NCBI GenBank assembly: GCA_951406725.2
Contig: OX597824.1
Location: 34,410,001-34,474,000, forward strand
Direction: 5' to 3'
DNA length: 64,000 nt
Source of the DNA: Octopus vulgaris
Taxonomy: Eukaryota
Shown: positions 1-64,000 of the stretch, piece by piece
How positions within the stretch are numbered: the stretch's first letter is position 1
How the letters are laid out: every line of letters starts with the position of its first letter
Made by a program: the position numbers and the translations under genes
The notes under the pieces: model-generated
Told to the model about the DNA's origin: nothing
Databases searched by the model: none
The model's input: only the letters and a program-made list of their open reading frames with translations

Positions 1-119
1 TCATACTGATCAGTACTGACAGCGAATTAACAAACAACAGTTGCGGGTTTCTCCATCATTATCCTGCATTCAAATTGAAACAAAATGATCATACAAAAGC
101 CAAAAACAATGATATTCTT
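1..119 (+). repeat. Direct duplicate of 1467-1585 (local duplication running off the left edge)
   Basis: tcatactgatcagtactgacagcg...caatgatattctt occurs at 1-119 and 1467-1585 with about 2 mismatches. Confidence 0.9.
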
Positions 120-1249
120 GCTGAAACATTATCTCTCACGCTAAAAAAGAGAATAATAATAAAGGTCTAAAATATACATACATTTTTGTATTTTTCAATT
201 TGACTTATACTGGGGTATGTAAATACTCGAAGGTAGTTAGTTTTTTTCGGATCACATATACCATAAAGTACAGTCAGATTTAAGAGAAAGCCCTGCAAAT
301 GCTTGATTGCTGTAAGAATAAATAAAAAGTAAAATATATTAATGAGAGGTTAGCGTCTACATTGAAAAGAACAACTGTAAAATTCAATTTTGGAGGGAAT
401 GCTTAAGAAAATTTGAAATCTATGCAAGACGATAAAATACCATATCCATTGTGACTATCATTTGTTCAATTTGCTCGGCTGTTGAAACTGAAGTTAATTA
501 TATTTTTTTAAGTTCAAATGCAAATAAAATTTTAGTGACCTATCCAACTGATTTTAAATAATCCCAGTTTTCAGTTATAAAGCAGTGACTTGGGTTGCTA
601 AAGTTTAAGAAAAGATCGTGTTTAGTTGAACAGGAATAGCATGTATAACAACCAGGTATACAAATGTTGCATGGAATCAGAAGACAATTAAGGAATTAAA
701 ATTTCTGTAGCGCCAAATTTTGTAAAATATGTAACCAAAACTGAAGATTATGAGCCTCTTAGATGGTTTACTTAAGTGAATGGCTTGTTATTTAAATGAG
801 ATAATTATTTCTAAAGATGGAGTGAGATATGACAGAGTACCTAGAGTTAAAGGTACCTAGTTTAGAGAGCAGCTTTCGCTATTAACAAAGATTTCTCTTT
901 CTATACAGTTGATTATATGATCCTTATCATGGAGTTATTATATTGTATGGTAATGAAACATTTGCATAAAAATTAGTAGAAATGAAAAAATTAAAGAGGA
1001 ATCAACTAAGTTCAATTTGTTGAATGTGAGCTTCAAATAAGTTGAAAATAGTATAGACATATGATGTTGTGTGATAAAGTAACTTTGAGAGTGATAGTGG
1101 ATATATGCACAAACATGAAGGAGACTGATAAAACTCATGAAAAAGGCAGTGTAGAATTTAGTTTAGTCCTTTCAAACAAAAGAATCCTTCAAACAAGTGA
1201 GAATCTTTCAAACATGTGAGAATCTTGGAAAGATACTATAGTACAGATC

Positions 1250-1440
1250 TATGTTAGCATGGAAAATCAGACATTAATGCAATTATGATCATCATTTAAC
1301 GTCCGCTTTCCATGCTAGCATGGGTTGGACGATTTGACTGAGGTATGGCGAACCAGACTCCAATCTGATCTGGCAGAGTTTCTACAGCTGGGTGCCCTTC
1401 CTAACGCCAACCACTCCGAGAGCGTAGTGGGTGCTTTTGT
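1250..1440 (-). mobile_element. RTE-type LINE 3' end fragment
   Basis: catcatttaacgtccgctttccatgctagcatgggttggac...gcccttcctaacgccaacc is the reverse complement of the 3' UTR and (GAT)n tail that follow the RTE ORF end at 26233-26885. Confidence 0.75.
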
Positions 1441-1582
1441 CCAATGCAATCCCATGTCCAGGATAGTCATACTGATCAGTACTGACAGCGAATTAACGAA
1501 CAACAGTTGCGGGTTTCTCCATCATTATCCTGCATTCAAATTGAAACAAGATGATCATACAAAAGCCAAAAACAATGATATT

Positions 1583-1797
1583 CTTTTCTACTCTGGGCAC
1601 AAGACCTGAAATTTTGTGGGAGGGAGCCAGTCAATTAGATTTACCCGAGTATACGGCGGGTACATAATTTATCGCCCCCAAAAGGATGAAAGGCAAATTC
1701 TACCTCAGCAGAATTTCAACTCAGAACGTAAAGACAGGCGAAATACCACTAAACATTTCGCCCAGCATGCTCATATTTCTGCCAGCTCACCACTTTA
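1583..1797 (-). mobile_element. tRNA-derived SINE, family B (Meta-domain-like), with 16-bp TSD
   Basis: Same family as the 35-36 kb array (aaaggatgaaaggcaaa...gaatttcaactcagaacg); flanked by caaaaacaatgatatt at 1567-1582 and 1798-1813. Confidence 0.85.
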
Positions 1798-2074
1798 CAA
1801 AAACAATGATATTGAATGATCAATGATGATAAAAAAATATTTAGACTTATAAACCATACGAAAAAATATTTAAGGATCCAGCAATTCTTTCCATGCAAAG
1901 TAAACATATTCTTCAACATTTAAAAATCTATTTCTTATAATATAAACCCTAATGTTTTAAGACTTGAATGTAAGGAATAAATTTGGCACCATGAACAAGT
2001 GGAAGATTTAAAGAAAGAAGTTCCAAACTGGTTGTTATTAAAGTGAAAAGTAGACATCTTTGGTGTGTAATTTT

Positions 2075-2496
2075 GGATCTTTTCGGTTTGAACGGCAGTT
2101 TTTAACATAATTTCTAGGTAACTAAAAAATTTTAAACTTCGTATACTGGTAGAATGTGTTTATAAAACATCTTTTTCTCTTGGCTTTATTGAGAAAATTC
2201 TATAGTTTGTAAGATATTTGTTGTTTTTTTCTTCAATTTCTGCAATTTTGACCAATCAATGACATCCATTGAGGTAAAAAACATTCTGTGCCGTATGAAT
2301 ATGTCCCTCATTTAAGAAACAGATTGGGTTTATTTACATTTGCAAAGAGAAAAAGATACTCTTCCCCCCACCTCTAACCCTAACCCTAACCCTAAAACAG
2401 ATTGAAATGCAATAGATTGATACTAGGGTCATAATTATGGGTGACAATTTCATATGACACCGCTAGAAAAAACTGCCATTCAAACCGAAAAGATCC
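2075..2496. mobile_element. MITE family 1 (GG termini, 8-bp TSD, Merlin-like) with internal (TAACCC)n
   Basis: 29-bp TIR GGATCTTTTCGGTTTGAACGGCAGTTTTT; flanks gtaatttt/gtaatttc; near-identical copy at 52188-52606. Confidence 0.88.
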
Positions 2497-3516
2497 GTAA
2501 TTTCAAAAGTGGAATAATGTGAGTCATAAAAAACAGCAAATAGAACAGATTCAAAAGAAAGTTATATTTGTTACAAGTTTAGAGGTAACAGATACAAAGT
2601 ACAATACAATGTTAATTTTCAGTAAAGGAATATGGCTCTCTACTGAATGTAACCTACTCGACACATATATTTAAAAGTGGATTATCCTGTATATGGGTAC
2701 AGTACTAAAGGGTTGGATGTACTGAGTTTCTGTAGGAAACTACTCATTATTCTGAGCTGAAAATTCAACATAAAAATTGCATTGTTTATAATGTCTTTAC
2801 TATGGAGCTAACAATAAATATATTAGAGAGACCTTTAAATAATCAACATTTTTTAGCGTGTTGGATGTGTAGAAAAAGATGAAGATTGTTTTACCATAAC
2901 AATTAAAATTTATTAGAAAGGATGGTGTGATCACAACTTTTACATGTTGTAAGAAATCAAATGTCCTCATGTCTTGGGTCTCTGAATGAGCAGCTTAGAC
3001 ACTAGAGAAGATTGTGAAAGTAACAGAAATGTGTGTGCAGTAGAAAATATATCCAGTTCCTGGATGGCACTTACTGTAATAAATTTGTAGCAGGCATCAT
3101 TATAGCAACGATAAGAAATCAGTTTAGGCAGATATCATAAGATTGACACTAAACGCACATGGTTCGTGGAACTAGGCACAAGTGAGATAGTGTTCCTTGT
3201 GTGTACCAAATTGGCAAAAAAGAGGGAGAAAGCGCCAAACGTTGGAATATATAGGTATCGGCTGTCACCTCACCTGGTGGCCTATATCATTGAAGGGATG
3301 TAATTCAGTTACCTTCACTCTGCTACAATTTCAATTATCTTCCAAACAAGATCTGCCAATTAATTAGCTTGTCTATCTATTATGGAAGGTCAACTAATTA
3401 TCATTTCTATTTTTAAAATTATCCTTTAATAAATAAACAAAGCAGATTTTACACATGCATGTAACAAAATTCAAGATATAAAAATTCTAGATATAAAAAT
3501 AAAAGAATATATGTAC

Positions 3517-3645
3517 TTGAAGGGTCTGCATTCCAGGTAAATGTTATGTTTTTATTATCAAAGAACTTTGTTTGTAGGTTTTCTGGTCTAGCTGGCATTT
3601 CATTGGTATCGTCTGATGAAATACTTTCATTGTTGGCGGAACAAG
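3517..3645 (-). CDS. Putative exon 3 of an FN3-like gene or pseudogene
   Basis: Acceptor ttttatattttag then (S)CSANNESISSDDTNEMPARPENLQTKFFDNKNITFTWNADPS, resembling the start of an FN3 domain (P..P.NL...ITFTW); starts in phase 1, matching the end of exon 2; donor gtacat is weak. Further broken FN3-like pieces (VKVTELHPF, PATN..TVSA) at about 3060-3330. Confidence 0.45.
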
Positions 3646-3961
3646 CTAAAATATAAAATCATATGTATTATTTTTATTTTAGCTATATATATTAAAAAAA
3701 TGAATAGAAATGGCTTTTCTGATAATTTTTACACTTGAATAATTAGATGTTTATAAGCTATAAGGTGTTTACAGACTCTGTTAGCTCTGTTTCTCACTTA
3801 CAAACATACACACATGTATGTGTGTATGTTTGTAATTAAACACTCTATTTAAACAGTGAATAAAAAACTCTAGAATATTGGTTTGAAAATTGCCTATAAG
3901 TAAGAAAATCATATCAAAGTCATCTTTTGTAAACACCTAATAACTCATAAACATCTAATTA

Positions 3962-4745
3962 CACTGGTTTACAAATTTTTTTTTTGCTCTGAGGTAACGA
4001 TGTGAATAGGTATTTTTCACTAATTTTGATATAGTGAATTCAGTTTTCTGAACAGTTTTGCTATATCACCTCTATTTTTTTTTTTTTTTTGCTTTATATA
4101 TCCCATTTTAATTATACTGCATATAAATTCAAAATATAATGTGTTTATTTCAACTGTTACAAAAGCATATTACAGGAAAAAAAAAAACGGCATAGATACA
4201 GAACTAAATTACTTGGATAATACAAAACACACATATCATAGTCTAGCAGAGTTTTTTGGCTGATTGTGTGTACTTTGCCTCAGTGATGACATGCAAGAGC
4301 ATCCACCAAAAGTCCCCCGTCATGCTGGGGTTCCATTTGCCATGGTAGTTACTCTCCATCTCAGTAATATCTTGGTGGAACATTTCTCCATGCTCTTCCC
4401 CCACTGCTCCGAGCTTCGGAGGAAAGAAGTTGGGATGGGAGTGGAAAAAGTGAATTTTGAGCGACATTTGACATCCTATGTCATCATAGGACTGTAACAA
4501 CTTCTCGAGACACTCTTGGTAATCTAGTACTTATGTGTTACCAAGGAAACCATGGCAAACTAAGTTAAATGCTTCTTGTGCTCTCAGTTCCTTTAAGGTA
4601 AGAAGCTGCTCAAAGTCCTTATCCGTCAGCAACTCTCAGATCTGAGGTCTGATGAAGATGCCCTCCTTGAGTTTAACAAAACTCAGAGAAAATTAGGCTA
4701 AAACAACTATTTTTATGTTTGCCTCAATTTCTCTGTAAACCAGTG
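3962..4745 (-). mobile_element. Chapaev3-type (CMC) DNA transposon, internally deleted
   Basis: TIR CACTGGTTTACA/TGTAAACCAGTG, TTA TSD on both sides; transposase C-terminal remnant KLKEGIF..PQI and MSLKIHFFHSH..FFP.KLGAVGEEHGE.FHQDI..ME..Y.GKW at 4243-4686, with stops. Confidence 0.85.
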
Positions 4746-4752
4746 TTATTAA

Positions 4753-4974
4753 CCCTTTCGTTACCAACCCGGCCAAAGCCGGCTCTGGCTCTGTAGTACA
4801 AATGTCTTGTTTCCATAAGTTTTGCATTAAAATATACCACCAAACCTTAGTCGCAATTTATGTTCCTAACACTTGTTTAATGGTAAACTAAGTTATTTTA
4901 CTAAATTCTTTGTTATATTTAAAATAATTGAAAGGAACACAGAGCATCTCAAAATAAATATAGTAACGAAAGGG
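4753..4974. mobile_element. piggyBac-type MITE
   Basis: TTAA TSD on both sides; TIR CCCTTTCGTTAC/GTAACGAAAGGG. Confidence 0.88.
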
Positions 4975-5070
4975 TTAAAGTGGAAAACTTAGCAAAAAAA
5001 TCATTGCTATTTGTATTTCTTTTTAAAAATATAACACTATACAAAGGACTTTCTATTTTTTCACTCTACG

Positions 5071-5101
<31 letters not shown>

Positions 5102-5524
5102 AAGAGAAAGAGAGAGAGATAAAAAAAAACATTGATTAGAGAACAAACATTAAATTCGAGTCAATGAACTTTTTTGACAGATTTTTGAGGGTAGAAAAAA
5201 AAAATTTTTTTTACTCGATTGATATTTCTAATTAGGTTTTTAGTCACCTGGCACTCTTTAATAATTCATTTGGGTTGCTTATTTTTAGTCAAGGCCATTC
5301 TATATATATGCATTTTTATTTGCATATATATTTTCTTTTATATATTGAAGGCCATGGTAATGTTTCTACATGATGAAATGTATGGAAGTGTGGTGAGTTT
5401 GATGTTTGTGCTCTAATCAATGTGTTTTTTTTGATTTCTGTCTAAATTTCATTTGAGCACTTCTTTTTTGCAGTCATATAAACCCATTTGTCTCCATAAA
5501 AAGAGGCAAAAATTATTTCTTGTC

Positions 5525-5653
<129 letters not shown>

Positions 5654-5815
5654 TATTAGAGACAAAACCACTATTTTGCAAAACAAACAAGGAAAGACTT
5701 AATCAATACATAAAATTTTAATAAATAGTCAAAAAAACCGCCACTACAATTAGAGAGAGAGATAGACAGGTAGGTAGGTAGGTAGACAGGTAGGTAGGCA
5801 GGTAGGTAGATAGAT

Positions 5816-6077
5816 AGAGTGGATTTGGTAGATGGAAACTGAAAGAAGCCCATCGTATATATGTATATATATGTGTGTGTATATGTTTGTGTGTCTGTCC
5901 CCCCAACATCGCTTGACAACCGATGCAGGTGTTTACGTCCCCGTAACTTAGCGGTTCAGCAAAAGAGACCGATAGAATAAGTACTAGGCTTACAAAGAAT
6001 AAGTTCTGGGATCAATTTGCTCTACTAAAGGCAATGCTCCAGCATGGCCACAGTCAAATGACTGAAACAAGTAAAAG
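5816..6077 (+). mobile_element. tRNA-derived SINE family A, 5'-truncated
   Basis: Matches the 3' two-thirds of the copies at 39443 and 53205. Confidence 0.85.
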
Positions 6078-6130
6078 GGTAAACATATATATATAAATAT
6101 ATATATATATATAAATCAAATATATATATA

Positions 6131-6185
<55 letters not shown>

Positions 6186-6265
6186 ACATACATATATATA
6201 TACATACATATATATATACATACATATATATATATATATATATACATACATATATATATATACAT

Positions 6266-7262
6266 TCGTTCCATGCTTGTTTTTACGTTTTCGTTCTCAT
6301 TGAGTTCTGCGTCTATTTGTGGTGTCCTGTACTCACGTATATATATTTATATATGCATGTATATATACATGTAGATGTAGGTACGTACATATATGTATGT
6401 ATGTATGCATATATTTTATTTATTACACTATTGTATGACTGAGCGCCTTCGCGTCGATTCGATTCGATTCGTTCCGTTTCGTTTCGTTTCTTCTTCTTCT
6501 CCCAGTACAGTTTTTATATATAATTATGACATGAAACCCTATACCTCTTTGCTTAACCTTCCCTTCTCTCCCTTTCTCTCTCTCTCACTCCTCCTCATCT
6601 CTCTCACAGCCGGCCACATACTTCCTTTTTGCATGCGGCCTTCTAACTGTAAACACACGGTTTTCTTGTGCTCCTTGAATCTCTCCTCGTCTAGGCAAAA
6701 AAGGCCCTCTTTGGTTGTTTTCTTGTGTGTTTTTATTTCTTGTATTGTATTTTTTTGTAATTGTATTTTTATTTTGTATTTATTTTGTATTTTATTTAGT
6801 ATTTTATTTTGTAATTTTATTTGTATCGTTTTTACATCCTGTTTGTGTCACATTTTGTTCTTTCCTTGTTTTTACCCCTCTGCGAAGTAATTTCCTTTAA
6901 TTTCTTCGCAGGAAGGGCTAGTTCGACGAGTCGTGTTCTGTCCTCACCTTCGAAACACACTGGAGTTGAACTAGTGACAGCTGATGAAGGGGATTTTTCC
7001 TTGTGTAGTTTGTCTAGTACTCTGTTTTTTCTTTGTAAAAAAGAGGTTCGTTCCATGCTTGTTTTTACGTTTTCGTTCTCATTGAGTTCTGCGTCTATTT
7101 GTGGTGTCCTGTACTCACGTATATATACATGTAGATGTAGGTACGTACATATATGTATGTATGTATGCATATATTTTATTTATTACACTATTGTATGACT
7201 GAGTGCCTTCGCGTCAATTCGATTCGTTCCGTTTCGTTTCTTCTTCTCCCAGTACAGTTTTT
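6266..7262 (+). mobile_element. Non-coding element with about 220-250 bp terminal direct repeats inserted in (TA)n (Penelope-like pseudo-LTR or partial tandem structure)
   Basis: 6266-6520 is repeated at 7047-7262; (TA)n on both sides; core contains CCTTCGAAAC and CTGATGAAGG fragments. Confidence 0.65.
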
Positions 7263-7278
7263 ATATATATATATATAA

Positions 7279-7317
<39 letters not shown>

Positions 7318-7399
7318 CACACACACACAGACACACACATATATATATATTTATATATATATCATGATGATGATGATGATGATGATATATATATAATTA

Positions 7400-7600
7400 T
7401 GTGCCACCGGTACAGGTGCCAGACGAGGATCGTGGCCGTTGCCAACCTCACCTGGCACTGTGCCAGTGGCACGTAAAAAGCACCCACTACACTCATGGAG
7501 TGGTTGGCATTAGGAAGGGCATCCAGCTGTAGAAACTCTGCCAGATCAGACTGGAGCCTGGTGCAGCCTCCTGGCTTCCCAGACCCGGTCGAACCGTTTA
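7400..7600 (+). mobile_element. RTE LINE 3' UTR fragment
   Basis: gtggcacgtaaaaagcacccactacactc...ggaagggcatccagctgtagaaac, as in 26690-26820. Confidence 0.75.
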
Positions 7601-8062
7601 TTTGATCAGGGCTCAAACTGGAACTAATAAACATTCACGTGTGTTTGTGTGTGTGTGTGTGTGTGAGAGTGTGCGTGTGTGTGTGCGTGTATGTGTGTAC
7701 ATAGATGTGTGTACAGAAGATTATTATGCAAATTATTTAAGATATTAGATGCAAATATATTTTTAAAGAAAATAAAATGAATGCTTAATAAAATAAAATA
7801 AAGAAACTGTCAAAGATGTTCTACTTACTTCTATTGGAGAAATTACAACCAAAACTCTGTTGTTAAAGAAAAGAAGAAAAACAAGGGAAATTTTAATGAA
7901 GACCATGAAAAACAGCAGACAAGTGTTATACCTAATAATAATTATTGTTTCAAATTTTTCTCACAAGGGCAGCTTGGGGGAGGTGGGGATGAGTCAATTA
8001 CATTGACCCCCAGTATTCAACTGGTACCTATTTTACCAACCCAGAAAGGATGAAAGGCAAAG

Positions 8063-10594
8063 GATGTTCCGCAAAGACCGCATTAATCGCCATGGAGGGG
8101 GTGTGATGATTTATGTTCGATCAAATCTATCGGCAATTCCCTGTGATGATTTGAACCAATCTCAGCAGGAAGTATTTTTCTGCAATATACACATGACCAT
8201 GTCAACACTTCTGCTCGGAGTCGTTTACCGTCCCCCAATTATCGTCAAGACGCACAGCTTTTTGATATTCTCAGAACTGCTGCCATGAAAACAGCCGCGT
8301 ATGTGTATATTGCAGGCGACTTCAATTTCCCTGAGATTGACTGGGAGGCCTTCCGTTGGCCGCAAAGTGCAGACGATTTCCTTGAACTGGTGCTGAATTC
8401 AAATTGGTCCCAAGTTGTTACCTCCCCAAACTGGCTCGAATTTTATGCCTCTGGAGATGTGGACACTATACTCCAGAACATTCTGAGTTCAATATGAGCG
8501 GCATGTGCAGCATCAGTACCACGCAAGCACAAAACCCCCCCCAATAGTGCAATTTAGGAGACAGCATGCAGTCCAACTTGCCAGGAAAGAACACCGTAAT
8601 GCTGAACAGGAATACAAATTGCACAAATCAGAGAGCAACAGGAAAAAGCGCAATAGGTCAGCCAACCACCTCAAGCAGGGGACAGAAAAGGCAGTGCTTG
8701 AATTTGAACAACGCATTGCTGCTAACCCTGACAGCAAAGTGTTCTGGAAGTATGTGCACTCAAAGCAGAGACCCCACTCTCCAGTTGGTCCCCTTCGCAA
8801 TCCCCACACAGGACAGATTACTGGCAATCCTGAAGAATGTGCAGAAATCATTGCTGGATGCTATGCCGGCATCTTTACTGTCGAAGGCCAAAATGTTCCA
8901 TCTTCATCACCACTGACATCAGACTCTATATCTACTATGCAATTTACACCAGCATTGCTACAACGCCACCTTAAGAATAAACACAACTATGCCTCTCCTG
9001 GTCTCGATGGTGTTACATACCTACTTCTCAAACGCGGTGGGTACTTTCTTCTAAGCCAACTTTCTCTATTCTTCCAATTCTGTCTTGACAATGGTGTTAC
9101 TCCAGAACAGTGGAAGACTGCCAGTGTTATCCCTCTGTTCAAAAAAGGCGACCGCACATCGCCTGTCAACTATCACCCCATTAGTCTTACTAGCTGCATC
9201 ACCAAACTGATGGAATCCTGTATCAGAGAAACCCTCTGGAACTTCTGAAAGTCGGATTTATTCCTAACTCCAGCTGCTGTAATCAACTCATCGAGTTTCT
9301 TGAGGACGTTACCCAAATCACTGATCGCGGATCCTGGGTGGATGTTGTTTACCTGGACTTTGCTAAGGCTTTTAACTCTGTGCCACACAAAAGACTTATG
9401 GTGAAGCTTTCTGCGTTGGGCGTAAGAGACAAACTCTATAACTGGTTGAAGTCCTTTATTTTCGGTCGAAAAGAGGTTGTCACAGTTCTAGGACAGCACT
9501 CTTCGCCCTATGAGATGACATCTGGTGTACCTCAGGGATGTGTTCTTGGCCCCCTTTTATTTGTTGCATATGTTAATGACATAGATGCCAACTTAAAGAA
9601 TGCCACAGTGCTGAAATATGGAGATGACATCAAGCTATACCTCAAAATAAAGAGGTCAGATCCTGTACACTATAGATCTCTATTGCAAGCAGACCTGGAC
9701 ACAATGCAGCAGTGGATCATGGACTGGCAACTCAAGCTGGCTGTGGACAAATGTACCACCATGCATTTTGGGAGGAGAAACCCAGCGTTCACCTACTCCC
9801 TCCACAACACTAGTCTCAAAAAGTCTTCATGTGAAAGTGACTTGGGTGTTATCGACAGTGATTTGCGTTGGACAAAACACATCACTAAAATTGTCAAGAA
9901 GGCTGAGGTTGTCTTGGCATCACTCACCAAATCCTATGTGAGCCGCTCTCCGACTATCTATCTGCAGCTTTATACAGCTATGGTAAGACCTCACCTGGAA
10001 TTTGCATCACCGGTCTGGAACCCCTATCTTGCCCAGGATATCAATCGTCTGGAACCCCTATCTTGCCCAGGATATCAATCGTCTGGAAGCCGTTCAGCGA
10101 CGTGCAACTAAAAGAATACCCTCCATCAGGCATTTGCCATATCCTGAACGCCTTACTTCCCTGAGCATGGACACATTGAAACTCTGACGTCTGGCAGCTG
10201 ACTTGGCAGACACCCATAAAATTATCAACCATCGTACAAACAATAATTCTGAGCACCTTTTCAAACTCCACCCATCTAACACCCGTGGACATATTTACAA
10301 AGTCAGAAAACAGCATAGCTCCCATGACTTCAGGAAACATTTTTTCATGCTGAGAGTTGCTGAAGCATGGAACAAACTGCCGGCATCGGTTGTTTGTTGT
10401 CGGAGCACTGCATCCTTCAAAACTTCCATGCTTTCTGAGATTCGCCAACACTACACCTGATTTTCTCCCCTCCATACACATACAAGCATGTATCTGACTC
10501 ATGCATTGTTCGCTTTCCAGACATTTGTACATTACTGCATATACTCTGACAAGTTGTGGTGCACCTGAGCACTGTATACAATAATTTCATTATT
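8063..10594 (+). mobile_element. CR1/L2-like LINE, 5'-truncated and pseudogenised (APE endonuclease and RT remnants), inserted into a family B SINE
   Basis: Motifs RKDR..HGGGV, VVYRPP, AGDFNFP.IDW, SPGLDG, YLDFAKAFNSVPH, SGVPQGCVLGPLLF, Y(G)DD, RPHLEFASPVWNP, RKHFF..RV..AWN.LP; stops, frameshifts and deletions; SINE halves at about 7955-8062 and 10596-10620. Confidence 0.92.
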
Positions 10595-10759
10595 TAAAGT
10601 CGACCTCAGCGGAATTTGCCTAATAATAATAATTATAATAATAATAATCCTTTCAACAGGAAGCACAAGGCCTCAAATTTTGTGGGAGGGGACTAGTTGA
10701 TTGCATCAACCCCAGTGTTTCAAAGATGAAAAGCAGTCGACCTCAGCAGAATTTGCCTG

Positions 10760-10806
<47 letters not shown>

Positions 10807-10839
10807 CACCATCATCATCATTATCATCATCGTTGCTGT

Positions 10840-11037
10840 CCTGTGCTAGTGGCACGTAAAAAGCACCCACTACACTCTTGGAGGGGTTGGCATTAGGAAG
10901 GGCATCCAGCAGTAGAAACTCTACCAAATTAAGATTGGAGCCTGGTGCAGCCATCTGGTTCGCCAACCTTCAGTCAAAATCATCCAACCCATGCTAGCAT
11001 GGAAAGCGGACGTTAAACGATGATGATGATGATGATT
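10840..11037 (+). mobile_element. RTE LINE 3' end with (GAT)n tail
   Basis: Ends catggaaagcggacgttaaacgatgatgatg. Confidence 0.8.
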
Positions 11038-11620
11038 ATCTGTGCTTGCATGGGTTGATCAGAGTTTATTGAGGCAGATTTTCTACAGTTGGATGCTCTT
11101 CCTGTCACCAATCCTTACCTGTTTCTAAACATGGTTTTGCAGAATATTGGAAATGAATGACACTCATTTACAACTATCATACAATATCAAAACAATAACA
11201 CACACATCTGTCTCCATTCACTACTACTCACCTCGTACCTTGAAGAGCCACCTGGACACCACATCACACTGGTTATCTACTCACAGATAACGCTGGTTCT
11301 CATGGAGCTCCCCTACAACAAGAACCAGTACTACTCCAACCCTTTTGCTCATATCTTAATACCCACCAAGCATAAAGACACCCCCACCACTGCAACCACC
11401 TCAGATTTGGTAAACTTATGAGCTACACAGTGACCTCACTAGAGCTGGTGGCATGAGAAAAGAACTCAGTACACACTGTAAAGTGGTTGGCATTAGGGAG
11501 GACATCCAGCCATAGACATCATGCCAAAGTAGACAGCACAATGCACTCTTGGGACTATAAAGATCCCATCAAATGCCATATATACATATATATACACACA
11601 TATATACATATATATACAAA

Positions 11621-11850
11621 TCATCATCATCATCGTCGTCGTTTAATGTCCGTTTTCCATGCTAGCATGGGCTGGATGGTTCGACCGAGATTTGGGAAGC
11701 CAGGAGGCTGCACCAGGCTCCAGTCTGATCTGGCAGTGTTTCTATAGCTGGATGCCCTTCCTAATGCCAACCACTCCATGAGTGTAGTGGGTGCTTTTTA
11801 CGTGCCAGGCGAGGCTGGCAATGGCCATGATCAGATTGGTGCTTTTTACA
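11621..11850 (-). mobile_element. RTE LINE 3' end
   Basis: Reverse-complement copy of the same 3' UTR and tail. Confidence 0.8.
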
Positions 11851-12069
11851 TGTATATATATATATATGCATATATATATACATATATATGGATATATATG
11901 TATATATATATGCATATATATGTGTATGTATATATATGCATATGTATGTATATATATATATATGCATATATACATATATATGCATATATATGTACATATG
12001 CATATATATGCATCTGTGTGTGTGTGTGTGTGTGTGCGCGTGCATGCGTGTGTGTGTGGTGGATCTTAC

Positions 12070-12250
12070 AGGCATGAAGTTTATTTGATCCACCATACCC
12101 AAATTTCAAGTAATAGTTCAACAGAATGTTTCTCACGGTGGAACAATGATTTTTCAGTGACAGCAGTTTTACATTTTCCGGATGCCTTAGCTAGGCCGAA
12201 ATGATGTCTTCACCACTTGACCTTTCTAACCCCTCCTAGATCACCAAAAG
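12070..12250 (-). pseudogene. Putative exon 2 of the FN3-like gene, with two in-frame TAG codons
   Basis: Acceptor ttgttatcttaattctag, donor gtaaga; 181 nt, phase 0 to 1, linking exons 1 and 3; [37 protein letters not shown]... Confidence 0.4.
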
Positions 12251-12900
12251 CTAGAATTAAGATAACAAATACCATCAACTAAATCCATTGTTCTTAACGA
12301 TATGTCTATCTTTCTGGATAGTTATAAAAACAAGAACCCCCAAACAAAAATCAGTTAGTAACCTGGTGACAACTTAGTTAATTAGTTCGTGACAACTCAA
12401 TCAGTTAATTAATGAATAACAGCTTGAGTCAGGGACAGCTACCATCAATTAGGGAGTAGAACACTAGAATCATGATCACAAGTAAGGCAGCTACTAAAGA
12501 CAATGGTCAAATGGAGAAATGAAATTTACTGTCAGCAGCTATGAGACCCAACTTCCCACACTCACACACTTTCACTAACTCACTTTGTCTTCTCTGCACA
12601 TTACCATATCTCTATGGTTTACTACTACAATAAGAACACACAGGCCGAAATTAACTTTTTTACTTAACACACTCTAGGATTTTATCACCTGCCTTTCTGC
12701 GCACCTTTGCTTTCAGATTTGTTTCCTATGTGGGTGTGAAGTAGAAAAATATCCATTTTTCTCAAAGTTACGAGGGAAAAACAGCGGATCTCGTGAATTT
12801 TTTGAAGTCCTCTCCCCACCTTCTCAGAAAAGATTTCACTCACAAATTTCGTAATCCACACTGTTTGAAAGGTATTTATATAAAATTTCACTAAAAAAAA

Positions 12901-13349
12901 GGCAAGACTTCCTGTTGTACCCACCAAAAAACACCCCTTTTTTTTTTTTTTTTTTTTTTTACAGAAACCCCCGTTTTCAGCTACAGAGAATACAAATCTG
13001 CAAAAAATTGGCTTTCTCAACTTACCCCCCCACCCCCAATCTCTTCATTTTAAACTTTTTTTCACAAATTTTTTTTCAAAATATGCAAAAAAATACGGAG
13101 ATTATGATATGCTTCTGAAAAAAATATTTTTAATTTTTGTAAAATTTTTTATCAGAAATTTTTTTTTTGTCAAAATATGCAGAAAAAAACAGATTATGAT
13201 TCTGAAACAAATTTCCAAAAATTTTACTACTTAGGGTTAGGATTTTAAGGTTAGAGGGTTAGGGTTAGGGTTTTGGGTTCGGGTTATGGAAAGAAGTGCA
13301 CCAAAAAACAATAAGTTGTGAGAAAATGGGGTGGCAGGAGGAAGTCTTT
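12901..13349. mobile_element. MITE family 2 (G[G/A]CAAGACTTCC TIR) with degenerate TTAGGG tract
   Basis: ggcaagacttcc...ggaagtcttt; homologous to 17191-17727 and 62454-62949; ttagggttagg tract at about 13231-13285. Confidence 0.7.
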
Positions 13350-14216
13350 AAAAAAATCCATTTTTCTAAAAGTTATGAGGGAAAACATCGGATCTCGTGA
13401 ATTTACTGAAGGCCTCTCTCCACCTCCCATTGCTTTCCGGGCATTTTTGTTTTCATATTCGTTTCCTATACTTTTTTTGACACCCGTTGCACTATTTTTT
13501 TTTTTTTCAATTTCATTTCCGAGTAATAATGTTAACATTAACCAAAAATTATATTAGTAAATGTTTTTCTCTTACACAAACATGCAAAACTCGATACTGG
13601 AAAGTGTTGGAATTTTTTTTTATTGGATAATTGTATTAATTCCATTGTAAAAACCAAGAATGAAAAAAAAAATCGAAAAGCAGTGGAAAGTTTTTGAATT
13701 AACTGGGTAGTGGGGAAATATTTAAAAATAATTTTTTTTTATTGGATAATCATATTAATTCCATTATGCAGATGACAAAATCGAAAAAATTTTGTGAAAA
13801 TTCTTAAAATTATGGAAGTTATGAGGGGTTTGAGTATGTGTTTCGATCAAAACCCCGCCAAAAAATCAGAACTGTAATTTTGCATGTGCACACAGCAAGA
13901 AATAACATAATTCGTACTGAAGTTTTACCTAGAGTGTGTGTGTGTGTGTGTGTGCGCGCAAAAGAAGTTATTTTTACATACCTTTCTTAATTCCAAAATA
14001 GGAAAAACTTGAACAATACTTTCAAAATATGTACACATAAATATTGTATTAAAATAAGTCATCTTTACAGACCACGTTTTCAATTATCAATATAATTGAT
14101 AGCATAGTATGTATAAAATGAAATTAAATCCAGGTTTAGTCACAGGTAAAGTTTTAACATTTTTGTGACAACTTAGTGTCTCCATACATTCAAATGAAAC
14201 AGTTAAAGAAAGAGAT

Positions 14217-14628
14217 CTTTATCTTTTATCTTTTACTTGTTTCAGTCATTTGACTGCGGCCATGCTGGAGCACCGCCTTTAGTCGAGCAAATCGACCCCG
14301 GGACTTATTCTTTGTAAGCCCAGTACTTATTCTATCGGTCTCTTTTGCCGAACCGCTAAGTGACGGGGACGTAAACACACCAGCATCGGTTGTCAAGCAA
14401 TGCTAGGGGGACAAACACACAAACACACACACATACACACACACATATATATATATACATATATACGACAGGCTTCTTTCAGTTTCCGTCTACCAAATCC
14501 ACTCACAAGGCATTGGTCGGCCCGGGGCTATAGCAGAAGACACTTGCCCAAGATGCCACACAGTGGGACTGAACCCGGAGCCATGTGGTTGGTTAGCAAG
14601 CTACTTACCACACAGCCACTCCTGCGCC
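14217..14628 (-). mobile_element. Full-length tRNA-derived SINE family A (CORE-like)
   Basis: Minus strand begins GGCGCAGGAGTGGCTGTGTGGT (A box), GGTTCAGTCCC (B box), CTTGGGCAAGT core-like motif, tail AAACAAGTAAAAGATAAAAG. Confidence 0.9.
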
Positions 14629-14967
14629 ATTCTCTCTTAGAAAGAGAAATTAATTTTGGTATTGATAGAAATGCAGAAAAAACCAGAAGCAGTCAAAATG
14701 GGAGAACGTGTTTGTGGGGTGGGGGGACAAATCCTAATCTCCGATATTGAAAACAGGAATTTGAAGAAATTTTTAGGGGGAAAAAAAGTGGGGGTGGGGT
14801 GCAAATGTCAAAAACTAATTTCTCTTCCAAAGAGAGAGTGACATTATCTCTTTCTTTCACATTTTTATTAGAATGTATGGAGACACTATGTTGTCACAAA
14901 ATGTTAAAACTTCACTAACTTGATCGATTTGTGACGAATCCTGGATTTAATTTCATTTTATACACAC

Positions 14968-15352
14968 TTATTTCTTTATTGCCCACAAGGGGCTAAACAT
15001 AGAGGGGGACAAACAAAGACAGACAAAGGGATTAAGTGAATTACATCGACCCCAGTACCTAACTGGTAATTAATTTATCGACCCTGAAAGGATGAAAGGC
15101 AAAGCCGACCTCTTCGGAATTTGAACTCAGAACGCAACGACAGACGAAATACTTATTTCTTTACTACCCACAAGGGGCTAAATACCGAGGGGACAAACAA
15201 GGACAGACAACGGATTAAGTCGATTACATCGATTTCAGCGCATAACTGGTACTTAAATTATCGACCCCGAAAGGATGAAATTTGAACTCAGAACACAAAG
15301 ACAGACGAAATAGCGCTAGGCATTTCGCCCAGCGTGCTAACGTTTCTGCCAT
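14968..15352 (-). mobile_element. Family B SINE head-to-tail dimer
   Basis: Two units joined at cagacgaaatac|ttatttctttactacc, the same junction as in the 35-36 kb array. Confidence 0.85.
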
Positions 15353-15995
15353 GTCGCAACATGGTCTGTAAAGATAACTTATTTTAATACCATATTTATG
15401 TGTGCTTTTTCATAAATGTTTCTCTTGCCTTGTCACCCCTACAAATACCCACACAGAGTTACTTCTTGGGGGGGGGGGGAGCTTAACAATCATGGCTGAA
15501 GTACAATTTTGGAAGTATTGTTCAAGTTTTTCTTATTTTGAAGTTAAGAAAGGTAACTAAAAATAACTTTTTTTGCACACACACACACACACACACACAC
15601 TAGGTAAAAACTTCAGTACGAATTATGAGAATACCTTGAATTATACTACTTCTTGCTGAAAGTAGTATAATGAAACTTTTTTTTTTATTTTGTGATTCGT
15701 GTTTGTGATGAGCGTATTTAAAAACCTGATCTTCGATATAAACTTGAAAGGAAGTTTTTTTTCAGAAATCGTGTCGTTTAGCTGTTGTTTCTAGCATGTA
15801 ACATTGCGGAGGGAACATTTGCGCTACCCAAATTTTTTTCCTTCCACCTCTCCACTTTTACAAAGATAAAAACTCCGAATGTTTCACTTTTAGCGTAGAA
15901 TTCTACGCACGCGTGAAACATTCGGAGAGGTGATGGATGGAGGAAGGGTCATTGAGTGTTTCTTTTTAAGAAAGATTAAAAGTTTTTATAAAAAA

Positions 15996-16081
15996 GGCGA
16001 AGTTAAAGAATAAGCACACCTGGTATTTAAGGGTTTAGGGTTACGCCGAAAACGGGTGGTGTGGTATTCTTTACCTCCACT
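15996..16081. mobile_element. MITE family 3, minimal copy (about 86 bp) with a TTAGGG core
   Basis: ggcgaagttaaagaataagcacacc...ggtgtggtattctttacctccac; homologous to the host MITE at 57462-58898. Confidence 0.7.
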
Positions 16082-16733
16082 AAAAAAAAAAAAACATTTC
16101 CAGATTCGTAATCTCTGTATTTTTTCTAGATGGATAAAAAAAATAATTTGAAAAAAAAAAGTTCAAAATTACTAAATTGGAGTGGGGAGCTGAGAAATTG
16201 AAATTTTGAAAACGTGATTTGGGGGCAAAATCGTATTTTCCTATATTGAAAACATACAAATCCGAAGAAATTTTGAGAGAAAAAAAAGTCGGTAATGGGT
16301 GGTGACAAGCGCTTTATTTTCGCCATAAACTCATTCACACTGAAACACACGCACACTACTCGGAAAGCTGCTTAAAATGATCATTGTAACTGAATATGAA
16401 ACCTGTTGACTGCTTACGCCATTACTTCAAACCTTTCTTATTTTAACTTTCTAGTAATTAACAACCTAAGAAAGAAAACGGCTTGCGTATTTTCCTTGTT
16501 CGTAAAAGACTTCATAAACAGTAATTATGAGAAGAGACGATTAGATTCGATTTTGAAATGATATTGTTCCACAATAACTGTGCACAAAGTGGACATCACA
16601 AACAATGACTTTCTATTAAACATGTTTGTTATAACACCTAATAATTTAACTAGTTGATCAATTTAATTATTAAAGTAGTTTAATTATAAAGAATAGGATT
16701 GTAATAATGGATTAAAAGAGTTAAAGTACTTAC

Positions 16734-16820
16734 ATTGTGATTTTTGGGACACGGAAGTAAACAATCAGCTTTAGTCTGCCCAAAGTTAAGCAATATGATG
16801 TAAACAATGATAAAGACCAT
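16734..16820 (-). CDS. Putative first coding exon (signal peptide) of a secreted or cell-surface protein gene
   Basis: ATG-MVFIIVYIILLNFGQTKADCLLPCPKNHN followed by a consensus gtaagt donor, phase 0; unique non-repeat context. Confidence 0.6.
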
Positions 16821-17190
16821 CTTCGGCTAATTTCTAATTAAAAAGGAGTATATTGTAAAGTTTTTCATACATCTAGTGGGAATTGTTAATTGTGATAGTA
16901 TATTATTATTGTTGTAGTTGAAGGAGACGAGTTACTGGAAACAAATTAGAGCAGTCTGAAAAAATTTTTCAACGTCACTAGATTATATCCGGTATTGTGG
17001 GCTGATACAATGTAAACATTTCACAATTACTGATGAAACAGTCTTAATAGTTCACTACTATACTTTGTCGTGTTAGTCACGTTGTGTAAAGTAACGTTTC
17101 GCTTTTTCAAGCATGAACATTTTTTACAGCTTCACAAACAAAAAAATGATAACAATATTGATAGGATTCTAGTATTTTGCTAGAAAACAA

Positions 17191-17727
17191 GACAAGACTT
17201 CCAATTGTACCCCCAAAAAAACACACCCCTTTTTTTTTTTTTTTTTTTTACACAAAACCCTGTTTTCGGCTACGGGGAATATGAATCTGCTAAAAAAAAA
17301 TCAGCAAAAATCGGCATTTTGAAATTACCCCTACCCCCTTCTCAAATCCTTCGTTTTTAACTTTTTTCACAATTTTTTTTTTTTTTTCCAAAATATGCGG
17401 AAAAATAAGGATATTATGATTCTGAAAAAAATTTCAAAAAATTTTTCTGCTGAGGTTTAGGGTTAGGGTTAGGGTTGGTGTTTTGGTAAATGAAAATTTA
17501 CTGGTGTTTTAAGGTTGGGGTTTTAGGGTTACGGTTACGGAAAAAACTGAAAACTGAAAAATTTGGAGGCGGGGTGGAGTAAGGGGGTGCAAGAAATTTC
17601 CAAATTCAGATTTTTGGCAATTTTCCGGAATCTCCGTATCCGAAATGGTGGGTTTGGGGCAAAAAAATTTTTAAAAAACAATAATTTGCAAGAAAATAGG
17701 GGGGGGGGGGCGGGAGGAATTCTTTCC
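17191..17727. mobile_element. MITE family 2 with TTAGGG tract
   Basis: gacaagacttcc...ggaattctttcc; flanks gaaaacaa/caaaacaa (7/8); telomeric-like tract at about 17452-17537. Confidence 0.75.
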
Positions 17728-18149
17728 CAAAACAAATATTATTATGGTAATAAGGGTTTTAAATTGCAATGATAATTTTTGGATAAAGGAAATATTGTTC
17801 TGGTATACGATGGAGAGAAGCTTTGACCAGTGCTCATCTGTCACGCTGGTCGTAAGGTTAATTTACAAATCAAAGTAGTTCTATATTAAACTTACGTAAT
17901 TAATAGATGCATAATGCAGTTTTCTGAAAGCTAATAAATACTGGTGGCAAATGCCCAGGAAATTTGAAAATGGTATGTTGTACAATTAATGTTAGCAATC
18001 ATCTCAGAAGTACAAACTCTCTGTAGAGTTCAATAATTTCTTTCTATGTAGTTCCATTCAACATGCGAATGGTATATTCAAGTGAGTTTATGCTGTATAA
18101 TGTAACATTTATAGCAAGCTACTTGTGTATTGTTTAAAACAAGAAGAAG

Positions 18150-21100
18150 CTATGAGGATTGCTACTAGTCACTAGATCAACCTTTGACCTCTCATTCTCC
18201 ACCAGCTTCGGTATGCTCGAGAGAAGCTACCTCACTCCACCAAGGGTTCCTAGCAGAATTAGTCCTGCCAACCCCACCACTCCTACAACTTTTGACCTTC
18301 CCCCCACACCACCTGACATCCGTTCTAGTCCACCATTGCAACCAATACTGCTTGCCCTGCCTCCTCTCTTAATTCACTTCCTCGACTGAGTTCTTATGCT
18401 GGCCCTCTACTGTCGGCCAATGCTAGCTCACCACCTGACTGTGCTCTCTGTGCTTGCGCTAGCCAATACCTATAAACAATTGTCATCTATGCCACCAAAA
18501 TTACCACAGAAGTTATGTCTGCATCACCAAGGCTCAAGCCGAAAGGCTTCCATACAGGACCTGCAGTCAGTGCCACTTCAACTCCAATGCTCTCCGTGGA
18601 GATGCCCCACACTGCAGCAACCAGTTCGCTACTGAGAACTTTGCTGCAATCTTCCAGGGTTTATCCAAATCGAAGCTCATTAATCAGATCCTTAATGAAG
18701 CCCAGAATAGCTTTGCTCATGCGCTCTTCAGCTTGTTGAAAAACGTATGTTTATTCAACAGTACGTCCGACTGACAGAAACTGTTTCTGTTCCCTTTCAT
18801 CTCTCTCCACATGCACGATCTGAAATCAGGCTGCCTTACATCCTCTCTCAAGCAACAATTCCAGTTATTTGAGTCTGCCCCGACCACTTCTCACCTCAAT
18901 TTAACATCAAGCACGGTTCCTACCAACAGGCAACATCAGTGTGCAGTCAATGCCAAATTCAGCAAATTTCACATAAAAGGGGCTATCCGTCTCCTCTCTT
19001 CTCTATCCTCCCTCTGTGTAACTCTGAGTCTCTTAAATGTCTGAAAGAGCAGCACCCAACAGCATCCCCAGATAATCAGCTAAACTGGCCTGATCCCCCA
19101 GAATACTTGAGACTGGTCTTCACTTCTGATAACATTAGAAAGGCGATTTCATCCTATTCTGCTGGTTCAGGTGCAGGAATTGACAGCCTTCAGCTTCAAC
19201 ACCTCAAGGATATTTCCTTATTGGCCGGTGATGCTGGACTCGAGCTCTTGGACAATTTGACTCAGTTTGTGATCCAGTTCTTTTCAGTGAACATTCTCCC
19301 CTATATCCGCCCACTGTTCTTCAGTGCAAAATTATTCAGGATCACTAAACCATATGGATACCTGCACCTCATTTTAGTTGACTGCACCCTTCACTGTCTC
19401 ACCGCAAAGGTGTGTTTACAATCTGTCTCTAACCTATTGGAGGAGGAATTTTCCTCCACCCAGCTAGGAGTGGGCACCAAATTTGGATGTGAGGCTGCTG
19501 CCCATGCTACCAGAGCCTATGCCAACTTGCCCTCCTTGTCTCTCAAGGTCATTCTCAAACTTAACCTCAACTATGCATTCAACTCTGTCAGCCATGATGC
19601 TGTCTTCAGCTCAGCAAGAGAAAGGTTCCCACAACTCTACCGCTCTGCATGGCAGGCTTATCAAGAGCCCTCCTACCTCTCTTTTGGTGACCAAATCATC
19701 ACCTCTGCCTTAGGAGTCTGACAGGGTGACCCACTTGGGGCTACTCTGTTTGCACTGGGCATTGATGACATCACTAAGATGGGGGTCAAGCTAGACCGGT
19801 ATCTCAATGACGCTTGTTTGGTAGGACCTCCAGACAGGGTTCTCGCCATTGCAGACATGATGGTTGGGGAGCTTGGTCATCAGGGTCTCCAAGTAAACAG
19901 CTTCAAATGCGAGCTCTGGATCTTCAGCCACCTAGCTTCTCAACATCAACAAACAATAGACCTATTTGCAGCATCCTTCCCTTCCATTGTAGTCCTTCCC
20001 TCATCGGCTTGGTGCTCCTTTGGAGCCCCAATTACTGACCTTGCCTTTGAGTCCATCTTCCAGTCAAAGGTGGCTGCCCTTGAGCAGTTGCTGAAGAATA
20101 TTGAAGCAATCGAACCCCATCAAGGTTTCTTCATACTTAGAAATTACCTTTCGATCTCTAAGCTTCTATATTTGCTCAGAGTCAGTTCCTCTCACCGATT
20201 CCTATATTGTCTCTGACTCTTTGACAATCAAATCTTCAAGAGACTCCAATGCCTGGTCAATGTCAGACTCTCTCCAACATCAGACGATCAGTCTGCATTG
20301 TCCAAGCAAGTTGCGGGTCTTGGTCTTTGTAATTGTTTGTCCCTCTCTCTTCCCTGCTTCCTTTCCTCCATTCACGCCTGCTCCACCCTGGTGAGCAACA
20401 TCCTCTCCTCTCCAACATGGACCAGTTCCAACAGGGAGTTGGATGAAGCTCTCCAACACTGGAGTGAATTGGGCTTGTCTGCTCCTGAGAAGGTGGAGGG
20501 CTGTCTGAGTCAGAGAGCTTGGGACAACATAATTCCGAAGGCCACTTTCAACTCCTTCTTCATCCAGTCGGACCAGTTTTCAAGGTGCCGCTTACTGTCT
20601 GCTAGTGCCAAATACTCAGGTGACTGGATTGATGCCATCCTTGTTGCTAATGTTGGTGGCCTACCCAGCTTGAACGAACTTCGTGTCTCCATTGCCCTCA
20701 GAGTGGGAGCTGACATATGCATGGGTTTGAGCTGTTGTTGTGGCAGGCTCCTCGACTCCACGAGCCTCCAGGGTTTTTCTTGCCACCTGAATGCTGGTCA
20801 CATCATGTGTAATACAGAGTTAAACCTTATGCTCAAGAGGAGCTTGGCCCAGGCAAACATCCCCTCCATCTTGGAACCATCTGGGTTGTCCAGATGTGGT
20901 GGGAAAAGACCTAACAGCTTCACCATGTGCCCCTAGTCAAGAGGCAGATGCCTTGTCTGGGACATCACAGTTAGCGACTCCTTTGCTTCTTCTCACATCC
21001 TGGATGCTGCAGCCAAGGCGAGATTCACAGCTTCAGTGACCAAGCGGAACAAAATTCTAAAGTACTGCAATCTGTCGGCCAACTACATTTTCCATCCTGT

Positions 21101-21300
21101 AGCATTCAAGATGTTTGGTGGGGTCAGACCACTGACTGTAAGATTCCTGTCTTCACTGGCAGCTCACCTAGCTGAGGTAACTGGTGAAACTCATGAGGGC
21201 ACTTGGTTGTTCTAGTGCATCAGTCTCGCCATCACCCATGGCAACACTGCAAGTGTGCTGGTGTACCTCAATAGTCATTAACAAAGTTTCCCAGTTTCCC
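18150..21300 (+). mobile_element. CRE-clade-like non-LTR retrotransposon (RT plus restriction-like endonuclease), pseudogenised
   Basis: SGAGIDSL..QHLKD, QLGVGTKFGCEAAAHATR, AFNSVSH, GV*QGDPLG, YL(N)D, C-terminal CCCG zinc-finger remnant and LEPSGLSR.GGKRP..WD nuclease motif; many stops and frameshifts. Confidence 0.85.
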
Positions 21301-21682
21301 CAAATTTTCAACCTAAGGTGGTGAATTGTCTTTGTTTTTCTTCTCGGTTTTTTTTTTTTTTTGTGTTTACTGTTTTGTAATTTTTTCAATTGTGTTCTCT
21401 GTTTCATCCGTTTTTCTAATTTAATTTTTTTCTTTCTAATTTGTCATATTTCACATCAAATTCCGCAATCTGTGGAAAAATTTTTTTAAAAATAATAATA
21501 ATAAAATTTCGATATTTTCACCAGCAACAAAGACAGGCAAGGTGGAATCCTTCTTTAGAAAGTTTTAAACTTGCCCAATACAATGGTGAGCAAAGAAAAG
21601 TTGCATATGTACAAATGTTATTATCTTTTCTTTAATAAAATGGAGGAGGTGCAAAATTTTCTTTAACATTTGGGTTGAGTGA

Positions 21683-21835
21683 AGGCGGTGAGCTGGCAGA
21701 ATTGTTAGCATGCCAGGCATTTCGTCTGTCTTTTCAGGGTCGATAAAATAGGTACCAGCTGAACACTGGGGTCAATGTAATCAACTTACCCCTCCTCTGA
21801 AAGTACTGGCCTTGTGCAAAAATTTGAAACCATTA
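21683..21835 (+). mobile_element. Family B SINE, internally deleted
   Basis: ggcggtgagctggcagaa head; gggtcgataaaataggtaccag. Confidence 0.75.
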
Positions 21836-24800
21836 TTTGGGTTAAGGGGCAAATTGCCTCTTTGCAAACTTAATCTATGGATGACAACAAACTGCTTTTC
21901 AGCTATGTATTCATTCTTTTAAATGTTCCATGATTTTGGTCATTAAGTATCACTTTTCTATTCTCTTCTAAGGCAGAAGATTCGATCATTGTAGACCCAA
22001 AGTAAAACCTAACAGTTTTTCAAAATCTGATGACAACAAACGCTTCATTTCAAACGCTAAAACCTGTAAATTAAGGAATTTAATTTTAATTTTAAAAAAG
22101 TCACTTACCACATCTCTGGCAAACTGGGCAATGCTACACATCTTTACATACAAAACAACTCCCTCCACTAACTTTATTTCCTTTTAACTTTCTTAATAGT
22201 GCATATTTTTTGTAATAATCTTCAGATAAGTTTTAAGAGATATACATTGAATTCCTTGCACATGATTATTCCATTTTTTGTCTTGCTTCATAAAATTAGT
22301 CATTTTAAGTTTAACAAAAAGAGAAAAGGTTTTCTCTGCCATTAATTGACCTAGGCTACCTGTCTTAATATTGAGAGAAAGAAAACTATTTGTGTGTTCC
22401 CAATATAAAAAAATTCAAACATTTTTGATAGATAGTCAGCAGATGCATGAAACACTCCTAAATGAAAATAGTGACATACAGCTAAAATAAGTAAAAATAT
22501 TTCAACTTAAGGCTTTTAATATACATCATTGCTAAACCCAAACATGGCTCTAATGTTTTATAATGTCTACAAGTTCGTTAATAATTTTTTTTTCCTAATT
22601 AATTAAAAATTTTAAGGTTCCCCAATAACGTTAACATTACAATTAGTGAATTCCACCAAACTAAGATCTGTAACATGATGCTTTTATGTTTTTCTTGAAA
22701 ATATATTATTGCCATCCTGAGTATTTTTACAAGATGGATTTAGAAACGTTCACACAAAGGCTGCAGAAAAGAAGTGGTGCTTAGAAACAGAGCATTTTCC
22801 GAAAATTTCTGATTAGGATTGAATTAAATACTATATTTCTGGTTTAAAGGATGCAATCATTTAGTTATTTCTGATGAATAAGTGATAAATGGCAGCAGTT
22901 GAGAGGGAGTATCATTTTTGTTAAACCAGCTCACACTTATGAAACCTAATACAACTTGATAAACCAGGGTAAGAATGGACAAAAGGGGTCTTTAGGAGAA
23001 AACTCGTGTTGGATATGTGTTATGAGTGATGTGGATGTTTGAAATGCTGGAATTGTTTCAGATATTGGAATTCTATCACAGGCCAAGAAAAGAAGTGAAG
23101 AAAGTTTGTTGTTTTATTCCAGGTTGTGATAGCTGTATTAATGTTACCATTAATGATAGCTGTATTAACGTTACCATCCCACTGCCACTCTACATTTGTC
23201 GCTTACACAATGCTGTTCCCTGATATCAGCCACACTCACTATGCCGCCTTATTTCTCTCACACTAACACTATTTGCACCCTTCTCATTTTATCAAATAAT
23301 AGCCCAACCCCACTAGGGAGCCCATTATAGATTTTTATTGAAATCCAATTTGCATATAATTGAACTGGATGTTAGTTTAACATGTTTGCAAAGTTTCATC
23401 AAGATTGGTTCACTGGTATAGGCAGCAAGATGGTAACAGACAGATTGAGAGATTGAAATTGCCATTTATGTATAAGATTTCAATTGAAGATCAAGATCAA
23501 AGTTCAATGAATTTGAAGTTTCTACAAGTTTAGTAATCTGGGTAGTCGAAACATCTGCTGTATCAGAGCAGCTTCTAAGACACCAATATCAGCTGATTCA
23601 CTGACAGAAAGGTTCTGAAGCTTATAGACTTTGCATTGCATGGCCCAGTGTTTTGGATGAACACTGCATTGAAGCCATTTGTTCGTATTACTTCTGATAA
23701 AGATGATAAAAATCTCCCTATTATAAGCAAAATTGGAGTAATATATAATGTTCAAATCAGAAGGTTTTTCCTACTTAGAAAATGATCTGGAACTTTCCTT
23801 GGACTCAAGCATTAATAATACTTTACTAGCTTCAAACAGGGATTTTCACTTTAGGATGTTTCTTACAGATATTATATGATACATCTGGACAAGTCTGAGC
23901 AAGATAACATCATTCAATCCGCAATTCTTTTTCTGTTTTTTATAATTTACCAATTCCATCTCCTCTTCCATTATTATATTCAGCCAATGACAGTATTTTC
24001 CTTTGTGAATACTTTTGAGTATAGCATAAAAATAGCATAAAAACAGCCTAATCACTAAAAACCATAATAAAATATCCATACCTTATTAAATTCAATAGCA
24101 AGTATTTATAGAAAATGTATAATAATTTAAGTATTATGAGCTAAAAATTGTTATTTAACTTATTTAGCTTATTATAATCAGGACTGAAACCCGGTATTAG
24201 TTAAAAGAATAATTGTTGTTAAAAGGACATACTAATATATACTAATATTAAATTAAGAAGTATAATATAGATTTTAAAAGTTATTTGTGTTAATCCATAA
24301 ATGATATAATAGTTTCTTAGGGGTACTTAATTAGAAGGGCTGTTTGCATAAAGCCAATATAAATACCAAAATTAAGAGGACAGAACACTTTAAGAAAGGG
24401 ATAAAAAAAACTTAGTTACTAAAACTATCTTAAACAATATGTCATTATTGTATAAAGTTAAAATTTAGGGTTATCAGGAAGATTTATCATTGAGGTGAAA
24501 GAACAAATTTACTATAAATTAATTAAATTATAATTTAGACAATTTAATTTTAAGTTGTGAAGATACCTATATTGTTTTTTATAAGCTAAGTATGGATTTA
24601 TTAGGGGCACAAAAATTTAGGTTTGTCTAAAGGCAATTATGAAGTATTAAAATGATTGGGTAGGGTAGAAACACCATAAAAAAGGATATAAATCATGATG
24701 AAGTATATATACCAACTTAGTAACTTTAATAGAGAAGATTTATACAAAATATTTAATAATTCAAGTATTTAAAACTAAAAATTGTTTATTTACTTAATTA

Positions 24801-25144
24801 GCTTGTGTCTATAATCACTGATGCCAAGTATTAACTAAAGGAGAATTAATGCTATAGGGCATGCTACCTATGCACTGCTTTTAAATTAAGAGGTACATTA
24901 TAGGTTTTAAAACCCAAGATCAATAAAGTGCTACTTTCTAAAATATTTGAAGGTACGGGTGACACTATGTACGCATGATACCCAAAGGTCTAATCGATTA
25001 TTAATCAGGTTGCCATTATCCTTATGCTTAAAAATTTCATATGTTTCCATAGAGCAAAGCTCACACCTATATCTGCTATTTCTATAAGGCTGAGCTTTTT
25101 TTATTATTTCCCACTAGAGGCTAACCTCAATTACGCTTTCTAAA

Positions 25145-25436
25145 TACATAGTGAAAGTAATTGAAATTGAAAGCATATAATAGCGAAAGTATTATCTAAC
25201 ATTACAATAGAAATGCTATTGTTTCACTTTTGACACGTAATACCGAAGCAGTGTAAGAGATAAGAGATTGCTCTGGGTTCATATAAGGCAACAAGTTGAA
25301 AATTTTTGCCCATGACACTACATGGACCCTAAGTAAGGCAAGTGTAAAATTTGAACAAAATCAGTTGAGTAGTTCTCAAGTTTTAGGGATGCACACATAC
25401 AGACACACACACACACACATTCTCAGTTTTATATAT
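25145..25436 (+). mobile_element. Non-autonomous Helitron/Helentron-like repeat; inverted diverged copy at 26900-27152
   Basis: aaatttgaacaaaatcagttgagtagttctcaagttttag..acagacacac..ttttatatat; reverse-complement homolog at 26900-27152; similar end at 23390-23478. Confidence 0.5.
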
Positions 25437-25443
25437 ATGTATG

Positions 25444-25497
<54 letters not shown>

Positions 25498-25520
25498 TAT
25501 ATATATATATATTTATGTGT

Positions 25521-25560
<40 letters not shown>

Positions 25561-25572
25561 ATTTGTATATAA

Positions 25573-25619
<47 letters not shown>

Positions 25620-25826
25620 AATGCCAAAAAATGAAGAACAAACACACACAAACCAACAATGTGAGGATGTGGTACATGTAAAGCATTAGCAAATGCTCAG
25701 GGAAGGAAAGAAAAGTGGTTTTACATTTCGAGCGAAGCTCTGCTTCAGGAATAGAGGAAAGTCCAATAGAAAAGGAAGACAGAGGAAAAAACAACTGCCG
25801 ATTCACATGAGGTTACATTTTGAAAA

Positions 25827-25858
<32 letters not shown>

Positions 25859-25947
25859 TTATATATGTATATATATATGCATATATATATATATATATAT
25901 ATATAAGAATGTATATATATATGTATGCATGTATATATAATTAATTA

Positions 25948-26003
<56 letters not shown>

Positions 26004-26232
26004 TATATAGATATATGTATATATATGTATATGTATATATCTATATAGGTATGTATGTATGTATATCTATGTATATATACATATGTATGTATATATATAT
26101 ATATGTGTGTGTGTGTGTGCATATATATATACATATGTATATATACATATGTATGTATATATATGTGTATATATATATATGTATGTATATATATATATAT
26201 GTTTGTATATATGTATATATGTGTGTGTGTGT

Positions 26233-26852
26233 GTGAAAAAGTGCCACACCCTAGCGGTTGAGGGAACCTGTGGAAGAGGCAGACCCAGGAAAACCTGGGA
26301 CGAGGTGGTGAAGCACGACCTTCGAACTTTAGGTCTCAGTGAGGAAATGACTAGAGACCGAGACCTCTGGAAGTATGCTGTGCATGAGAAGACCCGGCAG
26401 GACAAGTGAGACCATAACCCGTGGCCTTCTACACGGGATGTAGCCAGTCCACTTATGCATACCTTCCCTTCTTGGGACTCAAAACTCTACTTGTGAAGAC
26501 CTGTTGAGGCAAGTGAGAATCAGGATCGAAATGGAAATTGCAGCTGAGATACCAGTGCCGGTGGCACGTAAGAGAACCATCCAAACGTGGCCATTGCCAG
26601 TGCCGCCCCGATGCCTCGTGCCGTGGCACGTAAAAAGCACCATCCGTTCGCGGCCATTTGCCAGACTCGTCTGGCACCTGTGCCGGTGTCACGTAAAAAG
26701 CACCCACTACACTCATGGAGTGGTTGGCGTTAGGAAGGGCATCCAGCTGTAGAAACATTGCCAGATCAGACTGGGCCTGATGCAGCCTTCTGGCTTCCCA
26801 GACCCCAGTTGAACCGTCCAACCCATGCTAGCATGGAAAGCAGATACTAAAC

Positions 26853-26885
<33 letters not shown>
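26233..26885 (+). mobile_element. RTE LINE 3' end (ORF C-terminus, 3' UTR, (GAT)n tail)
   Basis: [33 protein letters not shown]...DRDLWK is a typical RTE C-terminus; (GAT)n tail. Confidence 0.88.
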
Positions 26886-27149
26886 ATATATATATATATA
26901 TATAAAATTAAGAATGTGTGTCTGTCTGTATGTGTGCACCACTAAAACTTGAGAACTACCCAACTGATTTCATTCAATTCAGTGTCACGGGCCCAAAATA
27001 TGTTCAGCTTCTTGCCTAATTCGAGCCCAGAGCAATCTCCTATGTCTTATACTATTTCAGCATTACATCAAATGTGAAATAATATCACCTTCATTGTAAT
27101 GTAAGATAATACTCCCAGTTTTAATGTTTCTCTATTAATACTTTCACTT

Positions 27150-27206
<57 letters not shown>

Positions 27207-27236
27207 GCGAGAATGAAGCAACAAGAATGGATAGGT

Positions 27237-27327
27237 TTTTAGTACAATCGTTTCATACAAGGACAGGTTTTATTAAAAGTTGCAAAAATTACAGCATATA
27301 AACGTGTCCCGTACTCATCAGCTAAAA
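27237..27327 (-). ncRNA. Type I hammerhead ribozyme motif (mirror copy)
   Basis: Reverse complement of 28299-28389. Confidence 0.78.
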
Positions 27328-28298
27328 TACATGTGAGTTCTCTAGACATCCTAGTGGTTGAGGCTATACTCATGAAGTAATGTAGATAATTAAGTAACAT
27401 AAACAGATTTCAAAAGTTCATTAAAGTTCTTTAAAGATGATGTACAGTCTTATCACAGAATTTTTAAAAAGTCTTAATAGCATCACAGAGAAGGTGACCT
27501 AATTCATAGTGCACATATGAATTTCCAGAGATATGATGAGGGATTACATACTCACAGAAGACAAATTTATCCATTGTTAATTACAACGAGGTGGGTTTCA
27601 ATTCCTGCTTATTAGCATTACAGAGAGGGTTAATTAATCCTTTGTATAGATGCACAATTTCCAATGGTGTAGGTGTAAATTTCAAGGAATTTCATATTCA
27701 CAGGCGATAAATTTATCAATGGTTGAACACAATGAGGTAGGTATCAATTCTTGCTATATGATTAGGTATTTGCCACATTAATCACATTACTGCTATTTAC
27801 AAGAGGTTATAGCTACAGCCTCTTGTAAATAGCAGTAATGTGATTAATGTGGCAAATACCTAATCATATAGCAAGAATTGATACCTACCTCATTGTGTTC
27901 AACCATTGATAAATTTATCGCCTGTGAATATGAAATTCCTTGGAAATTTACACCTACACCATTGGAAATTGTGCATCTATACAAAGGATTAATTAACCCT
28001 CTCTGTAATGCTAATAAGCAGGAATTGAAACCCACCTCGTTGTCATTAACAATGGATAAATTTGTCTTCTGTGAGTATGTAATCCCTCATCATATCTCTG
28101 GAAATTCATATGTGCACTATGAATTAGGTCACCTTCTCTGTGATGCTATTAAGACTTTTTTAAAATTCTGTGATAAGACTGTACATCATCTTTAAAGAAC
28201 TTTAATAAACTTTTGAAATCTGTTTATGTTACTTAATTATCTACATTACTTCATGAGTATAGCCTCAACCACTAGGATGTCTAGAGAACTCACATGTA

Positions 28299-28389
28299 TT
28301 TTAGCTGATGAGTACGGGACACGTTTATATGCTGTAATTTTTGCAACTTTTAATAAAACCTGTCCTTGTATGAAACGATTGTACTAAAA
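28299..28389 (+). ncRNA. Type I hammerhead ribozyme motif
   Basis: Stem I TTTTAG/CTAAAA; CTGATGA core; stem II GTACGGGACA/TGTCCTTGTAT; GAAA; minimal stem III C-GATT-G; GUA cleavage triplet at 28381-28383. Confidence 0.8.
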
Positions 28390-28810
28390 ACCTATCCATT
28401 CTTGTTGCTTCATTCTCGCTTATAATCACCCCACATTACTGTATTGTTAAATCAGTATAGTTTTTTTTGGTGCATCTAAGTTAGGTACCATATTCAAGTA
28501 AATTCATTTAAATTAACTTGAATCTTTATTGCTTTTTGTATATATATATATATATATATTTAAATAATGAGGGAGATAAATTAATATTAATTTTAATATC
28601 AATTTAAAACCAGTAGTCCAGCATACAAAAAATCTGAGAAGTCAGAGAAAATTCTAATATATATATATATAACTTTCATTTCTTATTTCACAATGTATAT
28701 ATATGGTTGTATATATATATATATAGACACACACACACATATATACATATATATATATGTATATATTTATATCTTGTGTATATATATACATATATATATA
28801 TATATATGTA

Positions 28811-28855
<45 letters not shown>

Positions 28856-29059
28856 ATATATATATATTTATGTACGTATATGTATGCATGTATATGTACA
28901 TATCTATATATATGCATACATATATATGTACATATATATATAAGTATATATATTTATATATGAAATATTTATGTGTATATATATAGATGTGTGTGTGTAT
29001 ATATATGTATGTATATTTATGTATATATATATGTATGTATATATGTGTATATATATATA

Positions 29060-29090
<31 letters not shown>

Positions 29091-29814
29091 GTATATAAGT
29101 GTGTATGTATGTATATGTATATAATAATATAAATAAGCTATGCAGATGATACGAAAGTCTCGCAGAAAATAAAAAAACTGGGAGACAACTGATATAAAAA
29201 GACTGCCTCCAAGGGACACCTGTCTCTGTAGGCATACTGCCTTCACTCTGTCAATGGCAAACCTCCATCTTTGATTCGTGAATCTGACAACTGCTTACCC
29301 CAACCACCTACTATCAGTAAGTTACAAACTCATTTTCTCGTGCTCAAATTCTTCATTGGTTTCTATTATATTATTACACATCTCTTCTCCAACAAGAGAC
29401 TTTTACTGGTTTATTTCATTATTGTATTTTTCAAATATTAGGTCCAGGTAAAAGGTCGTGCACCATGTTAAAATAGTGGGTTTTTTTTATATTTTAGTGG
29501 TGTGTGTGTTCATTCAGTTCAATTATATTAACAGTGCACAAACTTTTTCCTCAACCTAGTAATACATTTATTGTCATTGCTTAAAATCTCATTTGTTCCT
29601 TCTTCTTGTCCTTGCCGTAATACCCTTACCTATTTTCACCTTTATCATCATTATCACTCACATTATACAAGTTATTAGCCATAACCAACTGGTATTATTA
29701 TAATTGTAATATGAGAGACGAGGCTTTCGAATACAATAAAAGGTCTGCCACTAAAAAAATTGAATTATTCAGACATTAAATTTTAATTTTATTCATAGGA
29801 AAACATTTCAATGA

Positions 29815-32800
29815 CCATGAAGAAAAGTGGCTGCTGAATGCCGAATTTTCCAAGAAACTTGGACATTAGATTACTTCTTCATTGGATACAACGTGAACTG
29901 ATTTGTTTCATATGTTTAGAAAGTATTGCTGTGAATAAGGTAGCAGATATTAGGCGACACAAGATGTGCCATTATAAAGATTTTAGGACATTTACTGAAC
30001 AAGCAAGGAAAGATGAAGTTGAGTGGTTGAAGTTTAGGTTTGGAAAACAAATGTCATTTTTTTAAAAACAGAAATTGTCAGCTATGAAGTCTCAAAGCAT
30101 ATTGCTGAAAAGATGAAACCTTTTACAGATGGCGATCTTTTTAAAGACTGCTTATTGGCAGTGTTGGATATTGTTTGTACAGAAAAAAGTTTTTATTTGA
30201 AATTATCAGCCTGTCTCCAAGGATGATCACATGGAGGGTTGAAAAAATGTCAGCAGATGTTAAAAATCAATTAATCAACACCTGCAGTGAATTCCAATAT
30301 TTTCAATTGCAGTCAATGAGAGTACAGACTTAAGTGACACTGCACAACTTGCTGTCTTTGTGTGAGGAGTGACTTCAACTTTTCAGATCTTTGAAGAACT
30401 TATTCAGTTAATTCCTCTGAAGGAAACTGTAACCAGAGCAGACATCTTTGAAGCTTTGTTGAAAATGATATCAGAAATGAAGTTTGATTTTTGGCATCAC
30501 AACTGATGGTAGTCAAGCTATGGTAGGACAGAAAAAAAGGCTTTGTTGTACTACTGCAAGAACATATAGAAAGCTTTGGAATCACACATAAACTTGTTAA
30601 AATTCTGTTATATCGCACGTTCGGATGACCACTACTCAACTCTTTGACATCTAGACTTCTCCCTCTATATCTACATATTGGGCTAGCCTACTTCATCATC
30701 TGGGGGCGCCGACACAACACCTCCCCCTTTTGAGTTTTTTAAACCCGAATTTATCAATTTTATTTCCTTGGTGAGAAACTGGCATATCTTTTCCTCTTAG
30801 CATTAATTTCCATCATTTCTGTAGGTTTTCTCTTCCTGTTCGACCTACACATCAGTTCTGCTTTTGCTTGTGGTTCTGGGACCTTGAACAAATCATACCA
30901 TAAATCCATTGGTTCTTCTCGCCTCTCTTGGTTTTTGGTATATCTTTTTTTTTAATTGGTTTAAATGCCTTCTGTGTTCATATTTTGGTCCTTTTACCAT
31001 GTACATCACATTACTCAGATGTCCAGTTACACTTCCTTGTCCCCAGTCCTGTTTCCCGTTACTATATATTTTAAAATACACTTTGTCACCTGTGTTAAAA
31101 AATTTTCGTTTTTCTTCCTGAATTTTCTATTTTCTGTTTCCTGCTCGGTAACTATTTGTCAAAAATAGAATGAATTTTTCTGGAAAACATCAAATCTGCA
31201 GGTGACCTACCTGACTCTGCATTTGGATTCGGTGTTATTCTATACACCTGCAAAAACTTTGTCGTATTTGCATCTTCAAGGATTTCCCGTCTGGTCTTCC
31301 TTAAGGCTCTCTTGAATGTGTCAACAAATCTTTCCGCTAACCCATTTGACCTTGGATGGTATGGTGGAGTTAACACATGCTTCATCTGAACCGACTTACA
31401 GAATCTTTTGAACTTCTTTGCCATGAATTGTGTACCATTATCTGACACGATCATATCTGGCACTCCATAATGAGCAAACAGTTCTTCCAAGAAGTCAATA
31501 GTCACACTTGTGGTTGGCCTTGAACATTTTCACACTTCAGGCCATTTGGAATAGCCATCCACCACAATGATATAATGAGAGCCATTTATTGGTCCTGCAA
31601 AATCCACATGTAGTCTAGACCATGCTGAATCCGTTTTTGGCCATGGTTGAATCTGCACTGGGGGCGCCTTTGCTGCCATAGTGCATCCCCTACACTGTTT
31701 TACCAGTCTCTCAATTTGCTTGTCCATATTCGCCCAATAAATGTAACTTCTCATAAGGCTCTTCATCCGGACAATTCCCAGATGTCCTACATGAAAGTCT
31801 TTTAATACTGTTTTGCAGTGCTTCAGGTATCATCACTCTTTGTGCATATAGTTATACCTCATCACATACTGCCTATCTTACTGCATGTTGCCGTATTTAT
31901 TATCGATACGTCTGAGATGGTATCTAAATGCATTTTGGTCTGAAACCCATTTATTTCTACCAACACAAATTTTCAGTTTTGTCTGGTATAATTTACTTTT
32001 GTTGAGTAGACTTTCTTCTGTTTTACCATTTTCTTTGACCGGCATTTTGTCTGTATATGTCCAATTTTACCACACTTAAAACAGGTTTTATCTTTAAAGG
32101 AGCAATCTTTCTTCAAATGTCGATCACTGCAACCATAGCACCGTTTTGAATTAAAATTTTTCCTTCTTTCTGTACTTTCTTTACACATTTGTACATTATT
32201 ATTCTTGTCTTCTATCTTTCTTGTATCATCTCGAAGGTTATTACAACTTCAAGGTAAAATTCAGCTCATAAATGAAATGTATAACCATATTGTTGCCTTT
32301 GAAGAAAAAGCGACAGTTGTGGGAATATCAACCGTAAAATAAAAATTATGTGCATTTTGTATCATTTCAAAGAATGAAACCATAGGATTCAGAGCTATTT
32401 GTGAATACAATCCAGGATTTGAGAAATGAATTTGCATCACATTTTGCTGACTTTCATCTGCATGCAAATCAGTTTAAATTGTTTGTTGCACCATTTGATG
32501 TGGAGGTGGAGACAGTACCAGAATGTTTCCAAATGGAATTGATTGATATGCAGTGTGACGACTTACTGAGATCTAAATTTCATTCTAAAGATGTTTCATT
32601 GATTGACTTCTATGCAAAATATATTTTTCCAAGTGGGAAGTATACCAACTTAGTGAATCATGCAAAAAGGATGGCATCTTTGTTTGGAAGCACCTATCAG
32701 CATGAGCAATTATTTTCCAAATTGAAGCAAACTAAGAACAATTTCAGAACAAGATTAACTGATAATCATCTTGATAATATCTTGATCTTGGCATCAACAA

Positions 32801-33118
32801 GTTTGAAGCCTAATATTGAGAAGCTTTCAAAGAATAGAAAACATCAAGTTTCCCATTAATTTTTTTGGCTGCTACGTATTTTTACAATTTTTTTTAAACA
32901 AATGATTTCAAAAATGTCTTAAATTGAATAAATGATGTTTTTCCATTATTACATTCATCTGTGGGTAATACAAATTATTTTTAAATATAGTCAGCACTCG
33001 TGATTAAATTTTAGCTTGTGTAATTTTCCATAATTATTCTTTTAAGGCCTTCATCTGGCCCACTATCATCATTGATACTCAATCCAGCCCATGTTGGCAA
33101 AGAAGTTGCCAATCCCTG
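29815..33118 (+). mobile_element. hAT (Charlie/SPIN, GTF2IRD2-like) transposon remnant split by a Gypsy insertion
   Basis: N-terminal ICFICLESIAVNK..IRRH, KPFTDG, ESTDLSDTAQLAVF, TTDG at 29815-30605; C-terminal MASLFGSTY..EQLFS.LK..K...RTRLTD.HL...HQVSH* at 32401-32859; 3' TIR-like gttgccaatccctg ending at 33118. Confidence 0.85.
30606..32240 (-). mobile_element. Gypsy/Ty3 LTR retrotransposon remnant (gag zinc knuckle, integrase, PPT, 114-bp 3' LTR)
   Basis: CFKCGKIGHIQTKC knuckle; WSRLHVDFAGP, IVSDNGTQF, PYHPRSNGLAERFV integrase motifs; polypurine tract at 30720-30731; LTR TGTT..AACA at 30606-30719. Confidence 0.9.
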
Positions 33119-33541
33119 TTTTACTTGTTCCAGTCATTAGACTGTGGCCATGCAGGGTAAGGGTTTGGGTTAGGGTTGAAGAATTGTCTTGAAGAATTTT
33201 TAGTCAAACAAATTGACCTCACTATTTATTTTTTATTAAGCGTGGTACTTATTCTATTGGTCTCATTTGCCAAACCACTAGGTCACAGGGACATAAACAC
33301 ACCAACACCAGTTGTCAAGCAGTAGTGAGGGACAAAGACAGACACACACAGAACCTTGTGTTCAGGAAGCAAGCTTCTTACAACATATCCATAAATATAT
33401 ATATATATCTGCTTGTATTTAAAGAATGTTAAACACTTTCGGTATGCAAATTAAGGACTCCTCCATAGAGTAACTGCTGCACTTGTTGAGTATATAAACA
33501 GTTTGGCTGCTTGTTTCTCTAGAGATTCTCAGAATGATGTA

Positions 33542-33591
33542 AACACCTCTGATGAGAACCAAATAAGGTTTGAAAATCGATTAAGGTTGTT
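33542..33591 (+). ncRNA. Minimal type I hammerhead ribozyme motif in a roughly 250-bp element flanked by (TA)n (about 33408-33656)
   Basis: AACACCT-CTGATGA-GAACC aaataa GGTTT-GAAA-A TCGA T-TA-AGGTTGTT; palindromic loop III; UUA triplet. Confidence 0.75.
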
Positions 33592-33654
33592 CATCATTTT
33601 TACAGTCTGCAGAGAAATGGCTAAAATTTGCCCTGTTTACAATTATAACATATG

Positions 33655-33700
<46 letters not shown>

Positions 33701-34169
33701 TCAAAGGACATACTAAGTATGTCTACCTGCTTGAAATAACAGTCAAAACTCTCATTAAATCGCCAAAAAATACACTGATGAAAAACTACAGAAATCAAAT
33801 GAAGGCAAAATCAGGTTAAAACAATCTATAACGTACATTTAAGTATCTGGACTCACGTTACATTGGATAATAATAGAATTAATGACACCTTCACAAATTA
33901 ATTTTTCATATATATCCATTACATTTGTCATTTGCAAGCAGAAAAATTGTAAGAGTTGAAAGCTTCAATGCCTCATAGATTTTTAAAAATTTTTATCCCA
34001 GATGAGAATCTTTGTATTAGTCAAGATTTGAGAGAAATAAATATTGTATTTGTACGTTGTGGGTTTAGCTTAGTGTTTGGTTTGTGTAGATGATTTTTTT
34101 TTGAGGGTATGTGCATGTGTTGCTTTTATTTATGTTTTAAAATGCTGATGATGTTTGTGTGTGTGGTGT

Positions 34170-34204
<35 letters not shown>

Positions 34205-34927
34205 ATGTGCATGTTAGTTTGGACAATAGTGTTATTTTTGTTCACAAATTTTGATTATCAGCCAATATTTCTAAGGAAATGGCCAAGAAATGTAATTAGC
34301 TGAATAATACGAATAAACAAAATAAAACCCCTATTTTTGGAGATGGACTTTCGAGTGTGGTAGACTGGAATATTTTAGCTTAAGTATTTCTTGTTTGAAG
34401 GTCAATAGGGTGACTGTATCAAGGGGTAAATATAGTAATATTAGTTTAATAGCTTTTATTCCGGAGGAGGGTGCAGTGAGAAAGATATTGAGTTGGGTTG
34501 AAAGTTAGATGTATGCAGTGGGTGAGTACAAATAGAAGAGGGAGTAGGAGTAGTGGTAACTTCATACGGATAGACATTGATAGTACTAAAAATATGTACA
34601 CCTATATACTGTTTATATACAGACATCTAATCCATGTATATATATGCATGACTGTTTTTGCCTTCCTGTATTTTTAGTTTTAATGAAATCCAACTATGGA
34701 CAGACACTACCATGTGACCTACTTCTCCATTTACACGTACACCACTACACAAACATCTATCTTTCAGCCTATTATGTCCATCATCGTCATCGTCGCCATC
34801 ATTTATCATCCATTTTTCATGCTGGTATGGGTTCAATGGTTTAAGAGGACCCAACAAAGTGGAGGGCTGTGTTGAGCTCCACTGTCTTCTTTGGCATGGT
34901 TTCTATGGTTGAATACTCTTCCTAATC

Positions 34928-35150
34928 TTTTCTAGTATAGCCACATGGGCCTGAAATTTGGAGGGAGGGCTAGTCGATTACATCAACCTCAGTACTCAAC
35001 TGGTACTTATTTTATTGACTCCAACAGGATGAAAAGCAAAGTCAACCTCAGTAGGATGTGGAATGGAATTTCAACTCAGAATGTAAAACTGGAAGAAATG
35101 GTGTAAAGCATTTTGTCCAGCTTGCTAATGATTCTGTCAGCTCACCGCCT
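34928..35150 (-). mobile_element. Older family B SINE
   Basis: Diverged copy directly abutting the tandem array. Confidence 0.8.
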
Positions 35151-35151
35151 T

Positions 35152-36489
35152 CCTATTTCTTTACTACCCCCAAGGCGCTAAACACAGAGAGGACAAACAA
35201 GGACAGACAAACGGATTAAGTCGATTACATCGACTCCTGTGCGTAACTGGTACTTATTTAATCGACTCCGAAAGGATGAAAGGCAAAGTCGACCTCGGCG
35301 GAATTTGAACTCAGAATGTAGCGTCAGACGAAATACCTATTTCTTTACTACCCACAAGGGGCTAAACACAGAGAGGACAAACAAGGACAGACAAACGGAT
35401 TAAGTCGATTACATCGACTCCAGTGCGTAACTGGTACTTATTTAATCGACCCCGAAAGGATGAACAGCAAAGTCGACCGTTGCGGAATTTGAACTCAGAA
35501 CGTAATGGCAGACGAAATACCTATTTCTTTACTACCCACAAGGGGCTAAACACAGAGAGGACAAACAAGGACAGAGAAACGGATTAAGTCGATTATATCG
35601 ACCCCAGTGCGTAACTGGTACTTATTTAATCGACCCCGAAAGGATGAAAGGCAAAGTCGACCTTGGTAGAATTTGAACTCAGAACGTAGAGGCAGACGAA
35701 ATACCTATTTCTTTACTACCTACAAGGGGCTAAACACAGAGAGGACAAACAAGGACAGACAAACGGATTAAGTCGATTACATCGACTCCAGTGCGTAACT
35801 GGTACTTATTTAATCGACTCCGAAAGGATGAAAGGCAAAGTCGACCTTGGCGGAATTTGAACTCAGAACGTAGCGTCAGACGAAATACCTATTTCTTTAC
35901 TACCTACAAGGGGCTAAACACAGAGGGGACAAACAAGGACAGACAAACGGATTAAGTCGATTACATCGACTCCAGTGCGTAACTGGTACTTATTTAATTG
36001 ACTCCGAAAGGATGAACAGCAAAGTCGACCGTTGCGGAATTTGAACTCAGAACGTAGCATCAGACGAAATACCTATTTCTTTACTACCCACAAGGGGCTA
36101 AACATAGAGAGGACAAACAAGGACAGACAAACGGATTAAGTCGATTACATCGACCCCAGTGCGTAACTGGTACTTATTTAATCGACCCCGAAAGGATGAA
36201 AGGCAAAGTCGACCTCGGTAGAATTTGAACTCAGAACGTAATGGCAGACGAAATACCTATTTCTTTACTACCTACAAGGGGCTAAACACAGAGAGGACAA
36301 ACAAGGACAGAGAAACGGATTAAGTCGATTACATCGACCCCAGTGCTTAACTGGTACTTAATTTTTTGACCCCGAAAGGATGAACAGCAAAGTCGACCTC
36401 GGCGGAATTTGAACTCAGAACGTAACGGCAGACAAAATACGGCTATGCATTTCGCCCGGCGTGCTAATGTTTCTGCCAGCTTGCCGCCT
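35152..36489 (-). repeat. Tandem array of seven 184-bp family B SINE units with a single tRNA head
   Basis: Unit starts at 35152, 35336, 35520, 35704, 35888, 36072, 36256; head (GGCGGCAAGCTGGCAGAAAC on the minus strand) only at 36440-36489. Confidence 0.95.
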
Positions 36490-37130
36490 TCCTACTGCCA
36501 ACTATTTTTACATTGTTTATTGAGCAGTGGTGAGGTTATCAAATAACTTGCAAGACAAAGAAAAGAAAGAAAAAGAAAAATCCCCCTCAAATGAGAGGGT
36601 GTATTTGAGAGAGGGGGAGGTGGTTTTATGTCAAGAGTAGAAAGGCTAAAGTATGATAGAGGGACAAGTATAGATGTCTTGTATCTATAAATGAGATACA
36701 TGGTTACCCAGCATTATGTGAGGGTGGTTGAGAGTAGCTGGAAAAGAGATAAAGATGGTGGTGACATGGTGCCAACTAATATTACTTCAATGTTTTATCA
36801 ATACCATATGAGGACCCTTAAGATCTTAAAAATAAAAATACTGAAGCCAAAAATTCAATTCTGCCATATTTTTAGCTCATAAAACAGAATCTTTCTTTCA
36901 CTCTTGTTAATCTTCAAATTGCTCTAGTTGGTTATTTACCACAAAAAATAGTCAACAAACCAAATTTATCTGGCGGGAAGACTTGGAGTAAGGTGGTGAA
37001 ATATGATCTTCAGATATTGTCTTACAGAGGCAATGACAAGTGATCAAGACTGTTGGCAATTTGTTGTGCTTGAGAAGACATTTTGAGTTGAAATTGTAAT
37101 CGTGGCCATATATATATATATATATATATG

Positions 37131-38207
37131 CAGGGGTTAGACAAAATAATGTAAACACCTTCAAATTTCAAACAAATTTATTTTAATATGGAGTAGGGCT
37201 ACCCTTGGGATTAATTACAGCTTGAACTCTATGAGATATGGACTCGTACAAAATTTGAATTGTCTCCAAAGGAATTTTTGTCCATTCTTCACCTGAAACA
37301 GTCTCCAATTCTTGCAGTGATGATGGTGGAGGATATCGATTCCTTACTTGTTTTTCTAAAATGCACTGAGATCTGGGGACTGTGGTCGCCAGATAAGATG
37401 TTCAACTTCACTAGAATGTTCCTCGTGCCATTCAGCAACAACTTTAGCTATGGGAATTGGTGCATTATCATCCTGAAAGATTGTGTTTCCCTCCGGAAAC
37501 AGTTCTGCAACCATAGGATGAATTTGATCAGATAAAATGCTTAAATAGTCCTGACTATTAATTCTGCCATGAAGGGAAACCATTGGGCCGGCGGATTTCC
37601 AAGATATAGTCCCCCCAGATCATCACAGATCCTCCTCCATGTTTAACAGTTGGGAGAAGGCAGTCTGGGTTAAGTGCTTCTTTTATCTGTCTCCACATGT
37701 ATACTTGGCTGGTGGTTGGAAATAACGTAAAGGATGACTTGTCTGAGAAGATAACATTCTTCCACTACTCTAGGGACCAATACTGTAGGTTTTTACTCCA
37801 CCCAAAATGCTTTGCAACATTTGTTTTTGAAAGTAGTGGTTTTTTTTATTGCAGCCCTCCTGTGAAATCTGGCTTTGTGCAGCTCCCGATGAACAGTTTT
37901 TTTTGGAAACTGGGTTCTCAAGGTGGTCATTAAGCTCTGCAGTAATTTTGGGAGCTGTACTTTTGTGATCCTTTCTTACAATTCACATAAGAGTCTGACA
38001 GTCCCTATCTGAAAGTTTTGGTTTTCTTGCGAGTTTTTTCCCCTCTTTCTCAAAGGCTGTCATTACTTTTGAGACAGTAGTTCTTGATACACCAAACATT
38101 TTGGCTATTTTTGTTACGCTAGTGCCTGCCATACGAGCACCAACAATTTGATCTCTTTGAAAGTCCAATAGATCTATCATTTTAACGAATTTTAATTACC
38201 TTTTCCT
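37131..38207 (-). mobile_element. Tc1-like transposon, pseudogenised, one end lost
   Basis: TIR caggggttagacaaaataatg beside (TA)n; HTH ORF 37983-38180 (DFQRDQIVGARMAG.SVT.IA..FGVSRTTVSKV); FQDDNAPI...WRPQSPDL. Confidence 0.88.
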
Positions 38208-38736
38208 GTCCAACCAAAACCTTGAATGGATTTGGTAGATAGAAACTGAAAGAAGCCTGTCTCATGTGTGTGTGTGGTGTTTGTGCGTGCACATTGTATT
38301 TCTCCCCCACCATCATTTGACAACTGAAGTTGGTTTCTTTACATACCTGTAACCTAGAAGTTTGGCATAAGAGACTTATAGAATAAATACTAGACTAAAA
38401 ATAAGAACTGGGGTCAATTTGTTTGACTGAAACTCTGTGGTAGAGCCCCTGTATGGCCACAATCCAATGACTGAAAGAAGATAAAAAATATATGTGTGTA
38501 TATCATCCTTTAACATCCATTTTTCAATGCTTGCATGGATCAGACAGAATTTGTTGAGGCATATTTTCTACAGCTGGATGCCCTTCCTGTCACCAACTTT
38601 CATGTTTCTAAGCAAGGTAATATTTTCTCATGGAAGACTGAAAATGAACAATCTAATTTATAGCAATGATGCTCATTTACAGCCATCATGTGATGTCCAG
38701 GTAAAGGTATACACAAACATACACAGACACATACAT

Positions 38737-39130
38737 ATATATATATTATTTAGAGATAGTAGTTCCCTTACTCACCATATAAAAAAATTTCAATTTAATA
38801 CTTACTACTCATTTCTCAACTAAACGTGTTTCTTAAGGTTCCTTAAGCATGCAGTGTTTTACAGGAACCTTTCTTAAAATGTAACCCCAATCATCAGGCC
38901 TGATGATTTTAAGAAGGGTTCCTGTAAAACACTGCATGCTTAAGGAACCGTAAAATGAACCTTAAGAAACACGTGTAGCTGAGAAATGAGTAGTAAGTAT
39001 TAAATTAAATTAAAATTCTTTTATATGGTGAGTAAGGGGACTACTATCTCTAAATAACATATATATTTCCTCATTGAGAATAATTTGAACCCCTGTGATG
39101 CCGGAATTTTTATTCCCTAATAAATAAAAT
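38737..39130. mobile_element. Palindromic hammerhead-bearing element (arms about 38737-39066) plus 3' extension, in (TA)n
   Basis: Axis atcatcagg|cctgatgat at 38898/38899; arms are reverse complements with different small deletions. Confidence 0.8.
38896..38982 (+). ncRNA. Type I hammerhead ribozyme motif (degenerate mirror on the minus strand at about 38816-38900)
   Basis: CTGATGA at 38900-38906; long stem II closing with AACCTTAA; GAAA-C-ACGT-G-TA; stem I truncated by the palindrome axis. Confidence 0.65.
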
Positions 39131-39442
39131 AATATATATGTATATATGATAGACATCTTCCAGTTCTTGTCTGCCAAATTAACTTGCAAGGCCCAAGATT
39201 ATAATAGAAGACACTTACCTAAGGTGCCACACAGTGAGACAGAAATGAAGACCACATGGTTGGGAAGCAAGTTTCTTAACCTCGTAACATTGCCAGCACC
39301 TATCTGCCTGTGTGTGTGTATCAGCTGAAGATGATCAGAGAATTGCAACGTAGTCTACACAGAAACATTATATCAACTTCAATGCCATACTATTACTATT
39401 TATCATTGTGTAATGAAAATTAAATTAAAGAAAAAGTGCATA

Positions 39443-39840
39443 GGCACAGGAGTGGCTCTGTGGTAAGTAGCTTGCTTACAAACCACATGGTTCCGGGTTC
39501 AGTCCCACTACGTGGCATCTTGGGTAAGTGTCTTCTTCTATAGCCTCGGGCCAACCATAGGCCTTGTGAGTGGATTTGGTTGATGGAAACTGAAAGAAGC
39601 CCATCGTATATATGTGTATATATATATATATATATGTGTGTGTTTGTCCTCCCAACATTGCTTGACAACTGATGCTGGTGTATTTAGGTCCCCGTAACTT
39701 AGCGGTTCGGCAAAAGAGATCAATAGAATGAGTACTAAGCTTACAAAGAATAAGTCCTAGGGTCGATTAGCTCGACTAAAGGCAGTGCTCCAGCAATCAA
39801 ATGACTGAAACAAGAAAAGAGTAAAAGGGAAAAAGAGTAA
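39443..39840 (+). mobile_element. Full-length SINE family A
   Basis: ggcacaggagtggctctgtggt...ggttcagtccc...cttgggtaagtg...gaaacaagaaaagag. Confidence 0.9.
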
Positions 39841-40827
39841 TAAAGTTGGTTATGAACAGGTAGATCCTGTATACTTGGAGGCTATTCATGTCTTTCTCAC
39901 ATGGCAAAGTTGGTTAACATGTTAGTAATATATAAAAAAAAAAAAACCTTTTCAGTAGGAAGTAGATTTCTATAAGAAAACAATAGAAAAGTTGTATGGC
40001 ATTTTTGTCTAACTTAACAAATTCACATGTTCAATGTCAACATATTTTAAAACTCGAGGTTACAAATTTAAAAAATAACAGGACAAATTCTTATAAAAAG
40101 TAATTTTTTACTTCAATATTGTGTAATAAAAGTTCAAGAAAAGAAAATGTTATAATGTTGCATATGTACGTTCAGACCTTGTATCTCTGAATGTATTTGA
40201 TATGCAGATACAAATTTACTTGAAATAGTTCTCAATTACCAGAGCTCAGGTCATGAATAATTTAATAACACATGTGAATGCTATAAATATGTATATATGT
40301 GTGACTGGGAAAAATTACCCAGGGATGCCTGTTGCATGAAAACCTAGAAATAAGAACTAACATACTTGATGTAGTACATCAAGAAATAGTTAAAATTATA
40401 CTTTTGTGGTGATTGATCATCATCATCATCATCATCATCGTTTAACGTCCGTTCTCCATGCTAGCATGGGTTGGATATTTAATTAAAAATCTAGAGGGTG
40501 TTTTCTCTGCCCCTTGTATTTTTTGAGAACTAGGCATTTAGAAAATGATTGTTGTCATCATTCAGGGTTTAAGTTTAGCAAAAAAATTTCTTGGCTTAAC
40601 ACATCTAGTATGCTATTATTCATTTATAGTTACTATTATAATTACATAATTGATTAGCTTTGCTCATTCAAACATATAATTATTGTTTAGAGAAATATAT
40701 TTTGCTATAAGTAGAACTTTGGAGAGAAGTTAAATAAGTTATCATGGTGGATTGATCATTATAATTATCCAGTAAACTTTAGACAGAGAGGTTTTTAGGG
40801 TGTTTCCTTCTAATCTATCTCCCTTCA

Positions 40828-41048
40828 CCCTTTAGCATTTAGAATAATCTGTCAAATGTAATGCTTATTTATTCATATTATTTTGAATTAATCATGCCTT
40901 ATCTCCATAGCTTTGAGACTTCGATGATGTAATTGTTTGTTTTTAAAATGACATTATAGAGTAGGTGTAAGAGACCAGTTGTGGCTGGTTTGAACATAAA
41001 ACAGGTTAAAGATTTGGACTGTATATGGTATGTTTAAATACTACAGGA
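40828..41048. mobile_element. Degenerate piggyBac-type MITE
   Basis: ttca|CCCTTTAGCATTTA...TAAATACTACAGGA|ttag: decayed TIR and TTAA-like TSD. Confidence 0.55.
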
Positions 41049-41239
41049 TTAGTATGGTACCAATTTTCCATAGATAATTTCTTACCATGTTTACCAACAT
41101 CATTAATAGTTATCTTCAGTTTCTCTGAACTCTCTACATATAATTTTCATCTAGGTCTTTTCAGTGTTCTTTTGAGGTTGAAGACATGCAAGCAGGTTGC
41201 ATAACAACCTTAAATGATCCATCTGAGGTTGCTCCATGG

Positions 41240-42440
41240 CTACATCAAATTCAGAAATAGCCAGCTGGCAAAATGAAACCGGACACGGGCAAAGACAGGA
41301 AGACAGTCATCTGCTTTGTTGATTTTGCTGCTGCATTTGACTCCGTCGATTGTGACACCCTCTGGTAGATCATGCAGGCAGATGGTATCCCACCTAAACT
41401 TCTCAATCTTACCAAAGCTTATTAACTGCTCAACAAGATCCCGCATACACATGTACAGTGAAGTGTCGGAACCCTTCAAAATATAGTCTGGCGTTCGGCA
41501 AGGATATGTTCTTTTGCCAACTCTTTTCAATTACGCCATCGACTGGATCACCACAAATGCATTAAGGGAGTTCCCCAGTGTCACTGTTGGTCACAACTTT
41601 TCCATCAAGGATCTAGATTACACAGATGACATTGCGATACTTGGCGAAACATTTGCTGATGTCCAGTTTATTATCATTGAGCTCCGGCATGTTGCATCGC
41701 AGATTGGTATGAAAGTCAATGCCTCGAAGACCAAAACCCTCACAGCTGGCTTCGCCCTACCAGACAAAACACCCATTGTCCTCAATGGTGATATTCTTGA
41801 AGAGGTTGAGAGTTTCAAATACCTCGGTGCCATCATTACAGCTACAGGTCAAGGTGAGGCTGACATTAAAACACGAATCGACCTCGCTCGCCAAGCCTTC
41901 AACCGATTCAATGCATGACTCTGGTCAAGATCTGAGATCCGACGCACCACCAAAGTACGGATCTACCAAGCGCTAGTGTGAATGATTCTCCTTTACGACA
42001 GTGAGTCATGGCCAATGAGGGTGGAAGATATTAAGCAACTAGAATCCTTCAATCACCTGTCTACGCCGCATCCTTCATGTCGAATGGCATCATTTTGTCT
42101 CCAACAATTTGGTGCGACACCAGTGCAAAATCACTTCCCTCCGACAAGTCATCCTAACAAGACGTCTGCGTTGGCTGGGTCATGCCCTCCGTCGTCAACC
42201 AGAATTCATCTACGAAGCAATTGCCCCGGTTCCCCTTCAGGGTTGGCGAAAGCGATGTGGTGGACAATGAAAAACCTGGCTGATCTGGAACCCAACCTAG
42301 GCCCCCATACCTACGGCATTTGCCACTGGAATAAGGAGTGGTTGGAGATCGTTAGCCTCAAATCGCCAGGTCTGGTCGGCGTTTGTGAGATGCAGTATTG
42401 AGGATGAATGAAGCCAGCTAAACCCACCCCGGGTGAATGC
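41240..42440 (+). mobile_element. RTE-clade LINE fragment (second family), RT pseudogene
   Basis: FVDFAAAFDSVD, GVRQG.VL.PTLFNYAIDWI, DLDYTDDI, EEVESFKYLG, LYDSESWP, RRLRWLGH. Confidence 0.88.
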
Positions 42441-42449
42441 TGATGGAAA

Positions 42450-43060
42450 GAGCCAGTCTAGTGGCACTGGCAACAACCTCGCTCAAAAGTTTTTTTCACA
42501 TGCCAGTAAGGCAACGCTGGTAATGATCACGCTCAAATGGTGCTTTTTATGTGCCACCAGCATGGAAGCCAGTTAGTTGCTCTGGCAATGATCATGCTTG
42601 GATGGTGCTCTTAGCGCTCCACTAGCACGGATGCCAGTCATCGAATTTTATTTTGATTTCAATTTCACTTGCCTCAACAGGTCTTCACAAGCAGAGTTTA
42701 GTGTCTAATGAAGGAAAGGTATGCATAAGTGGGCTAGTTACACCCCTGACATAGGCCACAAGGTTATGGTCTCACTTGGCTTGCTGGGTCTTCTCAAGCA
42801 CAGCATATTTCCAAAAGTCTCGGTTACTAGTCATTGCTTCGGTGAGGCCTAATGTTCGAAGTTCGTGCTTCACCACTTCATTCCAGGTCTTTCTGGGTCT
42901 ACCTATTCCACAGGTTCCCTCAACTGCTAGGGTGTGGCACTTTTTCACACAGCTATCCTCATCCATTCTCGCCACATGACCATACCAGCGCAGTCTTGCA
43001 CACCACATCTGATGCTTCTTAGGTCCAACTTTTCTCTCAAGGTACTTACACTCTGTCGAG
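42450..43060 (-). mobile_element. RTE LINE ORF end and 3' UTR
   Basis: RLRWYGHVARMDEDSCVKKC..VEG....GRPRKTW; same family as 26233-26885. Confidence 0.88.
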
Positions 43061-44851
43061 AAGCCAGTAATCATTGTCAGGGTAACCAGTTTTCTCCTTA
43101 TTAGTACCAGTAAATTGCATCTCAGTAGAAACTGTTGAGATTTGATTATTTATGCAGTTCCTCTGACTAATACCAATTTTTGCTCAACTGAACTTCCAGT
43201 TCTCACATTTCAAGTTTTAGTTTTACAGGCTTTATGCATATGAGTATGTGTCTGAATGCATAGGCTTTATGCATATGAGTATGTGTCTGAATGCATGTGC
43301 ATATATATATATATAAATAACATTTCAAGTATTCTGAATTAATTGCTAAGATTTTTGATATATGTCTAATATAATTTTACTTCATTAGTTAGTTTTCAAA
43401 TAATTAAGACCAGAAAAATTAGCAAATATACACAGAAATAATGTATCTGAAGTTTATTATCATCATCAGCATCGTTCCAATTATTACAGTTTCAACCTTT
43501 TGCTCATTTACTCTTTACCAGATGGCAAAGTCAGCTCCATCTTTCAGGAGTATCCAGTTCCCAAAAAGTGGTACCAGGTCTTGCTTAAAATGCCAGACAT
43601 AATAGACTGTTTCTGTTACCTAAGTCAATTCATAGCCAATTTATAGTAGTCCTACAGTTACATATCAAGTATGGCAGAAGGCAAACACCCAACACCTTAA
43701 ATCTGACCTCTCTCCCTGCTGTCTTGTCAAATCTTTATTATCAATTCATACTTCATATTGCTTTTAAACCTTCTAATGGCATTATTTTCTGGGCCACAAA
43801 TTTCAATTAAAGAAATATTTTGGTTAAATCAAGAGAATTTGATAGCTAAAAAGAGGACAGAATCATTTTTAGCAAAATGTTTTTTACCATGTTGAGTTGT
43901 TGGTTTCAAATATGAAGCTTTTGGGCAAAGTTGCATCTTTTAAAAAACCCTTTGGGTTCCTTTATCTCAGCCCCTTAACTCTACATTTTTCTTCACGCTG
44001 TTTATAACTGATGATCTTGTATGGATTTTTGATTTCTCAGCTGTTTCATTAGTATTCTATCAAGTTAGAAGCATCAGTTTAAGAATTTTTAGAAATCTTG
44101 GGATTAGCAAAAGTGCAGAGACTAACAACTCTTTCAAATTTTAAGTTGTACAAAATGAGAGGTAATGATGTGAATAACAGCATCATCATAGAAGTAAGGA
44201 GTAGTGTTCTTTCTTGGGTAGCAGCAGCATGCCAGATTTCGGAAAATATTCCATTAAGTAATGGCACAGTCCCTGACATGAGAGCAGTATTCCATTGGAC
44301 AGCAGTATTGTCTTAGATTTAGAGGAATATTCCATTGAACAGCAATATTGTCTTAGAAGTAGGAAAGTATTCCACTAACAAGTAGTACCAACTAAATGTG
44401 GAAACAACATAAAATATGAGTAGCAGAATACCAGTATCATTCTATATTTAGGAGTGTTTTCCATTGAACAGCAATACCATTCCTGATGTAGGAGCAATAG
44501 TTTTCAATAGTTTTCTGAGTAAGTAAGTGCTTATAAGAAATTTAATTATCTTAAATGTGCCAGTATTTGTGTCAAAGAACATGAATAAGTCTTTGTTTTA
44601 AAAGGAACTGTTGGAATTCATAAAGATGGATATGAAAAAAAGAAAAGAATTAAGGCCAAGTGTGAATATTGTCAACATGGATTATTTCTCTTTTGGAATT
44701 GGGATCCTTATGATTTCTAAAACATTCTCAGCAGAAATCAGAAACAATAATTCCATTACTTGATTTTGGATTTCATAATGAAATATATCAATAATGTAAA
44801 TGGTGTTTGTTGTTATGTGAAAAGTGCAATAGTCTCCAAAATAATGATTAT

Positions 44852-45787
44852 TTAAGAATTATCTGACCATCGTCTGTAAATTGAATGCTGAAAGAAAATA
44901 TTCACCAAAAACATTTGAGTTACTCTTCCAATTAATATATTATCAGGCAACCAATTTTTTATCCATTCTTGCTGAGCAATTAAGCCATTTCCGATAAAAA
45001 GATAAAATTGTCTAATCATAAGTTGCGTAACAACAAAAACTGTGCCCAATTTACAAACAAGAGTTGGTTGTAAACCTGAGCAACTTAAAATGGACAGACT
45101 ACTTTCTTCTAATAAATCATCATCTTCGTTGTCTTCGTTTTCAAAAAACATTGAAACAGTTTTCTGATAATTGAAGCAATTGACAGAAAAGAGCCGTAGG
45201 AAAATAGTGCCAAGAAAAATAGGACTTAAAAATCTGCCAATCAAATTTAGAAAGTTGGATAGTTTCTCAGAGTTTAGTTGCCAAACACTGCTCACAAATT
45301 CTATCAAAGTGTGTTTAGAATCAAAACAGGATAAAATAGGTAATTCTATATTTTCATTTAAGTTGTTCTCTGTTTTCATGAGTAAAAGTATAAGCATGGT
45401 CAACATGAAACTAAAAGCAGTTTCCCACATCTGTCCAGTTCCTAATGACCACATGAGAACATGGTTGAAGACTGTTAGAAACAATATCACATAAAGAAGC
45501 CAGGTGTTGCTGTTAAAAGTTATTAACACAATATAACAGGATAAACCATAGTTTAGAATAGAAAATATAGCAAATATAATTTGATATATGTACAGGTTAT
45601 CCTCATCATCCTCTTCAGCCAAATCATTTATGTAATTGGAAAGTTTTGTTGCTAGGAGAAGAATAAAGAGAACTTCTTGGAATAACATGATAGGTTCAAA
45701 TAACTGCAGCACAAAGCCATAGACATATACCACTGAATAAGGGATGAGTTTCACAGGGAGAGCCCACAGCAGAATAAATAATCCAAC
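44852..45787 (-). CDS. Exon 2 (311 codons plus stop) of a multi-pass membrane protein, SERINC/ICE2-like
   Basis: 936-nt open frame in AT-rich DNA; acceptor ttttcttatttag|GTT in frame with exon 1; several hydrophobic segments; IMLFQEVLFILL...EED..YQII...LNYGLS resembles the SERINC segment FILIQL.LL.DF...EE..WY..L...LNY.LS (family assignment is inference). Confidence 0.85.
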   Translation of the reverse strand, partial: VGLFILLWALPVKLIPYSVVYVYGFVLQLFEPIMLFQEVLFILLLATKLSNYINDLAEEDDEDNLYIYQIIFAIFSILNYGLSCYIVLITFNSNTWLLYVILFLTVFNHVLMWSLGTGQMWETAFSFMLTMLILLLMKTENNLNENIELPILSCFDSKHTLIEFVSSVWQLNSEKLSNFLNLIGRFLSPIFLGTIFLRLFSVNCFNYQKTVSMFFENEDNEDDDLLEESSLSILSCSGLQPTLVCKLGTVFVVTQLMIRQFYLFIGNGLIAQQEWIKNWLPDNILIGRVTQMFLVNIFFQHSIYRRWSDNS

Positions 45788-46772
45788 CTAAATAAGAAAA
45801 CAACAATAAATATATAAATAACTGGAAAACAGGTATCTTACAACAATAAATAACTATATCTTAATTAACATAGCTAAGATTTACTTTCTATATTATTTTA
45901 GTAGTTATAAGGTAGTTCATGAACCCAAGTTACAGTTTACTTTCATCACAAAGTAAAGCCACAAAATATACTCATATATATTTGAGTTAATTCAAAAAAC
46001 ATGTTACATCTGTTTGAGGTTCGATATGAGAATTTGACTTGGAGTAATGAGAGAATGTTATGGATGAGGTTTGCAAATGGCAATAAAAGGACTTTGACAA
46101 AACCTAAATGATTGATTGATTAAATGATTAATAATCAAGCAATCAATTAGTTAATTAGTTAAATGGTAATTATCTTTTATCTTTTACTCGTTTCAGTCAT
46201 TGGACTGTGACCATACTGGCCCACCACCTTGAAGAAGTGATGCTGGAGGCAAAACATACACACACACACACATACAATGGGCCTCTTTCAGTTTATGTCA
46301 ACCAAATACACTCATAAAGTTTTGATTGACCCAAGGCTACAGTAGAAGTCACTTGCCCAAGGTAGGATTGAACCCAGAACCATGCAGCTCGGAATCAAAC
46401 TTCTTACTATACATCCAACCAGTGCATGTGTTTATTATTGGCATAATGACCCTCTTGAGATACAACAAAATATATTTCAACACATGGGTTCACATCAAGA
46501 ATCTTGCAAGCCACAATACAAAAAGAAATAAATGAAAAGTATTCTTGGGCAAGTCTGGACAATAAAGAACATTCTTTAGAACAAAACAAGTTTAAATGTA
46601 TTCAGTGATTCATCATTTTGCTATCATTCTACCTCTTATTCTATCATACAATGCTGTTTGTTTTAAAGCATGTCTAAATTAAAACATTCCATTATAATTT
46701 ACTGTAAGAATTTGTTGTTGATTTATCTTCCAAATGCCAACTTAGTAATGAAAATGTTTATTGTATTTATTC

Positions 46773-47350
46773 ATCATCATCATCATCATCATCGTTTAAC
46801 GTCCGTTTTCCATGCTAGCATGGGTTGGACAATTTGACTGAGGTCTGGTGAACCAGACTCCAATCTGATCTGGCAGAGTTTCCACAGCTGGATGCCCTTC
46901 CTAACGCCAACTACTCAGAAAGTGTAGTGGGTGATTTTACTTGCCACCGGCACGAGGGCCATGCTCAAATGGTGCTTTTTATGTGCCACCTGCAAAGGAG
47001 CCAGTCCAGCGGCACTGGCAACGACTTTGCTCGAATGTTTTTTCATGTGCCTCCAGCACAAGTGCTAGTAAGGCGATGCAGGTAACGATCACGCTCAAAT
47101 TGTGTGTTTAACTTGCCATCGGCACAAGGGCCAGCTTGTTGCTCTGGCAACGATCTCACTCGTATGGTACTCTTAGTGCTCCACTAGCAACAGATACCAG
47201 TCACCGAGTTTCATTTCGATTTCGATTTCACTTGCCTCAACAGGTCTTCGCAAGCAGAGTTTAGTGTCCAATGAAGGAAAGGCACGCATAAGTGGACTGG
47301 TTACACCCCTGGTATAGGCCACAAGGTTATGGTCTCACTTGCGCTTGCCG
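46773..47350 (-). mobile_element. RTE LINE 3' UTR
   Basis: (CAT)n then gtttaacgtccgttttccatgctagc; homologous to 26410-26885. Confidence 0.85.
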
Positions 47351-47558
47351 AGAAGGTTATGGCCTCACTGACTAGAAAGTAAGCTGAAGTTAATGTGATT
47401 AACAGAAACTCGAAGCAGATTTTCTATAGTTGAAACTCTTCCTGTCACCAAACCTCACTTCTGTCTAAGTAAGGTAAAAATTTCTCCTTGGAGCCACTCA
47501 CAACTATTGCATGACAAAACAAGAAGATGCAGACCCCCCCCATATACACACCATATAC

Positions 47559-47590
<32 letters not shown>

Positions 47591-47599
47591 GTGTGTGTG

Positions 47600-47663
<64 letters not shown>

Positions 47664-48582
47664 AGAAATACACACACACACAACAAACTTCTTTCAGTCT
47701 TCCAAATCCACTCAACGCTTTATTCAGTCAAGGGCTATAGCAGAACACAGTTGCCCAAGGTGTCATGCAATGGGATTGAACCCCAAACCACATGGTTGGG
47801 AGGTAAACTTCTTAACCACACAACTATGCCTATGCCAACTAACTCTGTCTCTGGTCAATAAAAGCAAAGTAATTTAACCAGGGGTATATTAATTTTTTTT
47901 ATTTACTTGGTTTGATCTGAAGCAAAACTGTACCCATGGCCTTTGCTGACCCTCTGAGACCTATCAGAACAATGCAATTAATGTTCCTCTTTAAATAGGT
48001 GCAAATTGACAGCTACAAGGAAACATGCACAAAGAAGGAGTGGACATAGTATTCACTGTCAAGGTGTCTATATGAAAGATGTATTATACGGGTGACAAGA
48101 GGATAGACTAATGATTTAGGAATGCCTGAGAGAAGGTAGCATAAAACTAGCTAGATGCAGAAACCAGAGGCCAATGTGACTATCATAGGAAAAGTAGGAT
48201 GAGGTAGGATGAGTTGACAGTAGACTTATGTCTGAAAGGATTGAGCATGTTAGTGAAGGATTTCATATCAATTCACTGATTCTTGTTTAATGGGAAGTTT
48301 ACAACGTTACATATAATGATTGAGATTTTGAGCTTTTGAAGGAGACAAGATTGGAATGGTTTTTTTTGGAAGATGTTTTCGAGGTCTCACTCTTCATGGA
48401 GACAGTGCAGGTTTGGTTTGACTTGTTAAAGCTATCTCCATGAGAGTCCTGCTTACAGAGCCTCCAGGGTTGGCAAATAGAAAGAAAGAAGATTCCACAA
48501 AGTTTGGAGAGATTCTTTTGTTAAAAAGATTGACTGACTTTGGGTGGTGGGAAGGCTTGAGGGCTGTGCAATGCAAGGAGAT

Positions 48583-48965
48583 CATCATCATCATCGTTTA
48601 ACGTCCGTTTTCCATGCTAGCATGGGTTGGATGGTTCGACCGGGGTCTCGGAAGCCAGAAGGCTGCACCAGGCTCCAATTTGATGTGGCAGTGTTTCTAC
48701 AGGTGGATGCCCTTCCTAACGCCAACCACTCCGTGAGTGTAGTGGGTGCGTTTTACGTGCCACCGGCACAAGTGCCAGGCGAGGCTGGCAATGGCCACAA
48801 TCGGTCGGTGCTTTTTACGTGCCATCGGCACAGAAGCTGGTCGAGGTGGCGCTGGCATCGGCCACGTTTGGATGGTGCTTTTTACGTGCCACCTGCACAG
48901 GTATCACAACAATTTCCACTGATTTTTGATGTTGATGTACTTGACTCAATAGGTCTCCTGAAACA
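48583..48965 (-). mobile_element. RTE LINE 3' UTR, inside an older degraded LINE-like region (about 47965-49560)
   Basis: Same repeat as above; the flanking sequence is only weakly LINE-like. Confidence 0.75.
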
Positions 48966-50495
48966 CAGGGTCGAAACGGTGTTTCTTTACTTGCCAGCTG
49001 CACAGGAGTCAGTCCAGCAGCACTGGCAACAACCAGGTGCCAGTCATCGAATTTGTTGGTCTTCCAAAGGATTGATGTGCTGGGTAAAAGCCAACTTGTT
49101 TGCAGGAGGGAGTAATTTTCTCCAAGTGATACAAGCTGTGCTTTTTGCTTGAAATGTTGTGTGGAATCTACGAGTGAACTACTCATGAGATTTGGGGTGA
49201 GAATTGTTCATGCATGAAATCTTGAGTGACATGACTACGGGGATGATTTCACTCGTGTGTCAGTTCTGATGGATCAGAGATGAAGAAAATATGCTGCAAG
49301 TATATATTTACATAGAGCCAATCCGTCAACTGACTTGAGGTGGCATGGGATGCAAGAGTGAGGGAGTGACGAAGTACTTAAATGTGTAGTGGACAGACGT
49401 AGTAAGACACGACCTGATGGGTGCAGAGACTGATGGTTTGGTGGAGACTGGGTTTGGAAGTGAAAAAGATACGAAGAGTATGTGTGTCGGCCAGCAGAAT
49501 GTGTAGGGCATGAATCTAATTGATACAGAGTTGAGGGATGCAAAAGATTCGGTTTCAGCACCGGCAACTAAAACAGAAAAAGAAAGCGATAGTCAAGAGT
49601 TGTGTGCGTTTATTTCATGCCATAAACTAAACAATTATTCATATACATATATATAAAATAGGTTTTCACACAGTTTCCATCTACCAAATTCCACTCATGA
49701 TATTAATCTTGATGTATAATTGAAGAAGCTTCTCCGAATTATTACGCAGTGGAACCGAACTTAATTACACAACCATGCATGGGAATAATACTTGAATATG
49801 TTTTTCGAGTAAATGTTTTGTATCCTTCAATATCTAGATATCTGCTAATTATTCTATTGTCCAAAATTTGTCAGCAAATTCCTTTTTATCGAAAACATGA
49901 AAAAAAAATCCCCTTTCTTTGTGTAAACATGAATGGAGCTGCGGTATTTTTTTTTTAAACTGTGGTCTTTGGCTAAAATAATTTATTTATTAGTTAATTA
50001 GCTTTTTTGCGACGATCGCACACCACATTCTCATCATATATTGTACTTTCATTACTGAATACTTTCGCATGCTGGTTACTTATTTTTAAATCACTAATGA
50101 TTACTGTTAAAGTTAAGTTAAAGAATATTTAATGTCAGATATTAAATTTTAAAATAATCAATTACAGCGACAATATTTTTATAAATTTCTTATTGGTATC
50201 CAACCCGACTACTTGAGATTTATCTCCGAAAATAATCACTCATTCATTCGTAACTTAATCTTTCCGGTAAAGATTGTTTTTAATTTTTTTTCCATCACAC
50301 ACCTGCAACTAATAAAGAAACCGGCAATATTTTAATTACGCTTTGAAGAACGAAAGTATTCAATAATAACGAAAGAACAATTTTATGAAATGTTAGTGTT
50401 GTTTATAAACTTGGCGGGGAATTTTGAAATTCTTAAATTTGATAGTGATAATTTAAGAACTGGATTGTAAGGACAGGGCAACATCGAATACATAC

Positions 50496-50693
50496 CTCTC
50501 CAAATGGTTGAAGAAAAATCCAATTAATTGAAATATAATGCCCCAGGACACAGACCAATGACAAAAGGAGTGACATTCGAAGAATGGTATCCGCACCACA
50601 TGCGAGACCATAAAGTAGCAAAAGTGGTAAACAGGATAGTGGAAGCAATGAAAACCAACCAGTGGAACACAGCAGACAGACTTTCAGGCACAT
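50496..50693 (-). CDS. Exon 1 of the SERINC/ICE2-like membrane protein (joined product about 377 aa from ATG 50693)
   Basis: MCLKVCLLC...WIFLQPFGE|gtatgt, phase-0 donor matching exon 2; CpG-richer upstream region at 50780-50900; start uncertain (in-frame ATG at 50771 is followed by TAA). Confidence 0.75.
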
Positions 50694-52187
50694 TGTGATA
50701 AACACAGCTCGAACGATGTTCGATATATTAAGCAGAACACTAATTAAAATGCAGGAGATGCATTAGGCCATGTAAGTGTGAAATCGGTATAAGTTGACCT
50801 GCGATGAAAACGAGGCGGTGACACGAAGTAACGAGAAATGACTACCTTGTTGCGCGCTTTGTAGAAATAGCTGTTAGCTCTCCATCAATACAACACACCG
50901 ATGTGTTATTAAGGAGACAACATTAGATAATGTAGTCCTAGTTATACTAAGCTTTAAAAAAGATGGATGTGGGGTCATGACTGGAAAGCTTTTAATTATA
51001 GATCTGCTTCATCAAGCTAAACGTAAACAAAGTGTGTTTGTAAAGAAAAGGGATTTCCTGGAATTAAAGTACGGTATTTCTTGCAAGAAGTAAGAAGTAT
51101 ATCAGCAGGCTGTCGCCATCATCACCATCGTCAGCAGCAGCAGCAGCAGCAGCAATTTACGTTCAGTTTTCCATGATGTCATGATTTGGGTAGGTCGTCA
51201 CGCTCCGAGTCAGTTCTTATTTTGAGTTACTGACCTCCAAGACGAGTCGTTGACTATATCATTTTTGACAAGGTTTCTACAGCAGGATGCTCTCCTTATC
51301 AGTCGTTTTACAGAGTGTAAAACTAAAGAAGTTGTCATCCCCAGGAAAACTAAAGCGTCCTGTTTGCTTCATGCTGTTTCCATTCGTTCCTTCTCCAGTA
51401 CCAGAGGATTATATTGTTCTTTGTAGTGTTATAGAGCAAAGAGAGAGAGAGAGAGAGAAGTGATAGGAGTACTGGAAATGAAAGTGAATGGTCGGAGAGA
51501 AATTTGAGATAAAGTGATGGATAGCAATGACAATGGGTAATGGTATGAGAGTGACGGTAATTGTTAGCAATATTGAAAGAGTGATTGTAAGGGGATTTGA
51601 ACACGGACGGATCCAATGCGATGGCATTGTTCGATAAACAACCTCATCAGATTACCAGAGAAGACTGTCTGCATACTCATCTCTCCAGTTCACTGCTGCT
51701 GATTCTTCTTACATCAAAATTTCTCGGTTCACTTGTATTCTGTCTTTTTCCCCGGAATTTCCTCTCAACATCTACAGATTCAGTTATCAAAGCCATGGCA
51801 TCTGTGTACAAATATTCCCATGGAAACCGGTCTTAAACTTCTTGATGATGATGATCATGGTGATGATGATAATGATGATGAAGAGGATGATGATAATGAA
51901 GACGACAACGGCGGCGGCGGCGGCGGCGATGACGACTATTCTAAACAAACAGATTGAGAACTAAAATCTGAAATACACCAATCTGCTCGGTAAAATTATT
52001 CGCCGAACTCTCGCCTTGCTGACAGTTCCTTTGTACATTGGTTGTACAGCTCTCACAAGTCACTTTTTAAAAAATCAATTTTCTTGGCAACCACCACACT
52101 GCAGAACATGGAACTCTGTCAAAAGCCTTTTCCAAGTGGTCAGTGAAAGCTAGGCACAGGGGCTTTCTTGTAGTTAGTACTATTTTT

Positions 52188-52606
52188 GGATCTTTTCGGT
52201 TTGAACGGCAGTTTTTAACATAATTTCTAAGTAACTAAAAAATTCTAAACTTCGTTTACTGGTAGAATGTGTTTATAAAACATCTTTTTCTTTTGGCTTT
52301 ATTGAGAAAATTCTATGGTTTGTAAGATATTTGTTGTTTTTTTCTCTTCAATTTCTGCAATTTCAACCAATCAGTGACGTCTATTGAGGTAAAAAAAAAC
52401 ATTCCGTGCCGTATGAATATGTCCCTCGTTTAAGAAACAGATTGGGTTTATTTACATTTGTGAAGAAAAAAATACTCTTCCCCCCACCCCTAACCCTAAC
52501 CCTAAAACAGATTTAAATGCAATAGATCGATACTAGGGTCAGAATTATGGGTGACAATTTCATATGACACCGCTAGAAAAAACTGCCGTTCAAACCGAAA
52601 AGATCC
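52188..52606. mobile_element. MITE family 1 with (TAACCC)n
   Basis: Perfect 29-bp TIR; flanks ctattttt/caattttt; copy of 2075-2496. Confidence 0.88.
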
Positions 52607-53204
52607 CAATTTTTGTATATGTGCTACAAAAAAGATGATTTGTGGTGGTATCCTGTCCTGGCATAAATTTGAATTAGGTCTCTTGGCTAATATTTTTCTT
52701 AATTAGTTATATTTATGACTCTTACAGTAACTTTATTATGTGATCCATCCCTTTTGTACCTTCGACTTTCTTTACTCTTGAACGTTTCTTGCCTTTGGAG
52801 TAGTTGATGATGATCGGAATGAGTTGATTATGCACAGCTGTTTGGGCGCTAATGATTTGGCGCGAATGACAGAGCATTCGGCTTGCTTTAGCGACAGTGC
52901 TTTTTTGCGCTCGAGGTAAACAGGCGCGCAGTACATGTAGAAATATACATACACGTACAGATAGAGAGAAAAAGTGCGTGTGTGTGTGAGCGTCTCCCAA
53001 ATAACCTCTATATCCCCAGGGCAGAACCGTCTCTCAATGCTTGACATAAAGGACTTAGCGAAAGGCAATATATATATATATATATACACACACATACATA
53101 CAGCAATAAGAAAATGGAGGGGATCAAGAGGTGGTATTCATCAACTTTTAGACATTATATTATGTCTATTTATTTATTTAAAAAAACAATTATAACAATC
53201 TACA

Positions 53205-53612
53205 TAAGAGTGGCTGTGTGGTAAGTAGCTTGCTTACGAACCACATGGTTCCGCGTTCAGTCCCACTGCGTGGCACCTTGGGCAAGTGTCTTCTGCTATA
53301 GCCTCGGGCCGACCAAAGCTTTGTGAATGGATTTAGTAGACGGAAACTGAAAGAAGCCCGTCGTATATATGTGTATATATATGTGTATGTTTGTGTGTTG
53401 TGTTTGCCCCCTTCACCCAACATCGCTTGACAACCGATGCTGGTGTGTTTACACCCCCGTAACTTAGCGGTTCGGCAAAAGAGACTGATAGAATAAGTAC
53501 TAGGCTTACAAAGAATAAGTCCTGGGGTCGATTTGCTCGACTAAAGGCGGTGCTCCAGCATGGCTGCAGTCAAATGACTGAAACAAGTAAATGAAAATGA
53601 AAAAATGAAAAT
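53205..53612 (+). mobile_element. SINE family A
   Basis: gagtggctgtgtggtaag...gtggcaccttgggcaagtg...gaaacaagtaaa. Further partial copies at about 33119-33390, 38210-38490, 39145-39300, 46172-46425, 47670-47835, 63207-63337. Confidence 0.9.
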
Positions 53613-53699
53613 ATGTATAACATTGTATATAATATATAAAATATAAAAATACCAGTAATTATTAAAATATATAACGTAGAGCATAGAAAGTAGAATAGT

Positions 53700-53823
53700 A
53701 TCTTACAGCTGTTTCAGCCAAGAGGGCATAGTACCCCAGTTTACTTCCATCCCTTCAGTGAATTGAAGTATTTGGTAGATAAGATTAAGGTACTTGGGTG
53801 TGCCTCTGGGCTTCGTCAGAGAG
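53700..53823 (-). ncRNA. Type I hammerhead ribozyme motif with long stem-loop II
   Basis: Minus strand: TCT-CTGACGA-AGCCCAGAGG...CCTCTTGGCT-GAAA-C-AGCT-G-TA-AGA; palindromic loop III; stem I only 3 bp. Confidence 0.68.
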
Positions 53824-54232
53824 TTTAGAAAGTTCATAAGGTTAAGTTATAAATATACATACACACATACACACTTTTACAAATACATACATATACATAA
53901 ATACATATCTATACATGTATATGTATAAACATACAAAGGAGTTAATTATTATTATTATTAGGTGTATTATATTATTCTTATTAGATAAAGTATAAACAGA
54001 GGAAAGAAAAATTATCAAAAGAGAAATAATAGTGGAATTTAAACAATCGATATATATTAAGATTATTATTATTGAGGTTATGTAGGAATGAAAAGGTATA
54101 TAAATGAGGAATGCACACACACACACGTACAAACATGCCCATAGGTACATACATATTTCAAGTGTTGAGAAGGGAGGATTACTGTAGTAGTTCGTATTTT
54201 TCTTTTTATTTAATTATAATAATTATTCACAA

Positions 54233-54307
<75 letters not shown>

Positions 54308-54847
54308 CACACACTTAAACATGCGATATATTTTCTATTGAGGGCTTGAGGTAACGGTCCACAATAAGTAGATTAGAGTTTATAATAATACTTATGATAT
54401 TAGTCGGTACTACAAGTAATAAATTTCCGAGTATTAATCAAGATACTTTATTATTTTCCGTTACTTTTTGTTTATCGAGTAGCTGAAATCCTGCGGGAAG
54501 TGTGAAGAGGGTTATGGTCAGTCCCGTATTCTAATTGGTCATCTATTGTTTTGAAAGGCCATGACTTTGTTATGGTTGGTTAATGGATAACCGATAGCAT
54601 GAACAACAAATTAGGCAAAAATATATATAAATAAAAACAAAAAAGGGTAAAACAACTCTTTACCCTCACCCATTTATTACATTCAGTAATTATCATGCAA
54701 TGAAAAAAAAAACACTTGTGTATTAATAATTGGGTATTCTACCAGCAGTATATTGGATAGATATTATCCCTAGGTTGGTTGGATTCACAAACTCCAACTC
54801 TCTTGGAATTATATAAGTATATATGTGTGTGTGTGTGTGTGTGTGTA

Positions 54848-55520
54848 TTGATAAAGTCGACCATGGTATGACATGTAACAAGCTGCGTAATCTCGGTATA
54901 GTTGGAAAACTTGGAGAATGGCTACATGATTTTCTAAAAGATAGAAGTCAGATAGTGGCGGGCAATGGGGCAACCTCCAAAGAAACGTAAATATTGAGTG
55001 GTATTCCACAGGGCACTGTCTCGGGGCCACTGCAATTCACAGTGGCTCTCTCAAACATGGCCTCAGTTGCTCAGATAGCCATCCATGTCAGCTATACAGA
55101 TGATACAAAAGTTTTTCAGAGGAAACAGAATTCTGCTCAAGAGTTGAACGCAATGTACAGGCAAGTTGAGGAAAATATCATGCAGCTTAATGCTGGAAAA
55201 TTCCAACCCCTGCGCTACCAGCACACGAAGTTCAATGAGAAGCAGACAAGATAAATTGCCCCAGGAAGGATTGAAATCCTCGAATCAAAATCAATGCGCG
55301 AGCTGGGCATTGACATGAGTAATGATTTATCTTTCCAGGTGCATATTACAAAGTTGGCCGGATGGATCCTTAGAACATTCAGAACGAGAGAACAGGATAT
55401 CATAATTGCCCTCTGTAGGACATTTGTCCACAGCTGTTAAGATTACTGCTCCCAACTATCGCCATCACAGTGTAAAATTAACGACGGAACTCGAACCTAC
55501 ACAAAGAAGATCGTGTTATG
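54848..55520 (+). mobile_element. Degraded LINE RT fragment
   Basis: SGIPQGTVSGPLQF, SYTDDTKV, MQLNAGKFQ, GWILRTF. Confidence 0.8.
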
Positions 55521-56497
55521 CAGGCAGCTCAATATTAGAAGGTGTGAATATATTCTTTTGGTCTAAGTATTTGAAGCATACACAAGAGTATATATCTTGA
55601 TAATAGCAGTATGGGGGAACTGGGATGGGTCTTAAAATACAATAGGGAAACATTTATTATGATATGGATGGGAATATTACTGACAAAGAAGATACTTTCA
55701 ACCTGGACAAACGTCACGTTTTACAAAATGTTAGAAACGGAAGTTATTCAGAGAATGTTAAAAAAAGACTTCAATAGTTTTCTTGTGCAATTTTATTTCG
55801 TTAAATGATAAGATGGAAGTGTTGCGTCAAATACATGAATGGATTCTTTCCTAAAACTCTTCTTTGACATCCTCTTCCGTTTTCCTTTGGCGTGTCTCCT
55901 AGACACTAGTGAATTCAGTTTCACCATTGGTTACTGTCATTTGGATGTTGGTAGTTCTCTTAAAACAAATATAATATCCGGCTAGAGCGTCATTAACTTG
56001 GAAAATGGGTGTCGTTTGCAAAGCTCCTCCAAACTTGAATTTTGTTGTCCAAAGGAGTGGACAGCTGCACTCAAAACACATCCAATAAAAATCAACCTTT
56101 TGAGTTTATCTGTATCCTTGAAATTTGTTGTTAGTTATTCTTTATAGGAAATAACCACTATATGCAAATGTTTATGTATGTATGCATTCGTGTGTGTGTG
56201 TGTGTGTGTGTTCTCTTTTACTTGAGTAAAGTTTTGAATAATTTTACTGTTTCACCTACAGATTGTATTTGCAATGTGTGAGTGTGCGGATTAATTTCTT
56301 TTTCTGAAATGTTCGATTGGTAAGATTACCAATCGGTAAGATCAGCCGTGATGGATATATAATACTATATATTTCGGATAACACACACACACACACCTAA
56401 AATTCAATACACAACGGAAAGAGCTACTAATAGTTTCATACTATTATAATACTTGAACAGGCGTATTCATAAAATACGCTATGTATCTTAAGGCAAT

Positions 56498-56553
<56 letters not shown>

Positions 56554-56907
56554 TAGACTAGACTGCCTGTGAACCGTTGGGACACCTAGAAAGTCTGAAT
56601 TTTATTTCGTGGGATTTTTTCTTTACCGGATTATTTCGCATGCTTTCAACGAATGTAACATCAAAATCATGCGTAAACGGCTCCTTTCCCCAGAAAAGAA
56701 AAGATTTGGCTGTTATTTCTTGTATATCCCGCTACCGCGTAACAGGTATTTCGGGTCCTTCATCGCAAGTAGCTGATACGTGGTAGCAGAGCGTGCTAGA
56801 AATAGCAGCCAAAATCTTTGGAGCTGCGATACGTTGAATGCCCTCGAAAAATTTTTTGTAATGGTATTCTTTTGGGGCGATCTATGACTCTCAGAACTGT
56901 CATCCGA

Positions 56908-57372
56908 ATCAGCTGGTTTTGTTCGTTTATTTCCGTAAATTTTTTTTTATCTATTTACTTTTGCTTTGAAGTGAAAAGGAGGAGAAAGTGAAAGATGTAT
57001 GAACATGTATATGAAACGGACGTGTGCATGTGTGTGTGTGAGAGAGAGAGAGAGAGACAGAGAGAGAGAGAGTACCACTTGCACATACATGAGAACACAC
57101 ACGTTCACTCACTCATTCTCTCTCATACACACATGCACACGTACATACAAAAAAGATGTACGCATATGTATTGATGTATGTACGTATACATGACAACACA
57201 CCCCTTCGCGCACTCTCTCTTTCTTTCCCTCTCTTTTTCTCTCTCACTCTCTCTCTCACGTCCATTTCATATACACGTACATACATCTTTCACTTTCTCC
57301 TCTCTTTCACTTTAAAACAAAAGTAAATAAATTTTTTAAAATTGTTACAGAAATTAACGAATTCCAGATGAT
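56908..57372. repeat. Foldback/MITE-like inverted repeat (about 115-bp arms)
   Basis: ggagaaagtgaaagatgtatg..gtatatgaaacggacgtg vs cacgtccatttcatatac..catacatctttcactttctcc. Confidence 0.7.
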
Positions 57373-57461
57373 AAGCGAAAGATCGTCACTCACTTGAAAA
57401 TAATTTTTAAATCATTAAAATATTGTCTGTTTAAAGAAATCTAAGATATAACTACTTACTG

Positions 57462-58898
57462 GGCGAAAGTAAAGAATACGAGGGACGTTCGATAAGTAAT
57501 GCCTCTGACCCACTTGTAGTTGTTTGATCTAGCTGAAATTTTGCATGTGCAATCAATTATATCTCTATAGAGTAAGTGGCAAATTACAGCACTGAATTAA
57601 TTGTGGTTTCTGATTTACAGGTGTTTGAACCGAGTCAAGTGTGAAATGGAGCCTGTTGAGTGTCGAGCAGTGATCCGGTTTTTGTATTTGAAAGGACGCA
57701 CACCACGGGAGACTTTTGATGAAATGAAAGTAACTTATGGTGATGATGCCCCATCATATGACCTTGTAAAACGCTGGTATCGTGAATTCAAACATGGTCA
57801 GAACTCTGTGGAAACAGCTCCCAGATCTGGTCGCCTCCTTCTGCCATTGATGAGGCATCTGTCCATCAAGTTGAGGCTGCCATTTTGGAAGATCGACGCA
57901 TAACTATTCGCCAAATAGCCCTTGAGGTCAAGATTAGTACCGGGTCTTTGGAAACTATCATTCATGACCATTTGCATATGCAAAAGGTATCTGCCAGATG
58001 GATTCCCAGGTTGCTCACGCCTTTCCAGAAGCAAGAACGCGTCGAGTGCTCGAGGGTGAATTTGGAGATGTGCCAAGAAGATGAGTCAAAATTTTTTAAA
58101 AGACTGATTACACAGGATGAAACCTGGGTCCATCACGATGATCCAGAGACCAAAGCCCAGTCAATGCAGTGGAAGCACCGTGACTCACCCCCTCCAAAGA
58201 AGGCAAGGGTGCAGCCCTCCGCTGGCAAGGTCATGCTCAGTCTTCTGGGACCAGGACGGAGTAGTGATGACAGATTTCCTGGCAAAGGGTACCACAATTG
58301 CAGGAGCCTATTATGCTTCACTTTTGAGGAAATTAAGAGAAGTTATCAAAATCAAGAGGCAGGGCAAGATCAGCAAAGGTATCCTCCTCCTGCAGGACAA
58401 CGCTCCGGTCCACAACTTGCTTGTCGCCAGATCAGAAGCACAGGCGTATGGGTATGAACTCCTCCCCATCCCCCCTACTTTCCTGACCTTGCACCCTCTG
58501 ATTTTCACCTCTTCCCAATCATGAAGTTGTTTTTGAAAGGAAAGCATTTCCCAGATGATGCAGCCTTGATTTCTGAAGTCACGTTGAGGTTGGAGGACCA
58601 AGCTGGGTTCTTCTACAAAAACGGTCTCCAGAGCTGCATCAAACGATGGGAGAAATGCGTAACTCTAAGTGGTTCCTATGTAGAAAAAGACTAATAACTG
58701 TGCCAAGTTTCGTTGCTCTACTACTATGGGAAGTGGGTCAGGGGCATTACTTATTGAACGCCCCTCGTATGTACACTCAGTGTTTCGGGCTAGGGTTAGT
58801 GTTAGGATTAGGAATTAGGGCTAGGGTTTAGGGTTTGGATTAGGGTTAGAGTTTTGTTACGCCGAAAACTGGTGGTGTACGTATTCTTTACCTCCGCC
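57462..58898. mobile_element. MITE family 3 (about 146 bp, almost entirely TIRs plus a TTAGGG tract) carrying a nested mariner
   Basis: Perfect 8-bp TSD ACTTACTG (57454-57461 and 58899-58906); TIR GGCG[A/G]A[A/G]GTAAAGAATA[T/C]GTACAC; degenerate (TTAGGG)n at about 58787-58850. Confidence 0.88.
57479..58767 (+). mobile_element. Full-length mariner (DD34D) with frameshifted transposase (57646-58694)
   Basis: 1289 bp, TA TSD, TIR CGAGGG[A/G]CGTTC[G/A]ATAAGTAATGCC; WIPRLL, DETW, QDNAP.H, PDLAPSDF motifs spread over several frames. Confidence 0.95.
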
Positions 58899-59417
58899 AC
58901 TTACTGTACAAACAACTCACATTTTTAAAATCACATTCAGTTAAAAGTATTTTTAAATGATTAAAATATTGTGTATGTCAAAAAGTCGTTTTTTTTTATT
59001 AGAGAGCTCGAAGACTATTTGTGTGCATATGTCATAGATAGCGGACGTGTGTTTGTGTTTATTGGCACACCATGACATTCATTATGTGTGTGTGTATTCT
59101 GTATGTGTGTTGACGTCATGGATGTGATTTTTTTTCCGCCAAGAAATAACAAACAAAAATTGTGTTTAATAATTTTCCTTAATAAATAGAATCCTAAATA
59201 CCACAAAAATTTGTACTGCACTACTGAAGGTAAGTATGAAAACAAATATGCAAAAAATAATAATAATAATAAGATGAAATATTCTATTTCTGAGATATTT
59301 GGGGTACACACAAACATCTTTAGAGTTTTAGTATTATCAAGATATATATTGTTTGTAAAGAACATAAATCTGAAAGAAGCATTCTCTAAGATGTAGAGCA
59401 GTATATATTAAAGATTG

Positions 59418-59494
59418 GAAGGCCGGTTTATGGGATTACCTTAGGTTTCCCTTTATGGACGGGAAACCTAGGCTAATCCCATAAACCAGTCTTC
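59418..59494. repeat. 77-nt near-perfect hairpin between (TA) tracts
   Basis: gaaggccggtttatgggatta..taggtttccc / gggaaaccta..taatcccataaaccagtcttc. Confidence 0.8.
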
Positions 59495-59559
59495 TCCATT
59501 TATATATATATATATATATGTATATATATACGCACACACACACATATATATATACATAT

Positions 59560-59592
<33 letters not shown>

Positions 59593-59619
59593 CATACATA
59601 CACACACACTCACACCCAC

Positions 59620-59927
59620 ATATATATACTATTAAAAATGAACTTCAATCGTGCTTGTTTGCTTGGAATGTTACACAGCCAAACCGGCGTATAATGGGGG
59701 AAATGTACCAGTGAAGGGAGAGAAGAAAATAGTAGTTTAGTAAAGGAGAAGTAGTGAGAGTAATAACCCTGACTGAAAGAGTGAGAGAAAGTAATAGCAA
59801 TGGGGAAAGAAAGGGGTGATAGATGAATAAGGAAGGCAGGGGTGAAAAAAATCAGCGTTTCAACTCAGAGTATGTGTGTGTGTGTGTGTGTGTAAAAGAG
59901 AGGTATGTGAATGCGCGTGCGTATGTG

Positions 59928-59959
<32 letters not shown>

Positions 59960-60166
59960 CAATGGAAATGGGATGGTGAACGTTCAATGCTGAAAAGAAA
60001 ATCAAACAGCTTTCAACTGTATATGTATATGTATATATGTGTGTACATGTACAAGGGAAGAATGTAAATGTTTGTATCTATGATTATCGTGTACCTTATT
60101 TTATACCTTATTCATATATAAAATATTACAATTAGCTGTCATTTTTGACGGCCCAGGGTCAGCTAG
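59620..60166 (+). mobile_element. Non-autonomous Helitron-like element
   Basis: Starts tatactatt in a TA tract; ends with a short GC hairpin tgacggcccagggtca and CTAG|T. Confidence 0.5.
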
Positions 60167-61199
60167 TATATTTATAAATTCCATCCATGGATTATTATTA
60201 TTATCACTATATTTATTCTACATTATATCGGCACAGTTTGATATGATCCCATAAAACTGTTGTTGCAAGTTGGAATCACTAGGCCATAGCTGATATGAAA
60301 GCATAGGAGCTTTTATGTCTGTACTCAAAAACATTTCTCGTTAATGAACTTGGAGGTGTTATAGAGCGAGAAAGAGAGAAGTATGTATATCAGAGGGAAT
60401 ATAGTAGCGGTGAGAGTAGAGGAAAGGAAATGCTAGGCATATAATCACACGCAGCAACCACCTACACAAACGTACTTGATTTACTGAGAACAATAATTTC
60501 TAAAATGGTATCGCTGATATCATCTTCAGGATATGAAAATGATTTTGCTTCTGTGTTACTATTTTGGGTCGAATTTATGTCGACTTTACCGCCAAAGATT
60601 TTGTGATGAGTATTAAGTGATCAGAGGGGAAAACTATTCATTCTTACTTTAACAGCAGGAAATAGAGATACCATGTTACACCACAAAAGGAATAAAATCT
60701 ACTTTACAAGTTGAGAACATTCCCCGGATCCCGACTAGTTCAATGCTCATCCCATTGACACTCGCTGGTGACTCCTGCTTCTTCCTTATCTCATCTCATA
60801 ACATCATACGTCCCTCTAGTCCCACGATCATTCCATGCACAAGGCACGTCTCCCCTCCTTAACATATACATACCAAAAAAATCTACATCAACTGAACAAC
60901 AATAAAAAGATTTCAATGTACACCCTCTCCCTAATCATATCTATGTACATAATCTACAAGTGATAGCCTAACCTCACTATCCTCACATCATCTCATTGTC
61001 GCTCGTACAGCAGGGTGGATGCCGCTCTCTCCGCAATCTTCGCAGAATTGCAGAGTTAGCCTCGAAATCTTTTTATTCTTCGTCGCTAGTCTCATTATCT
61101 GATGTGGTGGTCACTCTATGGATTCGGTATCACATCTACACAAATATTATTCTGGGAATTAACATCAGTTTTCCGGCCTTTGCTCCACCGGGACATACA

Positions 61200-62270
61200 T
61201 CGGATGGTTTTTCTCCCGACTCATCTCAGACCTGAATAGATGCAAGTCCTTCCTCTCCTTCAATACCTGCTGGTACAGTAGTTGCGAACACGGTTCTCAA
61301 GGGCACCGACTCCTCCGCATAGCCTGACCGAACTGACATGTTGTACCAGAATGTAACAGATATATGTTACTGATAGCAGATTATTTAAATATCGCCTCAG
61401 TCAGGGATATACTCCTTCTGGTTATAGCTTTGATTGTTTGATGGGGTATCTTTATGATTCCATTTCTACTCAACCTGTCTATGGCTCTAAAGAAGCCCTT
61501 GACTTTCCACTTTTCTAGCATTTCTCTCTCTTTCTCAGTGACAAAATGTAGTACTGCTTGTCCACCAGCACTTCATTCACTGGACCCTCCTCTCCAAAAA
61601 TATCTCGTTCAGAACCTTAATAATTTCAACTTCAGCCTCTACTCTAATCCTCCTCCATGACGCTATTCGTCTGGGCCAGAGTCAATCATGGTGCAATACA
61701 ACCCTTGACGATAGTGCGTCACTCCCATCACTAATGACTTCCAATTGAACTCCATCTGGTCCCGGAGCCTTCCAGTTGCTTATTTTTTTGCTGATTTCCT
61801 TCACTTCCCCAACCGAAATGACTAGTTCTGCCTGTTTTGGACAGACTACTGTTTGTTTCAGTTCTTGCAACCATTCAGCATCCTTCTTGAGTTCCTTGTC
61901 TTTGCTTCAGATGTCACTCCAAAACCTTTGACTTTCAATGTTATCTGGTATCAACTTTTCATCTGTACACTCTCCATTTATTTCTTTATGGAATCTCTTC
62001 TGAACTACTCTGAATAGTCTATTCTGGTGGTAACCCTTCATTCATTGGTCGTATTTTACCATCTTGCTGTTTCAGTTCTTCCATTACCACTTTCAGGCCC
62101 TTTCTTTCAATTTTATACTTCCTTTTCAGCTCCCTGTATTTTTCTTCGCTTTTAAACTCCCCTTTCTTTTCTCGGTCTAACATAGAAATTTCCTTCGATA
62201 GCATATCTAACCCTGCCTGTATTCTTTTTTTCCACCATGGGTCTTTTCTTTTGTCACTCCCATTATGTAT
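61200..62270 (-). mobile_element. R4/Dong-like non-LTR retrotransposon fragments
   Basis: PWWKKRIQ, LKRKYKI..KGLKVVMEELKQ, KISNWKAPGPDGVQ motifs; deleted and frameshifted. Confidence 0.65.
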
Positions 62271-62453
62271 GTCGATGAGTTTTCAAGTAAGATAACTCTA
62301 AACAACATCCGTTATGTCAGTCTTATTCGAGATTAGATACGATTTCGTAGCTTGTGTTCGCCGATGATTGAAAAGAAGAATGTAATTAAAATTTTCCAAC
62401 TTGGAGATGTGGATGTCATTAAATTTTAACTTAAGCATTGGTTTGCTCTTTAA

Positions 62454-62949
62454 GACAAGACTTCCTTTCGTACTCCCCCACCCGATTTATTTTTTATTTT
62501 AATTTTTTTTAATAGAAATCCCCGTTTTCGGGTACGGAGATTACGAATCTGAAAAAAAAAAAATTGGCAAAAATCGGCATTTCAACCCCCACCTCTCTCT
62601 CTCTCTCTCACAGAGAGAAAGAGAGAGAGAGAGAAATTTTTTCATTTTTTTTACTTTTTCAGAAATATTTTTTTTTTGCAAAATGTGGAAATGGAAAAAT
62701 ACGGAGATTATGATTCTGAAAAAATATCTCCCAAAATGTTTGTAAAATTTCAACTTAGAAAAAAGAAAAAAAAACCTCCCCCTCCCCTCGCAATCTACCC
62801 TTTTCGCCATTGCACATGTGTTGACTTTTACGCTAAAAGTGAAACTTTGGAAGTGAAATTTTGAAATGCCGATATTTGCTCAATTTCTGAGGTTTCTGTA
62901 AAAAAATTTAAAAAATAAGGTGGTGGGGTTTACAAAAGGAAGTCTTTCC
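62454..62949. mobile_element. MITE family 2 relative (no telomeric tract)
   Basis: gacaagacttcctt...aaggaagtctttcc; tctttaa on both flanks. Confidence 0.72.
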
Positions 62950-63338
62950 TCTTTAAATCTTCCTCAGTTCCCTTCTGTTTCACCTAGCATCTATCAATTA
63001 GTGAAATTAATTGAACAGAGTATGCTGTAATATCTATCTTATGTTGAAGTACTCTTATTATACATGGATACATGTTTGAAAAGAAATAAAATTTATTCAA
63101 ATTTTATAACGATATGCAAAAGTTATAGAAGAATAGAACCGAAAAGAAAATGAATAAAATAAAAAACACAACGATGAAAAAAATGAAAATAACATTGGAA
63201 AGAGAATAGCGGTTCGGCAAAAGATACCGATAGAATAAGTACTAGGCTTACAAAGAATAAGTCCTGGGGTCGGTTTGTTCGACTAAAGGCGGTGCTCCAG
63301 CATGGCCTCAGTCAAATGACTGAAACGAATAAAAGAAT

Positions 63339-63608
63339 GGTGGAAAAGTGATTTCCTACCATGTCTTATAATGATAATGACGAGAAAGTCATAAAAATTA
63401 AGAATTTCTATTTAAAAAACTTCATTTCTATATTACGTATATTCATGTCCCAAGGTTCGACAAATTTCATAGTTAGGCAATTTAGGAAAATTGGGACATG
63501 AATATACATAATACAGAAATGAAGTTTTTTTTACATAGAAATTCTTAACTTTTATGACTTTCTCATCATTATCATTTATAAGTCATGGTAGAAAATCAAT
63601 TTCCCACC
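63339..63608. repeat. Foldback MITE-like inverted repeat (about 115-bp arms, about 40-bp spacer)
   Basis: ggtggaaaagtgatttcctaccatg...tgtcccaa / ttgggaca...catggtagaaaatcaattttcccacc. Confidence 0.82.
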
Positions 63609-64000
63609 GCGTGTAATATCTAAAAAAAATATTTTTGGTCGATGGAGTACAAAAGGAGATCTTTCCCACACATGCTTGTTACATTCAATTGAAACTGTCT
63701 TTATTTATAACGCAGTATTGTTGTGGAAAATGACGTTTAGAAATTTCTTACGTATTAACCAATAAAAAGGTTGCTGTATTTACTACAGGATGTAAGCCAA
63801 ACAAACGTTTCGCTTCGGAAGACAGGAGAAAAGGAATGCGAAAAGTTGTAAATAAAATTAGAGGGACAGTTCTGACTGGTGATGACTTAGCATTTTTAAA
63901 AATTTCCTCCGCAGGATTGAGCCTGACTAAAACAAACGGAGTACACATTGGGCATATCGTCACAGACTAATTCTTGTAAGATTAAGATGTTTACATAACG

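Follow-up and report, generated by a model that had tools for sequence, protein, structure and literature searches.

TTAGGG telomeric tracts in a 64-kb window of the Octopus vulgaris genome are associated with two lineages of miniature transposons with Merlin-like ends

Introduction

Are the TTAGGG tracts in a 64,000-nt stretch of the Octopus vulgaris genome (contig OX597824.1, positions 34,410,001 to 34,474,000; hereafter the window) scars of separate chromosome breaks, as short interstitial telomeric sequences are usually taken to be, or were they carried there by transposons? An earlier note on this DNA had placed nearly all of them in three unrelated MITE families with GG ends and 8-bp TSDs, and had proposed recurrent capture or functional retention of telomeric DNA in one transposon superfamily. 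Host telomere repeats are found in the ciliate DNA transposons TBE1 and Tel-1, at the tips of the TIRs, whereas the octopus repeats are internal. Non-autonomous DNA transposons of fish and insects have comparable tracts, and repeat curators may thus know the pattern. A literature search, with subscription papers, Repbase Reports and Dfam outside its range, found no description of telomeric tracts in Merlin-type MITEs and nothing relevant on RcS5, a possible nematode parallel. The accessible text of three further papers has nothing on telomeric tracts in such elements (PMC10013865, PMC11458897, PMC5718144), and the string 'telomer' occurs zero times in the main text, as available, of a survey of Merlin transposons (PMC8101967).

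Results and Discussion

Delimitation of the elements

Eight copies were delimited in the window, with the properties of MITEs: they are 86-537 bp long, non-coding and bounded by TIRs and TSDs, with two to three copies per family in 64 kb. Family 1 agrees with its earlier description. Its two copies, F1a (2075-2496, 422 bp) and F1b (52188-52606, 419 bp), are 95% identical, and each has GG..CC ends, a 29-bp TIR, an 8-bp TSD matching at 7/8 positions and an internal (CCCTAA)3; the chance of a match of at least 7/8 between nearby 8-mers is 0.0018. Family 2, by comparison, could not be kept as a GG-ended family with an 8-bp TSD. Its three copies (~79% identical, all on the plus strand) have the end pairs GG/missing, GA/CC and GA/CC, the left end being GA in two of three, and 7-bp and 8-bp readings of the TSD are about equally good. 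F2a (12901-13349) has lost its terminal CC and has poly-A flanks in which the TSD is not resolvable; the TSD of F2b (17191-17727) matches at 7/8 (7/7 at a one-base offset) and that of F2c (62454-62949) at 7/7 (8/8 at a one-base offset). Both F2b and F2c have long imperfect arms. F2a is flanked by a 77-bp direct repeat (12745-12821 and 13350-13425) that belongs to another repeat unit (region 12690-13470), and a deletion there may account for the absent CC.

For family 3, GG ends and an 8-bp TSD were found in one of the two copies, both miniatures on the plus strand. F3b (57462-58898) has GG..CC ends, an imperfect TIR of ~24 bp and a perfect 8-bp TSD (8/8); it measures ~146 bp without the mariner element (57479-58767, plus strand; HTH_48 and Transposase_1 domains) that interrupts its left TIR at a TA. 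F3a (15996-16081, 86 bp) has an eroded right end and a weak TSD (7/8) in poly-A, and its predicted fold is no better than that of shuffled sequences (z -1.41). It sits in the central A-run of F4 (15805-16324, minus strand), an older bridging copy, overlooked in the earlier note, that has a family-3-type end at 16324, a family-2 left arm, no TSD left and a far end near 15805 that was set by eye. A reading of 15996-16324 as a single element was rejected: its TSD would match at only 5/8, and the host sequence runs on to ~15805.

A scan for TIR/TSD pairs that was blind to the tracts returned five pairs: four were the copies F1a, F1b and F3b (8-bp TSD) and F2c (7-bp TSD), and the fifth was weak and unrelated. 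F2a and F2b escaped the scan. Control scans of the reversed and complemented window, run at the 8-bp setting, gave no pairs, and a stricter TIR scan of the window recovered family 1 only. The three ORFs tested inside F3a, F4 and F2c had no Pfam match, and the Rfam search gave no match. Neither the family-1 TIR pattern nor the family-3 pattern was matched in GTDB genomes; as outside relatives, plasmids yielded only 46-bp chance matches and phages none.

Distribution of TTAGGG tracts

Alignment of the window to (TTAGGG)n gave nine segments at a score of at least 9. One segment of 9 nt (at 24465) was dropped and two in F2b were merged, leaving seven tract loci. Six of the seven lie inside the copies, which make up 4.7% of the window, and in none of 200,000 random placements did five or more loci fall inside copies, a count in which the copies are treated as independent although they are not. 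The fair count is therefore that by lineage (see below): a tract was present in 2/2 lineages vs 0/8 other DNA-transposon-like stretches of the window (Fisher p 0.022), the latter being a hand-picked set with rough limits, 3/8 Pfam-backed, one partly homologous to F4 and one that we presume to be a Chapaev. The copies also contain 17 of the 30 exact hexamers, eight of nine occurrences of GGGTTAGGG (0.21 expected), six of seven of TTTAGGGTT and three of the four canonical G4 patterns of the window, two of these three on a tract. Within this window, then, TTAGGG tracts do go together with GG-ended elements.

The tracts themselves are short, and several are degenerate. F1a has three exact units and one variant (2370-2395, minus strand), and F1b has three exact units, one unit fewer (52488-52505, minus strand). 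The remaining tracts are on the plus strand: a degenerate one in F2a (13231-13286) with a longest exact run of two units; two in F2b (17453-17537), the first with three exact units and the second degenerate; a single exact TTAGGG in F3a (at 16035); and a degenerate array in F3b (58787-58853; 10.8 copies, 74% matches) whose longest exact run is one unit. F2c has no TTAGGG, and F4 is without a tract apart from that of the nested F3a. The statement that six of seven copies hold arrays was accordingly given up, as two or more exact tandem units occur in only four of the eight copies. Nor do the copies hold every tract of the window. A counter-example at 33154-33177 (plus strand) consists of four variant units in a single copy of another, unrelated repeat, which is of high copy number and which we take to be SINE-like. 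This stray tract is missing from all six other copies of the repeat that were compared (6/6). It is followed by a 10-bp direct repeat (33154-33197 in all), and looks like a break-repair insertion.

Since six of the seven tract loci of the 64-kb window came by transposition, reading such sequences in cephalopods as relics of breaks or fusions would mislead. Transposed tracts would also mislead telomere finding in assemblies.

Relationships among the elements

Next, we compared the copies with the tracts masked. F4 shows homology to each of the three family-2 copies (z 7.1, 4.9 and 4.3; 0/200 shuffles each), is found at E 7e-9 by a family-2 profile built without it, and has an exact 17-mer in common with F2c (0.01 expected). 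At 16324 it ends in a sequence that agrees with the F3b TIR at 12/13 bases, and this 13-mer end has four matches in the window, all at F3 or F4 ends (1.03 expected). In addition, a motif directly 3' of the tract position occurs five times in the window, once each in F2b (17536-17549), F2c (62829-62841, plus strand), F3a, F3b (58858-58871) and F4; the expectation of 0.04 is flattering, because the pattern was written after the five sites had been seen. When the homologous ends are aligned, all four tracts of this clade have the same orientation and sit at the same place in its variable centre. Tests of the tract flanks between F2 and F3 were weak (p 0.002 in one of 56 comparisons; p 0.009 and 0.052). 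The clade has six members, two of them tract-free: F4, without a tract of its own, and F2c, in which ends and TSD are intact.

Family 1 stands apart. Thirteen of its 14 masked comparisons with the other copies were not significant, and its tract flanks match no other tract. An apparent F1a-F2c homology (z 3.0, 1/200 shuffles) was rejected as a gappy low-complexity alignment that was not repeated with F1b. The 7-bp sequence TTTTCGG has 8/13 of its occurrences inside copies, in all three families, and may be a shared transposase site.

These comparisons show two lineages among the octopus copies, family 1 on the one hand and the clade of families 2, 3 and F4 on the other. The supposed lack of relationship was thus borne out for family 1 and not for families 2 and 3: three independent families are ruled out by the F4 bridge and the common motif. 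With families 2 and 3 joined in one clade, three captures shrink to at most two origins, with some outside support for recurrence from a hemichordate Merlin (below). A common ancestral interior, the mark of a single capture, was found in families 2 and 3; family 1 does not have it.

A small element at 14628-14841 has one arm homologous to F4 (z 7.1) and differing ends of the CA..TG type; no TSD was seen, and it has no tract. This suggests arm exchange between MITE families.

Superfamily assignment and comparison with known Merlins

The Merlin signature consists of terminal GG, an 8- or 9-bp TSD and TIRs of 24-462 bp, with frequent internal tandem repeats, and Merlins, which are related to IS1016/IS1595, have been proposed to spread tandem repeats (PMC8101967, in the parts available). 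GG on both TIRs was found in F1a, F1b and F3b, and not in family 2. The same three copies have 8-bp TSDs (7/8, 7/8 and 8/8), while family 2 fits 7 or 8 bp; the TIRs of family 1 (29 bp) and F3b (~24 bp) and the long arms of F2b and F2c are within the length range. The octopus elements resemble Merlins in the GG ends and 8-bp TSDs of these three copies, in TIRs of ~24-29 bp or long imperfect arms, and in internal tandem repeats. They differ in having no linked transposase, and in family 2 the ends and TSD are ambiguous. Judged by their ends, they would behave like Merlin MITEs.

An 8-bp TSD also agrees with MULEs, which have TSDs of 8-11 bp (9 bp in most groups tabulated) and TIRs of 14-500 bp (PMC6446971, as far as available), and with Zisupton, which makes an 8-bp TSD and whose termini are not given in the text available (PMC12730594). 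As the MULE range includes 8 bp, TSD length does not discriminate; as the ends fit Merlin with no linked transposase, MULE and Zisupton stay candidates. Six short motifs of the Merlin transposase had no match in the six frames of the window. One match, in an unrelated repeat, was obtained with two MULE motifs, and none with two Zisupton motifs; Pfam coverage of the window comprised 12 + 20 chosen ORFs plus the motif scan. It is possible, although we would put it below an even chance, that the elements are not one superfamily and that some are MULE or Zisupton derivatives, a reading compatible with any of the origins discussed below. The GA left ends in two of three family-2 copies, the 7-bp TSD that fits as well as 8 bp, and the lack of Merlin transposase motifs in the window would suit such a mixture. 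GG ends with an 8-bp TSD, on the other hand, are the stated Merlin signature, Octopus proteins are among the Merlin-like sequences of the S1 Appendix, and the Merlin of the hemichordate Ptychodera flava starts with GGCAC or GGCAA, to be compared with GGCAA in F2a and GGCGA in F3 (PMC8101967, main text and supplement in part).

We also examined the accessible part of the S2 Appendix of the Merlin survey (PMC8101967) for telomeric repeats. (TTAGGG)2 occurs at least 36 times and its complement at least eight times within the first ~400 bases of each record. On the plus strand, five places among the matches listed are P. flava records with identical flanks. Many Ptychodera records share a GGCA left end and have differing flanks, and in record LD358978.1 (TTAGGG)2 lies ~330 nt inside this end. 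Given the variable flanks around a common end and an internal tract, an autonomous Merlin family of another phylum has the motif; the tract is not remarked on in the survey, as far as its text was available. The likeness to the octopus copies, by end and tract alone, consists of the GGCA left end and of a T-run followed by (TTAGGG)2. The Ptychodera Merlin differs from them in its autonomous length, its phylum and the place of the tract, which lies in the left arm and adjoins a palindrome, possibly a nested insertion. Among the Repbase Merlins listed in the sheet 1 table, a period-6 repeat occurs only in Merlin-1_Aplcal of Aplysia (39.5 copies of a 6-bp unit that is not given), and runs of two to three units would escape such a scan (PMC8101967, tables in part). 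In the Symbiodinium Merlin Sy.m_F1 the 6-bp repeat is of the GGTTTT type, neither TTAGGG nor TTTAGGG (PMC8101967, in part). Symbiodinium TTTAGGG matches in the supplement were not counted, those listed being in unrelated flanks.

Origin of the tracts

Cut-and-paste movement of TIR elements in trans by a transposase is established. The best explanation of the octopus tracts, to which we give about an even chance, is that a tract entered each lineage once through the patching of a break and then spread as cargo. The elements would be non-autonomous MITEs with Merlin-type ends, mobilised in trans, as their TSDs suggest, by transposases whose genes lie at other places in the octopus genome. In each lineage a single event would have brought in a short stretch of telomere repeat: the internally deleted element would have arisen from the repair of a double-strand break that was patched by telomerase or with a piece of telomere. 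Transposition would then multiply the tract, and slippage and point mutation alter it; the one-unit difference between the F1a and F1b tracts is in line with slippage. On the branch of F2c and F4 the tract would have been lost or never present. The elements would in this way be a source of short interstitial telomeric sequences.

That some relatives lack the repeat argues for cargo rather than a required part, and the stray tract at 33154, outside these elements, indicates that such insertions happen in this genome. Mammalian short interstitial telomeric sequences form in a single step when a break is repaired, and decay afterwards (PMC2246262, in the parts available). The octopus tracts are like them in being short internal TTAGGG runs that decay with age; the mammalian loci are separate insertions with means of 46-81 nt, whereas the octopus tracts of 14-67 nt were multiplied by a transposon. 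Break-repair sequence should consist of the host telomere unit, and TTAGGG is the telomere motif determined in the octopus Amphioctopus (PMC13218726, in part). One-step insertion into an empty allele is seen at the stray tract, with its six empty copies. F2c and F4 have different centres, and no tract-free ancestral allele showing a one-step gain was seen for the elements in the window. By extrapolation from mammals to a mollusc, the break-repair mechanism is most likely the one that would apply here. Further observations run against cargo. Every cut-and-paste element leaves breaks, yet none of the eight other stretches has a tract, and the same motif in the autonomous Ptychodera Merlin is not predicted by chance cargo.

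An alternative is that Merlin-type arms have long contained the tract as a working part, inherited or regained across the superfamily, which would act as a telomere-protein binding site or as a G-quadruplex aiding transcription, end protection or escape from silencing. Its presence in both octopus lineages vs 0/8 other elements, the concentration of TTTAGGGTT and of canonical G4 patterns in the copies, the GG-ended Ptychodera Merlin with its (TTAGGG)2 and perhaps the 6-bp repeat of Merlin-1_Aplcal are what a retained function would produce. However, F2c and F4 are tract-free and the F3 tracts have decayed, which weakens the functional retention proposed in the earlier note, although the Ptychodera tract still speaks for it. 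Furthermore, the period-6 repeat of Aplysia is alone among the listed Repbase Merlins, that of Symbiodinium is not telomeric, and the Ptychodera case is one family whose tract may belong to a nested insertion (PMC8101967, as far as available). We consider a functional tract unlikely. The same doubt applies to its widest form, which we hold to be equally unlikely: that Merlin-type transposons across animal phyla repeatedly keep a short stretch of the host telomere repeat in their arms, for the recruitment of telomere-binding proteins or as a G-quadruplex, and that many of the short interstitial telomeric sequences of invertebrate genomes stem chiefly from them. On this view the motif should follow the host telomere unit phylum by phylum. 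If the link to Merlin held across phyla, it would point to a hitherto unrecognised connection of a DNA transposon with the telomere proteins of its host.

It is also improbable, in our estimate, that slippage in G/T-rich, homopolymer-rich centres built the tracts as ordinary microsatellites whose likeness to the telomere repeat is convergent. The arms are indeed rich in G and T runs, the F2 and F3 tracts mix TTAGGG with the variants TTTGGG, TTCGGG and TTAAGG, and Merlins often hold tandem repeats, including a GGTTTT hexamer (PMC8101967, in part). But among the 10 circular permutation classes that the letters of TTAGGG can form, its own is the only one that yields tracts in the copies, the other classes giving 0-3 matches or matches on CA and ATC microsatellites. 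Moreover, family 1 has exact units within otherwise unrelated sequence, and the same hexamer recurs in both octopus lineages, in the repeat with the stray tract and in a hemichordate. Capture followed by spread as cargo thus remains our preferred reading.

Additional features of the window

The window is repeat-rich, with remains of LINE, LTR-type, hAT, mariner and Tc1-like elements. Broken frames at 18873-21215, presumably of a non-LTR retrotransposon, had no Pfam match in the three ORFs tested. Two more palindromic MITE-like elements, at 38737-39066 and 63339-63608, are without telomeric tracts. A near-perfect 1.2-kb palindrome (27202-28424; 98.9%, 491-bp arms) with internal 71-bp repeats lies in a TA microsatellite; three ORFs tested in it had no Pfam match, and it is either a foldback element or an assembly artefact. 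The AT-rich stretch at 23900-25140 contains an internal 230-bp duplication and has what we take by eye to be a resemblance to mitochondrial small-subunit rRNA, for which Rfam gave no support. On the minus strand, 44855-45787 encodes a 311-aa stop-free part of a 377-aa O. vulgaris protein (100% identity) that has no Pfam family and only three homologues at E 1e-10. Finally, seven tandem 184-bp units (35152-36440, 93% matches) with related dispersed copies at 14966-15351 and 1579-1791 are a satellite growing out of a dispersed repeat.

Follow-up and report, generated by a model that had tools for sequence, protein, structure and literature searches.

A young palindrome with two hammerhead motifs in Octopus vulgaris as a probable two-armed insertion of a Hydra-clade Penelope-like element

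The closest described relatives of the locus treated here are the EN+ Penelope-like elements (PLEs) of the Hydra clade, which were described by Craig et al. 2021 with diagnostics in section 11 of the paper (PMC8557442). As far as the accessible text of that paper goes, inverted 5'-truncated copies and a tail of 30–40 bp are typical of PLEs, and the entry for Penelope-13_HM records an inverted copy truncated at its 5' end, with hammerheads on the two strands. A self-complementary stem III is given as the mark of dimeric hammerheads in the available part of another study (PMC4209133). Biochemical data come from an anole PLE, for which the available sections of PMC11167929 report that both target strands were cut and extended in vitro, that two internal start sites of reverse transcription bound the tail, and that hammerhead cleavage was not required, sense RNA being used in these reactions.

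The window, that is the whole stretch of 64,000 nucleotides from Octopus vulgaris which was analysed, contains a palindrome that is confirmed as real and that is young and explained. As the original prediction had stated, it is inserted in a (TA)n microsatellite, the left portion of which is (TA)27 at 27152–27205 and the right portion about (TA)10 at 28539–28559. The repeat adjoins both outer ends and masks any target-site duplication. When the left half was reverse-complemented and aligned to the right half, the axis fell at 27812/27813, with G27207 pairing to C28419. The left arm (27207–27806, minus strand) and its mirror in the right arm (27819–28419) are nearly identical, as had been noticed: outside the centre three substitutions and one indel separate them, and the centre adds two mismatches. 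Complementarity reaches 98% over 491 nt in a single ungapped block, so the palindrome did not arise by chance. The arms had also been described as lacking a spacer, which is nearly right: exact mirror symmetry ends at 27806/27819, leaving a 12-nt centre (27807–27818) in which two bases do not match and the other 10 nt are element sequence that only the right arm has. This inversion junction, which occurs once in the genome, is centred on the TAGCTA of the element, and it appears seamless because the element itself has this palindrome there. The right arm (27809–28538, plus strand) is longer than its mirror, by 119 nt (28420 to G28538) where about 120 bp had been estimated. This tail runs from an inner to an outer start site, discussed below, and measures 118 nt in the reference copy. 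The left arm is tail-less and begins at the inner site, preceded by a C at 27206 (plus strand) for which the element has no template; the same base is found in 52 of 81 inner-site junctions of the family. In agreement with the original prediction no reading frame for a reverse transcriptase (RT) or a GIY-YIG endonuclease was found within the palindromic stretch. Tandem units were likewise absent at the palindrome.

The right flank of the palindrome is another repeat. A second young family that inserts in TA contributes 100 bp at 28560–28659, and 27 of the 40 scored matches to this piece are identical across all 101 nt. Elsewhere (L197, L202) this piece is a one-sided tail of about 97 nt beside inverted-arm palindromes, so the anatomy of that family is like that of the Hydra family, with the tail alone present in the window.

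A fold-back artefact of library preparation or assembly would also produce such a structure, and no contig listed from four public runs spans the axis, which is not evidence of absence. The flanks are not mirrored, however, the arms differ at four places outside the centre, and the asymmetry coincides with the fixed inner site of the family. Contigs of two public runs (seven from X10, one from X3) moreover join (TA)n behind this inner site, and an artefact has only a very slight probability.

Each arm carries an outward-facing type I hammerhead motif, as had been recognised from the letters. On the plus strand (28299–28389) stem I is formed by 28299–28304 and 28384–28389, followed by CUGAUGA at 28305–28311, GAAA at 28372–28375 and GUA at 28381–28383, with a predicted cut after 28383; the left copy (27237–27327, minus strand) mirrors it. 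The layout comprises a 6-bp stem I, a stem II of about 60 nt and a self-complementary stem III octamer (28375–28382), and with such a stem II the motif is not the minimal hammerhead that had been assumed. Nor was the anticipated match to a hammerhead covariance model obtained, as an Rfam scan of 25000–31000 at E≤5 returned only matches of microRNA models to the TA repeats and the hairpin centre and no hammerhead family. The ribozyme call thus rests on motif and covariation. A constrained fold gives the full type I shape at −10.5 kcal/mol, whereas the unconstrained monomer prefers another fold at −12.5. For covariation eight motifs from the window and from sister families were picked from 20 loci, and both partners have changed in 11 of 20 pairs, in eight sequences which are related and with the structure drawn on the window copy; none of 500 shuffles reached 11 and slid controls stayed at four or below. 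All eight motifs keep the core, and all have a self-complementary stem III octamer, of which five different words occur. Conservation of core and stem pairing, named beforehand as a mark of a true hammerhead, was thus observed. The hammerhead is predicted to cleave as a dimer. Two further hammerhead motifs, at L178 (about 6440–6510, minus strand) and at L176 (6729–6819, plus strand), belong to other, unrelated-looking TA-inserting families; both adjoin Hydra copies and one has a shorter stem II.

From sequence comparison the right arm is almost certainly the last ~730 nt of a 4663-bp autonomous PLE of the Hydra clade. When the genome was searched with this arm, 1691 candidates were obtained, of which 40 were scored, and all 40 were 97–100% identical over about 728 nt, which bears out the young age that had been proposed. 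Twelve further matches are inverted arms, eleven of them ending where the inverted arm of the window ends, and at least 26 of the 40 scored copies continue upstream past the axis of the window. Copies were traced up to 10 kb at 20 loci and the full unit was reconstructed from them. It consists of 4663 bp with a 5' pLTR, an ORF of 953 amino acids and a 1747-nt 3' UTR. Of this unit the window contains just the final ~730 nt of the 3' UTR, in two copies, the tail-less arm being inverted 3' UTR/pLTR sequence. A partial-tandem pLTR architecture was seen at four loci (L032, L034, L036 and L048).

The ORF has the motifs RWK at 37, DKT at 124, YRDD at 355 and VIY/YIG at 833/848, and the linker and end motifs CxCX5C (CKCRIKSKC, 814), CxxC (CQLC, 911) and CxH (CVH, 941). 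A single cysteine stands between VIY and YIG, and the CCHH motif, which has two cysteines there, is absent. This is the motif set of the Hydra clade, to which the element appears to belong, published Hydra proteins having been compared by eye. Isolated parts of the ORF matched the Pfam families RVT_1 (E=0.002) and GIY-YIG (E=0.006), both below the curated cut-off, while the whole 953-aa protein gave no Pfam match and a PDB sequence search no meaningful one. Stop-free frames of 970–984 codons are found in 7 of the 12 best protein matches. Named relatives in the databases are a fragment from Octopus sinensis (69%) and proteins from Argonauta (41–43%). The ORF carries two asparagine-rich stretches, and the size excess of the unit is due to these linkers and to the 3' UTR. 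The link to Penelope elements suggested in the original prediction is thereby borne out, and so is linkage of the arm to an RT, with RT and GIY-YIG motifs in one frame of the unit.

The copy number is reflected in 806 exact genome matches to a 21-nt word of the hammerhead core. The junction of inner site and (TA)n has 330 exact matches, with 8 double listings among the first 100 rows, and the junction of pLTR and ORF has 15; the reversed control gave 0 in all three cases. On contig C1 38 of 55 cores stand in outward-facing pairs, while inward-facing pairs number 0. At least four sister Hydra families with 58–90% RT identity were met at L173–L188 on several contigs. Their frames range from 842 to about 1090 codons with growing asparagine content, and all have hammerheads with a long stem II and two positions of the 3' end. 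From L109 (G000:C2:37617038-37624037) onward a head-to-head pair spans about 10.9 kb; both of its copies are full-length and have a 5' pLTR of their own.

The 25-mer across the junction of the window occurs a single time in the 2.8 Gb genome, so the palindrome of the window does not spread as a unit. This bears on the reading originally put forward, that of a non-autonomous ribozyme retroelement, taken here as a retrozyme-like one which spreads as a palindromic unit. Coding sequence is indeed absent from the stretch, and animal retrozymes derive from pLTRs according to the available part of a preprint (bioRxiv 10.64898/2026.07.22.740005), yet no two of 64 junctions called in the family are alike, tandem units of 150–400 nt are absent, and arms range from 144 nt to full length. 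The reading is largely refuted and retains next to no probability; the palindrome is instead a 5'-truncated copy of an autonomous element. Variable axes among the copies, which the original prediction had proposed to look for, are what this record displays.

Two start sites define the outer ends of the family; they lie 118 nt apart, 30 and 149 nt behind the hammerhead. The inner end takes the form TATATA-C-GCGAG in 52 of 81 junctions, TATATA-CGAG in about 15 and the fully templated TATA-AGCGAG in 9. Its sharpness is in part by design, as the search pattern fixes it within a few bases; the same inner site appeared free of this constraint in the genome search with the right arm and in loose ends in runs X10 and X3. 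Of the 62 tailed arms 61 have CTCGC-TTATAA as the template at the inner site, and none carries the extra C, so that an origin of this base from the template was rejected. The outer end stops at the G before AATATA in 40 of 61 junctions and runs into AATATA in 6. Microhomology at the start site was used in 9 of 81 inner and 6 of 61 outer junctions. The major inner form could arise if reverse transcription started at the G, added CG and realigned two bases back. A fuller version of this scheme, in which two sites are primed, the inner cDNA is peeled away by the outer one and folds back to form the palindrome, synthesis starts with dC opposite G and slips frequently by two bases (CG-CGAG) in a telomerase-like realignment, and a tail of about 100 nt is general for the Hydra clade, is tentative and has somewhat less than an even chance of being right.

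The loci directly display the identity of the element, two fixed ends, a one-sided tail, alleles shared between arms, junctions in hairpin register and a new junction at every locus. The explanation put forward as a whole, a 5'-truncated two-armed insertion of an autonomous element made by two primers and a snap-back, is reasonably probable. The GIY-YIG domain would nick both strands of the (TA)n target, and both nicked strands would prime reverse transcription on one element RNA at the sites 118 nt apart. The cDNA primed at the outer site might then displace the inner-primed cDNA from the RNA; to our knowledge the RT of PLEs has no RNase H. The freed end of the inner-primed cDNA could fold back on itself and give rise to the mirror half, which was likely built during this single insertion. 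The sense strand made by fold-back may then anneal to the other cDNA, and repair would close the gap. Where no fold-back took place the two cDNA ends would be joined. Parallels are the twin priming of L1 and the fillers left by polymerase theta. Taken by itself, the step of two-site priming on one RNA followed by snap-back is slightly favoured.

The evidence comes from the first 80 distinct inner-site loci by position on contigs C1–C4, with 7 kb taken at each. The pattern by which they were found requires the junction of inner site and (TA), and thus excludes other arm ends by design. One locus had no alignable arm, 14 of the remaining 79 had no adjacent tailed arm, and 65 were two-armed. The ends of the two arms lie at most 20 nt apart in 36 of these 65, compared with a mean of 3.1 and a maximum of 11 in 5000 rounds of permutation; palindromes with almost no spacer are thus the most frequent form in the sample. 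Base by base 64 of the 65 junctions could be called: the loop lies in the tail-less arm in 23, in the tailed arm in 4, and is centred in 8, while 29 are far, not hairpin-like, with the tailed arm longer in 19 and the tail-less arm longer in 10, where it reaches 3.6 kb. The bias of 23:4 towards the tail-less arm is significant (p=3e-4 for the 27 oriented near junctions) and would be explained by displacement, which would free the inner cDNA to fold back. The far class would represent the joining of two cDNA ends without fold-back. The copy in the window, whose own junction has no clean microhomology, is one of the minority in which the tailed arm holds the loop.

These figures bear on the fold-back envisaged in the original prediction, in which one outer-primed cDNA folds back and copies itself and an endonuclease then resolves the product at the inner TTATAA; the text available of PMC8557442 proposes such an endonuclease-mediated resolution. 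The inner site abuts TTATAA, which is TA-like, the loop of the window does lie in the tailed arm, and the tailed arm is the longer one in the 19 far junctions mentioned. This route predicts loops in the tailed arm, however, which were seen in 4 of 27 cases, and never a longer tail-less arm. A fold-back step thus stands, but the simple fold-back of a single cDNA does not explain the family, because the tail-less arm is longer in 10 of 29 far junctions and bears the loop in 23 of 27 oriented ones. Long copies that end at the inner site also speak against it, and this route would leave unexplained why 52 of 81 inner junctions have the extra C. At L186, L191 and L192 it is the inverted arm that bears the tail, and the long copy does not extend beyond the inner site. 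Resolution of a single folded cDNA is accordingly quite improbable.

A reading without any fold-back is that two cDNAs run off the same 5' end of the RNA and are joined by microhomology-mediated end joining of the host. It fits the 29 of 64 junctions that link unrelated positions, mostly with filler which is often locally templated, and a shared RNA end would likewise yield arms of nearly equal length. The 29 junctions count against snap-back, and the filler found in 12 of 23 junctions with a tail-less loop could be host end joining as well. Fillers frequently copy short stretches of the neighbouring sequence, in some cases several times over. A symmetric join, on the other hand, predicts loops in either arm, against the 23 and 4 observed. 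Four centred junctions contain filler (L105, L124, L127 and L139), and by eye it is mirrored by 3–9 nt in every one of them, which needs copying of a filler-bearing strand. Hairpin-register microhomology of at least 2 nt (2–6 nt) was present in 9 of 11 insertion-free junctions with a tail-less loop, where 20% is expected by chance (p=2e-5). End joining of two run-off cDNAs is unlikely on balance. At L111, L156 and L082 the fillers consist of 2–4 direct repeats of a 9–16-nt element stretch, and the sequence suggests repeated realignment of a growing end.

The arms within each locus were compared over 17,587 bases and differ on average by 0.24%. For frequent alleles, present in at least 4 loci, 29 cases match between the two arms of a locus and 4 do not. 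Private variants are common to both arms of a locus in 21 cases and differ in 27, and one shared variant lies in the window at 27995. Near and far junctions do not differ in their shares of shared private variants (13 of 30 and 8 of 18, p=1.0). This equality, which end joining would produce too, indicates a common template and not the copying of one arm from the other.

Self-priming on an antisense template was proposed for palindromes of Adineta Penelope elements in a model built on head-to-head palindromic junctions (PMC3846280), and palindromic loci could yield antisense RNA. Here both outer ends meet (TA)n at two fixed positions of the sense RNA and the junction is different at every locus, which argue against it, as does the use of sense RNA with the anole PLE in the accessible text of PMC11167929. 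This origin is very improbable for the present family.

The hammerhead itself may be a passenger of the pLTR in this process. The whole motif is spanned by 64 of 79 tail-less and 52 of 65 tailed arms. A sharp pile-up of arm ends was not found at the predicted cut (1 of 79 and 3 of 65 arms), nor 8–12 nt upstream of the core (1 of 79 and 0 of 65). There is a mild excess of arm ends 139–170 nt from the end (8 compared with 2–5 per bin), which is not sharp. That most arms were copied from uncut RNA is the best explanation.

A read-through transcript of the locus is predicted to fold in such a way that the other arm pairs with the whole hammerhead motif, as the original prediction had supposed; the public runs listed as holding the stretch included no RNA run. 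Octopods are known for heavy A-to-I editing, and the family seeds the genome with a few hundred near-perfect inverted repeats of 0.1–5 kb, which would be dsRNA substrates if transcribed. An ADAR footprint was looked for in retroposed copies, where 8 A>G and 8 T>C private changes show no excess of A>G. Differences of the A>G type in contigs of public runs were examined as possible editing and rejected, since they occur in DNA runs as well, bar one single-contig case with a depth below 5.

Elsewhere in the window a tandem array of seven copies of a 184-bp unit, 93% alike, lies at 35152–36440. The unit is a dispersed SINE-like repeat with further copies at 1629, 15035 and 34972. A stop-free frame of 311 codons at 44852–45787 (minus strand) resembles a membrane protein, has no Pfam match and is a possible host exon. 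A degenerate (TTAGGG)n stretch is found within the contig at 58787–58853. At 8487–10111, 18873–20936, 41487–42401 and 57786–58524 lie decayed fragments of LINE-type RTs and one fragment of a mariner-like transposase, labelled by reading of translations.

Compared with known systems, the locus itself is what an element of an already known kind ordinarily leaves behind. As far as the available text of PMC8557442 describes it, the Hydra clade (for example Penelope-13_HM and Hydra-1_Obim) has the same protein motifs, a type I hammerhead near the 3' end and a (TA)n target. The unit found here is larger, with 4663 bp against typically, though not strictly, less than 3 kb, its ORF has 953 amino acids where relatives in the databases mostly have about 700–730, its stem II of about 60 nt contrasts with stems of 4–7 bp and short loops, and its tail of 118 nt with the 30–40 bp given for PLEs. 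It is distinct from Hydra-1_Obim, another Octopus family, which in the record available has 2507 bp and a different hammerhead (compared by eye). The consensus ends published for Hydra families, as far as the tables of PMC8557442 are accessible, follow stem I at a distance of 26–43 nt in 10 of 24 families and of 81–149 nt in 11 of 24. They bracket the 30- and 149-nt sites of the present element, so that long tails may be general for the clade. Insertions of other PLEs, in the available parts of PMC11167929 and PMC3846280, have the same head-to-head inversion, palindromic junction and one-sided tail delimited by two fixed sites, and hammerhead cleavage is apparently dispensable there as here. 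Both start sites of the present family abut a TATA-like template, whereas those of PAc are called non-homologous in the accessible text of PMC11167929. Penelope ORFs of Adineta vaga, from another clade and phylum, also contain frame-keeping asparagine-rich segments between RT and EN (PMC3846280). Non-LTR retrozymes and the minimal hammerheads of PLEs are likewise of type I with a palindromic helix III and a predicted dimer, according to what is available of PMC4209133 and bioRxiv 2026.07.22.740005; unlike non-LTR retrozymes the present element is not tandem and not a self-propagating unit, and its hammerhead is not minimal. Literature searches returned no description of this family, of the junction polarity or of twin priming in PLEs, and older Penelope literature may hold such models. 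As inverted 5'-truncated copies with a one-sided tail are already textbook knowledge, the Hydra clade included, what the family adds is a large junction record. The accessible text of PMC8557442 and PMC11167929 names the way in which PLEs form inverted repeats and tails as open, and some 300 very young two-ended insertions, together with copies whose frame is open, allow one model to be put to counts in silico and to tests in vitro.

Follow-up and report, generated by a model that had tools for sequence, protein, structure and literature searches.

A type I hammerhead motif with an intact core, here called H4, is carried at 53819–53704 on the minus strand of the analysed Octopus vulgaris DNA (64,000 nt; referred to as the window) by one copy of a multi-copy Octopus repeat. 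The repeat copy is likely what remains of a Penelope-like element (PLE) that targets (TA)n, namely its 5′-truncated 3′ end (pseudo-LTR), or the same end of a non-autonomous derivative, an assignment given a probability of roughly 0.7. H4 was read from the sequence and matched with a structure descriptor. On the minus strand the order from 5′ to 3′ is helix I, CUGACGA, helix II, GAAA, helix III, GUA and helix I, so that all parts of the core (CUGANGA, GAAA and NUH) are present in type I order. Helix II is closed by an A-U pair in place of the usual G-C. The preliminary description of this DNA, made from the letters alone, had reported a minus-strand CUGACGA core with an AGCU loop III and a stem-loop II of about 95 nt; this reading was borne out, with a measured helix II domain of 97 nt. 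The parts of the element and its surroundings are as follows, in the direction of the motif.

54237..54307, no strand: (TA)35 tract at the 5′ end, putatively one half of the target site (sequence)
53971..54236, minus strand: upstream (5′) non-coding part of the repeat, cut off at (TA)n; repeated in 3 of 3 DNA-type runs
53837..53970, no strand: internal low-complexity/microsatellite spacer, missing in at least one other copy
53820..53822, minus strand: 5′ strand of helix I, 3 bp only (descriptor)
53813..53819, minus strand: first core box, CUGACGA (sequence and descriptor)
53716..53812, minus strand: 97-nt helix II domain, which should form a rod-like hairpin of 33 pairs (fold prediction)
53704..53715, minus strand: GAAA box (53712–53715, sequence), 2-bp helix III with AGCU loop, and GUA triplet; predicted cut after 53704
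53701..53703, minus strand: 3′ strand of helix I (descriptor)
53652..53700, minus strand: 3′ tail, common to other family copies; the true end may be deeper in the TA-rich tract
53601..53651, no strand: decayed TA-rich tract at the 3′ end, putatively the other half of the target site (register with another repeat copy)
53208..53597, plus strand: neighbouring dispersed repeat outside the element, 91–93% to 14226–14621, which we take to be SINE-like

The 97-nt helix II of H4 folded with a minimum free energy of −30.0 kcal/mol (z −2.66), and equally low values were obtained in 12 of 1000 shuffles. The fold signal is confined to this helix, because the whole 201-nt region around H4 folded no better than shuffles (z −1.15). 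In the monomer fold, helix I had a pair probability of 0.02 and helix III of 0.0; the 8-nt helix III segment is completely self-pairing (−11.1 kcal/mol) and helix III formed as an 8-bp dimer duplex only. Published PLE hammerhead motifs likewise have a helix I of 2–5 bp.

Five hammerhead motifs belonging to four families were located in the window, with the loop III sequences GAUU (two copies), UCGA, ACGU and AGCU and with NUA triplets throughout. The strict descriptor was set to a helix II domain of ≤150 nt with ≥4 base pairs at its base, a 4-nt loop III and a helix I of ≥3 pairs, and the relaxed descriptor additionally permitted a bulge of 0–2 nt before helix II. Controls were dinucleotide shuffles in 500-nt blocks (n = 300). 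The strict descriptor matched the window 4 times and none of the 300 shuffles; the relaxed one matched the window 5 times, compared with a single match in 4 of 300 shuffles (0.013 per shuffle), the 4-nt length of loop III having been chosen in both descriptors once the matches were known. The earlier claim of four sequence-unrelated hammerheads with the loops GAUU, UCGA, ACGU and AGCU and a common NUA triplet within 64 kb therefore held, since all were found again by descriptor, and their frequency lay well above the shuffled background. Comparison against the whole window gave no similarity among the four families beyond microsatellites. In all four, the helix III segment pairs with itself over 8 of 8 nt (−5.8 to −11.1 kcal/mol; in H1 via G-U pairs), and the helix III pair probability inside one molecule was 0.00–0.01. 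The other three families comprise the following features.

27202..28424, no strand: H1 fold-back with two hammerheads, one per end, each with loop GAUU and a 60-nt helix II domain; 98.9% self-complementary
28305 plus strand and 27321 minus strand: H1 hammerheads, the two arms of one fold-back (descriptor)
33549..33583, plus strand: H2 hammerhead with loop UCGA, a long helix I and a helix II of no more than 16 nt (descriptor)
38760..39070, no strand: H3, a fold-back of greater age (79%) with the core at its centre (self-comparison)
38900–38977, plus strand: H3 hammerhead with loop ACGU and a 59-nt helix II domain that folds weakly; needs the 2-nt bulge before helix II

Two of the four families, H1 and H3, are thus fold-backs, and together the four elements make up about 3.7% of the window. 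The centre of the H3 fold-back falls on its CUGAUGA box, so the core occurs on both strands; helix III is altered in the mirror copy. The helix II domain measures 59–97 nt in three of the four families, and neither the 60-nt arm of H1 nor the 59-nt arm of H3 folded better than shuffles (44 of 500 and 87 of 500 as low, respectively). As a side observation, the 1223-nt near-perfect palindrome of H1 (27202–28424) contains an internal repeat with a spacing of about 146 nt, and it is either a young fold-back insertion or an assembly fold-back.

The H4 repeat is multi-copy. Four of 24 listed sequencing runs were compared with 53600–54236, and matching contigs numbered 647, 801 and 711 in three of three DNA-type runs from two organisms; summed contig depth was not taken as copy number. 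Identity was widely spread, with ≥99% in 72–85 contigs and <90% in 217–261 contigs of these runs. Contig cover fell on 53652–53836 and 53971–54236, with some of it, near 54111–54155, being microsatellite, and repeats, including 53600–53651, were skipped in the alignment. Positions 53652 and 53836 were considered as element ends and rejected, as both coincide with skipped repeats. In one contig, 53821 and 54068 are separated by 24 other letters, a joint that ties the upstream part to the hammerhead. Shared family sequence extends at least 52 nt beyond the predicted cut site. A further run, guessed to be RNA, yielded 3 contigs, none over the hammerhead, and gives no evidence on expression either way.

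Variants in the family copies bear on the long arm. Within 53652–53836, 14 variants were listed among 40 of 94 rows, 11 of them at 9 positions of helix II and the other 3 in the tail; none of these 14 falls in the core or helix I, which is not significant (about 0.18 by hand estimate). When each allele was folded singly, 6 of the 11 listed helix II alleles stabilised the arm by more than 0.5 kcal/mol, 2 were near neutral and 3 destabilised it, by +0.96 to +4.46 kcal/mol each. Same-class substitutions would be expected to give 2.1 stabilising alleles (P 0.003), and with one allele per position 5 of 9 stabilised (P 0.007–0.017), both values applying to the variants listed. This is a one-sided test and not two-sided covariation, on alleles that are not independent and a variant list that was filtered. 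At 53763, the letter that closes a tip pair left open in H4 accounts for 97–99% of summed depth. Taken together with the mostly stabilising alleles, this marks the long arm as a family trait that has decayed in the H4 copy, and selection has likely preserved the long helix II as a structure in the H4 family. Separately, contigs were seen to diverge from H4 at 53719 (base of helix II), 53738 (mid-arm) and 53826 (immediately 5′ of helix I), a pattern suggestive of subfamilies that differ in arm and upstream sequence.

TA-rich DNA flanks the element on both sides, and H4 may have been inserted into a TA tract of which the two flanks would be the halves. In repeat family D17, position 53601 is aligned with 6085, where an (AT)n begins; the decayed tract thereby lines up with the (TA)n behind another copy of the neighbouring SINE-like repeat. 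The preliminary description had placed the motif in an insert adjoining (TA)n, which stands insofar as both sides are TA-rich; however, the long perfect (TA)n at 54237–54307 lies 533 nt from the cut site on the 5′ side, and on the 3′ side there is only TATATA, 32 nt from the cut site and within the decayed tract. Across the five motifs, the distances from the cut site to the next TA run of ≥3 units are 38, 156, 73, 82 and 32 nt, so that in four of five the cut site precedes such a run by 32–82 nt. The cut site of H2 lies 73 nt before (TA)20, and the left end of H1 adjoins (TA)27. The 3′ closeness of the four elements to TA runs gave a combined P of 0.024–0.047 with thresholds of our own choosing, a modest value. 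The earlier proposal of a (TA)n-associated retroelement population is partly supported, by the multi-copy family and the PLE-end anatomy; the TA link within the window is weak.

H4 and its companions share with published PLE ends the ribozyme type, a short 3′ tail running into TA-rich DNA and, at H1 and H3, the fold-back pairs; H4 itself is solo in the window. In the description by Cervera and de la Pena (2014, PMC4209133), hammerheads of metazoan PLE pseudo-LTRs are of type I and combine a palindromic helix III with a short helix I, which is the layout of H4; most of those reported there sit in solo truncated ends, others in opposite-strand pairs 100–700 bp apart. Further points of resemblance to the genomes treated there are the large number of unrelated families within one genome and the presence of both solo ends and pairs on opposite strands (PMC4209133). 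The dimer-type layout is known for metazoan PLE hammerheads (PMC4209133, PMC6765202); variants with palindromic helix III include those of D. willistoni, Aedes, Marsupenaeus and Saccoglossus, and the D. willistoni motif has the AGCU loop and the A at the cut site in common with H4 (PMC4209133). The list in that work includes no cephalopod. Compared with its motifs, H4 has the A-U closing pair of helix II instead of G-C and no linked PLE ORF, and its helix II of 97 nt, like those of two sister families (60 and 59 nt), exceeds the ≤~23 nt seen by eye in 56 rows of Fig. S3 (PMC4209133).

For PLEs in general, 5′ truncation, inverted truncated copies, a tail of 30–40 bp and (TA)n targets have been described (Craig et al. 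2021, PMC8557442). The same source places a hammerhead about 100 nt from the end of Hydra-1_Obim, a (TA)n-targeting element of the Hydra clade in O. bimaculoides. Elements of this clade are like H4 in their (TA)n target and in a hammerhead near the 3′ end, and Hydra-1_Obim comes from the same host genus; its sequence differs from that of H4, and helix II domains of the clade measure ≤~24 nt by eye, against 97 nt in H4 (PMC8557442). Helix III strands identical to H4 letter by letter are found in Hydra-1_aMil, Penelope-1_NV and Penelope-1_SK, and the longest helix II listed in the supplement is about 48–52 nt by eye, in spike-moss PLE-X elements (PMC8557442). PLEs constitute 6.83% of the O. vulgaris genome in 190 families according to PMC13282606.

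The link to PLEs rests on this anatomy, because no RT or GIY-YIG remnant was found by H1 or H4 and no curated PLE sequence was matched. The two adjacent frames tested against Pfam, one each at H1 and H4, gave no RT or GIY-YIG remnant; the H4 frame (123 aa, within 53971..54236) had no Pfam match, and no coding remnant was found upstream of H4. The 107-aa frame of H1 was rejected as a PLE remnant (no Pfam match, no homolog, no atlas match ≥0.8). Absence of a PLE ORF would be expected if H4 is a 5′-truncated copy, in which such an ORF is lost. Seven short motifs, 4 of them from H4, gave 0 matches in the curated PLE sequences of the Craig 2021 supplement, in which line breaks could mask matches.

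An unlikely but closely related alternative is that H4 is the monomer of a non-LTR retrozyme, i.e. a short non-coding unit transcribed from tandem arrays elsewhere, cut by its hammerheads, circularised and re-inserted by a PLE enzyme. H4 agrees with such retrozymes (PMC7229834; Li et al. 2026 preprint) in being non-coding, with a type I hammerhead and dispersed monomers likely moved by PLE enzymes; monomers are reported as common in some families, with lengths of 51–972 bp (bioRxiv 10.64898/2026.07.22.740005), and the long rod-like arm would suit a circular RNA. However, the H4 unit shows neither tandem repeats nor head-to-tail copies within the window, and it lacks a canonical 6-bp helix I with loop-loop contact to helix II. 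Among the 6 joints listed for the repeat, no same-strand end-to-start back-joint was present, and one contig had an opposite-strand joint. The fold-back pairs also fit PLE insertion products better. The two readings overlap, as the preprint 10.64898/2026.07.22.740005 derives retrozymes from PLE pseudo-LTRs. It is improbable that the repeat is instead a MITE-like or other DNA-based fold-back element which carries the hammerhead as an inherited passenger without a role in its spread. In favour of such an element, H1 and H3 form long inverted repeats next to TA runs, TA is the target of Tc1-mariner-type elements, and the window contains pieces of mariner-type transposase. H4, by contrast, is without a terminal inverted repeat, and four unrelated sequences have kept a full core, a self-pairing helix III, the NUA triplet and the same orientation to the near end, none of which is needed for spread at the DNA level.

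Domestication of the motif by the host, for example as a ribozyme in an intron or UTR, has very little probability: the core has stayed intact despite the divergence of H4 from its family, but H4 carries private changes at near-fixed family positions, including the one at 53763 that breaks the tip pair, and its very weak helix I looks like decay rather than conservation. Least probable of all is a chance match of a short descriptor in AT-rich DNA. In its favour are the length of loop III, fixed post hoc, and the behaviour of a looser pattern without pairing rules, whose single match in 241 million metagenome records lay inside a bacterial coding gene and was dismissed as chance; scans of viral genomes and of prokaryote genomes with the pattern returned 0 matches each. 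Against it stand the excess of strict matches over all shuffles, the low folding energy of helix II and the multi-copy family.

If H4 is the end of a PLE, as we prefer, the following course may be proposed. In RNA of the parent element, two hammerheads would pair via the helix III segment, which is self-complementary, and cleave behind GUA, and this cleavage in the dimer would process a tandem or read-through precursor RNA. The reverse transcriptase and GIY-YIG nuclease of the parent would then copy RNA from the 3′ tail into a nicked (TA)n tract; as copying would start from a tail that lies beyond the cut site, the template would be uncut or longer than one unit. Early stops of copying would leave solo ends such as H4, and fold-back copying would give inverted pairs such as H1 and H3. 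Helix II of hammerheads tolerates inserts, as known from aptazyme work, and the long helix II might be a cis signal housed in this tolerant arm, a function that is a guess. The H4 copy itself, judged by its private changes and weak helix I, is probably inert. According to PMC8557442, it is not yet clear what hammerheads do in PLEs.

Existing models did not report the motifs. Rfam gave 0 hammerhead matches at gathering score over the whole window, and at E up to 10 the four matches in 53600–53900 included no hammerhead family; the Rfam microRNA matches among those listed for the window were set aside as microsatellite artefacts. The published min-HHR descriptor has a loop 2 of 3–10 nt, stems of 3–7 bp and no loop III (PMC4209133), and would miss all four families because of the loop 2 limit and the missing loop III. 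The expectation that motif scans with short loop II limits overlook such ribozymes was accordingly supported. Hammerhead counts in PLEs can thus be too low, as descriptors cap loop 2 and a natural family with 97 nt exists. For giant squid, 235 Hammerhead_1 loci have been reported (PMC6962438).

Hammerheads in PLE ends, palindromic helix III, the AGCU loop, the diversity of families and (TA)n targeting are already published, and H4 shows no new kind of element and no new chemistry. The new part is the long helix II, 59–97 nt in three of four families, which is missed by Rfam and min-HHR. Literature searches returned no report of octopus hammerheads with long helix II; Lunse et al. 2017 and Arkhipova et al. 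2017 may describe long-armed variants, and the relaxed descriptors of these two works reportedly permit longer loops, of unstated size. Tentatively, Octopus may hold a large uncounted class of PLE-end hammerheads in which helix II of several families is a selected rod of 60–100 nt serving as a cis signal for the retrotransposon enzyme, with, as part of the same tentative picture, some 100,000 copies if 4 elements per 64 kb are typical. If so, ribozymes would come to light in PLE families so far scored as being without, once scans permit a longer helix II. The H4 family lends itself to a simple test of whether cleavage can do without the arm while transposition needs it, and the ends of the repeat could be used as a marker for classifying unannotated octopus repeats.

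Further observations were made along the way. Naiad_Ovul and Naiad_Obim are like H4 in their (TA)n target, host and inverted structures, but their published 3′ ends are by eye unlike H1–H4 and without a type I hammerhead (PMC8557442). By eye, these ends, termed 'HHR_half_core' by the authors (PMC8557442), have the appearance of a permuted hammerhead in the order cleavage strand, GAAA, CUGAUGA, an order termed SGC in PMC10085705. Helices I and II would each have 6 bp and helix III 4 bp, and the 5′ strand of helix II would be located upstream of the cleavage position. The permuted motif is not clear by eye in the published Naiad_Esco and is absent from the window; if it is real, some Naiads carry a ribozyme after all.

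Elsewhere in the window, a 184-nt unit that is related to a dispersed SINE-like repeat and contains no hammerhead motif occurs seven times head to tail at 35152–36440 (93% matches), and a degenerate (GGGTTA)n interstitial telomere-like repeat lies at 58787–58853. Decayed LINE-like, integrase, hAT and mariner-type coding fragments (8150–10586, 18873–20936, 31152–31529, 32386–32859, 41487–42401, 54900–55500 and 57601–58524) form an ordinary repeat background. An uninterrupted frame of 311 aa at 44855–45787 on the minus strand is 100% identical along its length to a protein recorded for Octopus vulgaris, in agreement with the host; the protein is uncharacterised and hydrophobic, has no Pfam match and is conserved in Argonauta (69%).

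Follow-up and report, generated by a model that had tools for sequence, protein, structure and literature searches.

Merlin transposons are defined by terminal inverted repeats (TIRs) of 24–462 bp with terminal GG and by target site duplications (TSDs) of 8–9 bp; internal tandem repeats are frequent among them, and Merlin has been proposed as a carrier of tandem repeats (PMC8101967). Described non-autonomous Merlin elements have GG ends, a 24-bp TIR, an 8-bp TSD, imperfect TIRs, and internal tandem repeats, as does the element analyzed here, which is located at 57454..58906 of a 64,000-nucleotide stretch of Octopus vulgaris DNA (the window). The two differ in that the octopus element carries a telomere-type run, whereas "telomer" has 0 occurrences in the main text of the Merlin paper (PMC8101967), and in that the octopus element is assigned to the superfamily from its ends and TSD. 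The S1 table of the same paper lists a 6-bp repeat with 39.5 copies for Merlin-1 of Aplysia, the unit of which is not given in the table.

The TBE elements of the ciliate Oxytricha are, like the octopus element, DNA transposons carrying the telomere repeat of their own host. However, TBEs belong to Tc1/mariner, are autonomous, and insert at 3-bp ANT targets, and their repeat makes up the tips of the TIRs (PMC4724952), whereas the octopus run is internal, one-sided, and variable in length. Membership in a TBE-type class of telomere-bearing transposons was considered and rejected on account of the internal run and the 8-bp TSD. The GTCY MITEs of insects and Xstir of Xenopus are likewise short and take a tandem repeat along as a passenger when they spread, but the unit in octopus is the telomere hexamer of the host and recurs in three unrelated families (PMC6947457).

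Short interstitial telomeric sequences (ITSs) resemble the octopus run in being degenerate internal TTAGGG runs with variable numbers of units. In mammals, short ITSs are ascribed to break repair, locus by locus, whereas the octopus run arrives inside a TIR-bounded element for which both a TSD and an empty site are seen (PMC9693754, PMC7215372). Transposon insertion is listed among the proposed origins of ITSs (PMC9693754), and it has been called a mystery that the chromosome arms of animals have so many such tracts (PMC9071541). TTAGGG is described as the only experimentally determined telomere motif of cephalopods (PMC13218726). A search of titles and the beginnings of abstracts, with the subscription literature mostly outside its scope, returned no report of telomere repeats inside Merlin elements or MITEs with GG ends and 8-bp TSDs. 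The families described here may already be catalogued in Repbase or Dfam, which lay outside the comparison.

Structure of the element

The element consists of the following parts, given with positions in the window and strand.

57454..57461 (+): left copy of the 8-bp TSD, ACTTACTG, 8/8 identical to the right copy; the empty-site joint 57453->58899 has 8 letters in common
57462..57478 (+): left TIR, bases 1-17, with GG at the start and the TA hit by a mariner at the end
57479..58767 (+): nested mariner of 1,289 bp with a broken transposase; TA is duplicated at 57477-78 and 58768-69
58770..58776 (+): last 7 bp of the left 24-bp TIR
58784..58853 (+): degenerate TTAGGG tract with ~11 units and 3 exact hexamers; 59/68 aligned bases agree with a perfect run
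58854..58874 (+): conserved subterminal block, common to the sibling and to contigs of other runs
58875..58898 (-): right 24-bp TIR, ending with GG; position 58898 is the element boundary, behind which there are loose ends in 97, 73, and 76 contigs of the runs X5, X6, and X7 introduced below
58899..58906 (+): right copy of the TSD, ACTTACTG, matching the left copy

Removal of the mariner at 57479-58767 leaves 17+129 = 146 bp, the length of about 146 bp that was given in the original prediction. The TIRs and the TSD were also predicted correctly, as GG-ended repeats of 24 bp and a perfect 8-bp duplication, and ~11 units can be counted in the tract where about 10 had been expected. The TIRs match in 21/24 positions, have GG at both ends, and can be loosely extended to ~37 bp (27/37). 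The probability of a perfect 8-mer at the given ends by chance, calculated from the local composition, is ~6e-5. The arms of the nested mariner are 40 nt long and 93% complementary, and its transposase, with the Pfam domains HTH_48 and Transposase_1, is split over three broken frames. Both the 146-bp element and an 86-bp sibling in the same window are short and non-coding and have TIRs and a TSD, as is characteristic of MITEs.

The element is housed in a multicopy host repeat (~56550-59100), which starts after an AT microsatellite and has an inverted repeat inside at 56922-57361. A Helitron-like nature of the host repeat is a guess.

The TTAGGG tract

The tract was aligned to a perfect TTAGGG run with two 1-bp gaps. 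Its score of 46 was reached in 0/2000 dinucleotide shuffles, the maximum of which was 28, and TTAGGG was the best-fitting unit, ahead of 6 other units tried. Both results argue against the tract being a chance G/T-rich microsatellite that has no relation to telomeres. That reading, together with its counterpart in which short repeats happen to pair into an apparent element, is very improbable. The remaining identity is alike in the tract (87%, 59/68) and in the TIRs (88%, 21/24), which fits neutral decay after the insertion.

The element had been proposed as a mobile source of G-quadruplex motifs, and this holds for copies with long tracts only. The 146-bp copy contains no canonical G-quadruplex motif with loops of up to 7 nucleotides and one with loops of up to 12, and its G4Hunter score is 1.24. 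The sibling has three G3 runs, no G-quadruplex motif, and a G4Hunter score of 0.88; the family as a whole was therefore rejected as a G-quadruplex source.

Family copies and mobility

The shorter sibling, which the original prediction had placed at 15996-16081 with about 2 units, is real:

15996..16081 (+): sibling of the same family, 86 bp, ~2 units with 1 exact hexamer, in poly-A

It has the same ends and the same subterminal block as the 146-bp element. Its TSD, which matches in 7/8 positions and is located within poly-A, is weak, and the GG is lost at the right end.

The locus was compared with three runs of contigs from public data that carry three other organism labels (X5, X6, and X7). 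The three are nearly identical in their variants and were therefore counted as close relatives rather than as independent lineages. RNA runs contained 7-10% of the words, and one run guessed to be RNA contained 29%. From a run of raw reads (X22), 16 of 12.9 million reads were placed, which is too few to be informative.

Empty sites, which the original prediction suggested looking for in related species, are present in two contigs of X5 and one of X7 among the rows listed. They have the joint 57453->58899, at which 8 letters fit either side and the intervening letters are not known, and they miss the entire element rather than the tract alone. Because the flanks are multicopy, the empty sites may be paralogous and not orthologous; in both cases, the target has the 8-mer once. 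In X6, 17 contigs extend to the left of 58899 and resemble the left flank in 26/30 positions, as judged by eye. Copies free of the mariner are indicated by joints 57479/80->58852/54 in at least 15 (X5), at least 12 (X6), and at least 8 (X7) contigs. The agreement of the flanks behind 58898 is 0.37-0.39, as expected with many insertion sites. With 2 copies per 64 kb and 73-97 contigs per run with differing flanks, the family is dispersed and of high copy. The ratio of summed depth to single-contig depth is ~1,700-2,300, which is not a copy number and indicates only an order of a thousand. The empty sites and the many flanks in the contigs of X5-X7 bear out the predicted mobility of the element.

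The contigs are also informative about the length of the tract. Loose ends before 58852/58856 were found in 85, 64+59, and 55+48 contigs of the three runs, and their consensus has 2-3 TTAGGG-type units after letters that resemble the left TIR. The agreement of this consensus upstream of 58852/58856 is 0.52-0.60, which describes a majority and not the share of copies. Back-joints 58853->58791 and 58858->58787 are compatible with longer tracts. At positions 58821 and 58850, the majority letters give the canonical unit, to which other TTAGGG DNA may contribute. Most copies of the family seem to be ~85-100 bp long with 2-3 units, and the ~11-unit tract described here seems to be an expanded form. 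The TTAGGG run is thus supported as a family trait of variable length, and the family is not one in which most copies lack TTAGGG. The predicted variation among copies is evident from the ~11 units in the 146-bp element, ~2 in the sibling, and 2-3 in the contig consensus. However, the characterization of the MITE as essentially a telomere-repeat cassette applies to copies with long tracts and not to the typical member, of which a run of 2-3 units is only a minor part.

In one contig of X5, position 57652 inside the mariner is joined back to 57619, with 31 letters in between that include TTAGGG units; this joint is unexplained.

Probable assignment to Merlin

The GG at both ends, the 24-bp TIR (21/24), and the 8/8 TSD agree with the published definition of Merlin (PMC8101967), as anticipated from the GG termini and the 8-9-bp TSD typical of these transposons. 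The element is likely to be a Merlin-type MITE, with a transposase that would be encoded elsewhere.

The terminal consensus of Merlin is GGNRM. The left end of the element fits it, the right end deviates at position 5, and a second family in the window, family A, deviates at position 4. No Merlin domain was detected in the 46 of 64 open reading frames of the window that were scanned (18 derived from microsatellites were left out).

Sequences outside the window were also compared. "Octopus" appears 443 times in the Merlin protein file of PMC8101967. TTAGGG pairs recur at a constant position in several of the Merlin-hit contexts in one file of that paper (36+8 occurrences, 17 places of which were viewed), and TTTAGGG runs occur in another; neither could be assigned a position relative to Merlin TIRs, and they do not count as support here. 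Seven TIR and subterminal motifs had 0 matches in the available part of the supplements of PMC8101967. The pattern combining the subterminal block with the TIR had 0 hits in a metagenome scan. Scans with the TIR only gave 97 hits in metagenomes and 36 in viral contigs. None of these 133 had both a partner TIR and a TSD, one had a partner TIR and no TSD, and none matched the element over more than 30 bp. These hits were treated as chance similarities.

It is unlikely that the element instead belongs, as a non-autonomous copy, to a different superfamily with 8-bp TSDs, such as Mutator-like elements, hAT, or P. Such a reading draws on the fact that the Merlin assignment was made from the ends and TSD and not through a link to a transposase. 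Mutator-like ends can start with G and their TSDs can be 8–11 bp, and a hAT fragment is present in the window. In contrast, the ends of hAT and P elements mostly begin with CA or TA, and the combination of GG ends, a 24-bp TIR, and an exact 8-bp TSD is that of Merlin. The choice of superfamily affects the name only and not the rest of the explanation.

Further TTAGGG-bearing elements in the window

Two further families with like ends and a like repeat, unrelated to the first, were overlooked in the original prediction. Their copies are the following.

2075..2496 (-): family A copy with GG-ended TIRs (23/24), TSD 7/8, and three exact units at 2378-2395 on the minus strand
52188..52606 (-): second copy of family A with TIRs 24/24, TSD 7/8, and three exact units at 52488-52505
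12901..13349 (+): copy C of the third family with a GG left end, an eroded right end, TSD 7/8 in poly-A, and a tract at ~13231-13290
17191..17727 (+): copy D of the third family with a GG right end, a GA left end, TSD 7/8, and a tract at ~17453-17540
62454..62949 (+): copy E of the third family with an exact 7-bp TSD (8/8 if one terminal G was lost) and without TTAGGG

Between the family A copies, tract length varies by about one unit. Comparison of the families with the runs masked revealed no clear similarity between them: the scores were 15-32 relative to shuffled maxima of 22-32, and 3/11 pairs were marginally above. The motif TTTTCGG is present near one end in all three TTAGGG-bearing families (57462-58898, 2075-2496, 17191-17727, 62454-62949) and could be a common transposase site or a product of chance.

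Tract loci were defined by a TTAGGG score of at least 14, and the window contains six of them. Five, in the 146-bp element, the two copies of family A, C, and D, are inside GG-ended elements with an 8-bp duplication (7/8 or 8/8). All five exact tandem hexamer pairs and 17 of the 30 exact hexamers of the window are also inside GG/8-bp elements, which in the three families make up 4% of the window bases. The binomial chance of such placement is 6e-7 for five of six loci and 2e-4 at the family level (three of four); both values are post hoc, as C, D, and E have eroded ends and their limits were set after the tracts were known. The other inverted-repeat elements of the window (9/9, including the mariner) have TTAGGG scores of only 5-9 and no tract.

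A blind scan for TIRs with an 8-bp TSD, which included a complexity filter, returned 34 candidates. Three had GG at both ends, all with a tract, and one with GG at one end scored 12. Five block shuffles of the window gave 0 GG-ended candidates, which, together with the empty sites and many flanks, argues against a chance pairing of short repeats. Without the filter, the 1,221 candidates were swamped by microsatellites. Four control hexamers gave 2-6 loci each in the window at a score equal to that used for TTAGGG, which gave 6; in DNA this rich in microsatellites, a chance microsatellite is compatible with these counts, and it is the placement of the TTAGGG tracts that stands out, not their number. 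Considering the tract score together with the empty sites and many flanks, a chance origin of the tract or the element is largely refuted.

The sixth tract (33154-33177) is within a SINE-like repeat, outside the GG/8-bp elements. The region 33154-33194, in which this lone degenerate tract adjoins a direct duplication of 10 bp, looks like a break at which a telomerase-type insertion took place. The GG-ended inverted repeat at 63339-63608 has neither TTAGGG nor an 8-bp duplication.

Judging from one window, Merlin-type or GG-ended elements are likely to be the main source of short telomere-like runs within octopus chromosomes, and GG/8-bp elements would supply most short interstitial TTAGGG runs of the genome. 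Since a single type of element end accounts for five of six tracts, and one of these elements has an empty site, the idea of a transposon origin can be evaluated by counting in any octopus assembly. TTAGGG counts, telomere calls in assemblies, and telomere lengths estimated from reads could be inflated in cephalopods.

Origin of the TTAGGG run

The element inserted into a multicopy host repeat with duplication of 8 bp, was later hit by a mariner, and belongs to a dispersed family, most members of which have the run in the same position. On balance, these observations are best explained by a Merlin-type MITE in which the telomere-type run is inherited as a passenger and becomes longer or shorter through slippage. 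A Merlin transposase encoded elsewhere would act in trans to move the 146-bp element, which would insert with an 8-bp target duplication, and the mariner would enter later at the TA of the left TIR. The TTAGGG run would spread with the copies, and slippage would alter its length, typically to 2-3 units and to ~11 in this copy. After insertion, the run and the TIRs would decay neutrally. Copy E and the GG-ended repeat at 63339-63608, both of which lack a tract, and the one of the six tracts that is in a SINE-like repeat do not conform to the passenger pattern. A pure passenger model also leaves the hexamer common to three unrelated families unexplained, and two other readings, a binding site and a telomerase event in the founders, were therefore retained.

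It is possible, although we give it limited credence, that the run is a selected functional part of the element: a candidate site for a TRF-type telomere protein or the transposase that would aid mobilization or the survival of copies. Three families that are unrelated outside the tract all have the telomere hexamer of the host in a fixed position, and the share of exact hexamers within these elements (17/30) points in the same direction. The 146-bp copy contains four TAGGGTT heptamers, which are presumably TRF half-sites. A subset of interstitial repeats is bound by human TRF1 and TRF2 (PMC7215372), and in the TBE transposons of Oxytricha the telomere repeat of the host is part of the TIRs (PMC4724952). 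However, the tract decays as much as the TIRs in this copy. It is one-sided, and its orientation is not constant: it points toward the near end in C and D and in the opposite direction in the two copies of family A. Furthermore, the tract is absent from copy E, and there is only one heptamer in the sibling. If it is true that the run binds telomere proteins, the element would represent mimicry of a host factor by a DNA transposon.

A broader form of this reading is doubtful. Here, carriage of the host repeat would be a recurring selected trait, and independent Merlin-type MITE families would keep TTAGGG to recruit a telomere-binding protein. They would be the main source of short ITSs in cephalopods (~80 per Mb if the window is typical), and in other phyla the unit would perhaps track the motif of the host.

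It is improbable that telomerase wrote the run, either into the family founders or into single copies, during the repair of an internal double-strand break or excision gap. The unit is identical to the host motif, and the tract at 33154-33177 beside the 10-bp duplication and the X5 contig with TTAGGG at a mariner-internal joint hint at such events. Among mammalian interstitial repeats, there are documented cases of telomerase-type insertion at breaks (PMC7215372). However, the run has the same position in many copies, so there is no need to invoke addition by telomerase copy by copy. No run is present in the abundant mariner or in 8 further inverted-repeat elements of the window, although these break as well, and there is no tract-free ancestral element among the copies examined. 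With these data, a founder telomerase event is not distinguishable from inheritance.

Other features of the window

The open reading frame at 44852-45787 on the minus strand encodes a protein of 311 aa that is 100% identical to a protein named from Octopus vulgaris and 69% identical to an Argonauta protein. The product is of membrane type, has no Pfam family, and only 3 homologues of it were found. Fragments of LINE reverse transcriptases, an integrase, and a hAT transposase are located at 8150-10111, 31152-31529, 32386-32859, and 41487-41918.

Rfam had 0 matches in the window. The AT-rich region 24000-24950, which has no Rfam match at the gathering score, reads like mitochondrial rRNA and contains a 230-bp internal duplication (24056-24279, 24687-24912); it is possibly a numt. 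A 184-bp unit is repeated 7 times in tandem at 35152-36440 and is also dispersed in the window. The segment 27202-28424 is a 1.2-kb near-perfect palindrome (98.9%) flanked by TA microsatellites.
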